Below are positions 1 to 64,000 of a DNA stretch of 64,000 nt, one piece after another. Origin of the DNA: an uncultured Bacteroidales bacterium (GTDB lineage Bacteria > Bacteroidota > Bacteroidia > Bacteroidales > Bacteroidaceae). The position numbers were made by a program, and so were the translations under genes. The DNA lies in the NCBI GenBank assembly GCA_902802285.1, contig CADCLI010000001.1, positions 4,010-68,009 of the forward strand. Direction: 5' to 3'. Under the pieces are notes generated by a model. The model did no database searches, was not told where the DNA came from, and worked only from the letters and a program-made list of their open reading frames with translations. Each line of letters starts with the position of its first letter. Within the stretch, counting starts at the first letter, position 1.

Positions 1-151
1 ATGCCGCCACATATGGCAGATACTTTTGAATCAGGTTCTTGTTCATGACTATATCAGTTATTCAGAATGCGAAAATACGATTTTTATCCCCATCTCAGCC
101 ATTCGGGCCGTTTTTTATGTAAGTTTGTGTCTGAATCACACATATAAGGAT

Positions 152-1276
152 ATGAAAATAGTGTTATTAGGAACCGCTTGGCCATACCGTGGAGGGCTGG
201 CAGTCTACAATGAACGTCTGGCACGGCAGTTCGCACGCGAGGGTGACGATGTGACAATCCATACTTTCACGCTCCAGTATCCCTCATTCCTGTTCCCGGG
301 CAAGACACAGTATTCTACCGAACCCGCACCCGAAGGCCTGAATATTGTACGCAGCCTTAACTCCGTCAATCCGTTAAACTGGATCAGGACCGGACGTGCC
401 ATCAGAAAGCTTGCACCCGATATCCTTGTCATCAAGTTCTGGTTACCGTTCATGGCACCGGCATTGGGTACGGTGGCACGCATTGCAAGACGTAACCGCA
501 AGACCAAGGTAGTTTCCATACTTGACAACATAATTCCGCATGAACACCGTCCCGGCGACCGCCTTTTCGGAAAATATTTCACCCGCTCTGTAGACGGTTT
601 TGTGGCTATGTCCGATTCGGTACTTGAGGATCTGAGCCAGTTTGACACAGTCAAGCCCAGGGTTTTCTGCCGTCATCCGCTATATGACAACTTCGGAGCC
701 AGGACCACACGCGATGAAGCGCTGAAGTATCTTGGTCTGGACCCGGAACAGCGGTATATGCTGTTCTTTGGACTTATACGTGACTACAAGGGACTGGACC
801 TGATGCTCAAGGCATACGCTGACAGCCGTTTCCGCAATATGAACGTAAAGCTGATAGTGGCAGGTGAGTTCTACAGCGGATCGGAGAAATACTTTGAGTT
901 GGAGAAAGAGCTGGGTCTGGAGGGTATGGTAATCTGGAAGAGCGACTTTGTTCCGGACAGTGAGGTACGTTATTATTTCGGTGCTGCCGATATAATAGTA
1001 CAACCCTACAAATCGGCCACACAGAGCGGCGTGACCCAGATAGCCTATCATTTTGAGAAACCCATGCTTGTTACAGACGTTGGCGGACTGGCCGAGATAG
1101 TACCGGACGGCAAAGTAGGATATGTGGTTAACCCTGATGAGCATCAGATTGCCGATGCTTTGGTTGACTTCTTTGAAAACAGACGGCAGGACCAGTTTTC
1201 CCAGGGTATCCTATCCGAGAAAAAACAATATGACTGGTCAAATATGACAAGGTCTGTGAGGAAAGCCGCCGAGTAG
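152..1276 (+). CDS. Glycosyltransferase, GT4-type (GT-B fold)
   Basis: Lies in ORF 26..1276. The 26 start is a TTG in an unlikely N-terminal extension. The first ATG at 152 gives MKIVLLGTAWPYRGGLAVYNERLA. The C-terminal half reads ...QPYKSATQSGVTQIAYHFEKPMLVTDVGGLAEIV..., typical of Glycos_transf_1 enzymes. Confidence 0.75.
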   Translation: MKIVLLGTAWPYRGGLAVYNERLARQFAREGDDVTIHTFTLQYPSFLFPGKTQYSTEPAPEGLNIVRSLNSVNPLNWIRTGRAIRKLAPDILVIKFWLPFMAPALGTVARIARRNRKTKVVSILDNIIPHEHRPGDRLFGKYFTRSVDGFVAMSDSVLEDLSQFDTVKPRVFCRHPLYDNFGARTTRDEALKYLGLDPEQRYMLFFGLIRDYKGLDLMLKAYADSRFRNMNVKLIVAGEFYSGSEKYFELEKELGLEGMVIWKSDFVPDSEVRYYFGAADIIVQPYKSATQSGVTQIAYHFEKPMLVTDVGGLAEIVPDGKVGYVVNPDEHQIADALVDFFENRRQDQFSQGILSEKKQYDWSNMTRSVRKAAE

Positions 1277-1285
1277 AGCAGGCTT

Positions 1286-1756
1286 TTATTCCCAAATCAG
1301 GAAACGCATTCCGCAATTATCGGCAAAACTGCGGTCCGAAGGCTGGTCGCCTATCATAAGCGACCTTTCCATCGAAATATCCGGATAATCCATCATGGCC
1401 TGTTCTGCCATGCCGGTATTTGGTTTGCGCATGGGGTCACTGTCATCGGTTGCGGTACAGAGATAGATGCGGTCTATCCTTCCGCCTGCCCGGGCGATTT
1501 CCTCTAGCATACGTGAGTGTATCTGATCAAGCTGCTCAAGCGTCATTACGCCCTTACCCACGCCACGTTGGTTCGTCACAATGAGAACATGCCTGAAACG
1601 GTTTGAATATCGGCCGATGAAATCAAGGAATCCCTCATTGAAACGGAACTCGTTCCAACTCTTTACGTAATCTCCTGGAAGCCACACGTTAACCACACCG
1701 TCCCTGTCCAGAAACAGCGTGTCACAATCTTTAAGTATGGTTTCGGGAATAATCAT
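1286..1756 (-). CDS. gmhB: D-glycero-D-manno-heptose 1,7-bisphosphate phosphatase (HAD family)
   Basis: 156 aa. Carries the HAD motif I LFLDRDGVVN, then VTNQRGVGKG and a C-terminal GDQPSD. It is operonic with gmhA and a sugar-1-P nucleotidyltransferase. Confidence 0.8.
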   Translation of the reverse strand: MIIPETILKDCDTLFLDRDGVVNVWLPGDYVKSWNEFRFNEGFLDFIGRYSNRFRHVLIVTNQRGVGKGVMTLEQLDQIHSRMLEEIARAGGRIDRIYLCTATDDSDPMRKPNTGMAEQAMMDYPDISMERSLMIGDQPSDRSFADNCGMRFLIWE

Positions 1757-2466
1757 AACTTTACATTGGCCGGCAGGAATGTCTGTGCAAGAGCATAATC
1801 ATCCGGTATACCTATATCTATGAAACTGCCGTCCGATACGAATCCGGATAGATGACCATGGGTTGATTCCGGCTCCAGGACCTCTTTTTCAAATGAGAAT
1901 CTTTCGGGTTTGTCGTCCAGCAGGCCACTGAGTCTGTCTATACAGTAGATTCCTCCGTTGATTAGACCCTTCTCGCAGTAACGTTTCTCATTGAAAGAGC
2001 TGATACGCCTGTTGTCATCGAGAGTGACCGACCCGTAGCGTTCAAAACGCTCCATGGGTTTAAGCGCCATAGCCAAAGGGGTTCCAGTCTGTTCACGGAA
2101 AGAACATAGGGCATTAAGGTCTACATCAAAGAAGGTGTCACCGTTCAGTACAACGCATTGAGGGGCCGTAACCTTGGATAAAGCCAGTCTTATTCCGCCT
2201 CCTGTACCCAAAGGAGTATCCTCAATAACCCATTCTATAGGGATTGGATAGTCTTTCATGACAGTCTCCACCCAGTCCGTCACCACTTCCGACAGATAAC
2301 CCAGAGAGAGGATTATCTTACCGGGACGGAACGGCTCAATCCAGGCAAGCATCCATTCCAGGAACGGACGGCCTCCCACGGGTGCCATACACTTGGGTAC
2401 ATCGCTCACCACGCTGCGTAAGCGCGTTCCCAAACCGCCTGCCAGTATTACTGCGTCAAACATCAC
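1753..2466 (-). CDS. hddC: Sugar-1-phosphate nucleotidyltransferase, probably D-glycero-alpha-D-manno-heptose-1-phosphate guanylyltransferase
   Basis: 237 aa with N-terminal AVILAGGLGTRLRS (the G-x-G-T-R-L signature). Its ends overlap gmhB and gmhA by 4 nt each. The substrate is inferred from the gene context (gmhA, gmhB, and a GHMP kinase at 38615). Confidence 0.65.
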   Translation of the reverse strand: MMFDAVILAGGLGTRLRSVVSDVPKCMAPVGGRPFLEWMLAWIEPFRPGKIILSLGYLSEVVTDWVETVMKDYPIPIEWVIEDTPLGTGGGIRLALSKVTAPQCVVLNGDTFFDVDLNALCSFREQTGTPLAMALKPMERFERYGSVTLDDNRRISSFNEKRYCEKGLINGGIYCIDRLSGLLDDKPERFSFEKEVLEPESTHGHLSGFVSDGSFIDIGIPDDYALAQTFLPANVKL

Positions 2467-3041
2467 TTCTGTCCAAAGAGATTCTCCTCAACAATTGCGC
2501 AGATTATATGTCCAATGAGTATATGAGACTCCTGAATGCGTGGAGTGCAGTCCGAAGGTACTTTTATGCACAAGTCTGCCAGATCATCCATCTTGCAGGG
2601 CCTGCAGCCTGTAAAACCTATTGAAGTGATGCCTTTGGCACGACAGGTCTTAAGCGCCTCAATAATATTTTCTGAGTTTCCGGATGTGGAAATACCGATG
2701 AAAACGTCTCCTTTTGTTCCCTGAGCCTCAATCTGACGTGAAAACAGATACTTGTATCCTATGTCATTGCCTATGGCTGTCATGACCGATGTATCTGTAC
2801 TCAAAGAATGGGCCGGAATGCCCGGACGGGCAAAATAGAACTGATTGACAAGCTCACCTGCCAGGTGCTGTGCATCGGCTGCCGAACCTCCATTGCCTGC
2901 CAGCAGGGCGCTGTGCCCGTTCCGGTAGGCTTGGGTCATAATCTGTGCCGCCTGCTCTATCTTGGCCAGGATCTCATCATTGTCCAGTATAGCCTGTTTG
3001 GTTGCTATTGACTGGGCTATCTCCTCTCTTACGTTTTTCAT
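2463..3041 (-). CDS. gmhA: Phosphoheptose isomerase (SIS domain)
   Basis: 192 aa. The motifs LLAGNGGSAADAQHLAGEL and GISTSGNSENI are typical of GmhA. Confidence 0.85.
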   Translation of the reverse strand: MKNVREEIAQSIATKQAILDNDEILAKIEQAAQIMTQAYRNGHSALLAGNGGSAADAQHLAGELVNQFYFARPGIPAHSLSTDTSVMTAIGNDIGYKYLFSRQIEAQGTKGDVFIGISTSGNSENIIEALKTCRAKGITSIGFTGCRPCKMDDLADLCIKVPSDCTPRIQESHILIGHIICAIVEENLFGQK

Positions 3042-3075
3042 ATCAGTCTGAAACCTTGTTGTCTCTGCAAAAATA

Positions 3076-4431
3076 TCATTTATTTACCGCCCCGTCAAGT
3101 TCTTCGGTATAGAACCGTATAAGGCGTTCCAGCGAGCGTCGGCATACGGGACAGAACTCCGGGTATGTGTTGGTGTGCATCCGGCAGTCAAAAGATCCGC
3201 GCCACACGCCTTTGGACATATATCCGCCACCTTCGTACAGACCTACAGGCGGTAGTTTAGCTACAGCCTTACGCTGGTTTTCATCCATCCTGTCCCGAGG
3301 GTCATTAACCGGAACAGGAGTAGGTTGCTCAACCTTGGCCGGAATCATATCCTTCCATTTGGAGTCAAAATCCACCCTGGTGGTGAGATTGGGCTCCCAT
3401 GGTTCGGTCTCAGAATTGTAATACTGCTCATACTGGTCGTCGTAGTAATACTCATCGGCCAGACCTCCGAAACTGTGTCCGAATTCATGCACCACCACCG
3501 GAGCGAACTGTGCATGATGCGCTGTGGTCAAAGTGTAGGAGTTGAATATTCCGCCTCCGCCGTACACATCGGTATTGGCCAGGATTATTATGTGTTCATA
3601 AGGGACTCCCGCAAGCTTGTCATGAAGCTGTCTCAGCCTGAGTGTGGTCAGGTACCGGTCCGAATAGAAGGTACTGAAATGTGAGCTCAACGCAGTCTCG
3701 GTCCAAAGGCCCTGCAACGGGACACTGACCGCACCGTCTTTTGAGGCCAGTTCTACCGCCAGGATGTTGAACCTTTCCTGCAGGGTTTTGAAAGGCTCAT
3801 GTGACAGCAGACTGTTCACCGCAACACCTGCATCCTGGTAAAAAAGGTCCATTTCATCGGCGGTATAGCCTTCCGGGACTATCACCACATCTATACACTG
3901 CTCCGGACTGCCACCCTGGTGAAGGTATCTCCACTTGGGAGGATTCTGACCGATGCGGCGTATGAGTATGTCTTTCGGGTCAACAGTATGTCTCAGAGAT
4001 GCCACCACCTTATTGTAGTTGTCAGTAAGTTTAACCTCCACTACCGCTTTCCGCTGTGGCATGGGCAGCAGGAACACATTCTCAAAACTGCGGTCCACCT
4101 GCGTGGCCTCCTCGGTATTCTGCCACTCCTGGAAGAGTGTGGAGAAAGCGTTCCGGTAAAGGGTATCACCTGTCTGGGCATCGGTCATCATTATCTGACC
4201 GTTTCCGTCCAGATAGAGCTCTTTCATATTCACACGCCGACCGGCCCAACCGTCAGTCACGTTCAGGTCATCCAGATAGATGCGGCTCTCCCTGCTGTTG
4301 CCGGAGAAAGTATAATTCACCCTCAGCGTCCGTTCCTGTGCACTTGCACCCAAGGCCAAAGCCAAAGCCAAAGCCAACGTTATCTTACTCCTCAGTCGAA
4401 ACCAGCTCATAGTCCATCTGTTTTTTCTCAA
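3076..4431 (-). CDS. Secreted zinc metallopeptidase, IgA-peptidase M64 family
   Basis: 451 aa. Has a signal peptide (LALALALALGASAQE) and the motif VVHEFGHSFGGLADEY (HExxH plus downstream E). The start may instead be the internal MSWF (4410). Either start overlaps the 3' end of rnr. Confidence 0.8.
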   Translation of the reverse strand: MRKNRWTMSWFRLRSKITLALALALALGASAQERTLRVNYTFSGNSRESRIYLDDLNVTDGWAGRRVNMKELYLDGNGQIMMTDAQTGDTLYRNAFSTLFQEWQNTEEATQVDRSFENVFLLPMPQRKAVVEVKLTDNYNKVVASLRHTVDPKDILIRRIGQNPPKWRYLHQGGSPEQCIDVVIVPEGYTADEMDLFYQDAGVAVNSLLSHEPFKTLQERFNILAVELASKDGAVSVPLQGLWTETALSSHFSTFYSDRYLTTLRLRQLHDKLAGVPYEHIIILANTDVYGGGGIFNSYTLTTAHHAQFAPVVVHEFGHSFGGLADEYYYDDQYEQYYNSETEPWEPNLTTRVDFDSKWKDMIPAKVEQPTPVPVNDPRDRMDENQRKAVAKLPPVGLYEGGGYMSKGVWRGSFDCRMHTNTYPEFCPVCRRSLERLIRFYTEELDGAVNK

Positions 4432-6553
4432 GGTTGCAGCGCACCACCTTTATCTTGACATGGTCACCCAGACGATAACGCTTGCGGGTACGCTGTCCGG
4501 TGATGCAGTAGTTCTTCTCATCAAATTCAAAGTAGTCACCACCCAGGGAGCGTATGCCTATCATGCCTTCGCACTTGTTTTCTATGATTTCAGCGTATAT
4601 TCCCCACTCGGTGACACCGCTGATTACGGCATCAAACACCTGACCCATGCGGTCAGCCATGTATTCCACCTGCTTGTACTTGATGCTGGCGCGCTCGGCC
4701 TGCTCGGCCAGTTGCTCCCGGCCTGAGCAATGCTCGCAATACTCTTCATACTTGGGCTGGCTTACACTGCGTCCGCCACCCATGTAACGGGTGAGCAGTC
4801 GGTGTACCATCAGGTCGGGATAGCGGCGTATGGGCGATGTAAAGTGTGTGTAGAACTTGAATGCCAGTCCGTAGTGTCCGATGTTTTCGGTAGTATAGCA
4901 GGCCTTCTGCATGGAGCGGATGGAGATGGTCTCTATGAGTTCCTGCTCTTTCTTGCCCTTGACCTCCGATAACATCTTGTTCATGGACTTGGCCATCTCG
5001 GCGGGATCACCGTTGGTCTTGAGTTTGTAACCGAACTTGGCCACAAAGTTCTGCAGGTTCTCCATACGCTCCGGATCGGGCTCATCGTGTACACGGTAGA
5101 CGAATGTCTTGGGATTGCCGCCCTTGACATTCCCGATGAATTCGGCCACAGTGCGGTTGGCCAGCAGCATGAACTCCTCGACCAGCTGGTTGGCATCCTT
5201 GGACTCCTTGAAGAATACGCTTACAGGATGTCCTTTCTCATCTATCTCAAACCTGACCTCTACACGGTCAAAACTCAGGGCTCCGTCCTGGAAACGCTTG
5301 GCGCGCAGTATCTTGGCCAGGCTGTCCAGGGTCATTATCTCGGTCTTGAACTCATCGCCCGGCAGTTTCTCCTTTCCTCCCTGCTGCTCACGCTCAATGA
5401 TTGCCTGCACCTCCTCATAGGCAAAACGGCGGTTGCTGCGTATCACTGTACGTGCTATGCGGGAGCGTTTTACCACGCCGGCATCGGTCATTTCAAGAAT
5501 GACGGAGTATGTGAGTTTATCCTCATCCTGACGCAGGGAGCACAGGTTATTGCAGAGTTTCTCCGGCAGCATCGGTATGGTACGGTCCACCAGGTATACG
5601 GATGTAGCCCGTTTGAAAGCCTCTTTGTCGATGATACTACCCTCCTGGACATAATAACTTACGTCGGCGATATGCACGCCTACCTCCCACAAGCCTTTCT
5701 TTATGGGACGTATTGAAAGTGCGTCGTCAAAGTCCTTGGCGTCATGGGGGTCAATAGTGAAAGTGGTAACGTCGCGGAAATCCTCGCGGCCGGCCAGGGC
5801 GGCATCGGTAATCTCCGATGAAATCTGTTCGGCAGCCTGCTCCACGTTTTCAGGATATGTATATGGCAGTCCGTATTCAGCCAGGATTGCATGCATCTCG
5901 GTGTTGTTTTCACCTGCCACACCCAGAATGTCTATTACCTTGCCTACTGGATTGCGGTCAGGCGTATCGGGCCATTCCACGACCTTTACCACGGCTTTCT
6001 CGCCGTCCCGTCCTTTCTTTAGGCTGGCCATAGGGATATAGATATCCTTGTCTGATTTATCGGGAGTAACCAGATAGGCAAACTTGCCCTTGACCTGAAG
6101 GGTACCTACAAATGTGTCTTTAGCGCGTTTCAGTATCTCCGTTACCTCGCCTTCGGGCCCGGCATGCGGACGGCGTGCAAACAGGACTACCTTTACGCGG
6201 TCACCGTTTACCGCGCCAGCCGAATTCCGTTCCGCCACGAATACGGGATCGCTTCCGTCATCGGGAACAAGGAAGTTCTTTCCGCCGACACGGCGCTGCA
6301 GGACACCCTCAACGAACTTGCTCTTCTGCATAAGGCTGAACTGACCGTCTTTCTCCTTGAGGAAACCGTCTTCGGCCAACTCCAGAACGATGTCCAGGCA
6401 CATGCTGCGCATGGGATGAGTCTTGAGTTTCAACTCATCATACAGTCTTTTTACACTTATACTGCTCTCCTGATTGTCACGGAACCAGTCCGTAACAAGG
6501 TCCGTCATTGTCCTGCGGTTAAGACGGACACCTCCTTTATATGATCTTCCCAT
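4385..6553 (-). CDS. rnr: Ribonuclease R (RNB family 3'-5' exoribonuclease with C-terminal S1 domain)
   Basis: 722 aa. Has the RNB motifs FTIDPHDAKDFDDALS and HFTSPIRRYPDL, and an S1-like C-terminus (VFDAVISGVTEWGIYAEI). Confidence 0.9.
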   Translation of the reverse strand: MGRSYKGGVRLNRRTMTDLVTDWFRDNQESSISVKRLYDELKLKTHPMRSMCLDIVLELAEDGFLKEKDGQFSLMQKSKFVEGVLQRRVGGKNFLVPDDGSDPVFVAERNSAGAVNGDRVKVVLFARRPHAGPEGEVTEILKRAKDTFVGTLQVKGKFAYLVTPDKSDKDIYIPMASLKKGRDGEKAVVKVVEWPDTPDRNPVGKVIDILGVAGENNTEMHAILAEYGLPYTYPENVEQAAEQISSEITDAALAGREDFRDVTTFTIDPHDAKDFDDALSIRPIKKGLWEVGVHIADVSYYVQEGSIIDKEAFKRATSVYLVDRTIPMLPEKLCNNLCSLRQDEDKLTYSVILEMTDAGVVKRSRIARTVIRSNRRFAYEEVQAIIEREQQGGKEKLPGDEFKTEIMTLDSLAKILRAKRFQDGALSFDRVEVRFEIDEKGHPVSVFFKESKDANQLVEEFMLLANRTVAEFIGNVKGGNPKTFVYRVHDEPDPERMENLQNFVAKFGYKLKTNGDPAEMAKSMNKMLSEVKGKKEQELIETISIRSMQKACYTTENIGHYGLAFKFYTHFTSPIRRYPDLMVHRLLTRYMGGGRSVSQPKYEEYCEHCSGREQLAEQAERASIKYKQVEYMADRMGQVFDAVISGVTEWGIYAEIIENKCEGMIGIRSLGGDYFEFDEKNYCITGQRTRKRYRLGDHVKIKVVRCNLEKKQMDYELVSTEE

Positions 6554-6594
6554 TTTGAGATAGTTTTGTTCTGTTTACGAAGATACAAATTAAA

Positions 6595-6625
6595 AATCGG
6601 AAGCAATGCGCTGCCTCCGATTTTT
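6595..6625 (-). terminator. Intrinsic terminator downstream of the GntR/ABC operon
   Basis: On the minus strand, atcggaggc..gcttccgat forms a 9-bp stem. Its one non-Watson-Crick pair is G-U only in the minus-strand RNA. The stem is followed by uuuuaauuu. Confidence 0.5.
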
Positions 6626-6627
6626 AT

Positions 6628-6966
6628 TCAAAGCCCCAGGTCCGATGCCTTGAGCTGAAGTAGTTCCATCTTACGTTTGATTATCGGAACCTCATTGTCT
6701 ATAAAGTCAACCCGCATCTTCTCCAACGCTATGGCTTTTGCACCCTCGGACACAAAGTATCCGATGCCGCGCTGGTTGTATATGATGCCGTCCATTGTAA
6801 GTTTCTCGTAACTGCGCATGGCTGTGTTGGGGTTTACGCCCAACTCACCGCCCAGTTCGCGCACTGACAGTATCCTGTCACCCTCCTTCAGCTCGCCGCT
6901 CAGTATCTTTTCACTGATTCCATCGGCAATCTGGAGATATATCGGCTTGTTCTGACTGAATTCCAT
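6628..6966 (-). CDS. GntR-family transcriptional regulator, YtrA-like (short, winged HTH only)
   Basis: 112 aa. The motif LSVRELGGELGVNPNTAMRSYEKL is present. It is the last gene of an ABC ATPase / membrane protein / regulator operon, as in ytrA-type modules. Confidence 0.85.
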   Translation of the reverse strand: MEFSQNKPIYLQIADGISEKILSGELKEGDRILSVRELGGELGVNPNTAMRSYEKLTMDGIIYNQRGIGYFVSEGAKAIALEKMRVDFIDNEVPIIKRKMELLQLKASDLGL

Positions 6967-6978
6967 AATAAGTCCTTT

Positions 6979-7857
6979 TTAATGTTCCATCTTCTTAACC
7001 CTCAACCATATCAGTATAAAGAGTATTACGTTTACAATTGTATCACTAAGGGTATCTGTCAATACTGCATGTTTAACCATCCAGGTTATGAGGGGGAATG
7101 AATCCATCAGTTCCTCGGGGCTCATGCCACTGTTTGCCGCCTCCTGGAACCTTTCCAGTACTCCGCGTGTGAGAATCGGAGTCAGTAACATGCTGAGCAC
7201 AATGCTGAACAATATCATGAATCCTATTGTCTTGGCCGGCTTGGATGATTTGAACCACAGGGCACCAAGCAGGAAGATAAGTAGAATACCAGCCATATCA
7301 TCATAATACAACCAGGGATTGGAGAAGGCCTTTATATCCTCAAAATCGGGCATGACACTACCTATTTCAGAATACATTTTCCCCATTACATTGGATAGAT
7401 AGTACTGACCGTCATTGACTGCCATTATTATGGATTCGCCGCACGAACGGTCCAGCAGACATACTATCTGGTCCACCGACAGGTATATGGCAAGGAAGGC
7501 CAACGGGACTGCTATGCAGCATACTATCACCATTGAAACCGTCCTTTCCATCGTTGAAACCGGCATGGTCAGGAACGATGAACCCTCCTTCTTGTCGGTA
7601 AAGAAACCGTATATCTTTGAAGGGGAAGAGATGAGTATAACTACACCGGAGATAACAAACAGCGTAATCCTGCCGACTAAGTTCATACTGTACCATCCCT
7701 GACCCAGGAACGTTGAGAAGAATCCGGCCAACAGGTAACCTGCAAAACTGATAGATGCCATGACCAGCAGTGAAATGCCGTATCTGGCAATGGCATTCCT
7801 GATATCTGTCACAAGATAACGACCAAAACGGTTTATATTAAAGAAATCACTATTCAT
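6979..7857 (-). CDS. Polytopic membrane protein, probable permease partner of the adjacent ABC ATPase
   Basis: 292 aa with several long hydrophobic segments. It sits tightly between the ATPase and the GntR gene. No family motif was recognised. Confidence 0.55.
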   Translation of the reverse strand: MNSDFFNINRFGRYLVTDIRNAIARYGISLLVMASISFAGYLLAGFFSTFLGQGWYSMNLVGRITLFVISGVVILISSPSKIYGFFTDKKEGSSFLTMPVSTMERTVSMVIVCCIAVPLAFLAIYLSVDQIVCLLDRSCGESIIMAVNDGQYYLSNVMGKMYSEIGSVMPDFEDIKAFSNPWLYYDDMAGILLIFLLGALWFKSSKPAKTIGFMILFSIVLSMLLTPILTRGVLERFQEAANSGMSPEELMDSFPLITWMVKHAVLTDTLSDTIVNVILFILIWLRVKKMEH

Positions 7858-7869
7858 GCCGTAATCATT

Positions 7870-8697
7870 TTATTTGTTGAACATTTCCTTTATCATACCC
7901 TTGTGGAGCAGAACTGCGTTGAACAGTGCTTCAATGTTGACCTTGCTCTCAACGCCTTCCTTGTTTACAAGTACCTGGATGCTGCCGCCTGGAATCATCT
8001 CCGAATAGAGAGCAGAGGGATCAGCTTCGGACGTGTAGTCAAAATAGAGCTTACGGGCGATTTCATCGAGTGATGCGTTCAGAAGTACATCCCTGCGGTC
8101 CAGAATGATGATAGGATCGATGATTGCCTCCAGGTCACGTGCCTGATGGGTTGAGATGAGCAGGGTTGACTCATCGGATGTGTACTTTGAAACGGCCTTG
8201 CGGAACTGACCCTTGGAAGGTATGTCAAGTCCGTTGGTCGGCTCATCCATAAAGAGATACTTTGTGTTGCAAGCCAGTGCAAAACTGATGAAAGCCTTCT
8301 TGAGCTGACCGTATGACATATGGTCCATGCGCTGATTCTCATCTGTATCAAACACTTTCATTATCTCCGAAAACTTATCAATACTGAATTTGCTCCAGTA
8401 CTGGCCATGGTCACTTGCATAATCGATTGCCTTACGGCGCGGGGCCGGAACCTCATCGGGCAGATAATAGATATTGGAGAGGAATGACGGTGTGCGGTCA
8501 AACGGCTTCGGACCATCCACTTCAATAGATCCTTCCCTAACATCCTTAAGGCCGGCAAGCAAGGTCAGAAGTGTGGTCTTGCCCACTCCGTTCTCTCCCA
8601 GGAGTCCGTAAATGCGGCCCTCCTCAAGATTCATCGAAATGTCTTTCAGTACGACGTTGTCGCCGTAGCTGAATCCTAATTTCTTGATTGTAATCAT
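7870..8697 (-). CDS. ABC transporter ATP-binding protein
   Basis: Walker A GENGVGKTT, signature-like MSYGQLKK, and Walker B LFMDEPTNGLD. Confidence 0.85.
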   Translation of the reverse strand: MITIKKLGFSYGDNVVLKDISMNLEEGRIYGLLGENGVGKTTLLTLLAGLKDVREGSIEVDGPKPFDRTPSFLSNIYYLPDEVPAPRRKAIDYASDHGQYWSKFSIDKFSEIMKVFDTDENQRMDHMSYGQLKKAFISFALACNTKYLFMDEPTNGLDIPSKGQFRKAVSKYTSDESTLLISTHQARDLEAIIDPIIILDRRDVLLNASLDEIARKLYFDYTSEADPSALYSEMIPGGSIQVLVNKEGVESKVNIEALFNAVLLHKGMIKEMFNK

Positions 8698-8845
8698 TGT
8701 TGTATCGTTTGTTGTTGTTTGTTTATCGGTGTATTACTTTACTAAGACACTGCAAATATAAGGCGCAATTATTTACCGACAGCAGGATTAACATATTTTA
8801 ACTCTGTTCTGCGTATGTTTTACGCACGTGCGTACCTAATTAATT

Positions 8846-8985
8846 GCCATACCTATCACCACAGGCGTTGTAGCCCCGATTCCCTGCAAGTATGGCTCCA
8901 AAAATGGCCAAAACCCGGGTTTTCGCTGCCATACTTGCAGAAAACCGCCCTTTAAAGGCCATTTTACGCAGGTATGGCCATTTTT
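8846..8985. repeat. 140-bp nested-hairpin repeat, left copy (REPIN/MITE-like)
   Basis: Its reverse complement matches 12418..12557 with only a handful of mismatches by hand alignment. Internally, outer arms gccatacct/aggtatggc (8846-8854 / 8970-8978) enclose inner arms ctgcaagtatggc/gccatacttgcag (8884-8896 / 8928-8940). A central palindrome aaaacccgggtttt lies at 8910-8923. Confidence 0.85.
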
Positions 8986-9029
8986 AAAATACGCTGTACC
9001 TGCGTAACTGATTTGTCAGCAATTATCCA

Positions 9030-9037
9030 TATATTTG
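9030..9037 (+). promoter_or_regulatory. Candidate Bacteroidetes -7 promoter box (TAnnTTTG)
   Basis: tatatttg lies 28 nt upstream of the ATG at 9065. It overlaps the longer ORF start at 9035, which argues for the 9065 start. Confidence 0.35.
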
Positions 9038-9064
9038 CCAGACAAGAAACCTGATTACCATACT

Positions 9065-11215
9065 ATGAAAAAAGATCATCTCTTTGAACTGGCCGAGAGT
9101 TACATTTCCCAGACGGGAATATCGGTCTTTCTGACCGGCCGTGCAGGTACCGGAAAAACTACATTCCTCAAGTACATTGTTGAGAACACGCCCAAGCGCT
9201 GCGTAGTGCTGGCGCCAACAGGTGTGGCCGCAATCAATGCGGGCGGCGTTACGATCCATTCATTTTTCCAACTGCCGCTGTGCCCTTATCTTCCCGATGT
9301 CAAGGAACTGGTTACAGAGTATCAGTTGCCCGAGGCTCGACGTCAGTTGCGCAAGGAGAAGGTCAAGATAATAAAGACGCTGGACCTGCTGATAATAGAT
9401 GAGATATCCATGGTCCGCGCAGACCTGTTGGATGCCGTTGATGCCGTTATGCGCAGATACAGACACAACAGCAAACCTTTTGGCGGAGTGCAGTTGCTCA
9501 TGATAGGCGATGCACACCAGCTTCCGCCAGTAGTTACCGAACAGGATGAGCCATGGCTCAAAAAGGTATATCAGTCGCCTTTCTTCTTTCATTCCAAGGT
9601 GATGCAGCAGCTCAAATACGTTACTATAGAACTGCAAACGGTTTATCGTCAATCAGATACATCATTCCTGGATATACTCAACAGCATCCGTGGCGGAGTG
9701 ATGGACAACGCTACCTACCGCATGCTCAACAGCCGCCTGGATCCGCGTTTCAACCCCGATGACAGCTTTGCGTCATCGGGCCAACGATGGATCCACCTTA
9801 CCACCCACAACCGTCAGGCCGACAACATCAACCAGGAGAAAATGAAGGCCCTGAAAACAAGGTTGTACACATTCTACGCAGAGATAGAGGGCAATTTCCC
9901 TGAAAATACGCTTCCCGCTGAAAAGGTGCTACAACTCAAGGAAGGCGCACAGGTAATGTTCCTGCGCAATGACTCCCGCGAGGGACGGTACTATAACGGA
10001 AAGATAGCCACCGTAACCTCCATAGACTATGATGACGGCATCATAGTGACCGATGAAAACGGCGATGAAATCAATGTCCCGATTGAAAAATGGGAGAATA
10101 TCCAGTATGAGATAGACAAAGATACCAAGGAGATTGTACCCAAAGTAGAGGGAACTTTCTCACAGTATCCGCTGCGTGCCGCATGGGCTGTCACCATCCA
10201 CAAAAGCCAGGGACTGACGTTTGACAATGTAATCATTGATGCGGCATCGGCCTTCAGTTTCGGACAGGTTTATGTAGCTCTTTCACGCTGCCGTACCCTT
10301 GAAGGAATTGTTCTGAGCAGCCCCATATCGCAGTCCTGCCTGTTCAACAACAGCGATGTATCCGGATTCCATGAGCAGTTCCTGCCGGTATCCGAAATGG
10401 AACGTCAGTTGGAGGCATCTCGTGCTGAGTATTTCATGAACATTCTCAAAGAGTGTTTTAGGTTCAGCGAACTTGAAAGGCTTACCGGATGGGCAGGCGG
10501 TATATTCAACAATCATCTTAAAAACACCTATCCTGAGCAGACCGCCAGGATGGAAGAGAATCGCCGCAAGATCAGGGATATTGAAAAAGTAGCCGAGGCG
10601 TTCCGCCGTGAGTTGGACCGCATCGGCCTTACCGACAAGGCTCATTTAGATGAAAGAGTGGGCAAAGCGGCAGGATATTTCCTTCCGATACTTATTGAAG
10701 TGGCATCGGATGTAACTCCGATTATGTCCGTATCCATCGACAATAAGGATGTAAAGAAATCTCTTACTGAAGCATCGGGCGAACTTTTACCGGAGCTCTC
10801 CATGCACCTGCTAAGTATGAGAGAGATTCTTGATAAAGGATTCACGATTGAGTCATATCTCCGGATAAGAAATGATGCCCTGTTGTCATCCAAGCCTAAG
10901 ACAACGGTCAAGAATATAAAGGAGCCCAAGCCCGTAAAGGAGAAGGTTGTCAAGACCAAGCCCACAATAGAGGAAATCTACTCCGACAACCGCCACCCCG
11001 AACTCATCCAGCCGCTTATAGACTGGCGCACCGAACAATACATATCCCAGAACATCCGCGCCTACTGGGTACTCACCCAACGTACCCTCCTGGAAATAGC
11101 CGACACCTGCCCATCGACCAAAGAGGAACTCCTGGCCGTAAACGGATTCGGCCCCGCCAAATGGAAACAGTACGGCCAGCAGATCCTGGACCTGATAGCC
11201 AATCACAAAAAATAG
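9065..11215 (+). CDS. SF1B Pif1/RecD-family DNA helicase with C-terminal HRDC domain
   Basis: Walker A GRAGTGKTT, Walker B IIDEISMV, GDAHQLPPV and VTIHKSQGLTFD. The last roughly 75 aa (IDWRTEQYISQNIRAYWVLTQRTLLEIADTCPSTKEELLAVNGFGPAKWKQYGQQILDLI) look like an HRDC domain. The ORF track starts at 9035; ATG 9065 (MKKDHLFELAE) is preferred. Confidence 0.85.
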   Translation: MKKDHLFELAESYISQTGISVFLTGRAGTGKTTFLKYIVENTPKRCVVLAPTGVAAINAGGVTIHSFFQLPLCPYLPDVKELVTEYQLPEARRQLRKEKVKIIKTLDLLIIDEISMVRADLLDAVDAVMRRYRHNSKPFGGVQLLMIGDAHQLPPVVTEQDEPWLKKVYQSPFFFHSKVMQQLKYVTIELQTVYRQSDTSFLDILNSIRGGVMDNATYRMLNSRLDPRFNPDDSFASSGQRWIHLTTHNRQADNINQEKMKALKTRLYTFYAEIEGNFPENTLPAEKVLQLKEGAQVMFLRNDSREGRYYNGKIATVTSIDYDDGIIVTDENGDEINVPIEKWENIQYEIDKDTKEIVPKVEGTFSQYPLRAAWAVTIHKSQGLTFDNVIIDAASAFSFGQVYVALSRCRTLEGIVLSSPISQSCLFNNSDVSGFHEQFLPVSEMERQLEASRAEYFMNILKECFRFSELERLTGWAGGIFNNHLKNTYPEQTARMEENRRKIRDIEKVAEAFRRELDRIGLTDKAHLDERVGKAAGYFLPILIEVASDVTPIMSVSIDNKDVKKSLTEASGELLPELSMHLLSMREILDKGFTIESYLRIRNDALLSSKPKTTVKNIKEPKPVKEKVVKTKPTIEEIYSDNRHPELIQPLIDWRTEQYISQNIRAYWVLTQRTLLEIADTCPSTKEELLAVNGFGPAKWKQYGQQILDLIANHKK

Positions 11216-11276
11216 TACAATTGGGGTCTGACCCCATTGGTACTATTTCATCTGATTACCTTAAAAACAATATACT

Positions 11277-12413
11277 ATGAAACAAATGATTCACTGTTGT
11301 TTCACCTCTCACCACGAGGTGATGTTCCGTTGCCCGCAGGATGTGGGTTTCTTCCTTAACTTGCTTGCACTAACTTCATGGAAGTACGGTGTTGTTATTT
11401 TTGCCGATACCGAAATGTCAAACCATGTTCATTTATTGTTGTTTTCATCGGATAAAACCGAGAGTAGGCTGTCTGTTGGACCATATTCAAAGACCGTTAT
11501 TAAGCCCGGTTTTGACCGGGATGGCAGCATCCTATACTCCGAATCCAACCAGTTGTCAGATTTTATTACTGCCTTAAGAAAGCGGTATACATGGTATTTC
11601 ACTCAAAAATACCTGCGTGACTGCGGCGGAAGAATGGGTGAAAAATACTACTTCTCACTGATTATTGAGGGTAATTATCACATGATTTCAGCTTGCAGTT
11701 ATGTGCTCAGGAACGGCCTTCATCATGGAGTTTCAGGCACTTCATTCATGTATCCCTATTCATCCATCAATGATATGTTCATTCCCGAATTGGGAAAAAC
11801 GGAGCGCCCATACCAGGGAAACCGTAACCCTGATGAATACCACAAAAACAGGGCCGGTCACTGGATAAAGACAATATCTTCCGGGAACAAATCCACCCAT
11901 GGATTGGTCTTTCCCAACGGTTATTCTCCCATCACCAGCCGCAATGCCATAAAACTCTATCTGCCCAGGTATTCCGAATGGCCCGATGACTGGGTAATGT
12001 CTCCTTCCGGAGTATTCCTGAGGCCTTGTTTCGAGCAGTTGCGTCAAACCGAACTTCTGTTTGTTTCGCCCGGAGCATTTGAATACAATATGTTCCGCAA
12101 GACCGATGAAAAATGGCTTGAAGAGCAGGAGCAGGACAGAAACGGTAAGCCCGCAATAAGCATTTCCGACATAGAGCCAATCCACAATGAAGATGCCGTC
12201 AAATCCTATATGTACAATGAAAAGGCTGCTACTTTCCGTAACTGTCGAAGCGACATAGATTTGTGCGGCATTATTGACCGATGCATACTCCCTGAATTCA
12301 AATCTCCATCCATATACCAGCTCAGCCGCGATAAGCGGGAATCCATCAAAAGGATTCTAATGAATGATTTCCATGTGTCCGACAGTCAGGCCTCCCGCTG
12401 CCTGTGGCTGTAA
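11277..12413 (+). CDS. HUH single-tyrosine (Y1) nuclease/transposase-like protein, IS200/RAYT-like N-terminal domain with an extra roughly 200-aa C-terminal region
   Basis: HUH motif MSNHVHLLLF. Downstream, LRKRYTWYFTQKY...G and ACSYVLRNGLHHGV...YPYSS match the remembered Y1_Tnp layout (Y-x-x-x-N-P/G). The gene is flanked by hairpin repeats, as RAYT genes are. Confidence 0.6.
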   Translation: MKQMIHCCFTSHHEVMFRCPQDVGFFLNLLALTSWKYGVVIFADTEMSNHVHLLLFSSDKTESRLSVGPYSKTVIKPGFDRDGSILYSESNQLSDFITALRKRYTWYFTQKYLRDCGGRMGEKYYFSLIIEGNYHMISACSYVLRNGLHHGVSGTSFMYPYSSINDMFIPELGKTERPYQGNRNPDEYHKNRAGHWIKTISSGNKSTHGLVFPNGYSPITSRNAIKLYLPRYSEWPDDWVMSPSGVFLRPCFEQLRQTELLFVSPGAFEYNMFRKTDEKWLEEQEQDRNGKPAISISDIEPIHNEDAVKSYMYNEKAATFRNCRSDIDLCGIIDRCILPEFKSPSIYQLSRDKRESIKRILMNDFHVSDSQASRCLWL

Positions 12414-12417
12414 CGCA

Positions 12418-12557
12418 AAAAATGGCCATACCTGCGTAAAATGGCCTTTAAAAGGCGGTTTTTTGCAAGTATGGCAGCGAAAACCCGGGTTTTGGCCATT
12501 TTTGGAGCCATACTTGCAGAGAATCGGGGCTACAACGCTTGTGGTGACAGGTATGGC
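12418..12557. repeat. 140-bp nested-hairpin repeat, right copy (inverted relative to 8846..8985)
   Basis: Hand alignment of its reverse complement to 8846..8985 shows near identity over the full 140 nt, including the asymmetric arms. The inverted orientation is therefore real and not an artefact of the internal palindrome. Confidence 0.85.
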
Positions 12558-12577
12558 CGCAAAAGGGCGCAGGGGGT

Positions 12578-12617
12578 AAAAAAACAACGGCCCGCAACAG
12601 GAAGCTGCGGACCGTTG
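12578..12617 (-). terminator. Intrinsic terminator of the CoA-transferase gene
   Basis: On the minus strand, caacggtccgcag...ctgcgggccgttg forms a 13-bp stem including G-U pairs, followed by a run of 7 U. It lies directly downstream of the stop codon at 12636. Confidence 0.7.
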
Positions 12618-12635
12618 ATAGTACAAAGGCCTAGA

Positions 12636-14117
12636 TTAGAACTCGGCCAGGTGCATGTCGCCCTTCTCGGCCAGGGCCTTGTGCAGGGCAAAGGCTTTGT
12701 CGAGAGCGTGGCTGGTCTGACCCTTCTGGGCTATCTTGAGGTAATCCCACATGAGTTGCTTGTAGTCGGGGTGCACGCAGTTCTCGATGATGCACTTGGC
12801 GCGCTCGGCGGGTGACTTGCCGCGAAGGTCGGCTATACCCTGCTCAGTTATGAGAACCTTGACGCTGTGCTCGTTGTGGTCCACGTGTGTGCACATGGGA
12901 ACGATGGCGCTTATCTTGCCTCCCTTTGCTACTGACGGGCAGCTGAATATTGATATGAATGCGTTACGGGTGAAATCGGCAGATCCGCCTACGCCGTTCA
13001 TCATCTTGACACCGCTTACGTGGGTTGAGTTCACATTGCCGTAGATATCGGCCTCAAGGGCGGTGTTCATTGCGATAAGACCCAGACGGCGGGCAACCTC
13101 GGGGCTGTTGGAAATCTCGGTAGGACGGAGCACCAGCTTGTCCTTGAAGAAATCCATATCATCGTAGATGCTCTGCAGGGTCTCGTTGCTTACGCTCAGT
13201 GATGAGCTGGAGCCGAACTTGCAGTGACCCTCACGCATCAGGTTGATAACTGAATCCTGGATGACCTCTGTGTACATCTGGAATGCGGGAACCGACGGAT
13301 CCTCACCCAGGGCTCCCAGTACGGCGTTTGCCACATTACCCACACCGCTCTGCAAGGGCAGGAAAGTTGAAGGGATGATGCCGCGCTTAAGGTCAGAGAT
13401 AAGGAACTGTGCTACGTTGTGACCAATCTGGAGGGTGGTCTCATCGGGGGCGGTGAATCCGCGGGCCTCGTCGGGGATATTGACCTCTACTATGCCGATG
13501 ATCTTGGCAGGATCTACCTGAATGTAGTCCTTACCTATGTGGTCGCTGGGCTGATATACGGGAATCTCGCGGCGGTAAGGAGGATCGGCGGGCTCGTAGA
13601 TATCGTGCAGACCCTTGGCGCAACGGGCGTGGGCTGCATTGAGTTCGATGATGAGCTTATCGGCCAGACGGGCTACAGTTGGAGCGATACCGACACCGGC
13701 GGTTACCCAGATCTTTCCGTCCTCACTTACATCGAATGCCTCCATGATGCCGATGTTGAGCTTACCGTAGAATCCGTAACGGAGTTCCTGTGCCATCTGA
13801 CTCAGGTTGATATCGTTGTAAGCGATTTCACCGTTATTAACGGCTGTGCGGAAATCCTTGTTTGTGGTATAAGGGGCGCGATAGCGGATAGCGTGCTCAC
13901 GTGACAGTATGCCGTCACATGAATCGCCGGTGGATGCACCGGTGAATATGCTTATCTGGAACTCCTTACCCTGCTCATGAAGCTCATGGGCCATTAAACC
14001 GATCTCATGTGTTACGGCCTTGGGGGTACCGGCGGGGGTGAATCCGCTCAGACCTACGTTGTCACCGTTCTTGACAAAGCGTGCTGCCTCGGCAGCAGTC
14101 ATTTTTTTGAAAGCCAT
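12636..14117 (-). CDS. Acetyl-CoA hydrolase/transferase family enzyme (succinate/acetate CoA-transferase type)
   Basis: 493 aa. Shows N-terminal MTAAEAARFVKNGDNVGLSGFTPAGTPKA, then SGVGNVANAVL and NGVGGSADF, typical of the AcetylCoA_hydro/AcetylCoA_hyd_C family. Confidence 0.8.
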   Translation of the reverse strand: MAFKKMTAAEAARFVKNGDNVGLSGFTPAGTPKAVTHEIGLMAHELHEQGKEFQISIFTGASTGDSCDGILSREHAIRYRAPYTTNKDFRTAVNNGEIAYNDINLSQMAQELRYGFYGKLNIGIMEAFDVSEDGKIWVTAGVGIAPTVARLADKLIIELNAAHARCAKGLHDIYEPADPPYRREIPVYQPSDHIGKDYIQVDPAKIIGIVEVNIPDEARGFTAPDETTLQIGHNVAQFLISDLKRGIIPSTFLPLQSGVGNVANAVLGALGEDPSVPAFQMYTEVIQDSVINLMREGHCKFGSSSSLSVSNETLQSIYDDMDFFKDKLVLRPTEISNSPEVARRLGLIAMNTALEADIYGNVNSTHVSGVKMMNGVGGSADFTRNAFISIFSCPSVAKGGKISAIVPMCTHVDHNEHSVKVLITEQGIADLRGKSPAERAKCIIENCVHPDYKQLMWDYLKIAQKGQTSHALDKAFALHKALAEKGDMHLAEF

Positions 14118-14225
14118 TGCAATATGTTTTTATACTTGTTTGATTTCTTTGGCTTAAAACCGCGCAAAAGTAAACAATACCTTAAACAAAAACAACTAAA
14201 TTCGCAGCCGATTAGACAAAGGGAT

Positions 14226-15557
<1,332 letters not shown>

Positions 15558-15639
15558 AAAAACTTAAAACTCTTGACAAGGGGTATCTCGGGGTATTATC
15601 TTTGCGGTCGCTTTGCGCGTAGCGCGTGCGTACTCATAT

Positions 15640-16548
15640 ATGACCTATCAGGAGTTCAAGCCTTGTCCGTTATGTGGCGCACCGGAACAGATTCCGTTTG
15701 CCGGTTGCACTGATTTCATGGTAAGCAAGGAGTCATACACTCTCATGCGATGCCTCTCCTGCGGAGTGGTCTATACCCTGGATCCTCCTTCGGAAGAAGA
15801 GATGAAACGGTATGACAAGCTCAACCAGAAGCTAAAACTGGGTGAATCTCCCAGCGGACTTATCGGAAAACTCTATTTCAGAGTGAGGAACCATATGCTC
15901 AGACGCAAGGCAAAACTGGTGGAGACTCAGGCTTACCGCACAAACGGCTCCCTGCTCAACTACGGCGCAAAAACAGGTTTCTTCTCAAACAGGATGGAGA
16001 GACGCGGATGGAAAGTGACATCGGTAGAAAAATATCATGAAGAGAGGCTTTTCTCACTGGAGATGTTCCATCACCGCATGATTGATATCCCCGAGATGGA
16101 GAATCTCCATGACGGAACTTTTGATGTCATAACACTATGGCATGTGTTTGAACACTGCCACGACCCCAACGGACTTCTGGACCGGTTCTACAAGTTGCTC
16201 AGACCGGGAGGCATACTGATAATGGCATGCCCCAACATCCAGTCTACCGATGCGATGCACTACGGCCCCTACTGGGCTGCCTATGATGTACCGAGACACT
16301 TGTGGCATTTCTGCCCGAGTTCCATCAGCGGGCTGGCCTTAAGACACGGATTTACGCTGATGCACCACGAGAGGCTTCCGTTTGACAGTTTCTACATATC
16401 TGTCCTCTCCGAGAAGAGCATGAGGCACAGAATGGCATTCATTCGCGGCATGGCGGTAGGATTCCGTTCATGGATGGTTTCATTGACCAGGCGCGGCAAA
16501 AGCAGTTCGCTGGTTTACGTATTCAGAAAAAGACAAGAAACAGAGTGA
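15640..16548 (+). CDS. Class I SAM-dependent methyltransferase with N-terminal Cys4 zinc ribbon
   Basis: CPLCGA...CLSCG followed by a Methyltransf_23-like core (LLNYGAKTG, FDVITLWHVFEH, LRPGGILIMACPN). ATG 15640 is preferred over the TTG at 15613. Confidence 0.7.
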   Translation: MTYQEFKPCPLCGAPEQIPFAGCTDFMVSKESYTLMRCLSCGVVYTLDPPSEEEMKRYDKLNQKLKLGESPSGLIGKLYFRVRNHMLRRKAKLVETQAYRTNGSLLNYGAKTGFFSNRMERRGWKVTSVEKYHEERLFSLEMFHHRMIDIPEMENLHDGTFDVITLWHVFEHCHDPNGLLDRFYKLLRPGGILIMACPNIQSTDAMHYGPYWAAYDVPRHLWHFCPSSISGLALRHGFTLMHHERLPFDSFYISVLSEKSMRHRMAFIRGMAVGFRSWMVSLTRRGKSSSLVYVFRKRQETE

Positions 16549-16549
16549 T

Positions 16550-17422
16550 ATGGTTAAACAAAAGAAAAAAAGGAAAATAGACCTTCTGTTTATAACAGCC
16601 TGCATCAGCACGTCCCTGGTGCTGCTGCTCATAGGTATTGTAGCATTACTGCTTATAACGGCCAATGACCTGTCACGCCATCTCAAACAGGAGATGACGG
16701 TTGAGGTTATTCTGAAGGAGAGCATTACCGACACACAGTTTTCGGCACTCAGGCGCAGCATTGAGGCTTCACCTTATTGCGCCGTCTGCTCTTACATATC
16801 AAAGGAAGACGCCCTTAAGGACATGACCAAGGCTATGGGGACAGACCCGTCACAGTTCCTGGAGTACAACCCGTTCTATGCTTCACTCAACATCCGTCTG
16901 GAACCCCAATACGCCTGCAGCGACAGTCTGAAACTGATAGAGAAGAGAATATCCGCTTATGAGGGTGTACGTGAGGTTTCCTGGCAGAAAGACCTGCTGG
17001 ACATAATAAACAGCAACATCCGCAAGGTGGCCGGCATACTTCTCATTCTTGCACTCATACTCTCCCTGGTTTCGTTCACACTGATAAACAACACCATAAA
17101 ACTTACCATCTACTCCCAGCGTTTCATCCTGTATTCAATGAAACTGGTCGGCGCCAAATGGTCTTTCATACGCAAACCGTTCATCAGCAGGAATCTGTGG
17201 ATAGGTCTGGCATCATCTGCCCTGACCTGCCTGATGCTGTGGTACGGTATAAGGCTTGGACTCAAATATGAGCCTTGGCTGATCATGCTTTCAGAGCCCA
17301 AGATCATTATCCCCGTATTCATCATAGTCACGCTGATAGGACTACTCATAACCGGCGTATGCGCCCTCCATTCAGTGAACCGTTTTCTGCGTATGAAATC
17401 GGGTGAACTGCATTATGTCTGA
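16550..17422 (+). CDS. ftsX: Cell division protein FtsX-like permease
   Basis: 290 aa. The layout is N-terminal TM, periplasmic domain, then three C-terminal TMs. It lies in the ftsX-DUF3098-uppP-truB-queA arrangement, which I remember as conserved in Bacteroidetes. Confidence 0.7.
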   Translation: MVKQKKKRKIDLLFITACISTSLVLLLIGIVALLLITANDLSRHLKQEMTVEVILKESITDTQFSALRRSIEASPYCAVCSYISKEDALKDMTKAMGTDPSQFLEYNPFYASLNIRLEPQYACSDSLKLIEKRISAYEGVREVSWQKDLLDIINSNIRKVAGILLILALILSLVSFTLINNTIKLTIYSQRFILYSMKLVGAKWSFIRKPFISRNLWIGLASSALTCLMLWYGIRLGLKYEPWLIMLSEPKIIIPVFIIVTLIGLLITGVCALHSVNRFLRMKSGELHYV

Positions 17423-17439
17423 CAAATAATTTTTTCTGT

Positions 17440-17691
17440 ATGGATAAGAACAAATTCGCTTTTACAAGAACCAATTACATTCTGACTGCTGTCGGAATGG
17501 CTGTAATCATCATCGGACTGCTCCTTATGACCGGTCCAAACAGTACCAATGATTTCTTTGAACCCGATATTTTCAGCGTCCGCCGCGTCAAGGTGGCCCC
17601 GGTAGTAACCCTTATCGGATTCATAACGGTAATAGTGGCCATCGCCTACAAGCCCAAAACCGATAAAAAAGAGGAGGAGAAAACAGAATGA
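17440..17691 (+). CDS. Small two-TM membrane protein (DUF3098-like)
   Basis: 83 aa with two hydrophobic helices and a Lys/Glu-rich tail. Overlaps uppP by 4 nt. Confidence 0.55.
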
Positions 17692-18509
17692 GCTGGCTTG
17701 AATCACTCTTACTCGGCCTGTTGCAGGGGCTTACCGAATACCTGCCCATAAGCAGCAGCGGACACCTGGCTATAGCCTCATCCCTGTTCGGTATAGACGG
17801 AGAGCAGAATATGGCCTTTACGGTATTGGTGCATGTGGCAACCGTACTGAGCACTCTGGTGATCCTTTGGAAAGAGATTGTATGGATACTGCGTGACCTT
17901 TTCACCCGTCAGAGTTGGAAAAGTTACAGCGGACTCAATGAAGGAACCCGATATGCTATAAACATCCTTATCTCAATGATTCCGGTAGGAATCGTAGGAA
18001 TTTTTTTCAAGGACAGGATTGAATCGATATTCGGTTCGGGGACAACAGTCGTAGGCTGCTGTCTGCTTGTGACCGCTGCCCTGCTAACATTCTCATACTA
18101 TGCCAAACCGCGTCAGAGAGAACAGATCAGCGGCTGGCATGCCTTCATTATCGGAATCGCCCAGGCTGTAGCGGTTCTGCCGGGCATATCACGTTCCGGC
18201 TCCACTATCGCCACAGGTATAATGCTGGGAAACAAGAAGGAACGTCTGGCACAGTTCTCATTCCTGATGGTTATACCGCCTATCCTTGGCGAGGCATTGC
18301 TGGATATGAAAGACCTGATTGAGTCGGCAGGCTCTAGTGCCGCCGGCACTGATGCGGGTTTCGGTGTTCTGGCCATCGGGTTCGTGGCTGCATTCCTTTC
18401 CGGGTGTGCCGCCTGCAAGTGGATGATATCAATTGTGCGCAAGGGCAAACTCATATGGTTCGGCATCTACTGCGCTCTGGCAGGAATATTAACTCTTCTG
18501 TTCCTTTAA
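17688..18509 (+). CDS. uppP: Undecaprenyl-diphosphate phosphatase
   Basis: [14 protein letters not shown] and [10 protein letters not shown] motifs, on a polytopic membrane protein. Confidence 0.9.
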
Positions 18510-18512
18510 CTT

Positions 18513-19277
18513 ATGAACTTTGAAGAGGGTGTGATACTGGCTTTCGACAAACCTTACCGCTGGACATCGTTTAATGTGGTGGGTAAGGTCAGATGGCTTA
18601 TATGCCGCCGCCTGGGAGTGAAGAGACTGAAGGTGGGACATGCCGGAACCCTGGACCCTCTTGCCACGGGAGTACTGATTGTATGTACCGGGCGTGCCAC
18701 TAAACGCATTGAGGAACTGCAGTCAGGAACCAAAGAGTATTACGCCACGATACGTCTGGGAGCGACAACCCCGTCATATGACCTGGAGAAACCCATAGAC
18801 GCCACCTATCCCACCGGACACATCACCCGTGAAATGGTGGAACAGGTTCTGGAACGTTTCAGAGGTACCATCCAGCAGGTACCGCCCACATTCTCGGCCT
18901 GTAAGGTGGACGGCAAGCGCGCATATAAGATGGCCCGTCAGGGCGATGAGGTTGAACTCAAGCCCAAGACCCTGGTCATCGATGAACTGGAGCTGACCGA
19001 CTGCAACCTGCCGGATATAACCATCCGCGTGGTGTGCAGTAAAGGGACGTACATAAGGGCTTTGGCACGAGACATCGGTCAGGCGCTGGAGAGCGGAGGA
19101 CATCTGATTGCCTTAAGGCGTACCCGTGTGGGTGACTACAAGGTTGAGGATTGCCTGAACCCTGAAAAATTCACGGAGTGGCTGGACACCATTGAAATTG
19201 AGAATTTTTGGAGCAGTGAGAGGAGAGAAAGTTTACTTTCTATCCCGAATCGCGACAAAAATCATGGAACGAAGTGA
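18513..19277 (+). CDS. truB: tRNA pseudouridine(55) synthase
   Basis: The catalytic motif KVGHAGTLDPLATGVL is present. The last approximately 27 codons and the stop codon are encoded by the dispersed repeat at 19196..19298. Confidence 0.9.
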   Translation: MNFEEGVILAFDKPYRWTSFNVVGKVRWLICRRLGVKRLKVGHAGTLDPLATGVLIVCTGRATKRIEELQSGTKEYYATIRLGATTPSYDLEKPIDATYPTGHITREMVEQVLERFRGTIQQVPPTFSACKVDGKRAYKMARQGDEVELKPKTLVIDELELTDCNLPDITIRVVCSKGTYIRALARDIGQALESGGHLIALRRTRVGDYKVEDCLNPEKFTEWLDTIEIENFWSSERRESLLSIPNRDKNHGTK

Positions 19278-19298
19278 CATAATTGAGAATTGAGAATT
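19196..19298. repeat. Dispersed roughly 100-nt repeat with (GAGAATT)n tail, copy 1
   Basis: A 78-nt core (19196-19273) is identical to the reverse complement of 47817-47894. Similarity continues with 2 mismatches and 1 indel to 19298, which ends in aattgagaattgagaatt. Confidence 0.85.
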
Positions 19299-19324
19299 AA
19301 ATAACTATAAATACAAAAAAGGGA

Positions 19325-20443
19325 ATGAAACTATCACAATTCAAATTCAAACTCCCCGAAGACAGGATTGCACAGTATCCTGTAGAACACCGCGACGAGT
19401 CAAGACTGATGGTCGTGCACAAGAAATCGGATGAAATAGAACACGTGCTGTTCAAGGACATCCTTAACTTCTTTGATGAAAAGGACGTTTTTGTATTCAA
19501 TGACACCCGCGTATTCCCTGCCCGTATGTACGGCAACAAGGAGAAGACCGGTGCCCAGATTGAGGTATTCCTGCTGCGTGAACTTCGTGAGGAGAACCAG
19601 CTGTGGGATGTCCAGGTGGATCCGGCACGCAAGATACGTATCGGAAACAAACTCTATTTCGGCGAAGACAACTCTATGGTGGCCGAAGTGATTGACAACA
19701 CCACGTCAAGGGGTCGTGTACTGAGATTCCTGTATGACGGTCCTCATGACGAGTTCAAGAAGGCACTATATGCATTGGGCGAAGCACCTATACCAACTTA
19801 TCTCAAGCGTAAGGCATGCGCCTGGACTTTTGACGATGATGGAAAGATTATAACAAAGCCCATGTCCCAGAGAGAGAACGGGGATTTTTGTGATGAAGAG
19901 AGTTTCCAGACCATATTCGCCACAAACGAAGGTGCCGTAACCGCACCTACGGCCGGCCTTCATTTCAGCCGCGAACTTCTGAAACGCATGGAGATTAAAG
20001 GCATAGACCGTGCATTCATCACAATGCATTGCGGTCTAGGCAATTTCCGTGAGATTGACGTTGAGGACCTGACCAAGCACAAGATGGAGTCCGAGGAGAT
20101 GTACGTTACCCAGGAGTGCACCGAGATAGTGAACAATGCCAAACTGGGCGGCCACAAGATATGCGCCATAGGCAACACCGTGAATCGCGCCCTTGAGACC
20201 GTTGTGGGTACAGACCACCTGATCAAACCGTTTGACGGCTGGACCAACAAGTTCATATTCCCGCCATACACATTCAGTGTTGCAGACAGCATGGTAAGCA
20301 ACTTCCAGTTGCCGGAGTCCATTCAGCTCATGCTCACCTGTGCATACGGCGGATATGAGAAGATCATGGCCGCATACAACCTGGCCGTAAAGGATGGTTA
20401 CAGGTTTGGCTGCTACGGAGATGCAATGCTGATAACAGACTGA
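19325..20443 (+). CDS. queA: S-adenosylmethionine:tRNA ribosyltransferase-isomerase
   Basis: N-terminal FKFKLPEDRIAQYP and the motif VTAPTAGLHFS. The length is 372 aa. Confidence 0.9.
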   Translation: MKLSQFKFKLPEDRIAQYPVEHRDESRLMVVHKKSDEIEHVLFKDILNFFDEKDVFVFNDTRVFPARMYGNKEKTGAQIEVFLLRELREENQLWDVQVDPARKIRIGNKLYFGEDNSMVAEVIDNTTSRGRVLRFLYDGPHDEFKKALYALGEAPIPTYLKRKACAWTFDDDGKIITKPMSQRENGDFCDEESFQTIFATNEGAVTAPTAGLHFSRELLKRMEIKGIDRAFITMHCGLGNFREIDVEDLTKHKMESEEMYVTQECTEIVNNAKLGGHKICAIGNTVNRALETVVGTDHLIKPFDGWTNKFIFPPYTFSVADSMVSNFQLPESIQLMLTCAYGGYEKIMAAYNLAVKDGYRFGCYGDAMLITD

Positions 20444-20452
20444 TTTACGCCG

Positions 20453-20878
20453 ATGGCACAACTGTACCTTTCTCTTGGAACCAATCTGGGCAACAGGCGC
20501 TCCAATCTGGATACCGCCCTGGACCTGATTGCCCGTGAGGTAGGTATCATAAAGGCCAGGTCTAGCGTGATTGAGACAGAGCCTTGGGGGTTTGACAGCC
20601 CCAACAGTTTTCTGAACATGGCTATACTGGTACAGACGGACCTCAAGCCCCTGGAAGTACTTGACAGGACCCAAAGGATTGAGAAGGATATGGGGAGGAC
20701 TTCAAAGACCGGTGCAGACGGTTACCATGACAGGATCATAGACATTGACATACTCCTGTACGATGACCTGACTATGGATACCCCCAGACTGACAATACCC
20801 CATCCACGAATGTATCAGAGGAGATTTGTAATGGAGCCGCTTGCCCAGATAGCTCCGCATATTGTAAAGGACTATTGA
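20453..20878 (+). CDS. folK: 2-amino-4-hydroxy-6-hydroxymethyldihydropteridine diphosphokinase
   Basis: LSLGTNLGNR, ETEPWGF, RIIDIDILLY and IPHPRM motifs. Confidence 0.85.
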   Translation: MAQLYLSLGTNLGNRRSNLDTALDLIAREVGIIKARSSVIETEPWGFDSPNSFLNMAILVQTDLKPLEVLDRTQRIEKDMGRTSKTGADGYHDRIIDIDILLYDDLTMDTPRLTIPHPRMYQRRFVMEPLAQIAPHIVKDY

Positions 20879-20880
20879 TT

Positions 20881-21012
20881 ATGGCTGACAATTATCTGGA
20901 GAATCATTATGATGATTATCTCAAGCGCAAGGCCGCCTGGGAGAAATCACAGAAGCACGGAAAGTTTAAGACCAAGCCTGACGTTCATAGGCCTGATGAT
21001 GAAGCATTATAA
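20881..21012 (+). CDS. Small basic protein (43 aa), not in the ORF track
   Basis: An ATG at 20881 lies 2 nt after the folK stop. The ORF reads MADNYLENHYDDYLKRKAAWEKSQKHGKFKTKPDVHRPDDEAL and ends with taa at 21010-21012. It fills the folK-licD gap almost exactly. The N-terminus resembles a small conserved Bacteroidetes protein family that I recall only vaguely. Confidence 0.4.
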   Translation: MADNYLENHYDDYLKRKAAWEKSQKHGKFKTKPDVHRPDDEAL

Positions 21013-21034
21013 CAACCGTTAAAACCGGATTCCT

Positions 21035-21859
21035 ATGAAAGAGATGACTCTTAAGGACATTCAGGATGTATCGCTCCGGATACTCAAGACGGTGCACGGT
21101 TTCTGCGTTGAGAACGGCATCAGGTACTCATTGGCATACGGCACACTGATAGGAGCCGTACGCCATAAGGGGTTTGTCCCATGGGACGATGACCTGGATA
21201 TCATCATGCCAAGGCCGGACTATGACAGGTTCTGCAGTACATTCCGGGCCCAAGGGTATCAGGTGGTCTCCAGACAGAACCGCAAAGACTGCTTTATCCC
21301 CTTTGCCAGGGTCTGTGACACAGTATCCACATGCTTAATGACCATGGAACCATGGATCAGACAGCAGGGTGACCTGGGAGTCTGGATAGACATCTTTCCG
21401 GTCGATGCCGCCCCCGATGACAGGGATGCTTTCCATAATCTGTATCTCAAGGCAAGCCATCATCATGCCAAGTCCATAATGGCACGCAGGCCATTTAGGT
21501 CATTGACCGGAAGCAAGCCTTTAAAGTACAATCTCAACACTATTAAAAAGAGAATCTTTGCCCTGTTCCGGCATTCACCGGAATATCATCTTGACGCAAT
21601 GCAACAGATCATAGGCATGACTCCGTACGGGTCTACCTGCCATCTGGCTCAATTTGCATATCCCGCCAAAGAGGAGTACTTTGACGCCAAGGTTATGGAC
21701 GGATACCATCTTACGGATTTTGAGGACTCAAGGTTCTACGTCATTGACAGATATGACGAATTACTCAGGATGGAGTACGGTGATTATATGACACTGCCTC
21801 CTTTAGACCAGCAGAAACCCCAACAGGATTACATAACAATTTTTTGGAAGGACAAATAA
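21035..21859 (+). CDS. licD: LicD-family phospho(no)-head-group transferase
   Basis: YSLAYGTLIGAVRHKGFVPWDDDLDI and C-terminal EYGDYMTLPP, the LicD/FKTN-type nucleotidyltransferase-fold signature. Confidence 0.8.
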   Translation: MKEMTLKDIQDVSLRILKTVHGFCVENGIRYSLAYGTLIGAVRHKGFVPWDDDLDIIMPRPDYDRFCSTFRAQGYQVVSRQNRKDCFIPFARVCDTVSTCLMTMEPWIRQQGDLGVWIDIFPVDAAPDDRDAFHNLYLKASHHHAKSIMARRPFRSLTGSKPLKYNLNTIKKRIFALFRHSPEYHLDAMQQIIGMTPYGSTCHLAQFAYPAKEEYFDAKVMDGYHLTDFEDSRFYVIDRYDELLRMEYGDYMTLPPLDQQKPQQDYITIFWKDK

Positions 21860-21879
21860 AAACATAATTAACTGACCTT

Positions 21880-23889
21880 ATGAAAGCTATTATACTGAAT
21901 TCAGGATTAGGACACAGGATGGGATCCATTACCGACACCCATCCCAAGTGTATGACTGAGATCTCATCGGACAACACAATCCTGAGCCGTCAGCTCAAGA
22001 AACTGGTGGCATTCGGAATTAACCAGGTGGTAATGACCACGGGATATTATAACAGCATCCTTGAGGAGTACTGCAGCGGCTTGCATCTGCCCATAAGATT
22101 CACCTTTGTAAACAATCCGGTTTACGACAAGACAAATTACATATACAGTATCTATTGCGCCAAGGACCTGCTCAAGGATGATGACGTAATCCTTATGCAC
22201 GGCGACCTGGTGTTTGAGCCGCTGGTATTGGAAGCAATACTCAAAAGCGATGTCAGTTGCATGGCTGTAAGCAGTACACTGCCATTACCTGAGAAAGACT
22301 TCAAAGCCGTTATAAAAGACGGCCGTATAGAGAAAGTAGGCATTGAGTTCTTTGACAATGCTATGGCAGCCCAGCCCCTCTACAAACTGCTTAAGGAGGA
22401 CTGGCTGGTATGGCTTGAGGCTATAGAGCGTTTCTGTGAGAACGATGACCGCAAATGCTATGCCGAGAATGCTTTCAACCAGGTATCGGACCGTTGCCGC
22501 ATCTATCCTGTAGATGTCAGGGATATGCTCTGTGCAGAGATTGACACCCCGCAGGATCTTGAGGTTGTCAGCGCCCGTGTCAAGGAGGTCAACAACCGTA
22601 CGGTCTACATGTGCTGCTCGACCGACTACATTCACAGCGGACACATTGCCATAATAAAAAAAGCCTGCCGTTTGGGCCGATTGACGATTGGTGTACTGTC
22701 AGATGAGGCGGTAGCCAGTTACAAGCGTTATCCGCTGCTTCCGTTTGATGAACGCAAATCGCTGTTTGAGAACATAGCCGGAGTTGAGAAGGTTGTAGAA
22801 CAGAAGTCCCTGAGCTATGCCGATAATTTGAGGCTACTGAAACCTGATTATGTAGTTCATGGTGATGATTGGGTGGAGGGATTCCAGAAACCTATCCGCG
22901 AAGAGGTAATCGGAGTACTTAAGGAGTACGGCGGAAAACTGGTTGAATACCCTTACTCATCGGACCCCAAATACAAACAGCTGGACTCCACCCTGCGTGC
23001 CGAATTGGCTATGCCCGATATGCGCAGAGGGAGACTTCGCAAGCTCATCAGCATGAAGGGACTGGTAACCGCAATGGAAGCCCACAGCGGTATCACAGGT
23101 CTGATAGTTGAGAAAACTACCGTGCTTCAGGACGGCAAGACCTACCAGTTTGACGCCATGTGGATAAGTTCGCTGTGCGACTCCACCGCCAAGGGCAAAC
23201 CCGATATTGAGCTTGTGGATATGACCAGCCGTTTCCGCACCATTGATGACATAATGGAGGTAACCACCAAGCCTATCATATTTGACGGTGATACCGGCGG
23301 ATTGACCGAGCATTTTGTATATACGGTCCGTTCACTTGAACGCATGGGTGTATCTATGGTTATCATTGAGGACAAGACAGGACTCAAGAAAAACTCCCTG
23401 TTCGGCACTGAGGTAAAGCAGACTCAGGATTCAATTGAGAACTTCTGCGAGAAGATAAAAGCCGGAAAGCGTGCCCAGAAGACCAAGGAGTTCATGATAT
23501 GCGCCCGCATTGAGAGCCTCATCCTGGAGCAGGGGATGGAGGATGCACTGAAACGTGCGTTCGCGTTTACCGCCGCCGGAGCCGACGCCATAATGATACA
23601 CTCGCGCAAAAAGGATCCCGCCGAGATATTTGAGTTTGTGGAGAAGTTCCGTAAGGAGAACAAGGTCACCCCGATTGTGGTGGTACCGACATCATTCAAC
23701 ACCGTGACAGAGGATGAGTTCAAACAGCGCGGAGTCAATGTGGTGATTTATGCCAACCAACTGACCCGCACAGGATTCCCCGCCATGCAGGATGCGGCAC
23801 GCACCATACTGGAGAACCACCGCGCCAAGGAGTGCGATGACAAGTGTATGTCAATCAAGGATATAATAACACTTATTCCCGAAGAATAA
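21880..23889 (+). CDS. aepX: Tri-domain fusion: LicC-like NTP-transferase + TagD-like cytidylyltransferase + phosphoenolpyruvate mutase
   Basis: Residues 1 to about 237: MKAIILNSGLGHRMG...FVNNPVYDKTNYIYS, LicC/NTP_transf_3-like. Residues about 240-370: VYMCCSTDYIHSGHIAIIKKA, the HxGH cytidylyltransferase motif. Residues about 375-669: GLVTAMEAHSGITGLI...FDAMWISSLCDSTAKGKPDIELV...IIFDGDTGG...IIEDK, PEP mutase/isocitrate-lyase fold. Confidence 0.85.
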   Translation: MKAIILNSGLGHRMGSITDTHPKCMTEISSDNTILSRQLKKLVAFGINQVVMTTGYYNSILEEYCSGLHLPIRFTFVNNPVYDKTNYIYSIYCAKDLLKDDDVILMHGDLVFEPLVLEAILKSDVSCMAVSSTLPLPEKDFKAVIKDGRIEKVGIEFFDNAMAAQPLYKLLKEDWLVWLEAIERFCENDDRKCYAENAFNQVSDRCRIYPVDVRDMLCAEIDTPQDLEVVSARVKEVNNRTVYMCCSTDYIHSGHIAIIKKACRLGRLTIGVLSDEAVASYKRYPLLPFDERKSLFENIAGVEKVVEQKSLSYADNLRLLKPDYVVHGDDWVEGFQKPIREEVIGVLKEYGGKLVEYPYSSDPKYKQLDSTLRAELAMPDMRRGRLRKLISMKGLVTAMEAHSGITGLIVEKTTVLQDGKTYQFDAMWISSLCDSTAKGKPDIELVDMTSRFRTIDDIMEVTTKPIIFDGDTGGLTEHFVYTVRSLERMGVSMVIIEDKTGLKKNSLFGTEVKQTQDSIENFCEKIKAGKRAQKTKEFMICARIESLILEQGMEDALKRAFAFTAAGADAIMIHSRKKDPAEIFEFVEKFRKENKVTPIVVVPTSFNTVTEDEFKQRGVNVVIYANQLTRTGFPAMQDAARTILENHRAKECDDKCMSIKDIITLIPEE

Positions 23890-23895
23890 ACCGAT

Positions 23896-25026
23896 ATGAT
23901 AAGACCTGAATTCTTTATAGAGGCCCTCAGACAGAAAGGGATTGACTGTTTTGCCGGTGTGCCGGACAGCCTGCTCAAGAACATATGCGCCTACATAACA
24001 GACCACTTTGATGCCAGTCATAACATAATTGCTGCAAATGAAGGTGCTGCCGTAGGATTTGCCGCAGGTCACTATCTGGCCACAGGACAGCCGGCCTGCG
24101 TATATATGCAGAACAGCGGTGAAGGCAACATAATCAACCCTCTGGCATCACTTACAGACCGTGAAGTCTATAACATTCCGGTGCTGTTGCTTATAGGCTG
24201 GCGCGGTCGGCCCGGAGTCCATGACGAGCCCCAGCACGTAAAGCAGGGTAAGGTTACAACCGGTCTGCTCAATGTAATGGGTGTCAACTACGAGGTTCTG
24301 AGCAAAGAAGAGGACAAGGCTGCAAAGCAGATAGAAAAGGCTGCATCGGCACTCCTTGACAACGAGGTCTTTGCCCTGGTGATAGAGAAGGATACGTTTG
24401 ATGAGTACAAACTTCAGAACGTCAATGCCAATGACCTGACCATGACACGTGAAGAGGCTATCCAGACTGTGGCATCGGCCTTATCATCCAAAGACGTGAT
24501 AGTAAGCACCACCGGTATGATAAGCCGTGAGTTGTTTGAAGCACGTGCTGCATGGGGGCAGGGTCACGAACGTGATTTCCTGACAGTAGGCTCAATGGGA
24601 CATGCCAGCCAGATTGCATTAGGGATTGCCTTAGAGAAGACAGACCGTAGGATATGGTGTTTTGACGGTGACGGAGCCACAATAATGCACATGGGTTCAA
24701 TGGCAATAGTGGCCAGCAAGAAACCGGCCAACTACATACACGTGGTATTCAACAACGGAGCCCACGATTCCGTAGGCGGTCAACCAACTGTAGGACTTGC
24801 CATAGACCTTCCGGCAGTAGCCAAAGCCCTGGGTTATTCCGCAGCATTCAGTGTAAGCACCATACAGGAACTAAAATCTCAACTCTCAATTCTCAACTCT
24901 CAATTCTCAGAAGGTCCGGTACTGATTGAAGTAAAGGTAAAGAAAGGCAACCGCAAGGACCTGGGCCGTCCCACCACGACCCCCATAGAGAACAGGGATG
25001 CGCTGATGCAGTTCCTAAAGAAATGA
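23896..25026 (+). CDS. aepY: Phosphonopyruvate decarboxylase (TPP-dependent)
   Basis: 376 aa. Shows the TPP-binding motif CFDGDGATIMHMGS...VFNNGAHDSVGGQ. It lies immediately downstream of PEP mutase. Confidence 0.85.
   Translation: MIRPEFFIEALRQKGIDCFAGVPDSLLKNICAYITDHFDASHNIIAANEGAAVGFAAGHYLATGQPACVYMQNSGEGNIINPLASLTDREVYNIPVLLLIGWRGRPGVHDEPQHVKQGKVTTGLLNVMGVNYEVLSKEEDKAAKQIEKAASALLDNEVFALVIEKDTFDEYKLQNVNANDLTMTREEAIQTVASALSSKDVIVSTTGMISRELFEARAAWGQGHERDFLTVGSMGHASQIALGIALEKTDRRIWCFDGDGATIMHMGSMAIVASKKPANYIHVVFNNGAHDSVGGQPTVGLAIDLPAVAKALGYSAAFSVSTIQELKSQLSILNSQFSEGPVLIEVKVKKGNRKDLGRPTTTPIENRDALMQFLKK
24876..24909 (+). repeat. Imperfect heptanucleotide tract (YTCTCAA)x5 inside aepY
   Basis: The sequence is atctcaa ctctcaa ttctcaa ctctcaa ttctca, encoding SQLSILNSQFS. 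The same ttctcaa unit forms the tails of the dispersed repeat at 19283-19298 (reverse complement) and 47885-47915. Confidence 0.75.
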
Positions 25027-25030
25027 CATT

Positions 25031-26170
25031 ATGCAGAATATAATACAAGGCATAGACAAACTGCAGGATCTGGTCAGGACCATAGGGAGCCGTAAGCTGT
25101 TCATGGTCATAGACTCGTCATACCCGTTCCTTAACATAAAGGATAGGATTGAGGAGATAACCGTGCCTAAGGTCTGTTTCTCTGATTTCAGGCCTAACCC
25201 CCTGTATGAAGACGTGTGCAAAGGCATAGACCTGTTCCATAAGGAGGAGTGCGATGCCATACTGGCCGTAGGCGGCGGCAGCTCCATTGATGTGGCCAAA
25301 TGCATAAAGCTGGCTGTTTTAGCCCGTGAAGGACGTGAAGGGCTTATCCCTCCGCTGGTATCAAAGCGTCTTGATATAGACGGATCACGTATTCCGTTAA
25401 TTGCCATCCCCACAACGGCCGGTACCGGCAGCGAGTCAACCCACAATGCCGTAATGTATTATCAGGGCTCAAAGCAGACCGTAACCAATGACGGCGTCCT
25501 GCCCGATTATGCCCTGCTTGAGCCAAAAGTCCTGGCCACACTACCCCTCTACCAGAAAAAATGCACTATGATGGATGCCCTGTGTCAGGGTATTGAGAGC
25601 TGGTGGTCAGTAAACTCAACCGATGAGAGCAAGGGCTATGCCAAAATAGCAGTGGAACTCATTACCCAATACTGGCGCAAGTACATATTTGACAATGATG
25701 CCGATGCTGCCGCAAACATAATGCTGGCTGCCAACTATGCAGGCCGGGCCATAAACATATCGGCCACAACCGCAGCCCACGCCATGAGCTACAAGATAAC
25801 GTCAATGTACAAACTTCCTCATGGTCACGCAGTCGCAGTCTGCCTCCCGGAGATATGGGAATACATGACAGCCCATCCGGAACACTGCATCGACCCCAGA
25901 GGCAAGGAGTATCTGACCGATATCTTCAACCAAATATCTGAAAGTCTTGGAACAGCCGGACCAAAGGATTCGATAGTCTTTGTCCGCCAAATGATGAAAG
26001 AGATGGATATGGAGAATCCTGTTGCCGTCAACAGGGAACAGGAACTGGGACTGCTTACCGAATCGGTCAATCCGGTCAGACTCAAGAACAACCCGGTGGA
26101 ACTGACACGGGATACTCTATGCAACCTTTATGGTATTATCGTAAAAAGATCCGTTGTATTACATTGTTAA
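25031..26170 (+). CDS. Iron-containing (group III) alcohol dehydrogenase; candidate phosphonoacetaldehyde reductase
   Basis: AVGGGSSIDVAKC, and His-rich metal-site regions (TAAHAMSY, PHGHAVAV). The function is inferred from its position directly after Ppm-Ppd. Confidence 0.7.
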   Translation: MQNIIQGIDKLQDLVRTIGSRKLFMVIDSSYPFLNIKDRIEEITVPKVCFSDFRPNPLYEDVCKGIDLFHKEECDAILAVGGGSSIDVAKCIKLAVLAREGREGLIPPLVSKRLDIDGSRIPLIAIPTTAGTGSESTHNAVMYYQGSKQTVTNDGVLPDYALLEPKVLATLPLYQKKCTMMDALCQGIESWWSVNSTDESKGYAKIAVELITQYWRKYIFDNDADAAANIMLAANYAGRAINISATTAAHAMSYKITSMYKLPHGHAVAVCLPEIWEYMTAHPEHCIDPRGKEYLTDIFNQISESLGTAGPKDSIVFVRQMMKEMDMENPVAVNREQELGLLTESVNPVRLKNNPVELTRDTLCNLYGIIVKRSVVLHC

Positions 26171-26188
26171 ACAAATAACAGAAACACA

Positions 26189-28003
26189 ATGCAGGCAATA
26201 ATATTAGCAGCTGGAATGGGTAAAAGACTTGGTGAACTCACCAAGGATAACACCAAATGCATGATTGAGGTTAATGGGCAAAAGCTTATTGACAGAATGC
26301 TTGGCCAGCTGGCCAAGCTAAATCTGAAAAGAGTTATTATCGTCGTAGGTTATCAAGCCGAAAACCTGATAAACCATTTAGGTCATAGATATGACGATAT
26401 GCTAAATATTGAGTTTGTATTTAACCCTATCTATGATAAGACAAACAATATCTATTCTCTTGCCCTTGCTAAAGAAAAATTGCAGGAAGATGATACCCTC
26501 CTACTGGAAAGCGACTTGATATTTGAAGATCGTATGCTTAGATTGCTTACAGACAATCCATACCCTAATCTGGCTCTGGTGGCCAAATATGAAACATGGA
26601 TGGACGGAACTATGGTACGCATTGACAGCGAAAAAAATATAGTTAGTTTTGTTCCAAAAAAAGCATTCCGGTACAGTGACGTGCCTTACTATTACAAGAC
26701 ATGCAATATTTATAAATTCAGTAAAGAGTTCTCATGTAACCAATACGTTCCGTTTTTGGAAGCATACAGCAAGGCAATGGGCGACAATGAGTATTACGAG
26801 CAAGTTTTGCGCGTAATCACGGCTTTGGACAAATCAACACTCAGGGCTCTTCCCATCACAGACGAAAAATGGTACGAGATTGATGATATTCAGGACCGCG
26901 ACATCGCTGAAATCAAGTTCTCTGTAGGAACAGATATGCTAAAACGTTTCCATCAGTGTTATGGAGGCTACTGGAGATTCCCGCAAATGAAAGATTTCTG
27001 TTATTTAGTCAATCCATTCTTCCCAACAGACCGCATGAAGGATGAATTACGCGCTAATTTTGACACTCTGCTCACAGAATATCCTTCTGGAATGACGGTT
27101 AACTCTCTGCTTGCAGGGAAGTATTTCGGTATTAGACAAGAGTTAGTATGTGTAGGCAACGGTGCAGCCGAACTGATAAAATGTCTTATAGAGAACCACT
27201 GCTCTGGTAAAATCGGTTTCGTATTTCCTACCTTTGAAGAGTACCCTAACCGTACGAACCCGGACAACAGGATAATATTCACTCCTTCCAATCCCGATTT
27301 CAGTTATTCAGCTCACGACCTTAAACAGTTCTTCAAGGATAAGGGAATAAGAAACCTTCTTATCATCAACCCCGACAATCCATCTGGCAATTATATTCCG
27401 TTCAATGAACTGAGACAACTTATTGAGTGGACTGCTGAGAACTCCATCAACCTGATAGTAGATGAAAGTTTTGTCGATTTCACCGACAATCACGCTACTG
27501 CATCCTTGCTTCATAATGATATTCTCCTGTCCAATCCACACCTGACAGTTGTTAAGTCCATAAGCAAATCATATGGAGTTCCTGGACTGAGACTAGGAAT
27601 AGTAGCATCGGGCAATACCGTAATGATGGATGAAATACGCAAAGAGGTGGCCATTTGGAACATCAACTCATTTGCAGAGTTTTATATGCAGATATTCAAC
27701 AAATATGAGAAAGATTTCCTTGAGGCATGTGACAAGTTCATAGCAGAGAGAAGTCTCTTCTTTAAGGAACTTAGCGCCATAACTTTCTTGCGTGTAATAC
27801 CTTCACAGGCCAATTATTTCCTGTGCGAAATCATAGATAAGTACACATCGGCTCAACTTACAGGAAAACTTCTGGAGGAAAGCAATATTCTTATCAAGGA
27901 CTGCGGACAGAAAAGTGCTTTTGCCGGCAAGAACTATATAAGGATTGCCATAAGAGACAGAGAGGACAACAGCAAACTGGTTCAAAAACTAAGAGAACTA
28001 TGA
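26189..28003 (+). CDS. Fusion: LicC-type nucleotidyltransferase + class I/II (HisC/CobD-like) PLP aminotransferase/decarboxylase
   Basis: N-terminal MQAIILAAGMGKRLG...FVFNPIYDKTNNIYS is paralogous to the N-terminus of the Ppm fusion. The C-terminal domain carries NPDNPSGN and the PLP-lysine motif SISKSYGVPGLRLG. Confidence 0.75.
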   Translation: MQAIILAAGMGKRLGELTKDNTKCMIEVNGQKLIDRMLGQLAKLNLKRVIIVVGYQAENLINHLGHRYDDMLNIEFVFNPIYDKTNNIYSLALAKEKLQEDDTLLLESDLIFEDRMLRLLTDNPYPNLALVAKYETWMDGTMVRIDSEKNIVSFVPKKAFRYSDVPYYYKTCNIYKFSKEFSCNQYVPFLEAYSKAMGDNEYYEQVLRVITALDKSTLRALPITDEKWYEIDDIQDRDIAEIKFSVGTDMLKRFHQCYGGYWRFPQMKDFCYLVNPFFPTDRMKDELRANFDTLLTEYPSGMTVNSLLAGKYFGIRQELVCVGNGAAELIKCLIENHCSGKIGFVFPTFEEYPNRTNPDNRIIFTPSNPDFSYSAHDLKQFFKDKGIRNLLIINPDNPSGNYIPFNELRQLIEWTAENSINLIVDESFVDFTDNHATASLLHNDILLSNPHLTVVKSISKSYGVPGLRLGIVASGNTVMMDEIRKEVAIWNINSFAEFYMQIFNKYEKDFLEACDKFIAERSLFFKELSAITFLRVIPSQANYFLCEIIDKYTSAQLTGKLLEESNILIKDCGQKSAFAGKNYIRIAIRDREDNSKLVQKLREL

Positions 28004-29085
28004 TTCCATACAGAATCTGTATATGCGGTGGAGGAAATCTAGCCCATGTGGTGGGCGGATATCTGGCAGCCAAACCCGAGTGTGAGGTAAGGTTGCTAAC
28101 CCGTTATCCGGAAAAATGGCAGCCCGAAGGTATCTTGAAACTTACTGATAACAATGGTAAGATTTTCAATTCAAGATTTACCCTTATAAGCTCAAATCCT
28201 TCCCAGACTATAACAGGAGCCGATATGGTTTTGGTCTGCCTGCCCGGATTCGCAATTGCACAGGTTCTTGAATCAATCAAAGATTACATAAGTAAGGAAA
28301 CTGTAGTAGGTTCTATCGTCTCAAGTACAGGTTTCTTTCTTATGGCTAAAAAGATATTACCTGCCGGAACCAAATTGTTCGGTTTCCAGCGTGTACCCTT
28401 TATAGCCCGAACCAATGAATATGGAAAATCCGCTTCACTTCTTGGTTACAAACCTTCATTGACTTATGCTTCAATGAATATAAACGACATACAAAGTTTT
28501 AGTCGGACTATTTCAGCTCTCTTTGATGTTTCTGTTACATGGCTTGACAGTTATCTCAAGGTTACCCTTACTAACAGTAACCCTTTGTTGCATCCTTGCC
28601 GCCTTTATGGGATGTTCGGAAGAGGAAAAACAGCGTTTGACAAACCAATTCTTTTTTATGAAGAATGGGATAACTTCAGTTCTGAAATGTTAATTGACTG
28701 TGATCTTGAATTTAGACATCTACTTGACAAGTTGGATATCGCCAGAAATGAAATTGTTCCCATTCTAGATTATTATGAGAGTCATGACTCCCTGTCCCTT
28801 ACTGAAAAAATCAGGTCTATCCAGGCTTTCAAAGGACTCCAAGCTCCAATGATACAATTATCTGACGGCTATTATTATCCAGATTGGAATAACAGATATT
28901 TTACTGAAGATATACCTTTTGGGCTTCTAATTATCAAGGCGTTTTGTCGCAAATACGGAATTGACACTCCAAAGATTGACACAATATTGAGATGGGCACA
29001 AACAGGTATGAATAAGCAATACATAGTTGGTAAGGATTTGACCGGAAAAGATATTCATCAAACAATAGTTGACTATGTGGACTGA
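28000..29085 (+). CDS. NAD(P)-dependent oxidoreductase, octopine/nopaline dehydrogenase-like (GpsA-like N-terminal Rossmann domain)
   Basis: Rossmann motif ICICGGGNLAHVVGGYLA, and a central TNSNPLLHPCRLYGMF like the Octopine_DH helical domain. The start overlaps the upstream stop (ATGA at 28000-28003). Confidence 0.55.
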   Translation: MIPYRICICGGGNLAHVVGGYLAAKPECEVRLLTRYPEKWQPEGILKLTDNNGKIFNSRFTLISSNPSQTITGADMVLVCLPGFAIAQVLESIKDYISKETVVGSIVSSTGFFLMAKKILPAGTKLFGFQRVPFIARTNEYGKSASLLGYKPSLTYASMNINDIQSFSRTISALFDVSVTWLDSYLKVTLTNSNPLLHPCRLYGMFGRGKTAFDKPILFYEEWDNFSSEMLIDCDLEFRHLLDKLDIARNEIVPILDYYESHDSLSLTEKIRSIQAFKGLQAPMIQLSDGYYYPDWNNRYFTEDIPFGLLIIKAFCRKYGIDTPKIDTILRWAQTGMNKQYIVGKDLTGKDIHQTIVDYVD

Positions 29086-30325
29086 ATCATTGACATCCTC
29101 TTTCCAGAGTATAATGGCTGCATTGAAACTCAATATCTATGTATGTCTTTATAACTTGCATCTGAAGATCTTACTCCCAAAGATCTCCAAGCATAAACCT
29201 ATTAGGATTATGTTTTATGTCAATAATTTGTCCATGTGGAAAGGAGACAAACTGTTGGATTTACTAAAAAAGGATGATAGATTCGAGCCTTTTGCCGTTT
29301 CATATCTCTACTCATATCATTCCACAAAGGAAAATACAGAATGCGAACAGGAACTATCATCACATTTCAGTTCATTAGGTGTTCGTTATTTTAGTGGCTT
29401 TGATTTTATACGAAACAAAAATATTTCCATTTCCGAGTTTAAACCAGACATCATCTTTTTTCCTCAACCGTACATTAATTACAGATCTGCCATTCCGTTG
29501 AATGCCCTTTTGTCATATATTCCATACGGATTCAGCATAGAAGACTCCAAGAAATTTCATAATTCGTTATATCAGAATGTATGCTGGAAATATTTTGTTA
29601 CAAACCAGTTGCAAAAAGAGTTGAAAACAAAATATAATATAAATCACGGAGTAAATGTCGTCGTTTCAGGAGATCCGTTAGCTGATTATTTCTTTGACGG
29701 ACATACACCATCTTCTGACAGTTGGCCTATCAATAATCCTCAAATCAAAAGGATAATTTGGGCTCCCCACCATTCAATCACTCCACAAGATTGGCTAAAT
29801 TATTCCAACTTTCTGGAAATTGCGGACGATATGCTTAATTTGGCAAAAGAGTACAATGACAAAGCTCAGTTCGTATTCAAGCCCCATCCTATGCTCAAAG
29901 ATAAACTATACAAGCTTGATAGCTGGGGAGTTGAAAAAACCGATTCCTACTTTGACGCATGGAAATCATTACCAAACTGCAATTCTGCAGAAGGTAACTA
30001 CGTTGACCTATTCATGTCTTCTGATGCCATGATTCATGATTGTAGTGCTTTTACTGCTGAATATCTGTATGTAAACAAGCCTGTAATGTATTTGACAAAA
30101 GAAGAAAGAATGGAATCATTCAATCAGTTTGCAAATGAATGTTTCAAGGTACATTATCATGGCTCCTCTATCTCAGACATAAAAAATTTCATCGACAATG
30201 TCATTAAGGGTATAGATCCTTTGGCTGATGAAAGAACAAAATTGATTAAAGAACAATTAAGGCCCAAAGGCAATGAAACAGTTGCCGGAACCATATATAA
30301 GGAACTTTGTAAAATATTTGAATAA
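29069..30325 (+). CDS. CDP-glycerol/polyol-phosphate transferase-like protein (TagB/TagF, Glyphos_transf family)
   Basis: IIWAPHHS and FVFKPHPML resemble the YAPTWR / KxHP motifs of TagB/F enzymes. The start is uncertain (29069, 29114 or later); 29069 overlaps the upstream gene by 17 nt. Confidence 0.6.
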   Translation: MTMWTESLTSSFQSIMAALKLNIYVCLYNLHLKILLPKISKHKPIRIMFYVNNLSMWKGDKLLDLLKKDDRFEPFAVSYLYSYHSTKENTECEQELSSHFSSLGVRYFSGFDFIRNKNISISEFKPDIIFFPQPYINYRSAIPLNALLSYIPYGFSIEDSKKFHNSLYQNVCWKYFVTNQLQKELKTKYNINHGVNVVVSGDPLADYFFDGHTPSSDSWPINNPQIKRIIWAPHHSITPQDWLNYSNFLEIADDMLNLAKEYNDKAQFVFKPHPMLKDKLYKLDSWGVEKTDSYFDAWKSLPNCNSAEGNYVDLFMSSDAMIHDCSAFTAEYLYVNKPVMYLTKEERMESFNQFANECFKVHYHGSSISDIKNFIDNVIKGIDPLADERTKLIKEQLRPKGNETVAGTIYKELCKIFE

Positions 30326-31816
30326 ATGGCAGAAAACCTGAAATCGCAAACCGTAAGAGGTGTATGGTGGAGTTTCCTTGAAAGATATTCCACACAGGGG
30401 GTTTCTTTCCTTATAACCCTATTCATGGCCCGCATCCTTTCTCCAGGCGAATACGGATTAATAGGAATGATTGCCATTTTCATGGCTCTTGGACAGGTTT
30501 TTATTGACGGTGGTTTTGCCAATGCTTTAATCCAGAAAGAGACCCGAACTGAAACCGATTTTTCTACAGTTTTCTGGATAAATGTCTCAATAGGTTTTCT
30601 TTCATATTTAATCCTGTTTTTTGCAGCTCCGATTATTGCGTCTTTCTACAATGAAGAAATACTCATACCCATCATAAAGATTTACGGCCTCAACCTTGTG
30701 TTATCATCGCTTGCCGGCGTAAACAAAGTCAAACTGGTTATTGACATAAACTTCAGGACACAACTAAAGATATCATTGATTTCGGCCATTACCTCAGGCA
30801 TAACAGGTATTATATGTGCATTGAAGGGTTGCGGAGTATGGGCAATCGTAGCACAATCAAACGTAGCCGCAGCTCTTACGGCTGTGCTTAGTTTTGTATT
30901 TGTCAAATGGAAGCCTTCGCTTACTTTTTCACGGGAATCTTTCAAGTCGTTGTTCTCTTTTGGATCCAAACTATTGGTGGCGCAAATCATAAGTACTGCA
31001 TACACATATCTTTATAACATTGTTATTGGCAAGAAATACACAAAGGCGGAATTGGGTTTGTACACTAAAGCCGGTCTGTTTTCACAAATGGTAAGTACAT
31101 ATCTCACATCAGCAATGACCAGAGTTTCCTTCCCCGTTCTTAGTCGAGTTCAAAATGAAGATGACCAACTGATGGGAGCATACAGAAAATTCATAGGTAT
31201 GGTCGCTTTTATTGTCTTTCCTATTGCTCTTGGAGTATGCGGGATGGCCAGACCGCTAATATTGTCGCTTATTACCGAGAAATGGTTGGGTTGTGTACCC
31301 TTTATACAGATTCTGATATTTGCATATCTGTGTGACGGTATTACCATTGTTAATTTGAACCTGCTTTACGTTAAAGGCAAGTCTAATGTGGTTTTGCGTC
31401 TGGAAATCATTAAAAAAACAATTGCTATTACGATGCTATTTATAGCGGCACGATATGGAATAAAAGCTATCTGCTGTAGTCAGGTCATTTATGCAATTAT
31501 TGCTCTGATTCTCAATACAAGGAACACAAAGAAACTCTTGAATTATGGTTTGCTGAGCCAAATCAAGGATTTATTCCCATACTTTATCTGCTCACTTGTC
31601 ATAATGGCAATTGCCCTTGGAATGGACCATTTACTCAATAATAGTTGGATTGTCCTGGGCTTGTGCATTATTATTTGCCCAACGGTTTATCTCCTACTGT
31701 GTTATGCTTTCAATTTAAAAGCATTGAATGAGATGGCCTCAATAATAGCATCTAACCAGTATTGTCCTGGATGGCTCTGCAGGATCCTAGTTAAAATATA
31801 TCCCGAACTGAAATGA
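30326..31816 (+). CDS. wzx: Wzx-type oligosaccharide flippase (MOP superfamily, Polysacc_synt)
   Basis: 496 aa with about 12-14 hydrophobic helices. The N-terminal LKSQTVRGVWWSFLERYSTQGVSFLITLFMARILSPGEYGL is typical of Wzx/RfbX. Confidence 0.8.
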   Translation: MAENLKSQTVRGVWWSFLERYSTQGVSFLITLFMARILSPGEYGLIGMIAIFMALGQVFIDGGFANALIQKETRTETDFSTVFWINVSIGFLSYLILFFAAPIIASFYNEEILIPIIKIYGLNLVLSSLAGVNKVKLVIDINFRTQLKISLISAITSGITGIICALKGCGVWAIVAQSNVAAALTAVLSFVFVKWKPSLTFSRESFKSLFSFGSKLLVAQIISTAYTYLYNIVIGKKYTKAELGLYTKAGLFSQMVSTYLTSAMTRVSFPVLSRVQNEDDQLMGAYRKFIGMVAFIVFPIALGVCGMARPLILSLITEKWLGCVPFIQILIFAYLCDGITIVNLNLLYVKGKSNVVLRLEIIKKTIAITMLFIAARYGIKAICCSQVIYAIIALILNTRNTKKLLNYGLLSQIKDLFPYFICSLVIMAIALGMDHLLNNSWIVLGLCIIICPTVYLLLCYAFNLKALNEMASIIASNQYCPGWLCRILVKIYPELK

Positions 31817-32835
31817 TAATAATACTGCTCATATTACTTGCATTAACCTGTATCGGCTTGAAAAAAGCCGATGACCAGGAAGTGTGTCTTAAAAAAGAGC
31901 ACACTGATGCAATTAAAGGCTTTTTCATTATCATTGTTTTTTACAGTCATATATTACCTTATCTTACTTCATCAGGGGTCAGTTTCTCTCCTGTTTGGGA
32001 TATACCTGCCAATAACGTCATAAAAAAAATAGGACAACTGATGGTTGTTATGTTCCTGTTTTATTCAGGTTATGGAGTGATGGAATCAATACAAAGAAAA
32101 GGCGACAGCTATATACGAGCCATACCGGTAAAAAGAGTCCTTTCAACTTTTATAAACTATTCTATTGCCATATTAGTCTTTCTTTTAATGAACTCATTAT
32201 TGGGCATTCATTATCCTTTTAGACAATATCTATTATCCCTTATAGCATGGGAAAGTGTCGGCCAAAGTAACTGGTACATCTTTGCTATTATTTGCTGCTA
32301 CATTTCTACTTATATATCCTTCCTGCTGTTTAAGGAGAAAAGGATAGCTTTTCTTGCCACTCTATTATTACTCGGCGTATATATTTGCTTGCTTCACGAA
32401 TTTAAAGAAAACTGGTGGTACAATATTATTATGTCATATCCTGCAGGAATGATGATTTCACTTTACAAGAAAAACATTATGCCTTTTTTGGAACAGCGTT
32501 ACATTTTATGCCTTTCAGGACTAACACTGTTATTTGTTTTGCTCTTTCATTACAGGAATTCAACGCCCACTTATTTGGCATGCGCTATAACTTTCGCATA
32601 TCTTGTTTTCGTCATTTCTTATAAATTTGTCGTAAAAAATGCTTTTCTGACATGGTGCGGCAATAATTTATTCCAAATATACGTGTACCAGAGGATTCCT
32701 ATGATAGCTCTTTCAAGCCTATTCCCAGATTTTGTAAGATTGCACCATTATATTTATGTTTTAAGCTGTTTGGCTGTAACTATGCTTTTAGCTATTCTCA
32801 TAAAACCGCTTTCTATTAATCTCAACAACAAATAG
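31813..32835 (+). CDS. Acyltransferase family 3 membrane O-acyltransferase
   Basis: 340 aa, polytopic. DAIKGFFIIIVFYSHIL (the D/N..RG....V...H-type N-terminal motif) and NNLFQIYVYQRI near the C-terminus. Confidence 0.7.
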   Translation: MIIILLILLALTCIGLKKADDQEVCLKKEHTDAIKGFFIIIVFYSHILPYLTSSGVSFSPVWDIPANNVIKKIGQLMVVMFLFYSGYGVMESIQRKGDSYIRAIPVKRVLSTFINYSIAILVFLLMNSLLGIHYPFRQYLLSLIAWESVGQSNWYIFAIICCYISTYISFLLFKEKRIAFLATLLLLGVYICLLHEFKENWWYNIIMSYPAGMMISLYKKNIMPFLEQRYILCLSGLTLLFVLLFHYRNSTPTYLACAITFAYLVFVISYKFVVKNAFLTWCGNNLFQIYVYQRIPMIALSSLFPDFVRLHHYIYVLSCLAVTMLLAILIKPLSINLNNK

Positions 32836-32838
32836 AAA

Positions 32839-33798
32839 ATGCAAAAGCCCATTATTTCAGTAATCGTAGCCATCTACAACGCCCAGAAGACCCTGCCCCG
32901 GTTACTGGACAGCCTTAAGGCACAAACCATGCAGGAATTTGAGGCTTTGCTGATAGATGACGGCAGCACAGATGGCTCTGGTTCAGTGTGTGACCGTTAT
33001 GCCGCATCGGACTCCAGGTTCAAGGCTTTCCACAAGCCCAATGAAGGTATCGGCTCTACACGACAATTCGGAATAGAGCATGCCAGTGGAGAGTATACCA
33101 TTCATGCAGATGCCGATGACTGGGTGGAGCCGGATTATTTGAAGGAGCTCTATGACAAGGCCGTTGAAACTGATGCCGATATGGTCATATGTGATTTTTT
33201 TGTAGAGGACCGGAAAAGAACCATTTACAAGAAGCAAGAGCCTTCTTCATTAGACAGGGATTCAATTATAAACGACCTGTTATGCAAATTAAATGATGGA
33301 CCTTGCAACAAACTCCTTAAACGAAAGACTTATCTGGAACAAAACATTTCGTTTATGAAAGAATTGAATTATGGTGAAGACCAGTTATTTAATCTGCAAC
33401 TAATATGGCAAGGAGCATCTGTCTCTTACTTACCGAAAGCACTTTATCACTATGATGTTTCAGCCAATCCGGATTCTGCCGCACATGGCTATTCGCTCAA
33501 AAAAATACAAACCAGAGAAAAGTTCCTGATTGCACTCAACACTCTTCTGCCTGATAAATTTCAGAATGGTATTGACAATAAATACCTTGAGGTTGCTTAT
33601 ATGGCTGTGCAATCCAAGGAATTCACAAAAGCCCAATACCTAGAAAAGTACTCTTTCCTGTCGCGAGTAAAATACTGGGATTACAAGAATAAGGCTTTTT
33701 CTATCAAACTTGTGACCTGGATATCAATTAATTGTTCCTATCGCCTGGCCATATTCCTCTGTGACGTCAAAAAAGTGATACGTCGATTCCGGCGATAA
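32839..33798 (+). CDS. Glycosyltransferase family 2
   Basis: ISVIVAIYNAQKTLPRLLDSL, LLIDDGSTDGS and HADADDW (DxD). The 5' roughly 400 nt are GC-rich and the remainder is AT-rich. Confidence 0.85.
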   Translation: MQKPIISVIVAIYNAQKTLPRLLDSLKAQTMQEFEALLIDDGSTDGSGSVCDRYAASDSRFKAFHKPNEGIGSTRQFGIEHASGEYTIHADADDWVEPDYLKELYDKAVETDADMVICDFFVEDRKRTIYKKQEPSSLDRDSIINDLLCKLNDGPCNKLLKRKTYLEQNISFMKELNYGEDQLFNLQLIWQGASVSYLPKALYHYDVSANPDSAAHGYSLKKIQTREKFLIALNTLLPDKFQNGIDNKYLEVAYMAVQSKEFTKAQYLEKYSFLSRVKYWDYKNKAFSIKLVTWISINCSYRLAIFLCDVKKVIRRFRR

Positions 33799-33835
33799 AC
33801 TATTATTTATAACTTTGGATATAAAAACTTTTTGA

Positions 33836-34666
33836 ATGCAAGATATTTCTGTTTACAACAAGGAAGGTTCACCTTTACGCAAAGCCCAATTGGCTTCGCT
33901 TGATATTCTCATGGAAATAGATAGGGTGTGCAGGGAGAACAACCTGACTTATTGGATGGATTTCGGAACTCTTTTAGGGGCTATACGTCACAAAGGATTC
34001 GTGCCATGGGATGATGACATAGATATAACCATGCCTATCGATGATTTCAATGAATTTATCCGGATAGGTCAATCAAAACTAAAAAAAGGATTCTTTTTGC
34101 AGACAGAAAAGACAGATCCAGGTTCCAACATGGGTAAAGGTCTTTTCAAAGTACGCATGGACGGAACGTTGTTCATTAACGATTTTGACGATTTTTCAAA
34201 AAGTTACCATAAAGGCATTTCAATTGATGTTTTTGCCGAAGAACCATATCCCACTGTTTCTCCACGATTCCTGAACTTCATAAGAAAACGCATAAGCAAG
34301 GCTTTTGGCTTTTTTCATTATAACATAAAACTGAATTTCAAGAATATCGTCTCATACTTTTGCTTTCCAATTTCATATCTCTTTTTTAAAGGTCTGTGGA
34401 TTGTTATCTGCGCTTTGAAAAAGACAGACCGTGAATTTGTCAAGATAGAACGGGTGACCTACGGATATCCTACCCTGAGGACCGACATGTTACCGGTAAG
34501 TCAGATAGAGTTTGAAGGACATATGTTCAATGCTCCAAAAGTTCCGGAAGCAAGACTCAAAAACATATACGGAGACTACATGACCATCCCTCCTGTCGAA
34601 AAACAACGGATTCACGCCAAATTCATAAGCACGGATATTACAGATAATTACGTAAATCTTGATTAA
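33836..34666 (+). CDS. licD: LicD-family phospho(no)-head-group transferase (second paralog)
   Basis: YWMDFGTLLGAIRHKGFVPWDDDIDI and IYGDYMTIPP. It is paralogous to 21035..21859. Confidence 0.8.
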   Translation: MQDISVYNKEGSPLRKAQLASLDILMEIDRVCRENNLTYWMDFGTLLGAIRHKGFVPWDDDIDITMPIDDFNEFIRIGQSKLKKGFFLQTEKTDPGSNMGKGLFKVRMDGTLFINDFDDFSKSYHKGISIDVFAEEPYPTVSPRFLNFIRKRISKAFGFFHYNIKLNFKNIVSYFCFPISYLFFKGLWIVICALKKTDREFVKIERVTYGYPTLRTDMLPVSQIEFEGHMFNAPKVPEARLKNIYGDYMTIPPVEKQRIHAKFISTDITDNYVNLD

Positions 34667-34678
34667 AACTTCTCTGTT

Positions 34679-35776
34679 ATGAAGCAATACGACTATCTGA
34701 TAATAGGAGCCGGCCTCTTTGGCAGCATGTTTGCATTCCGCGCACGCAAGGCCGGTAAAAAATGTCTTGTAATTGACCGCAACCCGCATATCGGAGGAGG
34801 ATGCTACACTGAACAGATTAACGGTATTAATGTTCACAAATACGGTCCTCATATATTTCATACATCAAACAAACAGGTGTGGGATTTCATGAACGGTCTG
34901 GTTCCGTTCAATAATTTCATAAACTCCCCTATTGCCTGTTACAAGGGTAAGCGTTACAACCTGCCTTTCAACATGAACACTTTCCACCAGCTGTGGGGTG
35001 TTAACAATCCAGATGAGGCCAAGGCAATCATTGAAAGCCAAAGGGCCGAATATGCTGACATAGAGGAGCCTGCTAACCTAGAGGAACAGGCGCTCAAACT
35101 GGCCGGACGTGATATATATGAGACACTTGTCAAGGGTTACTCCGAGAAGCAATGGGGAATGAAAGCCACAGAGATACCAGCATTCGTCATCCGTAGACTG
35201 CCTTTCAGATTCGAGTTCAACAACAACTATTTCAACGACACCTTTCAGGGTATTCCCATAGGCGGTTACACTAAAATCTTTGAGAAACTGTTACAAGGTT
35301 GTGAGGTCAGGTTGGAAACGGAGTATTTTGAGAACAGGGAGTATTTTGACGGCTTGGCCGATAAGATAGTCTATACTGGTCAGATCGATGCTTTCTTCAA
35401 CTACCGATTTGGTGAACTTGATTTCCGTTCGCTATGTTTTGAGCATAAGGTATTGGAAGGTGTCAAGGATTTCCAAGGCAATGCCGTTGTCAACTATACC
35501 GAGGCTGAGATTCCTTACACACGGTGCATAGAGCACAAACACTTTGAATTCGGCAGGCAACCCGATACAGTCATAACATACGAGTATTCACGTAAATGGG
35601 AGAAAGGTGCTGCACCCTATTATCCCATAAACAATGACCGAAACAATGATGTGTTTGCCAGGTACGCCCAACTGGCCGCAAAAGAAAAGAACGTAATATT
35701 TGGCGGCCGTCTTGCGGAGTATAAGTATTACGATATGCACCAGATCGTTGAGAAAGTACTGGGAATGGAAATATGA
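34679..35776 (+). CDS. glf: UDP-galactopyranose mutase
   Basis: FAD motif YDYLIIGAGLFGSMFA, then VHKYGPHIFHT and GRLAEYKYYDMHQ. Confidence 0.9.
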   Translation: MKQYDYLIIGAGLFGSMFAFRARKAGKKCLVIDRNPHIGGGCYTEQINGINVHKYGPHIFHTSNKQVWDFMNGLVPFNNFINSPIACYKGKRYNLPFNMNTFHQLWGVNNPDEAKAIIESQRAEYADIEEPANLEEQALKLAGRDIYETLVKGYSEKQWGMKATEIPAFVIRRLPFRFEFNNNYFNDTFQGIPIGGYTKIFEKLLQGCEVRLETEYFENREYFDGLADKIVYTGQIDAFFNYRFGELDFRSLCFEHKVLEGVKDFQGNAVVNYTEAEIPYTRCIEHKHFEFGRQPDTVITYEYSRKWEKGAAPYYPINNDRNNDVFARYAQLAAKEKNVIFGGRLAEYKYYDMHQIVEKVLGMEI

Positions 35777-36396
35777 GCAGAGACTGGACCAAAATAGAGT
35801 CTGAAACCATTGACTGGCTGAGGCCGGTCATGGCTTGCAAGGTATTCATCGCCGTTCTGGCAGTACTGTTCATGATTGACATTTGGTTTCCTGTCTCGGG
35901 ATTCGGAATCAAGGCTACCTTCTTCTTTTCATGGGGCGCACTGTTCTCAATCAAAGGAAAAAGCTTTATCGAATCATTCCGAAAGTTCAGGATACCCTCT
36001 GCAGTACTGTTTGTAATGGGATTGTTTATTATTCCGTTTCTTTGGGACAATCACAGATATCTTTTCAATTCGGCCATACGGTTTTTTATCATAATAGAAT
36101 TGGTTTTCTGTTTCAATTCCGTCTCATCTTTGATTGAAACACAAAAAATACGGGTAAATACACAACTAAAAAACAGCAGTTTCTTTGTATATTGCTCACA
36201 CATGGTGATTGTGGCAAGTGCGGTAATGTGGCTGGTTATGCTACCACCGCAACAAACAGGAATAGTCATGACTTTGCTGTTTGTAATAGGAACCGTTGTG
36301 ATTTTCCTGATCTGTCATTTCATGTATTTGATTTTGGACCGATACTGTCCGTCAATAGCAGGAGTCTTGACAGGCGGACGAAACAATAACAAATAG
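35773..36396 (+). CDS. Membrane protein, possibly a short acyltransferase-3-like protein
   Basis: 207 aa with 5-6 hydrophobic segments. IDWLRPVMA and FFVYCSHMVI faintly resemble Acyl_transf_3 motifs. The gene overlaps glf by 4 nt. Confidence 0.4.
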   Translation: MSRDWTKIESETIDWLRPVMACKVFIAVLAVLFMIDIWFPVSGFGIKATFFFSWGALFSIKGKSFIESFRKFRIPSAVLFVMGLFIIPFLWDNHRYLFNSAIRFFIIIELVFCFNSVSSLIETQKIRVNTQLKNSSFFVYCSHMVIVASAVMWLVMLPPQQTGIVMTLLFVIGTVVIFLICHFMYLILDRYCPSIAGVLTGGRNNNK

Positions 36397-36400
36397 AACT

Positions 36401-37477
36401 ATGAGCAAACTCTTATCAATAATCATTCCCACTTACAACATGGAAGCTCTGCTCCCACGTTGTCTGGACTCACTGCTTGTTCCCGATGCATTGGAACGGT
36501 TGGAAGCAATCGTCGTAAATGACGGAAGCAAGGATGGTTCGCTGGCCATTGCCAACAGTTACAGAGAGCGGTTCCCCGATACCGTTACCGTTATAGACAA
36601 GCCTAACGGCAACTACGGATCGACAATCAATGCCGCCCTGCCCGTAGCAAAGGGAAAATACGTTAAGGTGCTGGATTCGGATGACTGGTTCAAATCCGAT
36701 TCACTTGTACAGTACCTTGACTCACTCCAAAAGGTGGATGCTGATTTCATAGTGACTCACTTTACCATAATACATCCGGGCGGAAAGAAGGAACTGGCCA
36801 AATATAATCTTTACGGCAAGGAGCCTTATGAATACGGTAAAGTGTATGACCTGAGTCATGTTCTTGGCGGTGGGTATATACGTTTCTTCATGATGCACGC
36901 CATTACATACAGGACCGACTTGTTAAGGGAGAACGGCTATGTGCAGACAGAAGGTATATCATATACAGATCTTGAATGGGATACTTATCCTATGTTCTAT
37001 GCAAAGGATGTGGTGTTCTTTGACATAGACCTCTATCAGTACAACATGGACCGTGAAGGACAGACCATGGATCCCAAGGTCCTGAACAAGAGCATTGCAC
37101 AACAGGAAAAGATAACTGAGAAGATATTGGCTTTCCTTGAAAACCGGGGACTTGATAATCTGGACAGTGACAGACAGGCATTCTTGCGTCAGTATTATCT
37201 GAACAGACTCAGACTGATCTGCAAAAGCCATCTGTTTGATATAAACCGTAATGAATTCAACCCTGAGCATTTTGCCCAGTTGGAGGAAAGATACCAAAAG
37301 GTTTGTCAGCGTTTTGAACTGGGTGAGATAAAGCTCTATCCCGAAAACAAGATAATCAGATGCAATGCCATGAAATACTGGCACAGGCATCACAAAAGAT
37401 GGCCTGCATGGTTTGAATTGTTCAACAGAGGTGTCAACGCAATAATGCGAACCCTTTATCTTAAACTGTTCCGATGA
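36401..37477 (+). CDS. Glycosyltransferase family 2
   Basis: LSIIIPTYNMEALLPRCLDSL, VVNDGSKDGS and VLDSDDW (DxD). Confidence 0.85.
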   Translation: MSKLLSIIIPTYNMEALLPRCLDSLLVPDALERLEAIVVNDGSKDGSLAIANSYRERFPDTVTVIDKPNGNYGSTINAALPVAKGKYVKVLDSDDWFKSDSLVQYLDSLQKVDADFIVTHFTIIHPGGKKELAKYNLYGKEPYEYGKVYDLSHVLGGGYIRFFMMHAITYRTDLLRENGYVQTEGISYTDLEWDTYPMFYAKDVVFFDIDLYQYNMDREGQTMDPKVLNKSIAQQEKITEKILAFLENRGLDNLDSDRQAFLRQYYLNRLRLICKSHLFDINRNEFNPEHFAQLEERYQKVCQRFELGEIKLYPENKIIRCNAMKYWHRHHKRWPAWFELFNRGVNAIMRTLYLKLFR

Positions 37478-38565
37478 AAAAACTGCTGTTCATAAGATAC
37501 AAGAAGACCGCGAACGTCTTGGAGGGCGGAGAGCAGGTTTCTCAGAAAAACTGGACAGTCCTTTCCGGACTGCTTGGCTCTGAGAACGTCACTACATACT
37601 ACATTCACGATGAGAACCGCAAGCGCACCCTTTCGGACTATATCCAAGGGGCATTCTGGTTTCCATTCGGTTACTTTTTCGGTATCACTCCCAAAAGGGT
37701 CAAAGAAATAGTGACTATGGCCGGGAGCTATGACTATGTATTCATAGACCGCAGCGTGTTCGGCATCATAGCAAAGAAACTCAAAGGAAGCGGATACAAA
37801 GGTCGTGTCATAGCATTCTTCCATAACGTTGAAAAGCTCTATTTCCAGGCTAAGTTGGGACACCGTCCGGGCAGCTTTATAGTAACCCGCTGTGCATCGA
37901 AGAATGACGGATGGAGTTGCCGTTATGCTGACCGCATAATCGCTCTGAATGCGCGTGATGCGGGTGTGATTGAGAGTATGTATTCACGTAAGACAGATGC
38001 TCTGGTACCGGTGGCCTTCACCGACAAATACAATCAGGACTCTTATCCTCAAGGCATGACATCCAAGAGGCCGCTCTGCCTGATACTTGGGGCGTATTTC
38101 GGACCTAACTGTGAAGGCATCGAATGGTTTGCCCAAAACGTGTTGCCGCATGTTGATATACGCATGAGGATAGTTGGAAAGGGTATGTCCCGAATCAGGG
38201 AGAACTATAAGATCCCCGATGAAGTGGAGGTTATAAGTGATGCGCCAGACCTTAAGCCCTATTTTGAGGAGGCCGATATCATGGTCCTGCCCATTTTCAA
38301 GGGCAGCGGCATGAAGGTAAAGACCTGCGAGAGCCTTATGTACGGCAAGAACATAATAGCAACCGATGAGGCTCTTGAGGGGTATGAACTGGATTATGAG
38401 CGTATGGGCGCTAAGTGTAACACCGCACAGGAATTCATTCAGGCCATCCGCTCCTTCATAGACAATCCGCGCCCCAGGTTCAACAGCTATTCACGCCGGA
38501 TATTTCTGGAGAAATACTCTGCCGACAGGGTTGTTGACTCTTTCAGGAACGTTCTTGAAAGATAA
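37474..38565 (+). CDS. Glycosyltransferase, GT4-type (GT-B)
   Basis: C-terminal ADIMVLPIFKGSGMKVKTCESLMYGKNIIATDEALEG, an E-x7-E-like motif. Overlaps the upstream GT2 gene by 4 nt. Confidence 0.7.
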   Translation: MKKLLFIRYKKTANVLEGGEQVSQKNWTVLSGLLGSENVTTYYIHDENRKRTLSDYIQGAFWFPFGYFFGITPKRVKEIVTMAGSYDYVFIDRSVFGIIAKKLKGSGYKGRVIAFFHNVEKLYFQAKLGHRPGSFIVTRCASKNDGWSCRYADRIIALNARDAGVIESMYSRKTDALVPVAFTDKYNQDSYPQGMTSKRPLCLILGAYFGPNCEGIEWFAQNVLPHVDIRMRIVGKGMSRIRENYKIPDEVEVISDAPDLKPYFEEADIMVLPIFKGSGMKVKTCESLMYGKNIIATDEALEGYELDYERMGAKCNTAQEFIQAIRSFIDNPRPRFNSYSRRIFLEKYSADRVVDSFRNVLER

Positions 38566-38614
38566 TCGCACAGATTTTTGTTATTTTGCACACTGAATTC
38601 ATACTCCACTATTT

Positions 38615-39631
38615 ATGATAATAACAAAGACCCCCTTCCGTATATCGTTCTTTGGAGGAGGAACAGATATGCCGTCTTTCTTTAACGAACATGGCGGAGC
38701 TGTCATTTCCACGACATTTGACAAATACTGCTATCTGGTAGTTCGTCACCTGCCGCCATTCAGGCCATATTATTCGGAGTTGGTCTACAGTAAGATGGAA
38801 AGGGTGAACACTATTGATGAGATACAACACCCCGCTATCCGCGAGGCAATGCGTATGCTGGATATTCATGAGATACGTCTGTCTTATGAGGGAGACCTGC
38901 CTGCCCGCACAGGCCTTGGTTCCAGCAGCACCTTTGCCGTGGGTATGCTAAACGCTTTCTATGCCCTTAAAGGCAAGATGGTAGGCAAACGCAAGCTTGC
39001 CCAGGATGCCATCTATCTGGAGCGTGAACTCTGCAAGGAGAGCGGCGGTTGGCAAGACCAGATTGCTGCCGCATTCGGAGGATTGAACCGCATTGATTTT
39101 GCCGACAACCAGTTCAAAGTCACTCCCATCATCATACATCCGGAGCGCAAGGCTTTGCTAAACGAGAGCCTTCTGCTATTCTACACCGGTATCTCCCGCT
39201 ATTCGGCCGAAGTCCAGAAGGACACCATGTCCAGACAGCAGGACAAGATAGCACAGTTCAAGGAGATGCTTCAGCTTGTAGATGAAGCACAGGCTATCCT
39301 TGAGAACAAGCACTCTGATTTTAATGATTTCGGGCGGTTGCTTGACCATACCTGGAGACTGAAACGCGCCACCGGAGGCAAGGTAAGCAACAGTTTTATC
39401 GATGAAATTTACGATAAAGGTATCAAAGCCGGCGCATTGGGAGGCAAACTGCTGGGTGCAGGCGGAGGCGGTTTCCTGCTTTTCTATGTGGAACCCGATA
39501 AGCGTCAGAACGTATTGAACGCACTTGACAATCTGATGAACGTTCCTTTTGCCTTTGAGAACGAAGGAACAAACATAGCTTACTACAATCCCGAAACGTA
39601 CATTCCCAGAAAGGAAATAACGATTGACTGA
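38615..39631 (+). CDS. hddA: GHMP-family sugar kinase, probably D-glycero-alpha-D-manno-heptose 7-phosphate kinase
   Basis: MIITKTPFRISFFGGGTD, GHMP motif PARTGLGSSSTFAVG and C-terminal GAGGGGFLLFY. The substrate is inferred from the presence of gmhA/gmhB/hddC-like genes at 1286-3041. Confidence 0.7.
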   Translation: MIITKTPFRISFFGGGTDMPSFFNEHGGAVISTTFDKYCYLVVRHLPPFRPYYSELVYSKMERVNTIDEIQHPAIREAMRMLDIHEIRLSYEGDLPARTGLGSSSTFAVGMLNAFYALKGKMVGKRKLAQDAIYLERELCKESGGWQDQIAAAFGGLNRIDFADNQFKVTPIIIHPERKALLNESLLLFYTGISRYSAEVQKDTMSRQQDKIAQFKEMLQLVDEAQAILENKHSDFNDFGRLLDHTWRLKRATGGKVSNSFIDEIYDKGIKAGALGGKLLGAGGGGFLLFYVEPDKRQNVLNALDNLMNVPFAFENEGTNIAYYNPETYIPRKEITID

Positions 39632-39643
39632 CAATTGTTATTG

Positions 39644-40585
39644 ATGAAAAGACAAGGTCTGCTATTCTATCATCTGTTGGCCACCCTGATAGTTACGGTC
39701 TGGGGTGTAACGTTCATCTCAACCAAGGTTCTGATTAACTCAGGCCTTACTCCCGCTCAGATATTTACCATCCGATTCACTATTGCCTATATCGGAATAT
39801 GGATAGTCTGCCTTATCAAAGGCGGCAGGGACAAGGTTCTGTTTACCTGCAACCTGAAGGAAGAGTTGATGATGGTATTTCTGGGTGTAACAGGCGGATC
39901 TCTCTATTTCCTTACCGAGAACACGGCTCTGGCCCACACCCAGGCATCGAACGCCGCATTCATAGTATGTATTGCACCACTACTGACACTGCTCATGACT
40001 CTGCTCCTTAAACGTCTGTTCAAGGGGCCGCTGATAGACGGGCTTGAGGATGTAAGGTTGGGGTTCCCGCTCATTGGCGGCACTGTCATGGCGCTTACCG
40101 GTATGTTCCTGGTGGTATTTAACGGATACACACTGCACATATCGCCCAAGGGAGACCTGCTGGCATTCGGAGCAGCCCTGTGCTGGGCTCTCTACAGCCA
40201 ATTCATGAGCCAGATGACATTGCGCTACGGAACGTTCTTTGCCACCAGGAAAGTGTTCTTCTACGGACTCATTACCATCATCCCGGTAATACTTTTGAGC
40301 GACAACTCAAATCTTCCGGACGTACAATTCAGCGCCATCCAGGTCTGGGGTAATCTGCTGTTCCTGTCCGTATTGGCCTCATTGTTCTGTTTTATAGGCT
40401 GGAACAGGGTTATGGCAGCAATCGGGAACGTAACTTCCACAAATTATGTATATTTGAATCCTGTTATCACACTCATTGCCGCCATTATCATTCTGGGAGA
40501 GAGCATGACCGTTACCGCCGCAATAGGATCGGCCATGATTCTGGGCGGCGTGATACTGGCGGGAGTCAAGACAAAAAAGGACTGA
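39644..40585 (+). CDS. EamA/DMT-superfamily transporter
   Basis: Ten hydrophobic helices in two EamA-like halves. ATG 39644 (MKRQGLLFYH) is preferred over the TTG at 39635. Confidence 0.75.
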   Translation: MKRQGLLFYHLLATLIVTVWGVTFISTKVLINSGLTPAQIFTIRFTIAYIGIWIVCLIKGGRDKVLFTCNLKEELMMVFLGVTGGSLYFLTENTALAHTQASNAAFIVCIAPLLTLLMTLLLKRLFKGPLIDGLEDVRLGFPLIGGTVMALTGMFLVVFNGYTLHISPKGDLLAFGAALCWALYSQFMSQMTLRYGTFFATRKVFFYGLITIIPVILLSDNSNLPDVQFSAIQVWGNLLFLSVLASLFCFIGWNRVMAAIGNVTSTNYVYLNPVITLIAAIIILGESMTVTAAIGSAMILGGVILAGVKTKKD

Positions 40586-40608
40586 ACAAACAAACAAAAT
40601 AATAAACG

Positions 40609-42603
40609 ATGAAAACAATCTTTAAAGTTATGATGATGACTGGTGTGCTGGCCATAACAGCCGGCTGCGGACAGAAAAAGAGTGATTTCAAGTATCTGCT
40701 TGATGAGTTTGCCGACCTTAAGGTGATGCGTTACCAGATTCCCGGATGGGAGGAACTGACCCTGCAGCAGAAAGAGTACGCATACCATCTGGCCGAGGCT
40801 GCCAAGTGGGGACGCGACATCCACTGGGACCAGAACTGCAAGTGGAACCTGCCCATACGTCACACTGTTGAGAATATACTTAACAACTACAAGGGTGACC
40901 GCACCACAAAGGAGTTCGATCAGTTTACCGTATATGCCAAGCGTCTTTTCTTTGCCAACGGCATACATCACCACTATGCCGAGGACAAGTTCTTCCCCGA
41001 GTGCCCCAAGGCATATTTCCAGTCTCTCATGGAGGCTGTGGGCGACGGCAGCAAGTGCGCCGAGTTGCTGGATGTGATCTACAACCCCAACACCCTGCAG
41101 CAGCGCCGCTCAACCAGCACCGACGGTGATATCGTAGTCCTGTCAGCAGGTAACTTCTATGAGGGCGTTACCCGCGATGAGGTAGAGAAATACTACGCAT
41201 CCATCGAGGATAAGACCGATGAGACTCCCATTGCCTACGGTCTGAACACCAAGGTTACCAAGGATAAGGACGGAAACATAGTTGAGATTCCCTGGAAGAT
41301 TGACGGCATGTACGGACCTGCCATCAAGAAGATCTGCGAGGAGCTCAAGCTGGCAGCCGCCTGTGCTGAGAACGATATCCAGAAACGTGCTCTGGGACTG
41401 CTCATAAAGTACTATGAGACCGGTGACCTCAAGATCTGGGATGAGTTCAACATCGAATGGGTAAAGGATACTATAGGAACTGTTGATTTCATCAACGGAT
41501 TCATAGAGGATTACAACGACCCGCTTGGCCGCAAGGGTGCGTGGGAAGGCTACGTGAACATCAAGGACCACAAGGCATCCGAGCGCTCCACCATACTGAG
41601 TGCCAACGCACAGTGGTTTGAGGACCACTCGCCGGTTGACCCCCGCTTTAAGAAGAAGGAGTGCAAGGGCATATCGGCCAAGGTCATCAACGCAGTCTGC
41701 CTGGCAGGTGACTCATATCCTTCAACTCCTATAGGCATCAACCTGCCCAACGCCGACTGGATCCGTAAGATGTACGGCAGCAAGAGCGTGACCATTGCCA
41801 ACATCACACACGCATATGATTACGCCGCACAGGAATCTCCCACCAGCACTCTGGATGAGTTTGCATGGGATGAGGCCGAGAAGGCATTCTACCGCGAGTG
41901 GGGTTCTTGGGCCGATGAGATTCATACCGACCTTCATGAGTGCCTGGGTCACGGAAGCGGCCAGCTGCTGCCCGGTGTATCAACCACCGCTATGGGTGAG
42001 TATGCATCGGCCCTGGAGGAGGCACGCGCCGACCTCTTCGGTCTCTATTTCACAGCCGATCCCAAGATGGTTGAGCTGGGTATCATGCCCAACAAGGATG
42101 CCTACAAGGCCGAGTATGCCAACTATATCCGCAACGGTCTGATGGTGCAGTTCACTCGCGTGGAGCTGGGACGTCCCAACACCGAGGCCCACATGCAGAA
42201 CCGCAAGCTCATTGCCGAGTGGTGCTATGAGAAGGGCCGTAAGGACAATGTGATAGAGAAGAAGGTTCGTGACGGCAAGACCTACTTTGTGGTCAACGAC
42301 TACGAGAAACTGCGTAATCTCTTTGCCCAGCTGCTGGCCGAGATCCAGCGCATCAAGTCCGAGGGTGACTACGAGGCCGGCAAATATCTGATTGAGACCT
42401 ACGCCGTCAACATTGACCCCACCCTGCACAAGGAGGTCAAGCAGCGTTATGAGGCCCTGAACCTGAAGCCCTACGGCGGTTTCATCAACCCTGACATTGT
42501 TCCGGTTGAGAAGGGTGGCAAGATTGTTGACTACAAGGTTGTCTACAATGACGACTACCTTAAGCAGCAGCTTGACTACGGCCGCAAGTACGGCGCACTG
42601 TAA
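40609..42603 (+). CDS. Dipeptidyl-peptidase III (M49 family), lipoprotein
   Basis: Lipobox LAITAGCGQ and the M49 zinc motifs HECLGHGSG and EEARADL. Confidence 0.85.
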   Translation: MKTIFKVMMMTGVLAITAGCGQKKSDFKYLLDEFADLKVMRYQIPGWEELTLQQKEYAYHLAEAAKWGRDIHWDQNCKWNLPIRHTVENILNNYKGDRTTKEFDQFTVYAKRLFFANGIHHHYAEDKFFPECPKAYFQSLMEAVGDGSKCAELLDVIYNPNTLQQRRSTSTDGDIVVLSAGNFYEGVTRDEVEKYYASIEDKTDETPIAYGLNTKVTKDKDGNIVEIPWKIDGMYGPAIKKICEELKLAAACAENDIQKRALGLLIKYYETGDLKIWDEFNIEWVKDTIGTVDFINGFIEDYNDPLGRKGAWEGYVNIKDHKASERSTILSANAQWFEDHSPVDPRFKKKECKGISAKVINAVCLAGDSYPSTPIGINLPNADWIRKMYGSKSVTIANITHAYDYAAQESPTSTLDEFAWDEAEKAFYREWGSWADEIHTDLHECLGHGSGQLLPGVSTTAMGEYASALEEARADLFGLYFTADPKMVELGIMPNKDAYKAEYANYIRNGLMVQFTRVELGRPNTEAHMQNRKLIAEWCYEKGRKDNVIEKKVRDGKTYFVVNDYEKLRNLFAQLLAEIQRIKSEGDYEAGKYLIETYAVNIDPTLHKEVKQRYEALNLKPYGGFINPDIVPVEKGGKIVDYKVVYNDDYLKQQLDYGRKYGAL

Positions 42604-42610
42604 AAATAAG

Positions 42611-42636
42611 GGGGCGGTTCTTCCGCCCCTTTTCTT
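42611..42636 (+). terminator. Intrinsic terminator of the DPP III gene
   Basis: The hairpin ggggcgg-ttct-tccgcccc is followed by ttttctt, starting 8 nt after the stop codon. Confidence 0.75.
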
Positions 42637-42645
42637 TACCCCCAT

Positions 42646-42783
42646 CTGACCTTAGGGAGTCAGAATATAGGTAGAGCCATTTCTCTCCCTAAGGTGAGCC
42701 TGAAATACACTTTTCCCCGGGCAACCCCCTGACCTTAGGGAGTCAGAACGCAGGTACGGCCATTTCTCTCCCTAAGGTGAGCC
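42646..42783. repeat. Two tandem copies (period 83 nt) of a 55-nt hairpin repeat
   Basis: ctgaccttagggagtcagaa..N..gccatttctctccctaaggtgagcc occurs at 42646-42700 and 42729-42783. In each copy accttagggag pairs with ctccctaaggt (11-bp stem). Confidence 0.8.
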
Positions 42784-42792
42784 GCGTAAAAA

Positions 42793-42832
42793 ACATCTAA
42801 AAGTTTTGCGGTTACATCTAATTTATTTAGAT
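42793..42832 (+). promoter_or_regulatory. Candidate BlaI-type operator
   Basis: acatctaa occurs twice (42793-42800 and 42814-42821), and the inverted half-site ttagat lies at 42827-42832. The resulting dyad atctaa-tttat-ttagat is about 35 nt upstream of the blaI-like ATG. Confidence 0.35.
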
Positions 42833-42863
42833 TTGCCGCGAAAACCTTTCAAAATTCATTGAA

Positions 42864-43220
42864 ATGAGGCAGTTGACCAAGAAAGAGAAGGAGATAATGG
42901 AGTTCTTCTGGAACAGGGGACCCATGTTTATAAGGGAGCTTCAGGGATGCTATGAAAAGGAGCCTAACTTCAGTACCCTTTCAACTCAGGTCCATACGCT
43001 CCAGGTGGACGGTTTCCTGGACCGGGAGGCATTCGGGAGCAATTACCGCTACTATCCGGTTGTAAGTGCCAGCGAATACTGCAACAGCGGCATACACGGT
43101 CTTATTGACCAATACCTGGACAGTTCATATTCAAGCGTGGTAATGGGATTCGTCAAGAACGAGAAACTATCTGTCGATGACCTTAAACGCATTATTGACA
43201 AGATTGAGAACGGCCAATGA
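42864..43220 (+). CDS. blaI: BlaI/MecI/CopY-family winged-helix transcriptional repressor
   Basis: 118 aa. N-terminal LTKKEKEIMEFFWNRGPMFIRELQ is typical of the Penicillinase_R family. It is translationally coupled (ATGA) to the M56 gene. Confidence 0.85.
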   Translation: MRQLTKKEKEIMEFFWNRGPMFIRELQGCYEKEPNFSTLSTQVHTLQVDGFLDREAFGSNYRYYPVVSASEYCNSGIHGLIDQYLDSSYSSVVMGFVKNEKLSVDDLKRIIDKIENGQ

Positions 43221-46200
43221 CTGCTTTCCTTATATATATAATGAAGGTGGCCATCCTGTCGGCTGTTTTCATAGTCCTTTACCACCTTCTGCTGCGGCAC
43301 GATACTTTCCACAGGGTGAACAGAATTGTTCTGGTTTCATCGCTGGTACTTTCCTATATCCTGCCGTTCGTGGTCATAACTGTACACAAGGATGGAGTGC
43401 CTGTCAGAAGAACCGGGATTGTGAATGAAAGACACGTTCAGGAGCAGGTCGCCCTGCCTTACCAGCCGGTCATCACCAGCGGAAGCGTATATTCATCGGC
43501 CCCAATGGATGAGACGGCTCAAGCAGACCACAGGCAGAACCTTACGCAGGTGATTGAGGTTACCGGCCGGGACTATAACCCCGAACCGGCGGTTGCACCA
43601 CGTAAAACCATACGGATTGACTGGCTGAAAGTACTGGCAGGAGTATATTTACTTGGGCTACTGATTGTGCTGGTGTATCGTATCCTAAGCACCACTAAAG
43701 TCATTGGAATAATACAGAAAGCCGATGTGGTTGAAAAGAACAGTGATTTCACGCTTGTTCAGACCAGACAGTCAGTACATCCTTTCAGCTGGATGAGATA
43801 CATAGTATTGCCGCGGGAGGGTAAAGCCTCCGGACAGACTCCTATCCTGGACCATGAGAAGGCACATCTGGCGCATCATCACTCACAGGAACTGCTCTGG
43901 ACCGATGTTCTGTCCGCCCTGCAGTGGTTCAACCCCGTCATGCTTCTTTTCCGCCGGGACCTCTACTCTATTCATGAGTTCCAGGCCGATGCCGACGTGC
44001 TCCAAAAGGGGGTTGACCGCAAGCAGTACCAGTACCTGATGCTGGACTGCGCTACCGACAAGACGGAATTCAGAGCCGCCAATACATTCAGAAAAAGTAC
44101 CTTAGAAGGAAGAATCGATATGATCAACAAAAAAAATTCCGCAAGAACTAGCCTTTTGAAACTTGCCTACATTCCGGTCCTGTTGCTATTTGCAATGAAC
44201 GCGTTTGCCGAGAGAGTTTATGACGATGACCTCAGTGAGGTCCTTGAAGTTGACAACTATGTCCGTATTGACGGCCTTTGGTATAAGTTCAAAGGCAATC
44301 AGGTGCGTGTGGTAAGCCGCAAGACTAAGCACGACTATCCCGCTGAAATAGTGATTCCCGACACTATCATCTACAAGAATGTAAAGTATCCGGTCACCTC
44401 AATCGGAAGCATGGCATTCCAGCATGATGAGAAGATAAAGTCTGTGACCATTCCATCCACGGTCAAGGAGATTGAGGAGGGTTCTTTTTACAGTTGTACG
44501 GGACTTGAACGGATTGTAATCCCTGCATCGGTCAGAAGTATCGGAGATAGAGCTTTTGTAGAGTGTCGCAATCTGAAGTCAATATCCATTCCGGCCTCTG
44601 TAAGACAGATAGGATACGCGGCATTTGCGGGTACAGGACTTGAATCCATAACCGTACAGGAAGGAAACCCGTACTATGACAGCCGTCTGGACTGCAACGC
44701 CATTATTGAAACCGCATCCAACACCCTGCTTTACGGATCCTCAAAAACCGTAATACCGCCAACAGTTACAGCCATAGGCGAATCGGCTTTTGCAGGAAAC
44801 ACCAAGCTGAAAACAATTGGAATTCCGGCCAGTGTCACCACTATAGGAAACCGTGCATTCACGGAATGCACTTCACTACAGTCAATCGTAATTCCGGGTA
44901 CGGTACAGAAGCTTGATTACGGTTGCTTTCAGCACACAGGTATAAAAAGCCTCACAATAAACGGAAGTATTGAATTGCTTTCTTACGCGTTCACGGAATG
45001 CGACTCACTGGAAACGGTTATTTACGGTCCGGGAGCAACATCTGTAGATATACCTCGCAGATGTCCCAATCTGAGACACCTGTTCATCCCGGCAACCGTC
45101 ACACAAATACAGAATAATCAGAATAACTATCAACTGAATCTGGAATCAATCATAGTTGAGGAGGGCAATCCTGTATATGACAGTCGTGAGGATTGCAATG
45201 CAATTATAGAGACTGCCACAGACAGGCTGATTCTGGGCTGCAGCAATACCGTCATTCCCAACACTGTCAGGTCCATATCGAATTACGCTTTCACCGGCGG
45301 TCATCTCAAGGAACTGAATATTCCGGCATCGGTCAGAGAAATAGGCCCATACATATTTCAGAATCCGTTTGATGCCCGATCTGTTAACGCTCCAAATTAC
45401 ATCAAGGACCTGAACAGGATTGTGGTTGACCCCGCCAATCCGGTCTATGACAGCCGTGAGGGTTGTAATGCCATAATATGGAAGGCCACCAACCTATTGC
45501 TGATTGCATGTAAGTCAACCACCATTCCTGAATCTGTCAGGTCTATTGCCGAAAACGCATTCATGAAACAGGACGGCCTGACGGAGCTCACAATCCCCGA
45601 TGGTGTGACTACAATAATGACAGGTGCATTCTCATACTGCACCAATCTGGAGAAGATAAAAATAGGTGCAGGCCTTAAAGAGTTGTCTCCCAATGCTTTC
45701 ATGGGCTGCCCCAATATATCGGAAATAAAGGTCAGTCCGTCCAACAGGACTTATGACAGCCGTAATGACTGCAATGCCGTTATCGAGACTGCAACCGGAA
45801 AACTGGTAATGGGAAGTGCCAACACCGTAATACCTGACGGGGTGACCACTATAGGGCAGAACGCTTTCTTATCAAACCAGAAGATCACATCGATAAAACT
45901 GCCTCAATCGGTAAACACGATTGAAGATTATGCTTTTTACAATTGCACCAATCTGGAAGAGATAAACCTGGACAACATTATAAGGAAAGGAGACAGGGCG
46001 CTTGACGGGACTGCATCCGTCAGATTCACTTATGCTGACAGCATAAACGGATTCATGCATTTCCAGCTGCGCGGAAAGGAGGCTATTCTTTACCATGTAT
46101 GGGATAACGCCCCTGCAAAAGTCGCCATACCTCAATCTTTTGATTACAACGGAAAGACATATACCGTCACCGAGATTGCAGACAATGCTTTCAGTTCAAA

Positions 46201-47776
46201 TTCCGCTATAGAGTCAGTTTCCGTACCGGGTTCGGTGAGGATAATCGGACAAGATGCTTTCTCCGAATGTTCGGGACTCAAGAGAGTTATACTTGACAAT
46301 GGCCTGACTGCCATCCAGGATAACGCTTTTGCATACTGCAGCAGTCTTGAAAGCATAGAACTGCCTGCAACACTTGAGCATATAGGTAGAGCCGCTTTTA
46401 CCCGGAGCGGTCTCAAATCACTTGATATTCCGGCCTCTGTGACCTCTTTGGGGCGGAACATAACTCTTGACTGCAGGTATCTCAAATCGATTAAAGTCAA
46501 TTCCGCCAACAAGGTGTTTGACAGCCGCAGGAACTGCAACGCCATAATCAAGACCGATATCAACCTGCTCCTGGAGGGCTGCCGCAGCACAAGGATACCC
46601 AAGGATATTGTTGCTATAGGACCCTACGCATTTGCAGGTGCTTCCGGACTCAAAAGGATAGATATTCCGTCATCGGTACAATACATATTTGACCGCGCAT
46701 TTGCTTTCTGCCCGTTGCAGAAGATTGAGATTCCGGCATCGGTATCGCTCATGGATGACAATCCTTTCTTCGGTTGCGGCAGTATCCGCTCCATCACTGT
46801 CAAAAGCGGCAACCCCAGTTATTCCAGCCCATCCGGGTGCAATGCCATAATATCAAACGGAAATGACATCAGGGTTATACGCTATCCCGAAGTCAAGGTT
46901 TTACTGGATTATCTTAAAGAGGGACAATACATGAGCCGGAGACCCGGTACGCTTATACAGGGATGCCGCAATACAGTGATTTCTGCATCATGCACAATCA
47001 TCGGTTACCAATCATTTGCGTATTGTGAAGGGCTTGAAAGGATTGACATACCTGAAGGCGTGGTTACCGTAGAACATAATGCTTTTGAAAAATGTCCGGA
47101 CCTGAAAGAGTTGCATCTCTCCGCTACCGTGACAGATTTCAACAAATCCGATTATTGTCCTGAACTGGCAATAATAACCGTTGACCCAGCAAATCCTGTA
47201 TATGACAGCCGTGAGGGTTGCAATGCCATAATTGAAACTGAACATGACAATCTGATATTAGGCTGCAGGAATACCGTCATACCTTCAACGGTCAAGTATA
47301 TTGACGGTAATGCCTTTGCCCACGTACGCGGATTAAAGTCAATTGTCATTCCTGATTCTGTAGAGAGATTAGGTTATCAGTCATTCAGGGATTGCGCAGA
47401 TTTGGAATCCGTATTCATTTCAAGTTCTGTAAGATACTTGTCTTCATCATACTGGCAGGAAGACAGAGGTGAGGATAATGTTATCCCCCAGCAACCGTTC
47501 TATTACTGTCCCAAACTGACACGCATTACCGTTGACAGTGAAAATCCATATTTTGACAGCCGTGATAATTGCAATGCCATAATTGAGACATCAACCAGAA
47601 ACCTTAGAGTGGGCTGTAGCGGCACCATTGAACCCGAAAGCATGTCATCAGTCAGGCCTGACGCTTATCAGACCCTGGAAAATGACATCTACGAAACAGA
47701 TTACCTCAGCACCTCCTGGGTTTTCCCCGACGGACGAATGGTCCACACCTACTATGCCGAAGACTACGATGATTAA
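43217..47776 (+). CDS. BlaR1-like M56 membrane metalloprotease/sensor fused to a roughly 1150-aa BspA-type leucine-rich-repeat ectodomain
   Basis: N-terminal TM helices plus HEKAHLAHHH...FNPV...HEFQADADV (the M56 signature). After a TM segment near residue 320 (LLKLAYIPVLLLFAMNAFA) come many approximately 23-aa LRR_5 units (IPxSVxxIGxxAFxxCxxL). These are punctuated 8 times by the motif NPxYDSRxxCNAIIE. Confidence 0.8.
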   Translation: MTAFLIYIMKVAILSAVFIVLYHLLLRHDTFHRVNRIVLVSSLVLSYILPFVVITVHKDGVPVRRTGIVNERHVQEQVALPYQPVITSGSVYSSAPMDETAQADHRQNLTQVIEVTGRDYNPEPAVAPRKTIRIDWLKVLAGVYLLGLLIVLVYRILSTTKVIGIIQKADVVEKNSDFTLVQTRQSVHPFSWMRYIVLPREGKASGQTPILDHEKAHLAHHHSQELLWTDVLSALQWFNPVMLLFRRDLYSIHEFQADADVLQKGVDRKQYQYLMLDCATDKTEFRAANTFRKSTLEGRIDMINKKNSARTSLLKLAYIPVLLLFAMNAFAERVYDDDLSEVLEVDNYVRIDGLWYKFKGNQVRVVSRKTKHDYPAEIVIPDTIIYKNVKYPVTSIGSMAFQHDEKIKSVTIPSTVKEIEEGSFYSCTGLERIVIPASVRSIGDRAFVECRNLKSISIPASVRQIGYAAFAGTGLESITVQEGNPYYDSRLDCNAIIETASNTLLYGSSKTVIPPTVTAIGESAFAGNTKLKTIGIPASVTTIGNRAFTECTSLQSIVIPGTVQKLDYGCFQHTGIKSLTINGSIELLSYAFTECDSLETVIYGPGATSVDIPRRCPNLRHLFIPATVTQIQNNQNNYQLNLESIIVEEGNPVYDSREDCNAIIETATDRLILGCSNTVIPNTVRSISNYAFTGGHLKELNIPASVREIGPYIFQNPFDARSVNAPNYIKDLNRIVVDPANPVYDSREGCNAIIWKATNLLLIACKSTTIPESVRSIAENAFMKQDGLTELTIPDGVTTIMTGAFSYCTNLEKIKIGAGLKELSPNAFMGCPNISEIKVSPSNRTYDSRNDCNAVIETATGKLVMGSANTVIPDGVTTIGQNAFLSNQKITSIKLPQSVNTIEDYAFYNCTNLEEINLDNIIRKGDRALDGTASVRFTYADSINGFMHFQLRGKEAILYHVWDNAPAKVAIPQSFDYNGKTYTVTEIADNAFSSNSAIESVSVPGSVRIIGQDAFSECSGLKRVILDNGLTAIQDNAFAYCSSLESIELPATLEHIGRAAFTRSGLKSLDIPASVTSLGRNITLDCRYLKSIKVNSANKVFDSRRNCNAIIKTDINLLLEGCRSTRIPKDIVAIGPYAFAGASGLKRIDIPSSVQYIFDRAFAFCPLQKIEIPASVSLMDDNPFFGCGSIRSITVKSGNPSYSSPSGCNAIISNGNDIRVIRYPEVKVLLDYLKEGQYMSRRPGTLIQGCRNTVISASCTIIGYQSFAYCEGLERIDIPEGVVTVEHNAFEKCPDLKELHLSATVTDFNKSDYCPELAIITVDPANPVYDSREGCNAIIETEHDNLILGCRNTVIPSTVKYIDGNAFAHVRGLKSIVIPDSVERLGYQSFRDCADLESVFISSSVRYLSSSYWQEDRGEDNVIPQQPFYYCPKLTRITVDSENPYFDSRDNCNAIIETSTRNLRVGCSGTIEPESMSSVRPDAYQTLENDIYETDYLSTSWVFPDGRMVHTYYAEDYDD

Positions 47777-47792
47777 GTTACCCAAAAAGTAC

Positions 47793-47915
47793 AATTCTCA
47801 ATTTTCAATTATGTAATTCGTTCCATGATTTTTGTCGCGATTCGGGATAGAAAGTAAACTTTCTCTCCTCTCACTGCTCCAAAAATTCTCAATTCTCAAT
47901 TCTCAATTCTCAATT
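47793..47915. repeat. Dispersed roughly 100-nt repeat with (AATTCTC)n tail, copy 2 (inverted relative to copy 1)
   Basis: Core 47817-47894 is the exact reverse complement of 19196-19273. It is flanked by aattctcaattttcaatt (47793-47810) and by ttctcaa x4 (47886-47915). Confidence 0.85.
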
Positions 47916-47933
47916 TATATTAGTACCTTTGCA

Positions 47934-48083
47934 GCGGACAATGTGGAAAGATTTGCGGGACTGATGGTTCCGGACAGCTTGCAACCACACAAAAAAATGC
48001 TAAAAGTCAATCTTTTAACACGCTTTGAATGAGTACCGTTGCGGTCCCATTGTCCACAAGACAGTGGGACTTTTATTTTTTTT
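47934..48083 (+). promoter_or_regulatory. metK leader with mutually exclusive antiterminator/terminator; candidate SAM-responsive riboswitch (class undetermined)
   Basis: The terminator ends 6 nt before the metK ATG, so metK must be transcribed through it. ggacaatg (47936-47943) is complementary to cattgtcc (48048-48055) in the 5' arm of the terminator. The helix aaagatt/aatcttt (47947-47953 / 48009-48015) encloses a 55-nt core that contains GGGACUG, UUGCAACC and AUGCUAAAAG. Confidence 0.45.
48044..48083 (+). terminator. Intrinsic terminator/attenuator immediately upstream of metK
   Basis: gtcccattgtc-cacaa-gacagtgggac forms an 11-bp stem with one G-U pair on the plus strand. It is followed by ttttatttttttt. 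Confidence 0.7.
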
Positions 48084-48088
48084 GATAT

Positions 48089-49381
48089 ATGTCATACCTA
48101 TTCACATCCGAATCGGTGTCCGAGGGACACCCTGACAAGGTAGCGGACCAGATATCCGATGCCGTCGTTGACGAACTTCTGGCCTTTGACCCAGACTCAA
48201 AGGTAGCATGTGAGACCCTTGTCACCACCGGACAGGTGGTGCTGGCAGGTGAGGTCAAATCCCGCGCATATGTAGATTTGCAGGATATTGCCCGCCAAGT
48301 GATTAACCGTATAGGCTATACCCGCTCCGAGTACAAGTTTGACGGAGACTCATGCGGTGTATTCAGCGCCATACACGAGCAGAGCGCCGACATAAACCGC
48401 GGCGTGGAGCGCGAGGACCCCGAGAACCAGGGAGCCGGTGACCAGGGTATGATGTTCGGTTACGCCACAAACGAGACCGATGAATACATGCCGGTTTCGC
48501 TTGCCCTGTCACACCGTATACTGCGTGTTCTGGCCGATATCCGCCGCGAGGGCAAGCAGATGACCTATCTGCGTCCCGACTCCAAGAGCCAGGTGACTGT
48601 TGAGTACAATGACAACGGCAAGCCCGTACGCATAGATACAATCGTGGTTTCAACCCAGCACGATGAGTTCATTGCACCTGAGAAAGATACTGTTGAGGCT
48701 CAGCTGGAGGCTGATGCCAAGATGCTGGCACAGATTGAGAGCGATGTTAAGAACATTCTGATACCGCGTGTAGTCAGCACCATTACATCGGACAAGGTCA
48801 AGGCTCTTTTTAACGGTGAAATCAAGTATTTTGTCAATCCCACCGGCAAGTTCGTGATTGGCGGACCGCACGGAGACACAGGTCTTACAGGCCGTAAGAT
48901 AATTGTCGATACCTACGGAGGCAAGGGAGCCCACGGCGGCGGTGCATTCAGCGGCAAGGACCCCAGCAAGGTGGACCGCAGTGCCGCATACGCAACACGT
49001 CACATAGCCAAGAACCTGGTTGCCGCAGGTGTGGCCGATGAGGTGCTGGTGCAGGTATCATACGCCATCGGCGTGGCCAAGCCCATCAACATATTTGTAA
49101 ACACCTACGGCACCAGCCACGTCAGACTGACCGATGCCCAGATAGCCGATAAGGTGAATGAGATTTTCGATATGCGCCCCAAGGCCATTGAAAACCGTCT
49201 CAAGCTGCGCAACCCCATCTACAGCGAGACTGCAGCCTACGGACACATGGGTCGTGAGCCCCAGACCGTTACCAAGGTCTTTACATCACACTACATGCCG
49301 GCCAAGACCGTCACGGTGGAGCTATTCACCTGGGAAAAACTTGACTACGTAGACAAAATCAAGCAAGCCTTCAATCTTTAA
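48089..49381 (+). CDS. metK: S-adenosylmethionine synthetase
   Basis: [31 protein letters not shown] and [16 protein letters not shown]. Confidence 0.95.
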
Positions 49382-49387
49382 AATGAT

Positions 49388-49412
49388 ACAAAAGGGGACT
49401 GTCCCCTTTTGT
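49388..49412. terminator. Bidirectional intrinsic terminator between convergent metK and the transglycosylase gene
   Basis: The palindrome acaaaaggggac-t-gtccccttttgt is flanked by A/T runs on both sides. Confidence 0.7.
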
Positions 49413-49413
49413 A

Positions 49414-50349
49414 CTATTTTACCCAGGCGGGGCTGTGAACCTTGGTCTTGGAAGGATCGTAATGCTCCGCCTTTACATCGGGAATGGCAACGTAGTAGGT
49501 GCGGTGGGATTTGTTGTTTAGCTTGGACTCACGCAGCCAGAGGTTGGCCCGCTTGAGATCGGCATAAGATACACCGTGTTTCTCGGCAAAATCCACCAAA
49601 TCCTCAACAGGATCGGTTATCTTGACCTGCTCCTTGATGGGGATATACGGATAGAGGTCCTCGCGCCTGAAACTGAATCCGAACCGGGCGGGATCCTCAA
49701 ACATCATCTTGACCGCCAGCAGGCGGAACATGTAGCGCGAGGTCTCCTCGACCAACCACATATCCATGGCATCTTTCTGATGCTGTGCCTCTATGCGGCG
49801 GTCCATGCCCTGCTGACCGCCGTTGTAACTGGCTGCTACTGTCATCCAGTTGCCATACTTGCTGTATGCCTCCTTCAGGAAACGGCATGCAGCCTCGGTT
49901 GCCTTTTCGGTATTGAAACGCTCATCGATATTGGCATTCACCTCTAGTCCGTAAGCACGACCGGTGGACTGGGTAAACTGCCATAGGCCGGCTGCGCCCG
50001 CACCCGACTGGGCCTGCGGGTCCAGGTTGCTCTCAATCACCATCAGGTACTTAAGGTCATCGGGCACTCCCATACGCTCCAGAATGGGTTCTATCTGCGG
50101 AAAATACCGGTTGGCCCTCCTTATCATCAGTGTGGATGTGGAGTGCGTATATGTGAATGCTATAAGCTCACGGTCCATTCGTTCCCTCAGGTCGGCCCGG
50201 TCCAGTCTTACGGTTTGACCGGCAAATACTACCGATTGGGGAACAGAAGGCGGAGCAGGCTGTACGGGCTGTCCTGATGTTGGAATCGTAACTGATGCCA
50301 TAGCGAAAGAAATCAGTCCGGTAAAGAGAATATGCAATTGCCTTTTCAT
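49414..50349 (-). CDS. Lytic murein transglycosylase (SLT domain, MltD-like)
   Basis: Signal peptide present. The SLT catalytic region is LMVIESNLDPQAQSGAGAAGLWQFTQSTG (catalytic E-S motif). Confidence 0.8.
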   Translation of the reverse strand: MKRQLHILFTGLISFAMASVTIPTSGQPVQPAPPSVPQSVVFAGQTVRLDRADLRERMDRELIAFTYTHSTSTLMIRRANRYFPQIEPILERMGVPDDLKYLMVIESNLDPQAQSGAGAAGLWQFTQSTGRAYGLEVNANIDERFNTEKATEAACRFLKEAYSKYGNWMTVAASYNGGQQGMDRRIEAQHQKDAMDMWLVEETSRYMFRLLAVKMMFEDPARFGFSFRREDLYPYIPIKEQVKITDPVEDLVDFAEKHGVSYADLKRANLWLRESKLNNKSHRTYYVAIPDVKAEHYDPSKTKVHSPAWVK

Positions 50350-50479
50350 AAAAAACGGATAAGTATGAATATTTGGTTATTCGGGACTGCAAAAATATGA
50401 TGTTTTTGCCTATTAATTGTAAAAAGTAAAACTGATTCACTACTTTTGTTGAACTAACCAAGTAAACCCATCAGACATA

Positions 50480-52807
50480 ATGAAAAAAACCGCGTTATTT
50501 GTTTTGCTTTCTGCTTTAGCCCTTTCGGCCTGCAGCCAGGCTCCAATCAAGTCACAAGACAACATGCTGTCAATTGGCATGCCCGACGGAACCCTCTACG
50601 TAACCCCTATGGCCGATGACGCCATCCGTGTACAGTACATTCCCGAAGGTATAGAACTGCCACAACTGGAAAACCTGATTTATACAGAGAAACAGGAAAA
50701 CCGCGCATGCAATTATTCCCAGTCCGGCAATAAGGTTACCGTCAGCGCACATGGCGACGGCTTGCGTGCCGTGGTCAATACCCGTACCGGACAGATCAGA
50801 TTCTTAGACTCAAAAGGAAAGGTTATCCTGTCAGAGGATGTCCGTTCCATACAGGCCGGCAAGACGGGTGACCTGAATTCACTCTCCGTAAGCCAGTCAT
50901 TCAAGACCGCCCCTGATGAGTTCCTCTTTGGTACCGGCCAGTTCCAGGACGGCTACCTGAACATACGCGGACTGACCCGCCGCCTTACACAGGTGAACAC
51001 CCAGATTTCAATACCGATGATTATCTCCAACAAGGGATACGGAATCCTGTGGAACAACTACGGACTGACCGATTACAACCCCTCGGACTTTACGGTTGAG
51101 TTGCAGCAGGGCGGATCGGACGGTACGGCTGTGACAGTAAATGCCACCGGTACTGCCGGTAACGTCAGGGAACGCCGCGTTTTCAACGATTTCAGCGGTG
51201 AAATCGAGGTAAAGGAGAGCGGTGACTACTCCATCCTGCTGGACGTAGGCCAGTCGATGGCCCGCAAGCATCTGCTCTCCATTGACGGCGACACCATAAT
51301 CAACGCCAACAACACCTGGCTGCCGCCTACATCATCGGCCATAACCCATCTGGACAAGGGTACACATAAGGTGTTTGTAAGCGGATCACGCGGTGACAAG
51401 CCGTCGGTTGGCGTACGCAAGGTTACCGATGTCACCACATTCAGCTCGCCCGTAGCCGTGGCACTTGACTACACCGTATTTGCCGGCACTGCCGATGAGA
51501 TAATAAGTTCATACCGCAACCTGACCGGTAAGGTTCCGCAGATGCCCGACTGGGCTTTCGGTTACATTCACTGCCGTGAGCGCTATGACAGCCAGAAAGA
51601 GCTGCTTGAGAACGCCCACCGTCTCAAGGATGAGGGCTACCGCACCAGCGTGATTGTACAGGACTGGCAGTGGTGGGGCAAGTACGGCTGGAACGCCATG
51701 CAGTTTGACGAGGGCAAGTACCCCGATCCCAAGGCTATGACCGACGAGCTTCACGCCATGGACATGAAACTTATGCTCTCAGTATGGTCCAAGATAGACA
51801 AGAACAGTGAGGTGGGCCGTCAGATGAACGCCGCCGGCTATTACATAAAGGGAACTGACTGGATAGACTTCTTCAATCCCGATGCAGCCGCAGCCTACTG
51901 GAAGAACTTCAGCGAGCGTCTGCTTCCCACAGGCATAGACGCCTGGTGGCAGGATGCTACCGAGCCTGAGAACGATGACCTTAAGGGCCGTATGGTGGCC
52001 GGCGGTAAGATTCCCGGTGAGTTCTACCGCAACGCCTACCCCAACATGGTTAACCACACCGTTTACAACGGACTTATCAAAGATCAGCCCGACCGTGACC
52101 CGATGATCCTGACCCGCAGCGGATTTACCGGAATACAGCGCTACGGCGCCATCAACTGGTCAGGCGATGTAGGCAATGACTGGGAGACCCTGCGTCGTCA
52201 GATAGCAGGCGGACTCAGCCTGATGGCCACAGGACAGCCCTGGTGGACATACGATGCAGGCGGATTCTTCCGTCCCGGCAACCAATATACCGATGCCGAT
52301 TATCAGGAGCGTATGCTGCGTTGGATACAGACTGCCGTATATCTGCCGTTCATGCGTGTACACGGTTATATGAGCCGCACCGAGCCCTGGAACTACTCAG
52401 AGGAGACACAACAGATATTCCGCAAGCAGATAGACCTGCGCTACAAACTCCAGCCTTACATCCTGGAGTGCGCCAAAAAGGTAACTGAGGAGAACTACAC
52501 CATGATGCGTCCGCTGGTATTTGATTATCCCGATGATACTGAGGCTCTCAAGCAGCAGACGGAATTCATGTTCGGTCCGTCACTGCTGGTATGTCCTGTA
52601 ACTGAGCCCGGTATAAAGACAATGCGCGTATATCTGCCGGGTGACGGACAGGATTGGGTTTCATTCAACGCCTTGGTTAATGCATCAGAGCGTGGCATCA
52701 TGGTCAAACCTTATGTCTATAAGGGAGGCACTTACGTTGATGTTGAGGTTTCAAAGGACTGCATACCCGTATTTGAAAAAGCTGATCACTTAATTGAATT
52801 GAAATAA
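50480..52807 (+). CDS. Glycoside hydrolase family 31 (alpha-glucosidase/alpha-xylosidase type), lipoprotein
   Basis: Lipobox LALSACS. Also VIVQDWQWWG..., GIDAWWQDATEPE (nucleophile region), INWSGDV and FMRVHG, typical GH31 blocks. Confidence 0.8.
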   Translation: MKKTALFVLLSALALSACSQAPIKSQDNMLSIGMPDGTLYVTPMADDAIRVQYIPEGIELPQLENLIYTEKQENRACNYSQSGNKVTVSAHGDGLRAVVNTRTGQIRFLDSKGKVILSEDVRSIQAGKTGDLNSLSVSQSFKTAPDEFLFGTGQFQDGYLNIRGLTRRLTQVNTQISIPMIISNKGYGILWNNYGLTDYNPSDFTVELQQGGSDGTAVTVNATGTAGNVRERRVFNDFSGEIEVKESGDYSILLDVGQSMARKHLLSIDGDTIINANNTWLPPTSSAITHLDKGTHKVFVSGSRGDKPSVGVRKVTDVTTFSSPVAVALDYTVFAGTADEIISSYRNLTGKVPQMPDWAFGYIHCRERYDSQKELLENAHRLKDEGYRTSVIVQDWQWWGKYGWNAMQFDEGKYPDPKAMTDELHAMDMKLMLSVWSKIDKNSEVGRQMNAAGYYIKGTDWIDFFNPDAAAAYWKNFSERLLPTGIDAWWQDATEPENDDLKGRMVAGGKIPGEFYRNAYPNMVNHTVYNGLIKDQPDRDPMILTRSGFTGIQRYGAINWSGDVGNDWETLRRQIAGGLSLMATGQPWWTYDAGGFFRPGNQYTDADYQERMLRWIQTAVYLPFMRVHGYMSRTEPWNYSEETQQIFRKQIDLRYKLQPYILECAKKVTEENYTMMRPLVFDYPDDTEALKQQTEFMFGPSLLVCPVTEPGIKTMRVYLPGDGQDWVSFNALVNASERGIMVKPYVYKGGTYVDVEVSKDCIPVFEKADHLIELK

Positions 52808-55191
52808 TGAAAAGATTACTGACCCTTTGCATTGCGCTTACCGGTGTGTTCGCCGTTTGCAGCGCACAAGAGCCTGATGACTGGACCACAAAGGTTACAT
52901 TCTTCAGCCCGTCCATAGTAAGAATCTACAAGACCGGACCTGACAATCCTGACAAGAAACAGAGTCTGTCCGTTACGATGCAGCCGCAGCAGGTCAAGGT
53001 TTCCCAATCGGTCGATAAGAACGGAGCCCAGGTTTATAAGAGTCCGGCTCTGACGGTTAAGGTATCGGGAAACGATGTCACATTCATGGACAGCAAGGGT
53101 AAGGTCCTGCTGGCCGAGAACGGTTACGGTCACGGCAACGTGGCCATGACACGCCCCGAGTATGCCGATATACCCGTTGACCAGGGTTTTAACCTTGATG
53201 CCGATGAGCCTCTCTACGGAATAGGAATACAGCAGGACGGCAAGATGGCCAAGAGCGGAACCTACCGCCGCATGATTCAGGGCAATACCGATGACTACTG
53301 CAACATAATCCAATCCATCAAGGGATACGGCCTGTTCTGGGACAACTACTCTCCCACCACACTGGGCATTGAGGATGGCAAGTTCTACTTTACCTCTGAG
53401 AACGCCGGCTGCGTGGATTACTACTTTATCTGGGGCGGTAATGCCGACGGCGTCATAGCCGGTATCCGCCAACTGACCGGCACAGTACCCATGCTGCCGC
53501 TCTGGAGCTACGGATTCATGCAGAGCCGCGAGCGTTACAAGTCATCGGCCGAACTGACCGAGGTGCTGGACCGCTACCGCTCAATCGGAGTGCCTATCGA
53601 CGTGATGATCCAGGACTGGCAGTACTGGGGCAGCAACTACCTGTGGAACGCCATGGAGTTCAATGCACCTGAGTTCAGCAATCCCGAGCGCTGGATTAAG
53701 CATATCCATGACCAGAACGCCAAACTGATGATTTCCATCTGGTCATCGTTCGGTCCCATGACCAAGCCCTACCGCGAGCTGGAGCCCAAGAACCTGCTCA
53801 TCGATATAGAGACCTGGCCGCAGAGCGGACTTACCGACTGGCCTCCACGCAGGGACTATCCGTCAGGAGTACGTCCGTATGACCCCTACAGCAAGGAGGC
53901 GCGTGATATATACTGGAACCACCTGACACGCCTGTATGACCTTAACATTGACGGCTGGTGGATGGACTCTACCGAGCCTGACCACATGGACTTTAAGGAG
54001 ACTGACCTGGACCTGCCCACGGCAATGGGTCCTTGGCGCAGGGTTCGTAACGCATTCCCGCTTATGGCAGTGGGCGGTGTCTATGACAACCAGCGTGCCA
54101 TGGAGAATGGCTCCGACAAGCGTGTGCTTATACTGACCCGTTCAGTGTTTGCAGGCCAGCAGCGCTACGGCTCCAACACATGGTCCGGTGATGTTCAGTC
54201 CAACTGGAATTCTCTCAGGAATCAGGTTCCCGCAGGCCTTAACTTTGCCCTGACCGGCAACCCCAATTTTAACAGTGACCTGGGCGGATTCTTTGCCAAC
54301 AGCTATAACGAGCGCTCACAGGACGGCAGCGCAACCCGCAACCCGCTCTATCAGGAGCTCTACGTACGCTGGATGCAGTACGGCGTGTTCTGCCCCATGA
54401 TGCGCAGCCACGGTACCGAGGTCCCGCGTGAACTCTACTACTACGGCCAGGCCGGCGAGCCAGTATTTGATGCCCTGCTGGGTGCCGTAAAGATGCGCTA
54501 CAGCCTTCTGCCCTACATCTACTCAGTGGCTCACGATGTCAATGCCAACAACGGCACCTATCAGCGCGCCCTGATGATGGATTTCAGAAATGACCGTAAG
54601 GTGTGGGACATCAACAACGAGTTCATGTTTGGACGCTCACTGCTGGTAGCTCCGGTCCTTGAGGCCAAATACACACCTGAGAGAGCACAGAGCAAGAGCC
54701 GCGCCGGAATTGGTGATGTGGATTTTCTGGAAACAAAGAGCACCAAGGTCTATCTGCCGGCAGGTACCAAGTGGTATGACTTTGAGACCATGAAGCTGTA
54801 TAATGGCGGTCAGGAGATAGAGCGTGAGGTAAACATCAAGAGCATCCCGCTCTTTGTCAAGGCCGGCACCATCCTGCCCATAGGCCCCGATGTACAGTAC
54901 TCTACAGAGAAGCCTTGGGATGACCTGGAGATACGCGTCTATGCCGGAGCCGGCGGCACATTCTGCCTCTACGAGGATGAGTTTGACAACTACAACTACG
55001 AGAACGGAGCCTGCTCAACCATAGAATTCAGCTATAACGGCAAGAACAGCCTGACCATCGGAGCCCGCCAAGGCTCATTTGATGGCATGATACAGAACCG
55101 CAAGTTCCGCATAATCCTGATCAAGGACGGAAAGCAGAGCGAGCCCAAAACCGTAAGCTACTCCGGCAAGAAAGTTTCAATAAAATTATAA
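52807..55191 (+). CDS. Glycoside hydrolase family 31 (second paralog), secreted
   Basis: VMIQDWQYWG, IDGWWMDSTEPD, NTWSGDV and MMRSHG. Its start codon overlaps the upstream stop codon. Confidence 0.8.
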   Translation: MKRLLTLCIALTGVFAVCSAQEPDDWTTKVTFFSPSIVRIYKTGPDNPDKKQSLSVTMQPQQVKVSQSVDKNGAQVYKSPALTVKVSGNDVTFMDSKGKVLLAENGYGHGNVAMTRPEYADIPVDQGFNLDADEPLYGIGIQQDGKMAKSGTYRRMIQGNTDDYCNIIQSIKGYGLFWDNYSPTTLGIEDGKFYFTSENAGCVDYYFIWGGNADGVIAGIRQLTGTVPMLPLWSYGFMQSRERYKSSAELTEVLDRYRSIGVPIDVMIQDWQYWGSNYLWNAMEFNAPEFSNPERWIKHIHDQNAKLMISIWSSFGPMTKPYRELEPKNLLIDIETWPQSGLTDWPPRRDYPSGVRPYDPYSKEARDIYWNHLTRLYDLNIDGWWMDSTEPDHMDFKETDLDLPTAMGPWRRVRNAFPLMAVGGVYDNQRAMENGSDKRVLILTRSVFAGQQRYGSNTWSGDVQSNWNSLRNQVPAGLNFALTGNPNFNSDLGGFFANSYNERSQDGSATRNPLYQELYVRWMQYGVFCPMMRSHGTEVPRELYYYGQAGEPVFDALLGAVKMRYSLLPYIYSVAHDVNANNGTYQRALMMDFRNDRKVWDINNEFMFGRSLLVAPVLEAKYTPERAQSKSRAGIGDVDFLETKSTKVYLPAGTKWYDFETMKLYNGGQEIEREVNIKSIPLFVKAGTILPIGPDVQYSTEKPWDDLEIRVYAGAGGTFCLYEDEFDNYNYENGACSTIEFSYNGKNSLTIGARQGSFDGMIQNRKFRIILIKDGKQSEPKTVSYSGKKVSIKL

Positions 55192-55231
55192 CCAAGCGTT
55201 TCCTATTGTGTAAATAAACCTGATTGCACAG

Positions 55232-55492
55232 AACTTTTTGGGGTATCGGTATCGGAAACCATGGCCGCCCGTGGGCTTGTGAACCGACGAACGAAGAGAG
55301 AGTAGAGAAAGCTCGCTTACTCTACCGAACGAGGAGGAGGTCTAGAACGAAGTTCTGAACGGGAGGGGCCCGTCACTAAGAAGATGCTCTGGAAGATGGG
55401 AGTTTACTCACGTCTTTCAGAGCGTCTTATTAGGGATGGGAGGGATAGCGCCGCAAGGCGCGTAGTTTCAGATACTGATACCCCAAAAAGTT
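55232..55492 (+). ncRNA. Candidate structured RNA or MITE-like element of unknown class
   Basis: A 22-bp closing helix joins aactttttggggtatcggtatc (55232-55253) and gatactgataccccaaaaagtt (55471-55492), with one G-U pair in the plus-strand reading. Internal hairpins lie at 55302-55325, 55344-55356 (GAA loop), 55386-55423 (13-bp stem) and 55448-55461 (GCAA tetraloop). There is no ORF. I recognised no motifs of RNase P, tmRNA, SRP or the common riboswitches. Confidence 0.4.
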
Positions 55493-55548
55493 ATCCTTAA
55501 TATCGTAGATTTTACAAAGAAAGAACCTTCCTTATTTTTACTTTTTTG

Positions 55549-55556
55549 TAATTTTG
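55549..55556 (+). promoter_or_regulatory. Candidate -7 promoter box (TAnnTTTG) for the methyltransferase-purD unit
   Basis: taattttg lies 26 nt upstream of ATG 55582. Confidence 0.3.
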
Positions 55557-55581
55557 CCGTTTGAAACATCATCAGTTGTAG

Positions 55582-57048
55582 ATGACAGAATTTGAAATGA
55601 TTGCCAAGACCTTCCAGGGGCTGGAAGAGATTCTTGCAAAAGAACTTATTGATCTGGGAGCCAATGGGGTGGCCATTGGTAACCGAATGGTGTCCTTTAA
55701 GGGAGACAAGGCCCTGATGTACAAGGCCAATTTCCATCTACGTACCGCAATCCGAATACTTAAACCTTTCCTGCACTTCAAGGCCGACAGCGCCGATGAC
55801 GTGTATGAGATATGCCGCAAGGTGGACTGGGAGAAGTACATGGACCTGAGTGACAGCTTTGCCGTTGACTCTGTTGTCTATAGCGAGGATTTCCGTCACT
55901 CCAAGTTTGTGGCGTACCGGGTAAAAGATGCCATAGCCGACTTTTTCCGTGACAAATACGGCAAACGACCAAACGTCAGCGTAGCCAATCCGGACCTTAC
56001 GTTCCATATCCATATATCACATGATGACTGCTCGCTCTCTCTTGACAGCAGCGGAGAGTCACTGCACAAGCGCGGTTACCGTCAGGAGGCCATGGAAGCC
56101 CCTCTGAACGAGGTACTGGCTGCAGGCATGATACTGATGTCGGGCTGGGACGGCAAGTGCGATTTTGTAGATCCTATGTGCGGATCGGGCACAATTCCCA
56201 TAGAGGCCGCACTTATTGCCAGGAACATGGCACCGGGTCTGTTCCGAAGCAGTTTCGCCTTTGAGAAATGGAAGGATTTTGACCGTGATCTGTTTGAGGA
56301 GATATACAATGATGACTCGCAGGAGCGTGATTTTGAATTCACCATCAGGGGTTATGACAAAGACCCCAAGGCCATACTGACCGCAAAGCGCAACGCCAAG
56401 GCTGCCGGTCTGCTGGATACCATCCGGTTTGAGCAGCGTGACTTCAAGGATTTTGAACCTGTAAAACAGCGTACCGTAATCATAACCAATCCTCCTTACG
56501 GAGAGCGTCTGGTAGAGGACAACCTGCTTGGACTTTACGAGATGATAGGCGAGCGGCTAAAACATGCCCTGATAGGCGGCGAGGCCTGGATTATCAGCTA
56601 TCACTACGAGTGTTTTGACAAGATAGGCCTCAAACCGTCGGCCAAGATACCCCTGTTTAACGGCGCCCTGCCCTGTGAATTGCGCAAGTACGAGATATTT
56701 GACGGACGCTATAATGATTTCCGCGGAGGTGACCGCCGTCTCAAGAAGGATGACCTGCCCACCCGCCGCAGCAGCACCCTGCGCCACAAGGCCCGTTTGG
56801 CCGAGAAGCAGGAGGCAAAGGAGGCTGATAAGCCGCTCCGTAAGACCGATGAGCGCAAGCCTTTCCGCAAGGCCGATGACCACAAGCCTTTCCGCAAGGC
56901 TGAAGGCGGAAAGCCTTTCCATAAATCAGATGGAAAGAAGCCGCTACGCAGGAATGAAAGTGGAGCCAAACCTTTCCGCAAGAGTGAAGGTGGAGCCAAA
57001 CCTTTCCGTAAAACTGATAAGAAACCGTTCAGAAACAATAGGAAATGA
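55582..57048 (+). CDS. THUMP-domain class I SAM-dependent RNA methyltransferase (RlmL/UPF0020-like) with a Lys/Arg-rich repeat tail
   Basis: An N-terminal THUMP-like region is followed by [13 protein letters not shown] (SAM motif I) and [10 protein letters not shown] (motif IV). The last 106 aa carry about 8 copies of KPFRK-type repeats. Confidence 0.8.
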
Positions 57049-58316
57049 AGATTCTGTTACTAGGAAGCGGAGGCCGTGAGCATGCTCTGGCCTGGAAGAT
57101 AGCGCAAAGCCCGCAGCTTGAAAAGCTTTTCATAGCTCCCGGCAATGCCGGCACCGCAAACGTAGGTGAGAACGTAGCCATACAGGCCAGTGACTTTGAC
57201 GCCATCAAGACATTTGTTCTTGAAAAGAAGATAGACATGGTAGTTGTAGGTCCCGAGGATCCTCTGGTAAACGGCATCTATGACTATTTCAAGAATGACG
57301 CGGCACTTAAAGCCATCCCCGTCATCGGCCCGTCCAAGGCCGCCGCACAGATGGAGGGCAGTAAGGATTTTGCCAAGCGTTTCATGCAGCGCCACAACAT
57401 ACCAACTGCAGCATATCAGACATTCACCGGTGAGAACCTGGAGGAGGGACTCAAATTTCTGGAGACACTCAAGGCTCCATACGTACTCAAGGCCGACGGC
57501 CTGTGCGCAGGCAAGGGTGTACTGATTCTGCCTACTCTGGACGAGGCGAAGAGGGAGCTGAAGGAGATGCTGGGTGGTATGTTCGGTAATGCATCGTCCC
57601 GTGTGGTGATTGAGGAGTTCATGAGCGGCATAGAGTGCTCGGTATTTGTCCTGACTGACGGCAAACACTACAAGATACTGCCCGAAGCTAAGGATTACAA
57701 GCGTATAGGCGAGCATGACACCGGTCTCAACACCGGCGGCATGGGTTCAGTGTCACCTGTTCCGTTTGCCACAAAGGAGTGGATGCAGAAGGTTGAGGAC
57801 CGGATAATCCGTCCCACAGTAGATGGCCTGGCACAGGACGGCCTGGACTACAAGGGATTCATATTCTTTGGTCTGATAAATGTGGACGGTAATCCTAGGG
57901 TAATTGAGTATAACGTGCGAATGGGCGACCCTGAGACCGAAACCGTCATGCTTCGCCTCAAGAGCGACATAATAGAGTTGTTCAAGGGTGTTGCACAGGG
58001 CAACCTGGACACCAAGACCCTGGAGCAGGACCCGCGGTCGGCCGTTTGCGTGATGCTTGTATCAGGCGGATATCCGCAGCACTATGACAAGGGATATGTG
58101 ATAAGCGGAATAGATAAAGTCCGGGAGAGCGTGGTGTTCCACGCAGGCACTGCTTTCGATGCCAACGGTAACGTGGTAACCGCAGGCGGACGCGTGATAG
58201 CCGTAAGCTCATACGGAAAGGATAAGGAGGAGGCTCTGGCGCTGTCATTCAAGGGTGCCAACCTTATTGAATTTGAAAAGAAATATTTCCGCAGAGACAT
58301 AGGTCAGGACCTGTAA
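57045..58316 (+). CDS. purD: Phosphoribosylamine--glycine ligase
   Basis: [19 protein letters not shown] and an ATP-grasp core. The start overlaps the upstream stop (ATGA). Confidence 0.95.
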
Positions 58317-58416
58317 GCCTCTGCGTCAATAACAAATAATAACTGACAATTGACGGCCTTTAACCATTAAAGAGGTATCTTTGAGGCTCTCAAAAGATTA
58401 TTAATTCATAGAAAAG

Positions 58417-61400
58417 ATGAATTACAAAAGACTGAACACCATTATCGGATGGCTGGTATTCGCTGTCGCTGCAGTCACATACTGCATGACAATTGAGCCT
58501 ACAGCCAGCTTCTGGGACTGCCCGGAGTTCATAACCACCGGCTACAAGCTGGAAGTGGGTCACCCCCCCGGGGCACCGATATTCATGCTGACAGCAAACC
58601 TTTTCTCACAGTTTACAAGTGACCCGGGCAAGGTAGCAATGATGGTTAACATCATGTCGGCCATGCTCAGCGCGTTATGCATACTGTTCCTGTTCTGGAG
58701 CATAACCATGCTTGTAAAGAAACTGGTGGCAGGAACCAAGGATCCTGATATGTGGCAGATGATTACCATTTTCGGTTCCGGAATAGTAGGCGCCCTGGCA
58801 TACACCTGGAGCGATACTTTCTGGTTCAGCGCCGTTGAGGGTGAGGTCTACGCATATTCTTCATTCTGCACCGCCGTTACATTCTGGCTTATACTCAAGT
58901 GGGAGGAGAATGCAGACCTGCCGCACAGTTCACGCTGGCTTGTACTCATTGCATACCTGATAGGTGTCTCTGTCGGTGTCCACCTGCTGAACCTGCTTTG
59001 TATCACAGCCATTGTTCTTGTCTATTATTTCAAGAAGTCCGAAAATCCCACTTGGAAAGGCGGCCTTCTGGCATTTGTCCTTTCGGGAGTCATAATAGCC
59101 GCTGTACTGTACGGAATAGTTCCCGGCATCGTGAAGGTGGGCGGATGGTTTGAACTTCTGTTCGTGAACGGACTGGGCATGCCATTCAATACAGGACTGA
59201 TAATCTATATCATCCTGTTGGCCTGTACCTTTCATTCCTGCTTACCGTAGCTTTTGCCGGAATTCCGTTTTACGGACACAAGGCATCAGGTATCATCCTG
59301 GGTCTTGTAATACTGGGTGCATGCGCATTCTATCTTTTCTCAAAAGGTGTACCTCAGAATGTCAAGCCCACTGCCAGTCTCCTGAACACCATAATGCTTT
59401 GCGTCATGATGATCACAATCGGCTATTCATCATATGCCGTTATTGTAATACGTTCCACGGCCAATCCTCCGATGGACCAGAACTCCCCCGAAGACATTTT
59501 CTCTCTCGGCGATTATCTGGCACGTGAACAGTACGGTTCCAGACCTCTGCTTTACGGACAGGCTTACAGTTCGGAATATAAGTACAACTACAATCCTGAA
59601 GGCAAATATTACGAGCCTGAATATGAGGTGACAGGTAAATCATACGGCCGTCTTGAAAAGAAATCAGCCGATGAGAAAGACCGTTACTATGTAATGGATG
59701 AGAAAAGAGAGTGGAAATATGCCCAGAACATGCTGTTCCCGCGCATGTACAGTTCAGAGCCCGATCACAAGCGCGAGTATATAAACTGGTGCGGCGGAAT
59801 CAAAGGACGTACATACACCTATAACCAGTTCGGACAGAATATAAAGGTAACTATCCCCACGCAGGCAGAGAACCTTAAGTTCTTTATCCGTTATCAGGTG
59901 AATTTCATGTACTGGAGATACTTCCTCTGGAATTTTGCCGGACGCCAGAATGACTCTCAGAACCAGTTTGGAGAACCGGAGAACGGTAACTGGATAACCG
60001 GATTCCGTTTCATTGACCGCAAACTTACCGGTGGAGACCCGGCCATGCTGCCGGAGGCATTCAAGGGAAAGGGACATAACGTATTCTACTGCCTGCCTCT
60101 GCTGCTGGGACTGATCGGTCTGCTATGGCAGGTAGGCAAGGGCAAGAAAGGGACACAACAGTTCTTTGTGGTACTTGCCCTGTTTATCATGACAGGACTG
60201 GCTATCGTGGTTTACCTGAATCAGACCCCGCGTCAGCCCCGTGAGCGTGATTACGCCTATGCCGGATCATTCTACGCTTTCGCCATATGGATAGGTATGG
60301 GCGTGGCTGCCATCTCCGAATGGATCAAATATTTGGCCGGAAAGAAGATAGCCCCGATAGTGGCATCACTGTTATGCCTGCTTGTTCCCATCCAGATGGT
60401 AAGCCAGACATGGGATGACCATGACCGTAGCGGACGTTATACCTGCAGGGATTTCGGTCAGAACTACCTTACCACACTTCAGGAAAAAGGCAATCCCATC
60501 ATATTCACCAACGGAGACAACGATACATTCCCCCTCTGGTACAATTTTGAAACCGAAGGATTCCGTACCGATGCACGCTGCTGCAACTTGAGTTATCTCA
60601 TGACCGACTGGTACATTGACCAGATGAAAAGGCCTGCATATGACTCACCGGCATTGCCGATATCATTTGAGAGAATTGATTACCAGACAGGAACCAATGA
60701 CGTCGTTCCTATCAGACCCGAAGCCAAGGAGACCCTGTTGAGCAGAAACTCCAGGGAGGTGGTAGAGAATTCTTTTGAACTCAAGAACGTGCTTGATTAC
60801 TGGATCAGACAGAATCACGTAATTCCTACCGATACCATATGGTTCAAGATTGACAAGGATGCCGTTATCCGTTCCGGTATGAAAATACCCGATCAGTTCC
60901 GCGGAGCTACAGATGAGGAGACCAAGGCAAAATTGCCGGATAAGATGGTTATCTCACTTAAGGGCAAGTCCCGTCTGTTCAAGAATGAGATAATGATGCT
61001 TGACCTCATTGCACATTGCAATTGGGAAAGGCCTCTTTACATGGCAACAACCGTTCCTTCCAGCAGTTATATGAACCTTGGGGATTATTTCCTGCTTGAA
61101 GGTCTGGCTTTCCGTATCACTCCATTCAATTGGACAGCTCTGAAAGAAAGCCCGGTGGATACCGAAAAGATGTACGCAAACATGATGAATTTCAAGTTTG
61201 GCGGTGCAGACAATCCCGACCTCTATCTTGATGAGACCGTCCGCCGTATGTGCATCTCACATCGCCGTCTGTTTTCTCAACTTGCATCAGAACTGTATGA
61301 GGAGGGGCAGAAAGAGAAGGCTCTTCAGATCCTCAACAAGGTTGAAGCCGGCATATCCGACAAACTGCTTCCTCAGAATGACCTGTTCTGTGTTGAGACA

Positions 61401-61670
61401 GCAAACCTTTATCTGGTTTTGGGAGAAGTGGAGAAAGGTGGAAGGATGTTGACATCAATCACAGAGAACCTGATGAGTCAGATGTACTGGTATCTCTCTA
61501 TGAACAACAGGAACCTCAGGCATTCCGAGGCAGATTTCACAGAGATAAGGAAACGGCTGAAGTCATTTGTATTCCCCTTGCTTTCATACTGTCTGGACGA
61601 ACAGTCGTTTGAATCAATCAATACGCAGTACAACGAAATCTGTGATGAATTTGACAGACGAATGAAATAA
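58417..61670 (+). pseudogene. DUF2723-family large membrane protein (putative glycosyltransferase), interrupted by a -1 frame change
   Basis: ORF 58417..59250 (frame 1) begins TIEPTASFWDCPEFITTGYKLEVGHPPGAPIF, typical of DUF2723. Frame 3 is open from 59154 and continues as GLYLSFLLTVAFAGIPFYG... to 61670. The combined length of about 1080 aa matches the intact family size as I remember it. The interruption could be a real pseudogene, a sequencing indel or recoding. Confidence 0.6.
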
Positions 61671-61672
61671 GG

Positions 61673-62281
61673 ATGTTACTGGAGCAGCCTACATCTATAC
61701 TGAGTAAGATATACCCCAAGGGCATATTCCGGAAAAATCCGGATGAACATGCGGTATATCTTACCTTTGATGACGGACCTATACCCGAAGTTACCCCATG
61801 GCTTCTGGACATACTGGACCAATACGGGGTTAAAGCCACTTTCTTTGTAGTGGGCGATAATGTCCGCAAGCATCCTGACGTATACAGGATGGTTGTGGAA
61901 AGGGGACATCAGATAGGAAACCACACTTTCAATCACGTACGTGGTATGCGTATGCGTAACCATGACTACATTGATAACGTGAAGAAATGTGACTCACTGA
62001 TATCAACCCGGCTTTTCCGCCCGCCTCATGGAGTATTGCGTCGCTGGACATACCGATACATGAAAGATGACTTTGACATCATATTCTACGATGTGATAAC
62101 CCGTGACTATAATGAAAAACTCAAGCCTGAAAAGGTTCTTGAGATTGTAAAGAAATACACGCGCAACGGATCGGTAATTGTGTTCCATGACTCTCTGCGC
62201 AGTCAGAAGAACCTGCGTTGGGTGTTGCCTAAAGCCATCGAATGGCTTAAGGAGCAAGGATATGAATTCAAGCAGCTTTAG
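61673..62281 (+). CDS. Polysaccharide deacetylase (CE4, NodB homology domain)
   Basis: VYLTFDDGP, ATFFVVGDN, IGNHTFNH and LFRPPHG motifs. Confidence 0.8.
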   Translation: MLLEQPTSILSKIYPKGIFRKNPDEHAVYLTFDDGPIPEVTPWLLDILDQYGVKATFFVVGDNVRKHPDVYRMVVERGHQIGNHTFNHVRGMRMRNHDYIDNVKKCDSLISTRLFRPPHGVLRRWTYRYMKDDFDIIFYDVITRDYNEKLKPEKVLEIVKKYTRNGSVIVFHDSLRSQKNLRWVLPKAIEWLKEQGYEFKQL

Positions 62282-62283
62282 TT

Positions 62284-63699
62284 TTATCTGCCCAACTCAC
62301 ACAGCACGGAACATATCTTATCCTGAACTTTTCTTGAGGGTGCCATCTTAACGGCACCCTCATTCATTATGCAGAATGCCAGGTCCCGGCCATCGGCGGT
62401 GTGGACATATCCTGCAAGAGTGCAGGATCCGGTCACCGAACCTGTCTTGGCATGAACCTTGTTAAGCGTAGACTTGTCATTGAGACGTGTCTTGAGAGTA
62501 CCGTCAACACCGGATATCGGAAGGCTCTTATACAATATCGGGAAAAGGTCCGTGTCCCTGTAGATAAGAGTGAGCATATCGACAATGAACATGGGCGAAC
62601 ACATGTCATACATGGAGAGTCCGCATCCGTCCACGATATTGAATGAAGCCGTATACAAACCGAACTTACGGGATACGAAATCCTGAAGGAACTTGGCGGC
62701 GTCCTTGAACTTAATCTCCTTGGGGTATTTGATGCGGCCCATCTGCAGGAACATTGCTTCGGCAAACAGATTGTTGCTCTCCTTGAGCGCCTCCTTGATT
62801 ATAGCGGGCAAAGCATGTGATACCTCCGATATGTCACTCGCAATGACAGGACATGCACCGAAGCCGTATTTACCGTAGTTTATCCCTGCTTCATCCAGAT
62901 ACTGACGGAACAGGGCGAATGTAAAGTCGGCCGATCCCACAACACTCAAGTCTGTCGACTGACGGCGTTTGCAATTACCCTCCACAATGATTGTATTGTC
63001 ACCATGCATCCAGTCTCGGGTTATGGTAAGAGGTCCCAGGGAGTTATCCTGAGTCCTGGCTCTGTTCACTACCTTAATGAAACCGTTGGACGGATAGATA
63101 TTCACCTGGGGTGCTTCACCCTTCGAAGTCGGTTTCACCTCCACGCCTACAAAACCCTGATGTACCATCAACGGTGAGATATATGGCTGGAAACTGGCGG
63201 GTGCGTCATCCCAGCACCACCCTGAGGCCCAATAGGTAGAATCCATTATGGAAACATCTGCATAGAGCGTACCGTTAATACGCTTAACCCCCGCTTTCTG
63301 AAGATCATCTACCATTTTGCGGAGTTCCTGCTCTGTAAGTGCCGGATCAAGGCCACCTACCAGATACAGATCTCCGTCCAGGACTCCGTTATCGCCGATT
63401 GCGCCTTGAGTCCTGAGCGTTGTCCTGAATTTGTAGTCAGGCCCCAACGATGACAATGCGCTTACTGCAGTGATTACCTTCTGCACAGAAGCGGGGCGGC
63501 ACATGATCTTTTCCCTGTAAGCGTAAAGCGTAGTATCATTTGTAAGGTCATATACCATAAGGGCTATGTCTGTCCCCTCCGGTAACTCCTCATAAATGAT
63601 CCTGTCTATAGACTCGGTTACCGAATCAAGGTCAGTGCTTGCTATAGGCAATGATACGACAAGCAGCAATGAAAGGCAAAGTGTTCTGAATATGTTCAT
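62284..63699 (-). CDS. dacB: D-alanyl-D-alanine carboxypeptidase/endopeptidase (PBP4, S13 family)
   Basis: Signal peptide, then SxxK as PASVQKV, SxN as ESNNLFAE, and KTG as HAKTGSVTG. Confidence 0.85.
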   Translation of the reverse strand: MNIFRTLCLSLLLVVSLPIASTDLDSVTESIDRIIYEELPEGTDIALMVYDLTNDTTLYAYREKIMCRPASVQKVITAVSALSSLGPDYKFRTTLRTQGAIGDNGVLDGDLYLVGGLDPALTEQELRKMVDDLQKAGVKRINGTLYADVSIMDSTYWASGWCWDDAPASFQPYISPLMVHQGFVGVEVKPTSKGEAPQVNIYPSNGFIKVVNRARTQDNSLGPLTITRDWMHGDNTIIVEGNCKRRQSTDLSVVGSADFTFALFRQYLDEAGINYGKYGFGACPVIASDISEVSHALPAIIKEALKESNNLFAEAMFLQMGRIKYPKEIKFKDAAKFLQDFVSRKFGLYTASFNIVDGCGLSMYDMCSPMFIVDMLTLIYRDTDLFPILYKSLPISGVDGTLKTRLNDKSTLNKVHAKTGSVTGSCTLAGYVHTADGRDLAFCIMNEGAVKMAPSRKVQDKICSVLCELGR

Positions 63700-63700
63700 A

Positions 63701-64000
63701 TCAATAAGATACTGAAGTATTGAAACCTCTCTCCCTCAGAAGGGCGGCAATACGGTCAAGCTCCTGATGGCTGGCCTTGCACAGAGTTGGGACCGGTGTC
63801 TCACGATCTATTGTATATATCATTACCTGACTAGGTTTTATCTTTACAAGAGTTTCTATCCATGGCATCACATACTCATCGGTAGTATTGTCCATATTAC
63901 GTCCGTCAAGGGTTCCGGTCAGGAACATGGTCTGTATAATGACATGACCCTGAAACTCACACAAAGCCTTTATGACCGCATCCAGGTCATAATGACCTAC
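63701..64000 (-). CDS. C-terminal part of a radical-SAM-family protein (gene continues beyond the window)
   Basis: The frame stays open to position 64000 (VGHYDLDAVIKALCEFQGHVIIQTMFL...IYTIDRETP...). This resembles the C-terminus of a Bacteroidetes radical SAM family from memory. The Cys cluster lies outside the window. Confidence 0.45.
   Translation of the reverse strand, partial: VGHYDLDAVIKALCEFQGHVIIQTMFLTGTLDGRNMDNTTDEYVMPWIETLVKIKPSQVMIYTIDRETPVPTLCKASHQELDRIAALLRERGFNTSVSY

What the first reader, a model, noticed from the sequence alone, without database searches (positions are those of the whole stretch)
55232..55492. 261-nt highly structured intergenic element closed by a 22-bp helix
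The ends form a 22-bp duplex that is perfect except for one pair, which is G-U only if the plus strand is the RNA. Inside are at least four hairpins, including a 13-bp stem (55386-55423), a GCAA (GNRA) tetraloop hairpin (55448-55461) and a GAA-loop hairpin. There are also purine-rich direct repeats (cgaacgaagagagag / cgaacgaggaggagg / gaacgaagttc). The element has no ORF. It lies between a GH31 gene and the promoter of an RNA methyltransferase-purD unit. I could not match it to RNase P, tmRNA, SRP, 6S or the common riboswitch consensus sequences. No reverse transcriptase gene is adjacent, which argues against a retron. It could be a novel ncRNA or a MITE with 22-bp terminal inverted repeats.
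Basis: seen in the sequence. Interest (0 to 1): 0.65.

Follow-up and report, generated by a model that had tools for sequence, protein, structure and literature searches.

The report
Hairpin-shaped mobile repeat in rumen Prevotellaceae
The 261-nt "structured RNA candidate" is one full-length copy of a many-copy, hairpin-shaped, non-coding repeat that litters the gene ends of rumen Prevotella-like bacteria, so it is a new family of a familiar kind of small mobile DNA rather than a unique RNA gene, although its core folds in a conserved, strand-specific way.

Summary
The ends form a 28-nt-arm helix, and the four hairpins and the repeats are as described (z = -9). The element is not unique. An exact 20-base end pattern hit at least 115 loci in about 22 rumen Bacteroidales MAG species, with 9-13 or more loci per MAG. 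In rumen DNA metagenomes the element is 5-50x deeper than its flanks and joins many different flanks.

The family is modular. It has a conserved terminal stem P1, a core with a covarying pseudoknot plus P3 and P4, and optional inserts B and C. The window copy carries all of them. "P1-only" copies and copies with an unrelated interior also exist.

Copies lie in intergenic DNA at gene 3' ends (60 of 63), in either orientation. They usually sit at the apex of larger copy-specific palindromes. Many of these are REP-like hairpin doublets that also flank RAYT (Y1 transposase) genes.

No Rfam family, tRNA, reverse transcriptase or adjacent transposase was found, and no clear target-site duplication. 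Conserved G.U pairs mark the window + strand as the folding strand. Orthologous copies are as conserved as neighbouring genes, or more so.

Verdict: a new MITE/REPIN-like repeat family. An added RNA or ssDNA function of the core remains possible. Interest is moderate.

The parts
55198..55214 (+). Degenerate left outer arm. It is a remnant of a REP-like 'U' hairpin unit (GTTTCCTATTGTGTAAA; family consensus ...GGGACGGTTCnnnTGTGyAC).
   Evidence: It pairs at 73% with 55511-55525 (I5). The flank comparison with other copies gives at most 74% identity.
55216..55231 (+). Left sub-terminal flank 'O1' (AAACCTGATTGCACAG). It carries the left-only G(T)GCACA bulge that precedes P1 in most copies.
   Evidence: The motif CCAAGGTGCACAGAAC is followed by the P1 arm in 61 of 69 occurrences. 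Contigs from other copies diverge from the window at 55224/55225 (loose ends).
55232..55259 (+). P1 5' arm (AACTTTTTGGGGTATCGGTATCGGAAAC). This is the most conserved part of the family and contains a tandem GGTATC repeat.
   Evidence: Statistics on 60 copies are.
55263..55276 (+). Hairpin S1 (55263-55266 with 55273-55276). Its loop CCCGT (55268-55272) is the 5' strand of helix S2.
   Evidence: Covariation on the alignment is (helices 2 and 3).
55280..55360 (+). Optional module B, a 76-nt insert bounded by a TGAAC direct repeat. It holds the purine-rich direct repeats, hairpin 55302-55325 and the GAA-loop hairpin 55344-55356. It sits in the linker between S1 and the 3' strand of S2.
   Evidence: A 76-nt skip from 55279 to 55356 is seen in DNA and RNA contigs. 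Exact 76-nt gaps separate orthologous copies.
55359..55363 (+). S2 3' strand (ACGGG). It pairs with 55268-55272, either as an H-type pseudoknot with S1 or as a nested helix enclosing module B.
   Evidence: 55 of 56 copies are fully Watson-Crick across three covarying haplotypes. RNAalifold predicts the helix independently.
55364..55368 (+). Invariant junction AGGGG.
   Evidence: Invariant columns in alignment A2.
55369..55440 (+). P3. The closing pairs are CCCG (55369-55372) with TGGG (55437-55440), including a conserved G.U. Optional module C (55373-55436) is a long extension of the P3 tip.
   Evidence: (I1). The closing G.T is present in 51 of 52 copies.
55441..55447 (+). Invariant junction AGGGATA.
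55448..55461 (+). P4 hairpin (GCGCC-GCAA-GGCGC). Its stem sequence varies between copies while staying paired.
   Evidence: helices 5 and 6.
55462..55492 (+). Junction GTA followed by the P1 3' arm (GTTTCAGATACTGATACCCCAAAAAGTT). The tetranucleotide GTAG (55462-55465) is nearly invariant.
55493..55541 (+). Degenerate right flank: the O1-right remnant and the right 'U' unit remnant (TTTACAAAGAAAGAACCTTCCTTATTTTTAC; family consensus GyACACAnnnGAACCGTCCCnnTTGTGyAC).
   Evidence: I5; at most 71% identity to other copies' flanks.
55549..55556 (+). TAATTTTG, which matches the Bacteroidota -7 promoter box TAnnTTTG. It is the likely promoter of the methyltransferase-purD unit. It is not part of the repeat but bounds it.
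   Evidence: Read from the sequence. The consensus comes from established knowledge of Bacteroides promoters. RNA contigs are absent at 55512-55579 and resume at about 55581-55603.

Best explanation
The element is one full-length copy of a non-autonomous, hairpin-shaped dispersed repeat family (MITE/REPIN-like) found in ruminal Prevotellaceae/Bacteroidales.

Shown:
- The family is multi-copy. Its ends are conserved: stem P1, with an invariant-position G.U and a purine-purine mismatch.
- Its interior is modular. The core has a pseudoknot (S1/S2), P3 and P4. Inserts B and C are optional. Some copies have only P1, and some have an unrelated interior.
- Copies sit in intergenic DNA at gene 3' ends, in either orientation. 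Most sit at the apex of larger, copy-specific palindromes.
- Many of those palindromes are inverted doublets of a REP-like hairpin whose conserved loop is GGGACGGTTCT. The same doublets flank RAYT (Y1/HUH transposase) genes in related rumen contigs.

Inferred:
- The unit spreads, and is homogenised between copies, as single-stranded DNA hairpins handled in trans. The RAYT is the likeliest enzyme, but a still unseen transposase is possible.
- It lands in, or travels with, terminator-like or REPIN hairpin apices.
- At this locus it was inserted after the GH31 stop codon and is co-transcribed as the GH31 3' UTR. Its roughly 28-bp stem marks where upstream transcripts end, ahead of the methyltransferase promoter.
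- Any benefit to the host, such as 3'-end stabilisation or insulation, is secondary.
For: Multi-copy status:
There are 9-13 or more loci in single MAGs.
- DNA metagenome depth is 300-775 over the element against 6-115 on the flanks, with many different joining flanks.
- Logan contigs break inside the element.

Shared ends with different interiors:
- Modules A/B/C/D are mapped.
- Mini 'P1-only' copies and roughly 300-nt 'type-2' copies are shown.

Gene context, for 63 copies: 30 convergent, 17 + 13 tandem, 3 divergent, none intragenic.

Palindromic copy-specific flanks: the own-pair score averages 20, against 9.4 for cross pairs (sequences).

States of the orthologous GH31-methyltransferase locus in relatives:
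- nothing;
- a simple terminator hairpin;
- a REP doublet with a solo arm remnant;
- a short element of another subfamily;
- the full element.

In 517 kb of methyltransferase-anchored loci the element occurs only at this site, in three contigs.

RAYT link:
- L120 ORF 7316-7999 matches PF01797 and NCBIfam REP_Tyr_transpos. It has the NHVH and YIHQNP motifs and lies 10 nt from a U doublet.
- Homologues are flanked by the same doublets in L210, L211 and L216.

Structure and strand:
- 97% of cells are paired.
- 15 pairs have double changes.
- The covariation score is 0.249, against 0.091 in shuffles (0 of 500 reach it) and at most 0.036 in slid controls.
- The S2 helix is fully Watson-Crick in 55 of 56 copies.
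- There are 57 G.U on the + strand against 3 A.C.

Conservation:
- Orthologous copies are 93-100% identical where flanking CDS are 82-97%.
- The window's modules A and D are up to 98% identical to copies elsewhere, while its outer arms reach only 71-74%.

RNA: contigs of six metatranscriptomes run from GH31 into the element. They have zero depth at 55512-55579 and resume at the methyltransferase gene.
Against: - No target-site duplication could be defined, and no empty allele at high flank identity was seen.
- No transposase gene carries the P1 ends in about 0.9 Mb of element-bearing loci.
- The RAYT genes found are flanked by the outer U hairpins, not by P1 or the core. The enzyme that handles P1 and the core is therefore not identified.
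- About 19 of 59 copies, the window's among them, have weak or decayed outer palindromes.
- A covarying pseudoknot, invariant junction purines and conservation above that of neighbouring genes are more than a simple selfish palindrome needs. They would also fit a functional RNA.
- Orientation shows no bias against local GC skew (27 vs 34), so the lagging-strand bias expected of HUH elements is not demonstrated. The test is weak.
- The RNA evidence comes from unstranded assembled contigs only.
Confidence: 0.75

Rival explanations
1. The type-1 core (P1, pseudoknot, P3, P4) is a functional structured RNA family. It would be a multi-copy cis- or trans-acting ncRNA, for example a protein-binding or processing module in 3' UTRs. 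Either it merely resembles a repeat, or it hitch-hikes on REPIN-like hairpins.
For: - Stems covary while junction nucleotides (AGGGG, AGGGATA, GTAG) are invariant.
- The S2 pseudoknot helix covaries.
- Conserved G.U pairs are strand-specific: 57 G.U against 3 A.C.
- The optional inserts fall only in a loop (B) and at a helix tip (C), as in RNA expansion segments.
- Conservation is at or above that of flanking CDS.
- The element is present in metatranscriptome contigs.
Against: - There is no orientation preference relative to neighbouring genes in tandem contexts (13 co-directional, 17 antisense).
- No conserved Bacteroidota promoter box lies upstream, so half the copies would be transcribed on the non-folding strand.
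- Summed RNA depth of all copies is only about 1-6x that of one neighbouring gene, whereas DNA depth is 5-50x. It is therefore not an abundant stable RNA.
- 'P1-only' and type-2 copies keep the ends but lack the core.
- There is no Rfam match.
Confidence: 0.17
2. It is a classical DDE-transposase MITE. The P1 arms would be terminal inverted repeats bound by a transposase encoded by a full-length IS elsewhere in the genome. On this reading the link to REP/RAYT hairpins is only a preference for inserting into hairpins.
For: - Several unrelated interiors share the same 22-32 nt ends.
- The GGTATC tandem repeat in the arms looks like a protein-binding site.
- IS elements are often lost from MAG assemblies, so absence from the loci is weak evidence.
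Against: - No direct repeats flank the copies. The flanks are inverted rather than direct repeats.
- No IS with these ends occurs in the 115 loci, in IMG/VR, or in the phage and plasmid collections.
- The conserved wobble and mismatch in the stem point to recognition of a folded single strand.
Confidence: 0.06
3. It is a unique locus-specific element: a retron-type ncRNA, a riboswitch or leader for the methyltransferase-purD unit, an invertible promoter, or a chance palindrome.
For: - The architecture (terminal stem, internal hairpins, one long hairpin) superficially resembles a retron msr-msd.
- It lies upstream of an operon.
Against: - It is multi-copy in many genomes.
- There is no reverse transcriptase nearby.
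- It is absent from the same locus in most relatives, which keep the operon.
- It mostly lies at gene 3' ends, with only 3 of 63 copies in divergent (promoter-type) positions.
- Orthologous copies keep one orientation in all the ortholog groups compared.
- z-scores of -9 exclude chance.
Confidence: 0.02

Closest known systems
REPINs / BIMEs with their RAYT (REP-associated tyrosine transposase), e.g. Pseudomonas fluorescens REPINs and E. coli REP/TnpA-REP. Bacteroidota RAYT subclass 2.6 is described in PMC6006769.
   Same: - Extragenic, at gene 3' ends.
- Inverted doublets of a short hairpin form a long hairpin.
- Many copies per genome.
- Conserved mismatches in the stems.
- No target-site duplication.
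- The outer 'U' doublets flank a Y1 transposase gene with NH[LIV]H and YIH[QN]NP motifs, a REPtron-like layout.
- Persistence at orthologous sites across species.
   Different: - The reported element is not the REP doublet itself. It is a 120-350 nt structured insert (P1 plus core) sitting in the doublet's spacer.
- P1 and the core were not seen next to the RAYT genes.
- The REP stems here differ from copy to copy, whereas classical REPIN populations are near-identical within a genome.
- The conserved REP motif lies in the hairpin loop, not as a 5' GTAG or CGTC tag (PMC3733652).
- The window copy has only decayed outer arms.
Correia elements (Neisseria), ERIC/IRU (enterobacteria) and BOX elements (Streptococcus pneumoniae): bacterial MITE-like intergenic repeats.
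   Same: - 100-300 nt, non-coding, imperfect palindromes with conserved ends.
- Length variants arise from internal insertions or deletions (ERIC, Correia), or from modular A-B-C composition (BOX).
- Co-transcribed with neighbouring genes into long RNA hairpins.
   Different: - Correia elements have TA target duplications and a defined 26-bp TIR. None is seen here.
- None of these families is reported with a covarying pseudoknotted core or nested in REP doublets.
- The host range is different (rumen Bacteroidales).
- These comparisons rest on my general knowledge of those families, not on tests run here.
IS1397/ISKpn1-type insertion into REP hairpin loops, and bacterial group IIC introns that use terminator stem-loops as targets.
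   Same: Mobile DNA that uses the apex or foot of pre-existing palindromes (REPs, terminators) as its landing site. This would explain the copy-specific palindromic flanks, the 3'-end location and the nesting.
   Different: Those elements encode their own transposase or reverse transcriptase, and this one encodes nothing. Apex targeting here is inferred from flank symmetry. It has not been shown with empty sites.

Membership tests
MITE (miniature inverted-repeat transposable element) | Small (under about 600 bp), non-coding, non-autonomous | tested here: met
   Copies are 55-350 nt. The only ORF is a non-conserved 44-codon TTG ORF. Module composition varies without regard to reading frame.
MITE (miniature inverted-repeat transposable element) | Terminal inverted repeats conserved across copies | tested here: met
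   P1 arms: 24 positions, 1307 Watson-Crick pairs out of 1440 cells in 60 copies. Copies with unrelated interiors share the same ends.
MITE (miniature inverted-repeat transposable element) | Many dispersed copies in a genome | tested here: met
   At least 115 loci, with 9-13 or more loci per MAG. Depth excess with many different flanks.
MITE (miniature inverted-repeat transposable element) | Target-site duplication (direct repeats) at the ends | tested here: inconclusive
   Flanks of 73 oriented copies show inverted, not direct, symmetry. No empty allele at high identity was available to fix the boundaries.
MITE (miniature inverted-repeat transposable element) | A full-length IS with the same ends encoding the transposase | tested here: not met
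   None was found in about 0.9 Mb of element-bearing loci (ORF clustering; Pfam; motif scan). None was found in IMG/VR, phages or plasmids. Whole host genomes could not be scanned.
REPIN / REP-RAYT system | Two REP hairpins in inverted orientation forming a long hairpin | tested here: met
   U'-spacer-U doublets flank most copies. In the window only 65-74% remnants remain, at 55198-55214 and 55511-55541.
REPIN / REP-RAYT system | A cognate RAYT gene flanked by the same REP sequences (REPtron) | tested here: met
   This is met for the outer U units: L120, L210, L211 and L216 on both sides or adjacent, and L215 on one side. It is not shown for the window's own genome, nor for P1 and the core.
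REPIN / REP-RAYT system | The repeat itself (here P1 plus core) is the substrate of the RAYT | not testable with these tools
   This needs binding and cleavage assays or observed transposition. Only co-occurrence is shown.
Any curated RNA family (Rfam 15), including riboswitches, RNase P, tmRNA, 6S, ribozymes, omega-RNA/HEARO and FopS | Covariance-model match at the family's gathering score | tested here: not met
   No hit over the element in the window at gathering score. At E<=10 the only hits are sub-threshold eukaryotic-type families: three miRNA-precursor families and a trypanosomatid snoRNA, which match the long hairpin. There are no hits in 18 loci holding type-1 and type-2 copies. ARAGORN finds nothing.
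Retron ncRNA (msr-msd) | Adjacent reverse transcriptase gene; normally one locus per genome | tested here: not met
   The neighbours are GH31 and methyltransferase/purD. There are hundreds of copies.
Intrinsic (Rho-independent) terminator | GC-rich hairpin followed directly by a U-tract | tested here: not met
   The terminator scan finds none in 55100-55700. The T-run lies 5' of the stem and the A-run 3' of it. RNA contig coverage nevertheless stops after the element.
Invertible promoter (inverton) | Both orientations at one locus; position upstream of genes | tested here: not met
   The ortholog groups compared all keep one orientation. No strand-changing joints were seen. Only 3 of 63 copies lie between divergent genes.

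The most novel reading that the evidence does not exclude
The pseudoknotted type-1 core would be a functional folded nucleic acid in its own right. One possibility is a mobile ncRNA module, for example a protein-binding or self-processing RNA placed in 3' UTRs. The other is the single-stranded-DNA recognition structure of a so far undescribed hairpin-apex-targeting transposition system. In either case the module has colonised the REPINs of a Bacteroidota RAYT. It would then be a two-layer 'repeat within a repeat' whose inner layer is under its own selection.
Probability: 0.2. Interest if true: 0.75.

Novelty: new member of a known kind. Interest (0 to 1): 0.4.

Why it matters
The practical value is annotation. 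This sequence breaks rumen metagenome assemblies: contigs end in it, and RAYT genes sit on contigs of about 1 kb. It could also be mistaken for an ncRNA gene or a regulatory leader.

The biological value is threefold.
- It documents an abundant repeat family in the dominant rumen polysaccharide degraders.
- It links a conserved-loop REP hairpin (GGGACGGTTCT) to a Bacteroidota RAYT.
- It shows an inner element that is kept better than both its carrier arms and the neighbouring genes.

If the inner core proves functional, it would be a rare case of a structured RNA or ssDNA module spread by a REPIN-like vehicle. It would also give a handle on how 3' ends of Bacteroidota transcripts are shaped.

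Tried and rejected
- **Rfam.** Searched at gathering score on the window, at E<=10 on the locus, and on 18 related loci. The only hits were sub-threshold eukaryotic-type families (three miRNA-precursor families and a trypanosomatid snoRNA) matching the long hairpin.
- **tRNA/tmRNA.** ARAGORN found none.
- **Phage and plasmid collections.** blastn found no match.
- **IMG/VR scans.** The 22-base pattern gave 0 hits. The 17-base pattern gave 6 chance hits with no element.
- **Retron.** Rejected: there is no reverse transcriptase and the element is multi-copy.
- **Inverton.** Rejected on position and on stable orientation.
- **FopS sRNA family of Bacteroides (PMC11697453).** The architecture is different (single-stranded seed plus terminator), it is reported as deposited in Rfam, and there was no hit.
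- **CGTC-tagged REPs (PMC3733652).** The U units contain CGTC, but in the loop rather than as a 5' unpaired tag, so they are not filed there.
- **Adjacent transposase.** ORF clustering of 2321 ORFs found only housekeeping families. Pfam on candidates next to truncated copies found none. A HUH/Y motif scan of 4008 ORFs found one RAYT (L120) and one probable false positive that was not checked further (L048).
- **Orientation against local GC skew.** No bias, 27 vs 34. The test is weak.
- **Target-site duplications.** None are evident.
- **G-quadruplex reading of the G-tracts.** Considered, but one tract is used by the covarying S2 helix, so it is less likely.
- **Stranded RNA evidence.** All RNA runs are held only as contigs.
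- **Literature searches for a described Prevotella or rumen repeat of this kind.** Nothing specific was found.
Full report
**1.

The sequence at 55232-55492 closes on itself through 28-nt arms, 55232-55259 with 55465-55492, 93% complementary. The outer 22 bp contain a single non-Watson-Crick pair, G55248.T55476, which is a wobble only on the + strand. Further in there is a G.A mismatch.

- a long hairpin, 55369-55440;
- a GCAA hairpin, 55448-55461;
- a GAA-loop hairpin, 55344-55356;
- a purine-rich direct repeat.

Predicted folding is far beyond shuffles. As RNA the + strand gives -126.9 kcal/mol, z = -8.96. The - strand gives z = -8.5. As DNA z = -9.4.

The neighbours are a GH31 gene (52807-55191) and a THUMP/RlmL-type methyltransferase (55582-57048) overlapping purD.

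No Rfam family matches at gathering score. At E<=10 only sub-threshold eukaryotic-type hairpin families (three miRNA precursors and a snoRNA) appear. ARAGORN finds nothing.

**2. It is not a unique locus**

When rumen DNA metagenome contigs are laid on the locus, depth over the element is 300-775. The flanking genes have 6-115. Dozens of different sequences join the element at about 55225 and at 55484-55492.

Assemblies of near-identical strains either carry an identical intergenic region or break inside the right arm.

All but two chance hits, plus one probably mis-binned contig, come from about 22 ruminant-gut Bacteroidales/Prevotellaceae MAGs. Single MAGs hold 9-13 or more loci.

Phage, plasmid and IMG/VR collections hold no copy. 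In 517 kb anchored on the methyltransferase gene, which includes many human-gut relatives, the element occurs only at this very site, in three contigs.

**3. Anatomy of the family**

BLAST and manual alignment show a modular design.

The commonest form is about 121 nt and consists of:
- P1;
- a small hairpin S1, whose loop CCCGU pairs with a downstream ACGGG (helix S2);
- an invariant AGGGG;
- helix P3, closed by CCCG/UGGG with a conserved G.U;
- an invariant AGGGAUA;
- a variable hairpin P4;
- GUA, then the return strand of P1.

The window copy is the fullest form. Module B (about 55280-55360, 76 nt, bounded by a TGAAC repeat) sits in the linker between S1 and the 3' strand of S2. Module C (55373-55436) is a long extension of the P3 tip.

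Other combinations occur at about 147-216 nt. There are also 'P1-only' minis of 55-70 nt, and a roughly 300-nt 'type-2' form. Type-2 shares about 22 nt at the left end and about 32 nt at the right end but has an unrelated long fold-back interior.

**4. The fold is conserved, and one strand is the folding strand**

On 25 short-form copies:
- 97% of cells form standard pairs.
- 15 pairs show changes on both sides.
- The covariation score is 0.249, against 0.091 in column shuffles (0 of 500 reach it) and at most 0.036 when partners are slid.

RNAalifold independently recovers P1, S2 and P3.

Across 56 copies of all lengths, S2 is fully Watson-Crick in 55. It occurs as three haplotypes: CCCGT:ACGGG, CCCAT:ATGGG and CCCTC:GAGGG. 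S1 covaries too, as CGAC/GTCG, AGAC/GTCT, CGCC/GGCG and AACC/GGTT. S1 and S2 together form an H-type pseudoknot. S2 alone can also be drawn as a nested helix.

In 60 copies, P1 has 57 G.U pairs on the + strand against 3 A.C. One position is G.U in 50 of 60 copies. One position is a purine-purine mismatch in 59 of 60. The closing G.U of P3 is present in 51 of 52.

So the strand that is + in the window is the one selected to fold. These data cannot say whether it folds as RNA or as single-stranded DNA.

**5. Genomic habit**

All copies are intergenic. Of 63 copies with two callable neighbours, 30 lie between convergent genes, 30 between tandem genes and only 3 between divergent genes. In tandem contexts, 13 have the folding strand co-directional with the genes and 17 are antisense. 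The element therefore marks gene 3' ends but has no orientation preference. It also shows no bias against local GC skew, though that test is weak.

Outside P1, symmetry usually continues. The flanks are inverted repeats of each other and differ from copy to copy. The own-pair score averages 20, against 9.4 for cross pairs.

A frequent layer is CCAAG-GTGCACA-GAAC on the left against GTTC-T-CTTGG on the right. The 7-nt bulge is found on the left only.

The outermost layer in most copies is a pair of inverted 'U' units. These are hairpins with variable complementary stems and a conserved loop, GGGGACGGTTCTT/AAGAACCGTCCCC. In the window these arms are decayed, at 55198-55214 and 55511-55541.

**6. 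The U units are the REP sequences of a RAYT**

A motif scan of 4008 ORFs in all held DNA found one Y1 transposase. It is L120:7316-7999, which is cut by the locus end. It matches PF01797 (1.4e-9) and NCBIfam 'REP-associated tyrosine transposase'. Its motifs are NHVH and YIHQNP, as in the Bacteroidota subclass 2.6 of PMC6006769. Its stop codon lies 10 nt from a U'-30 nt-U doublet.

Full-length relatives are about 264 aa, and some are named RayT by their source. They mostly sit on contigs of about 1 kb that end in U sequence.

In the longer contexts the gene has U palindromes on both sides (L210, L211, L216) or on one side (L215). That is the REPtron layout. The reported element therefore occupies the spacer, or apex, of REPIN-like doublets.

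P1 and the core were not seen next to the RAYT genes themselves.

**7. History at this locus and elsewhere**

Relatives keep the GH31-methyltransferase synteny, but the spacer varies:
- about 40-50 nt with nothing (L125, L128);
- a plain GGGG...CCCC terminator-like hairpin (L127, L132, L146);
- a U doublet whose spacer holds only a 13-nt piece of a P1 arm (L133);
- a short element of a different S1/S2 subfamily (L145);
- the full element (window, L124, L139).

At other loci, orthologous copies in different species are 93-100% identical where the flanking coding DNA is 82-97% identical. Three ortholog pairs differ only by the exact 76-nt module B.

The window's modules A and D are up to 98% identical to copies at unrelated loci in other species. 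Its outer arms reach only 71-74%.

Either the interior is under purifying selection, or copies are repeatedly overwritten from one another by conversion or re-insertion. A mixture of both is likely. This step is inference.

**8. Transcription**

Only assembled contigs of metatranscriptomes are available, with no strand information. In six RNA runs, contigs run from GH31 into the element (for example 54900-55284 and 55000-55270). Depth is zero at 55512-55579 and resumes at about 55581-55603. DNA runs do cover that gap.

Summed RNA depth over the element is about 1-6x that of a neighbouring gene, while the DNA ratio is 5-50x. There is therefore no sign of an abundant stable RNA.

No canonical terminator is present, because no U-tract follows the stem. 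A TAATTTTG box at 55549-55556 fits the Bacteroidota -7 consensus for the downstream unit.

**9. Interpretation**

The best-supported reading (0.75) is a non-autonomous, hairpin-shaped mobile repeat of the MITE/REPIN kind. It is nested in REP doublets of a Bacteroidota RAYT, sits at terminator-like positions, and is co-transcribed as a 3'-UTR hairpin.

The mobilising enzyme for P1 and the core is inferred, not shown. Target-site duplications were not found.

The main rival (about 0.17) is that the core is a functional RNA module. For it:
- covariation including a pseudoknot;
- invariant junction purines;
- strand-specific wobbles;
- high conservation.

Against it:
- random orientation relative to transcription;
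- no promoter box;
- modest RNA levels;
- derivatives that lack the core.

A classical DDE-MITE (about 0.06) and locus-specific readings such as retron, leader, inverton or chance (about 0.02) fit poorly.

**10. Novelty and score**

The held literature and Rfam contain nothing matching this family. ISfinder could not be consulted.

The kind is known: intergenic palindromic repeats handled in trans. The family appears new. It is unusual in having a conserved, pseudoknotted inner module that is kept better than its carrier arms.

Interest is 0.4. It would rise to about 0.75 if the core proves to be a functional RNA or the recognition structure of a new hairpin-targeting system. I put the probability of that at about 0.2.

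Noticed in passing
L120:7207-7305 and 5581-5677; L211:25-65 and 920-1020; L216:40-125 and 985-1055; L215:3750-3815: There is a REP-like hairpin family with a conserved loop (GGGGACGGTTCTT / AAGAACCGTCCCC) and stems that differ between copies and genomes. It occurs as singlets after stop codons and as inverted doublets. It flanks RAYT (PF01797) genes of about 264 aa in a REPtron layout. The motif contains CGTC, but in the loop rather than as the 5' tag of the published CGTC-REP superfamily, which was reported to lack a dedicated transposase.
   Followed up: partly
L113:3280-3590; L025:3395-3700; L054:2000-2330; L028:5262-5560; also L014, L017, L031, L042, L043, L046, L064, L069, L070, L080, L083, L122: 'Type-2' elements are about 300 nt. 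They have the same O1/P1 ends as the reported element but an unrelated, nearly perfect long fold-back interior (for example ...CAGAACTATCGGTTTAGGGAG...CTCCCTAAACCGATAGTTCTG...). There is no Rfam hit and no ORF.
   Followed up: partly
window 47937-48013 (+): A SAM-II (long-loop) riboswitch aptamer matches at 51.1 bits against a gathering score of 44, E = 7.8e-07. It is the only Rfam hit in the 64-kb window.
   Followed up: no
window 58417-59250 and downstream; L001-L005 5836 onward: The TMEM260-like O-mannosyltransferase gene downstream of purD is a 1102-aa ORF in two near-identical strain contigs (L001, L005). In the window it is split or shortened (277 aa), as it is in L002 (289 + 815 aa), L003 and L004. 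This could be a frameshift polymorphism, phase variation or an assembly error.
   Followed up: no
L097:1700-1800 and 6280-6380; L071 right flank; L131:2348-2434; L099:4700-4900: A second family of hairpin repeats is built on GCAATTGGGGTCAGACCCC / GGGGTCTGACCCCAATTGC, or GGGGACAGTCCCC. It is sometimes found inside the spacers of U doublets or flanking P1 copies. This suggests several co-resident palindromic repeat families that nest in one another.
   Followed up: no
L037:4551-4767; L099:4740-4800: Runs of N (masked stretches or gaps) fall exactly inside copies of the element in two UBA1182 contigs. Many contigs end inside copies (L029, L038, L051, L055, L075, L079, L090, L093, L102, L108, L117). 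The repeat is a systematic assembly breakpoint in rumen MAGs.
   Followed up: no
window 50480-52807 and 52807-55191; 55582-57048 and 57045-58316: Two tandem GH31 genes share one base at 52807, which is both the last base of the first stop codon and the A of the next ATG. The methyltransferase and purD ORFs overlap by 4 nt. Both arrangements suggest translational coupling within each unit, with the repeat lying exactly between the two units.
   Followed up: no
L133:2860-2960 versus L145:2760-2920: These two close relatives share the same methyltransferase 5' UTR but hold remnants of the element in opposite orientations at the same site. One is a solo arm inside an intact U doublet. The other is a complete short element with decayed U arms. 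This suggests repeated insertion at one hairpin, or inversion between the inverted arms.
   Followed up: partly
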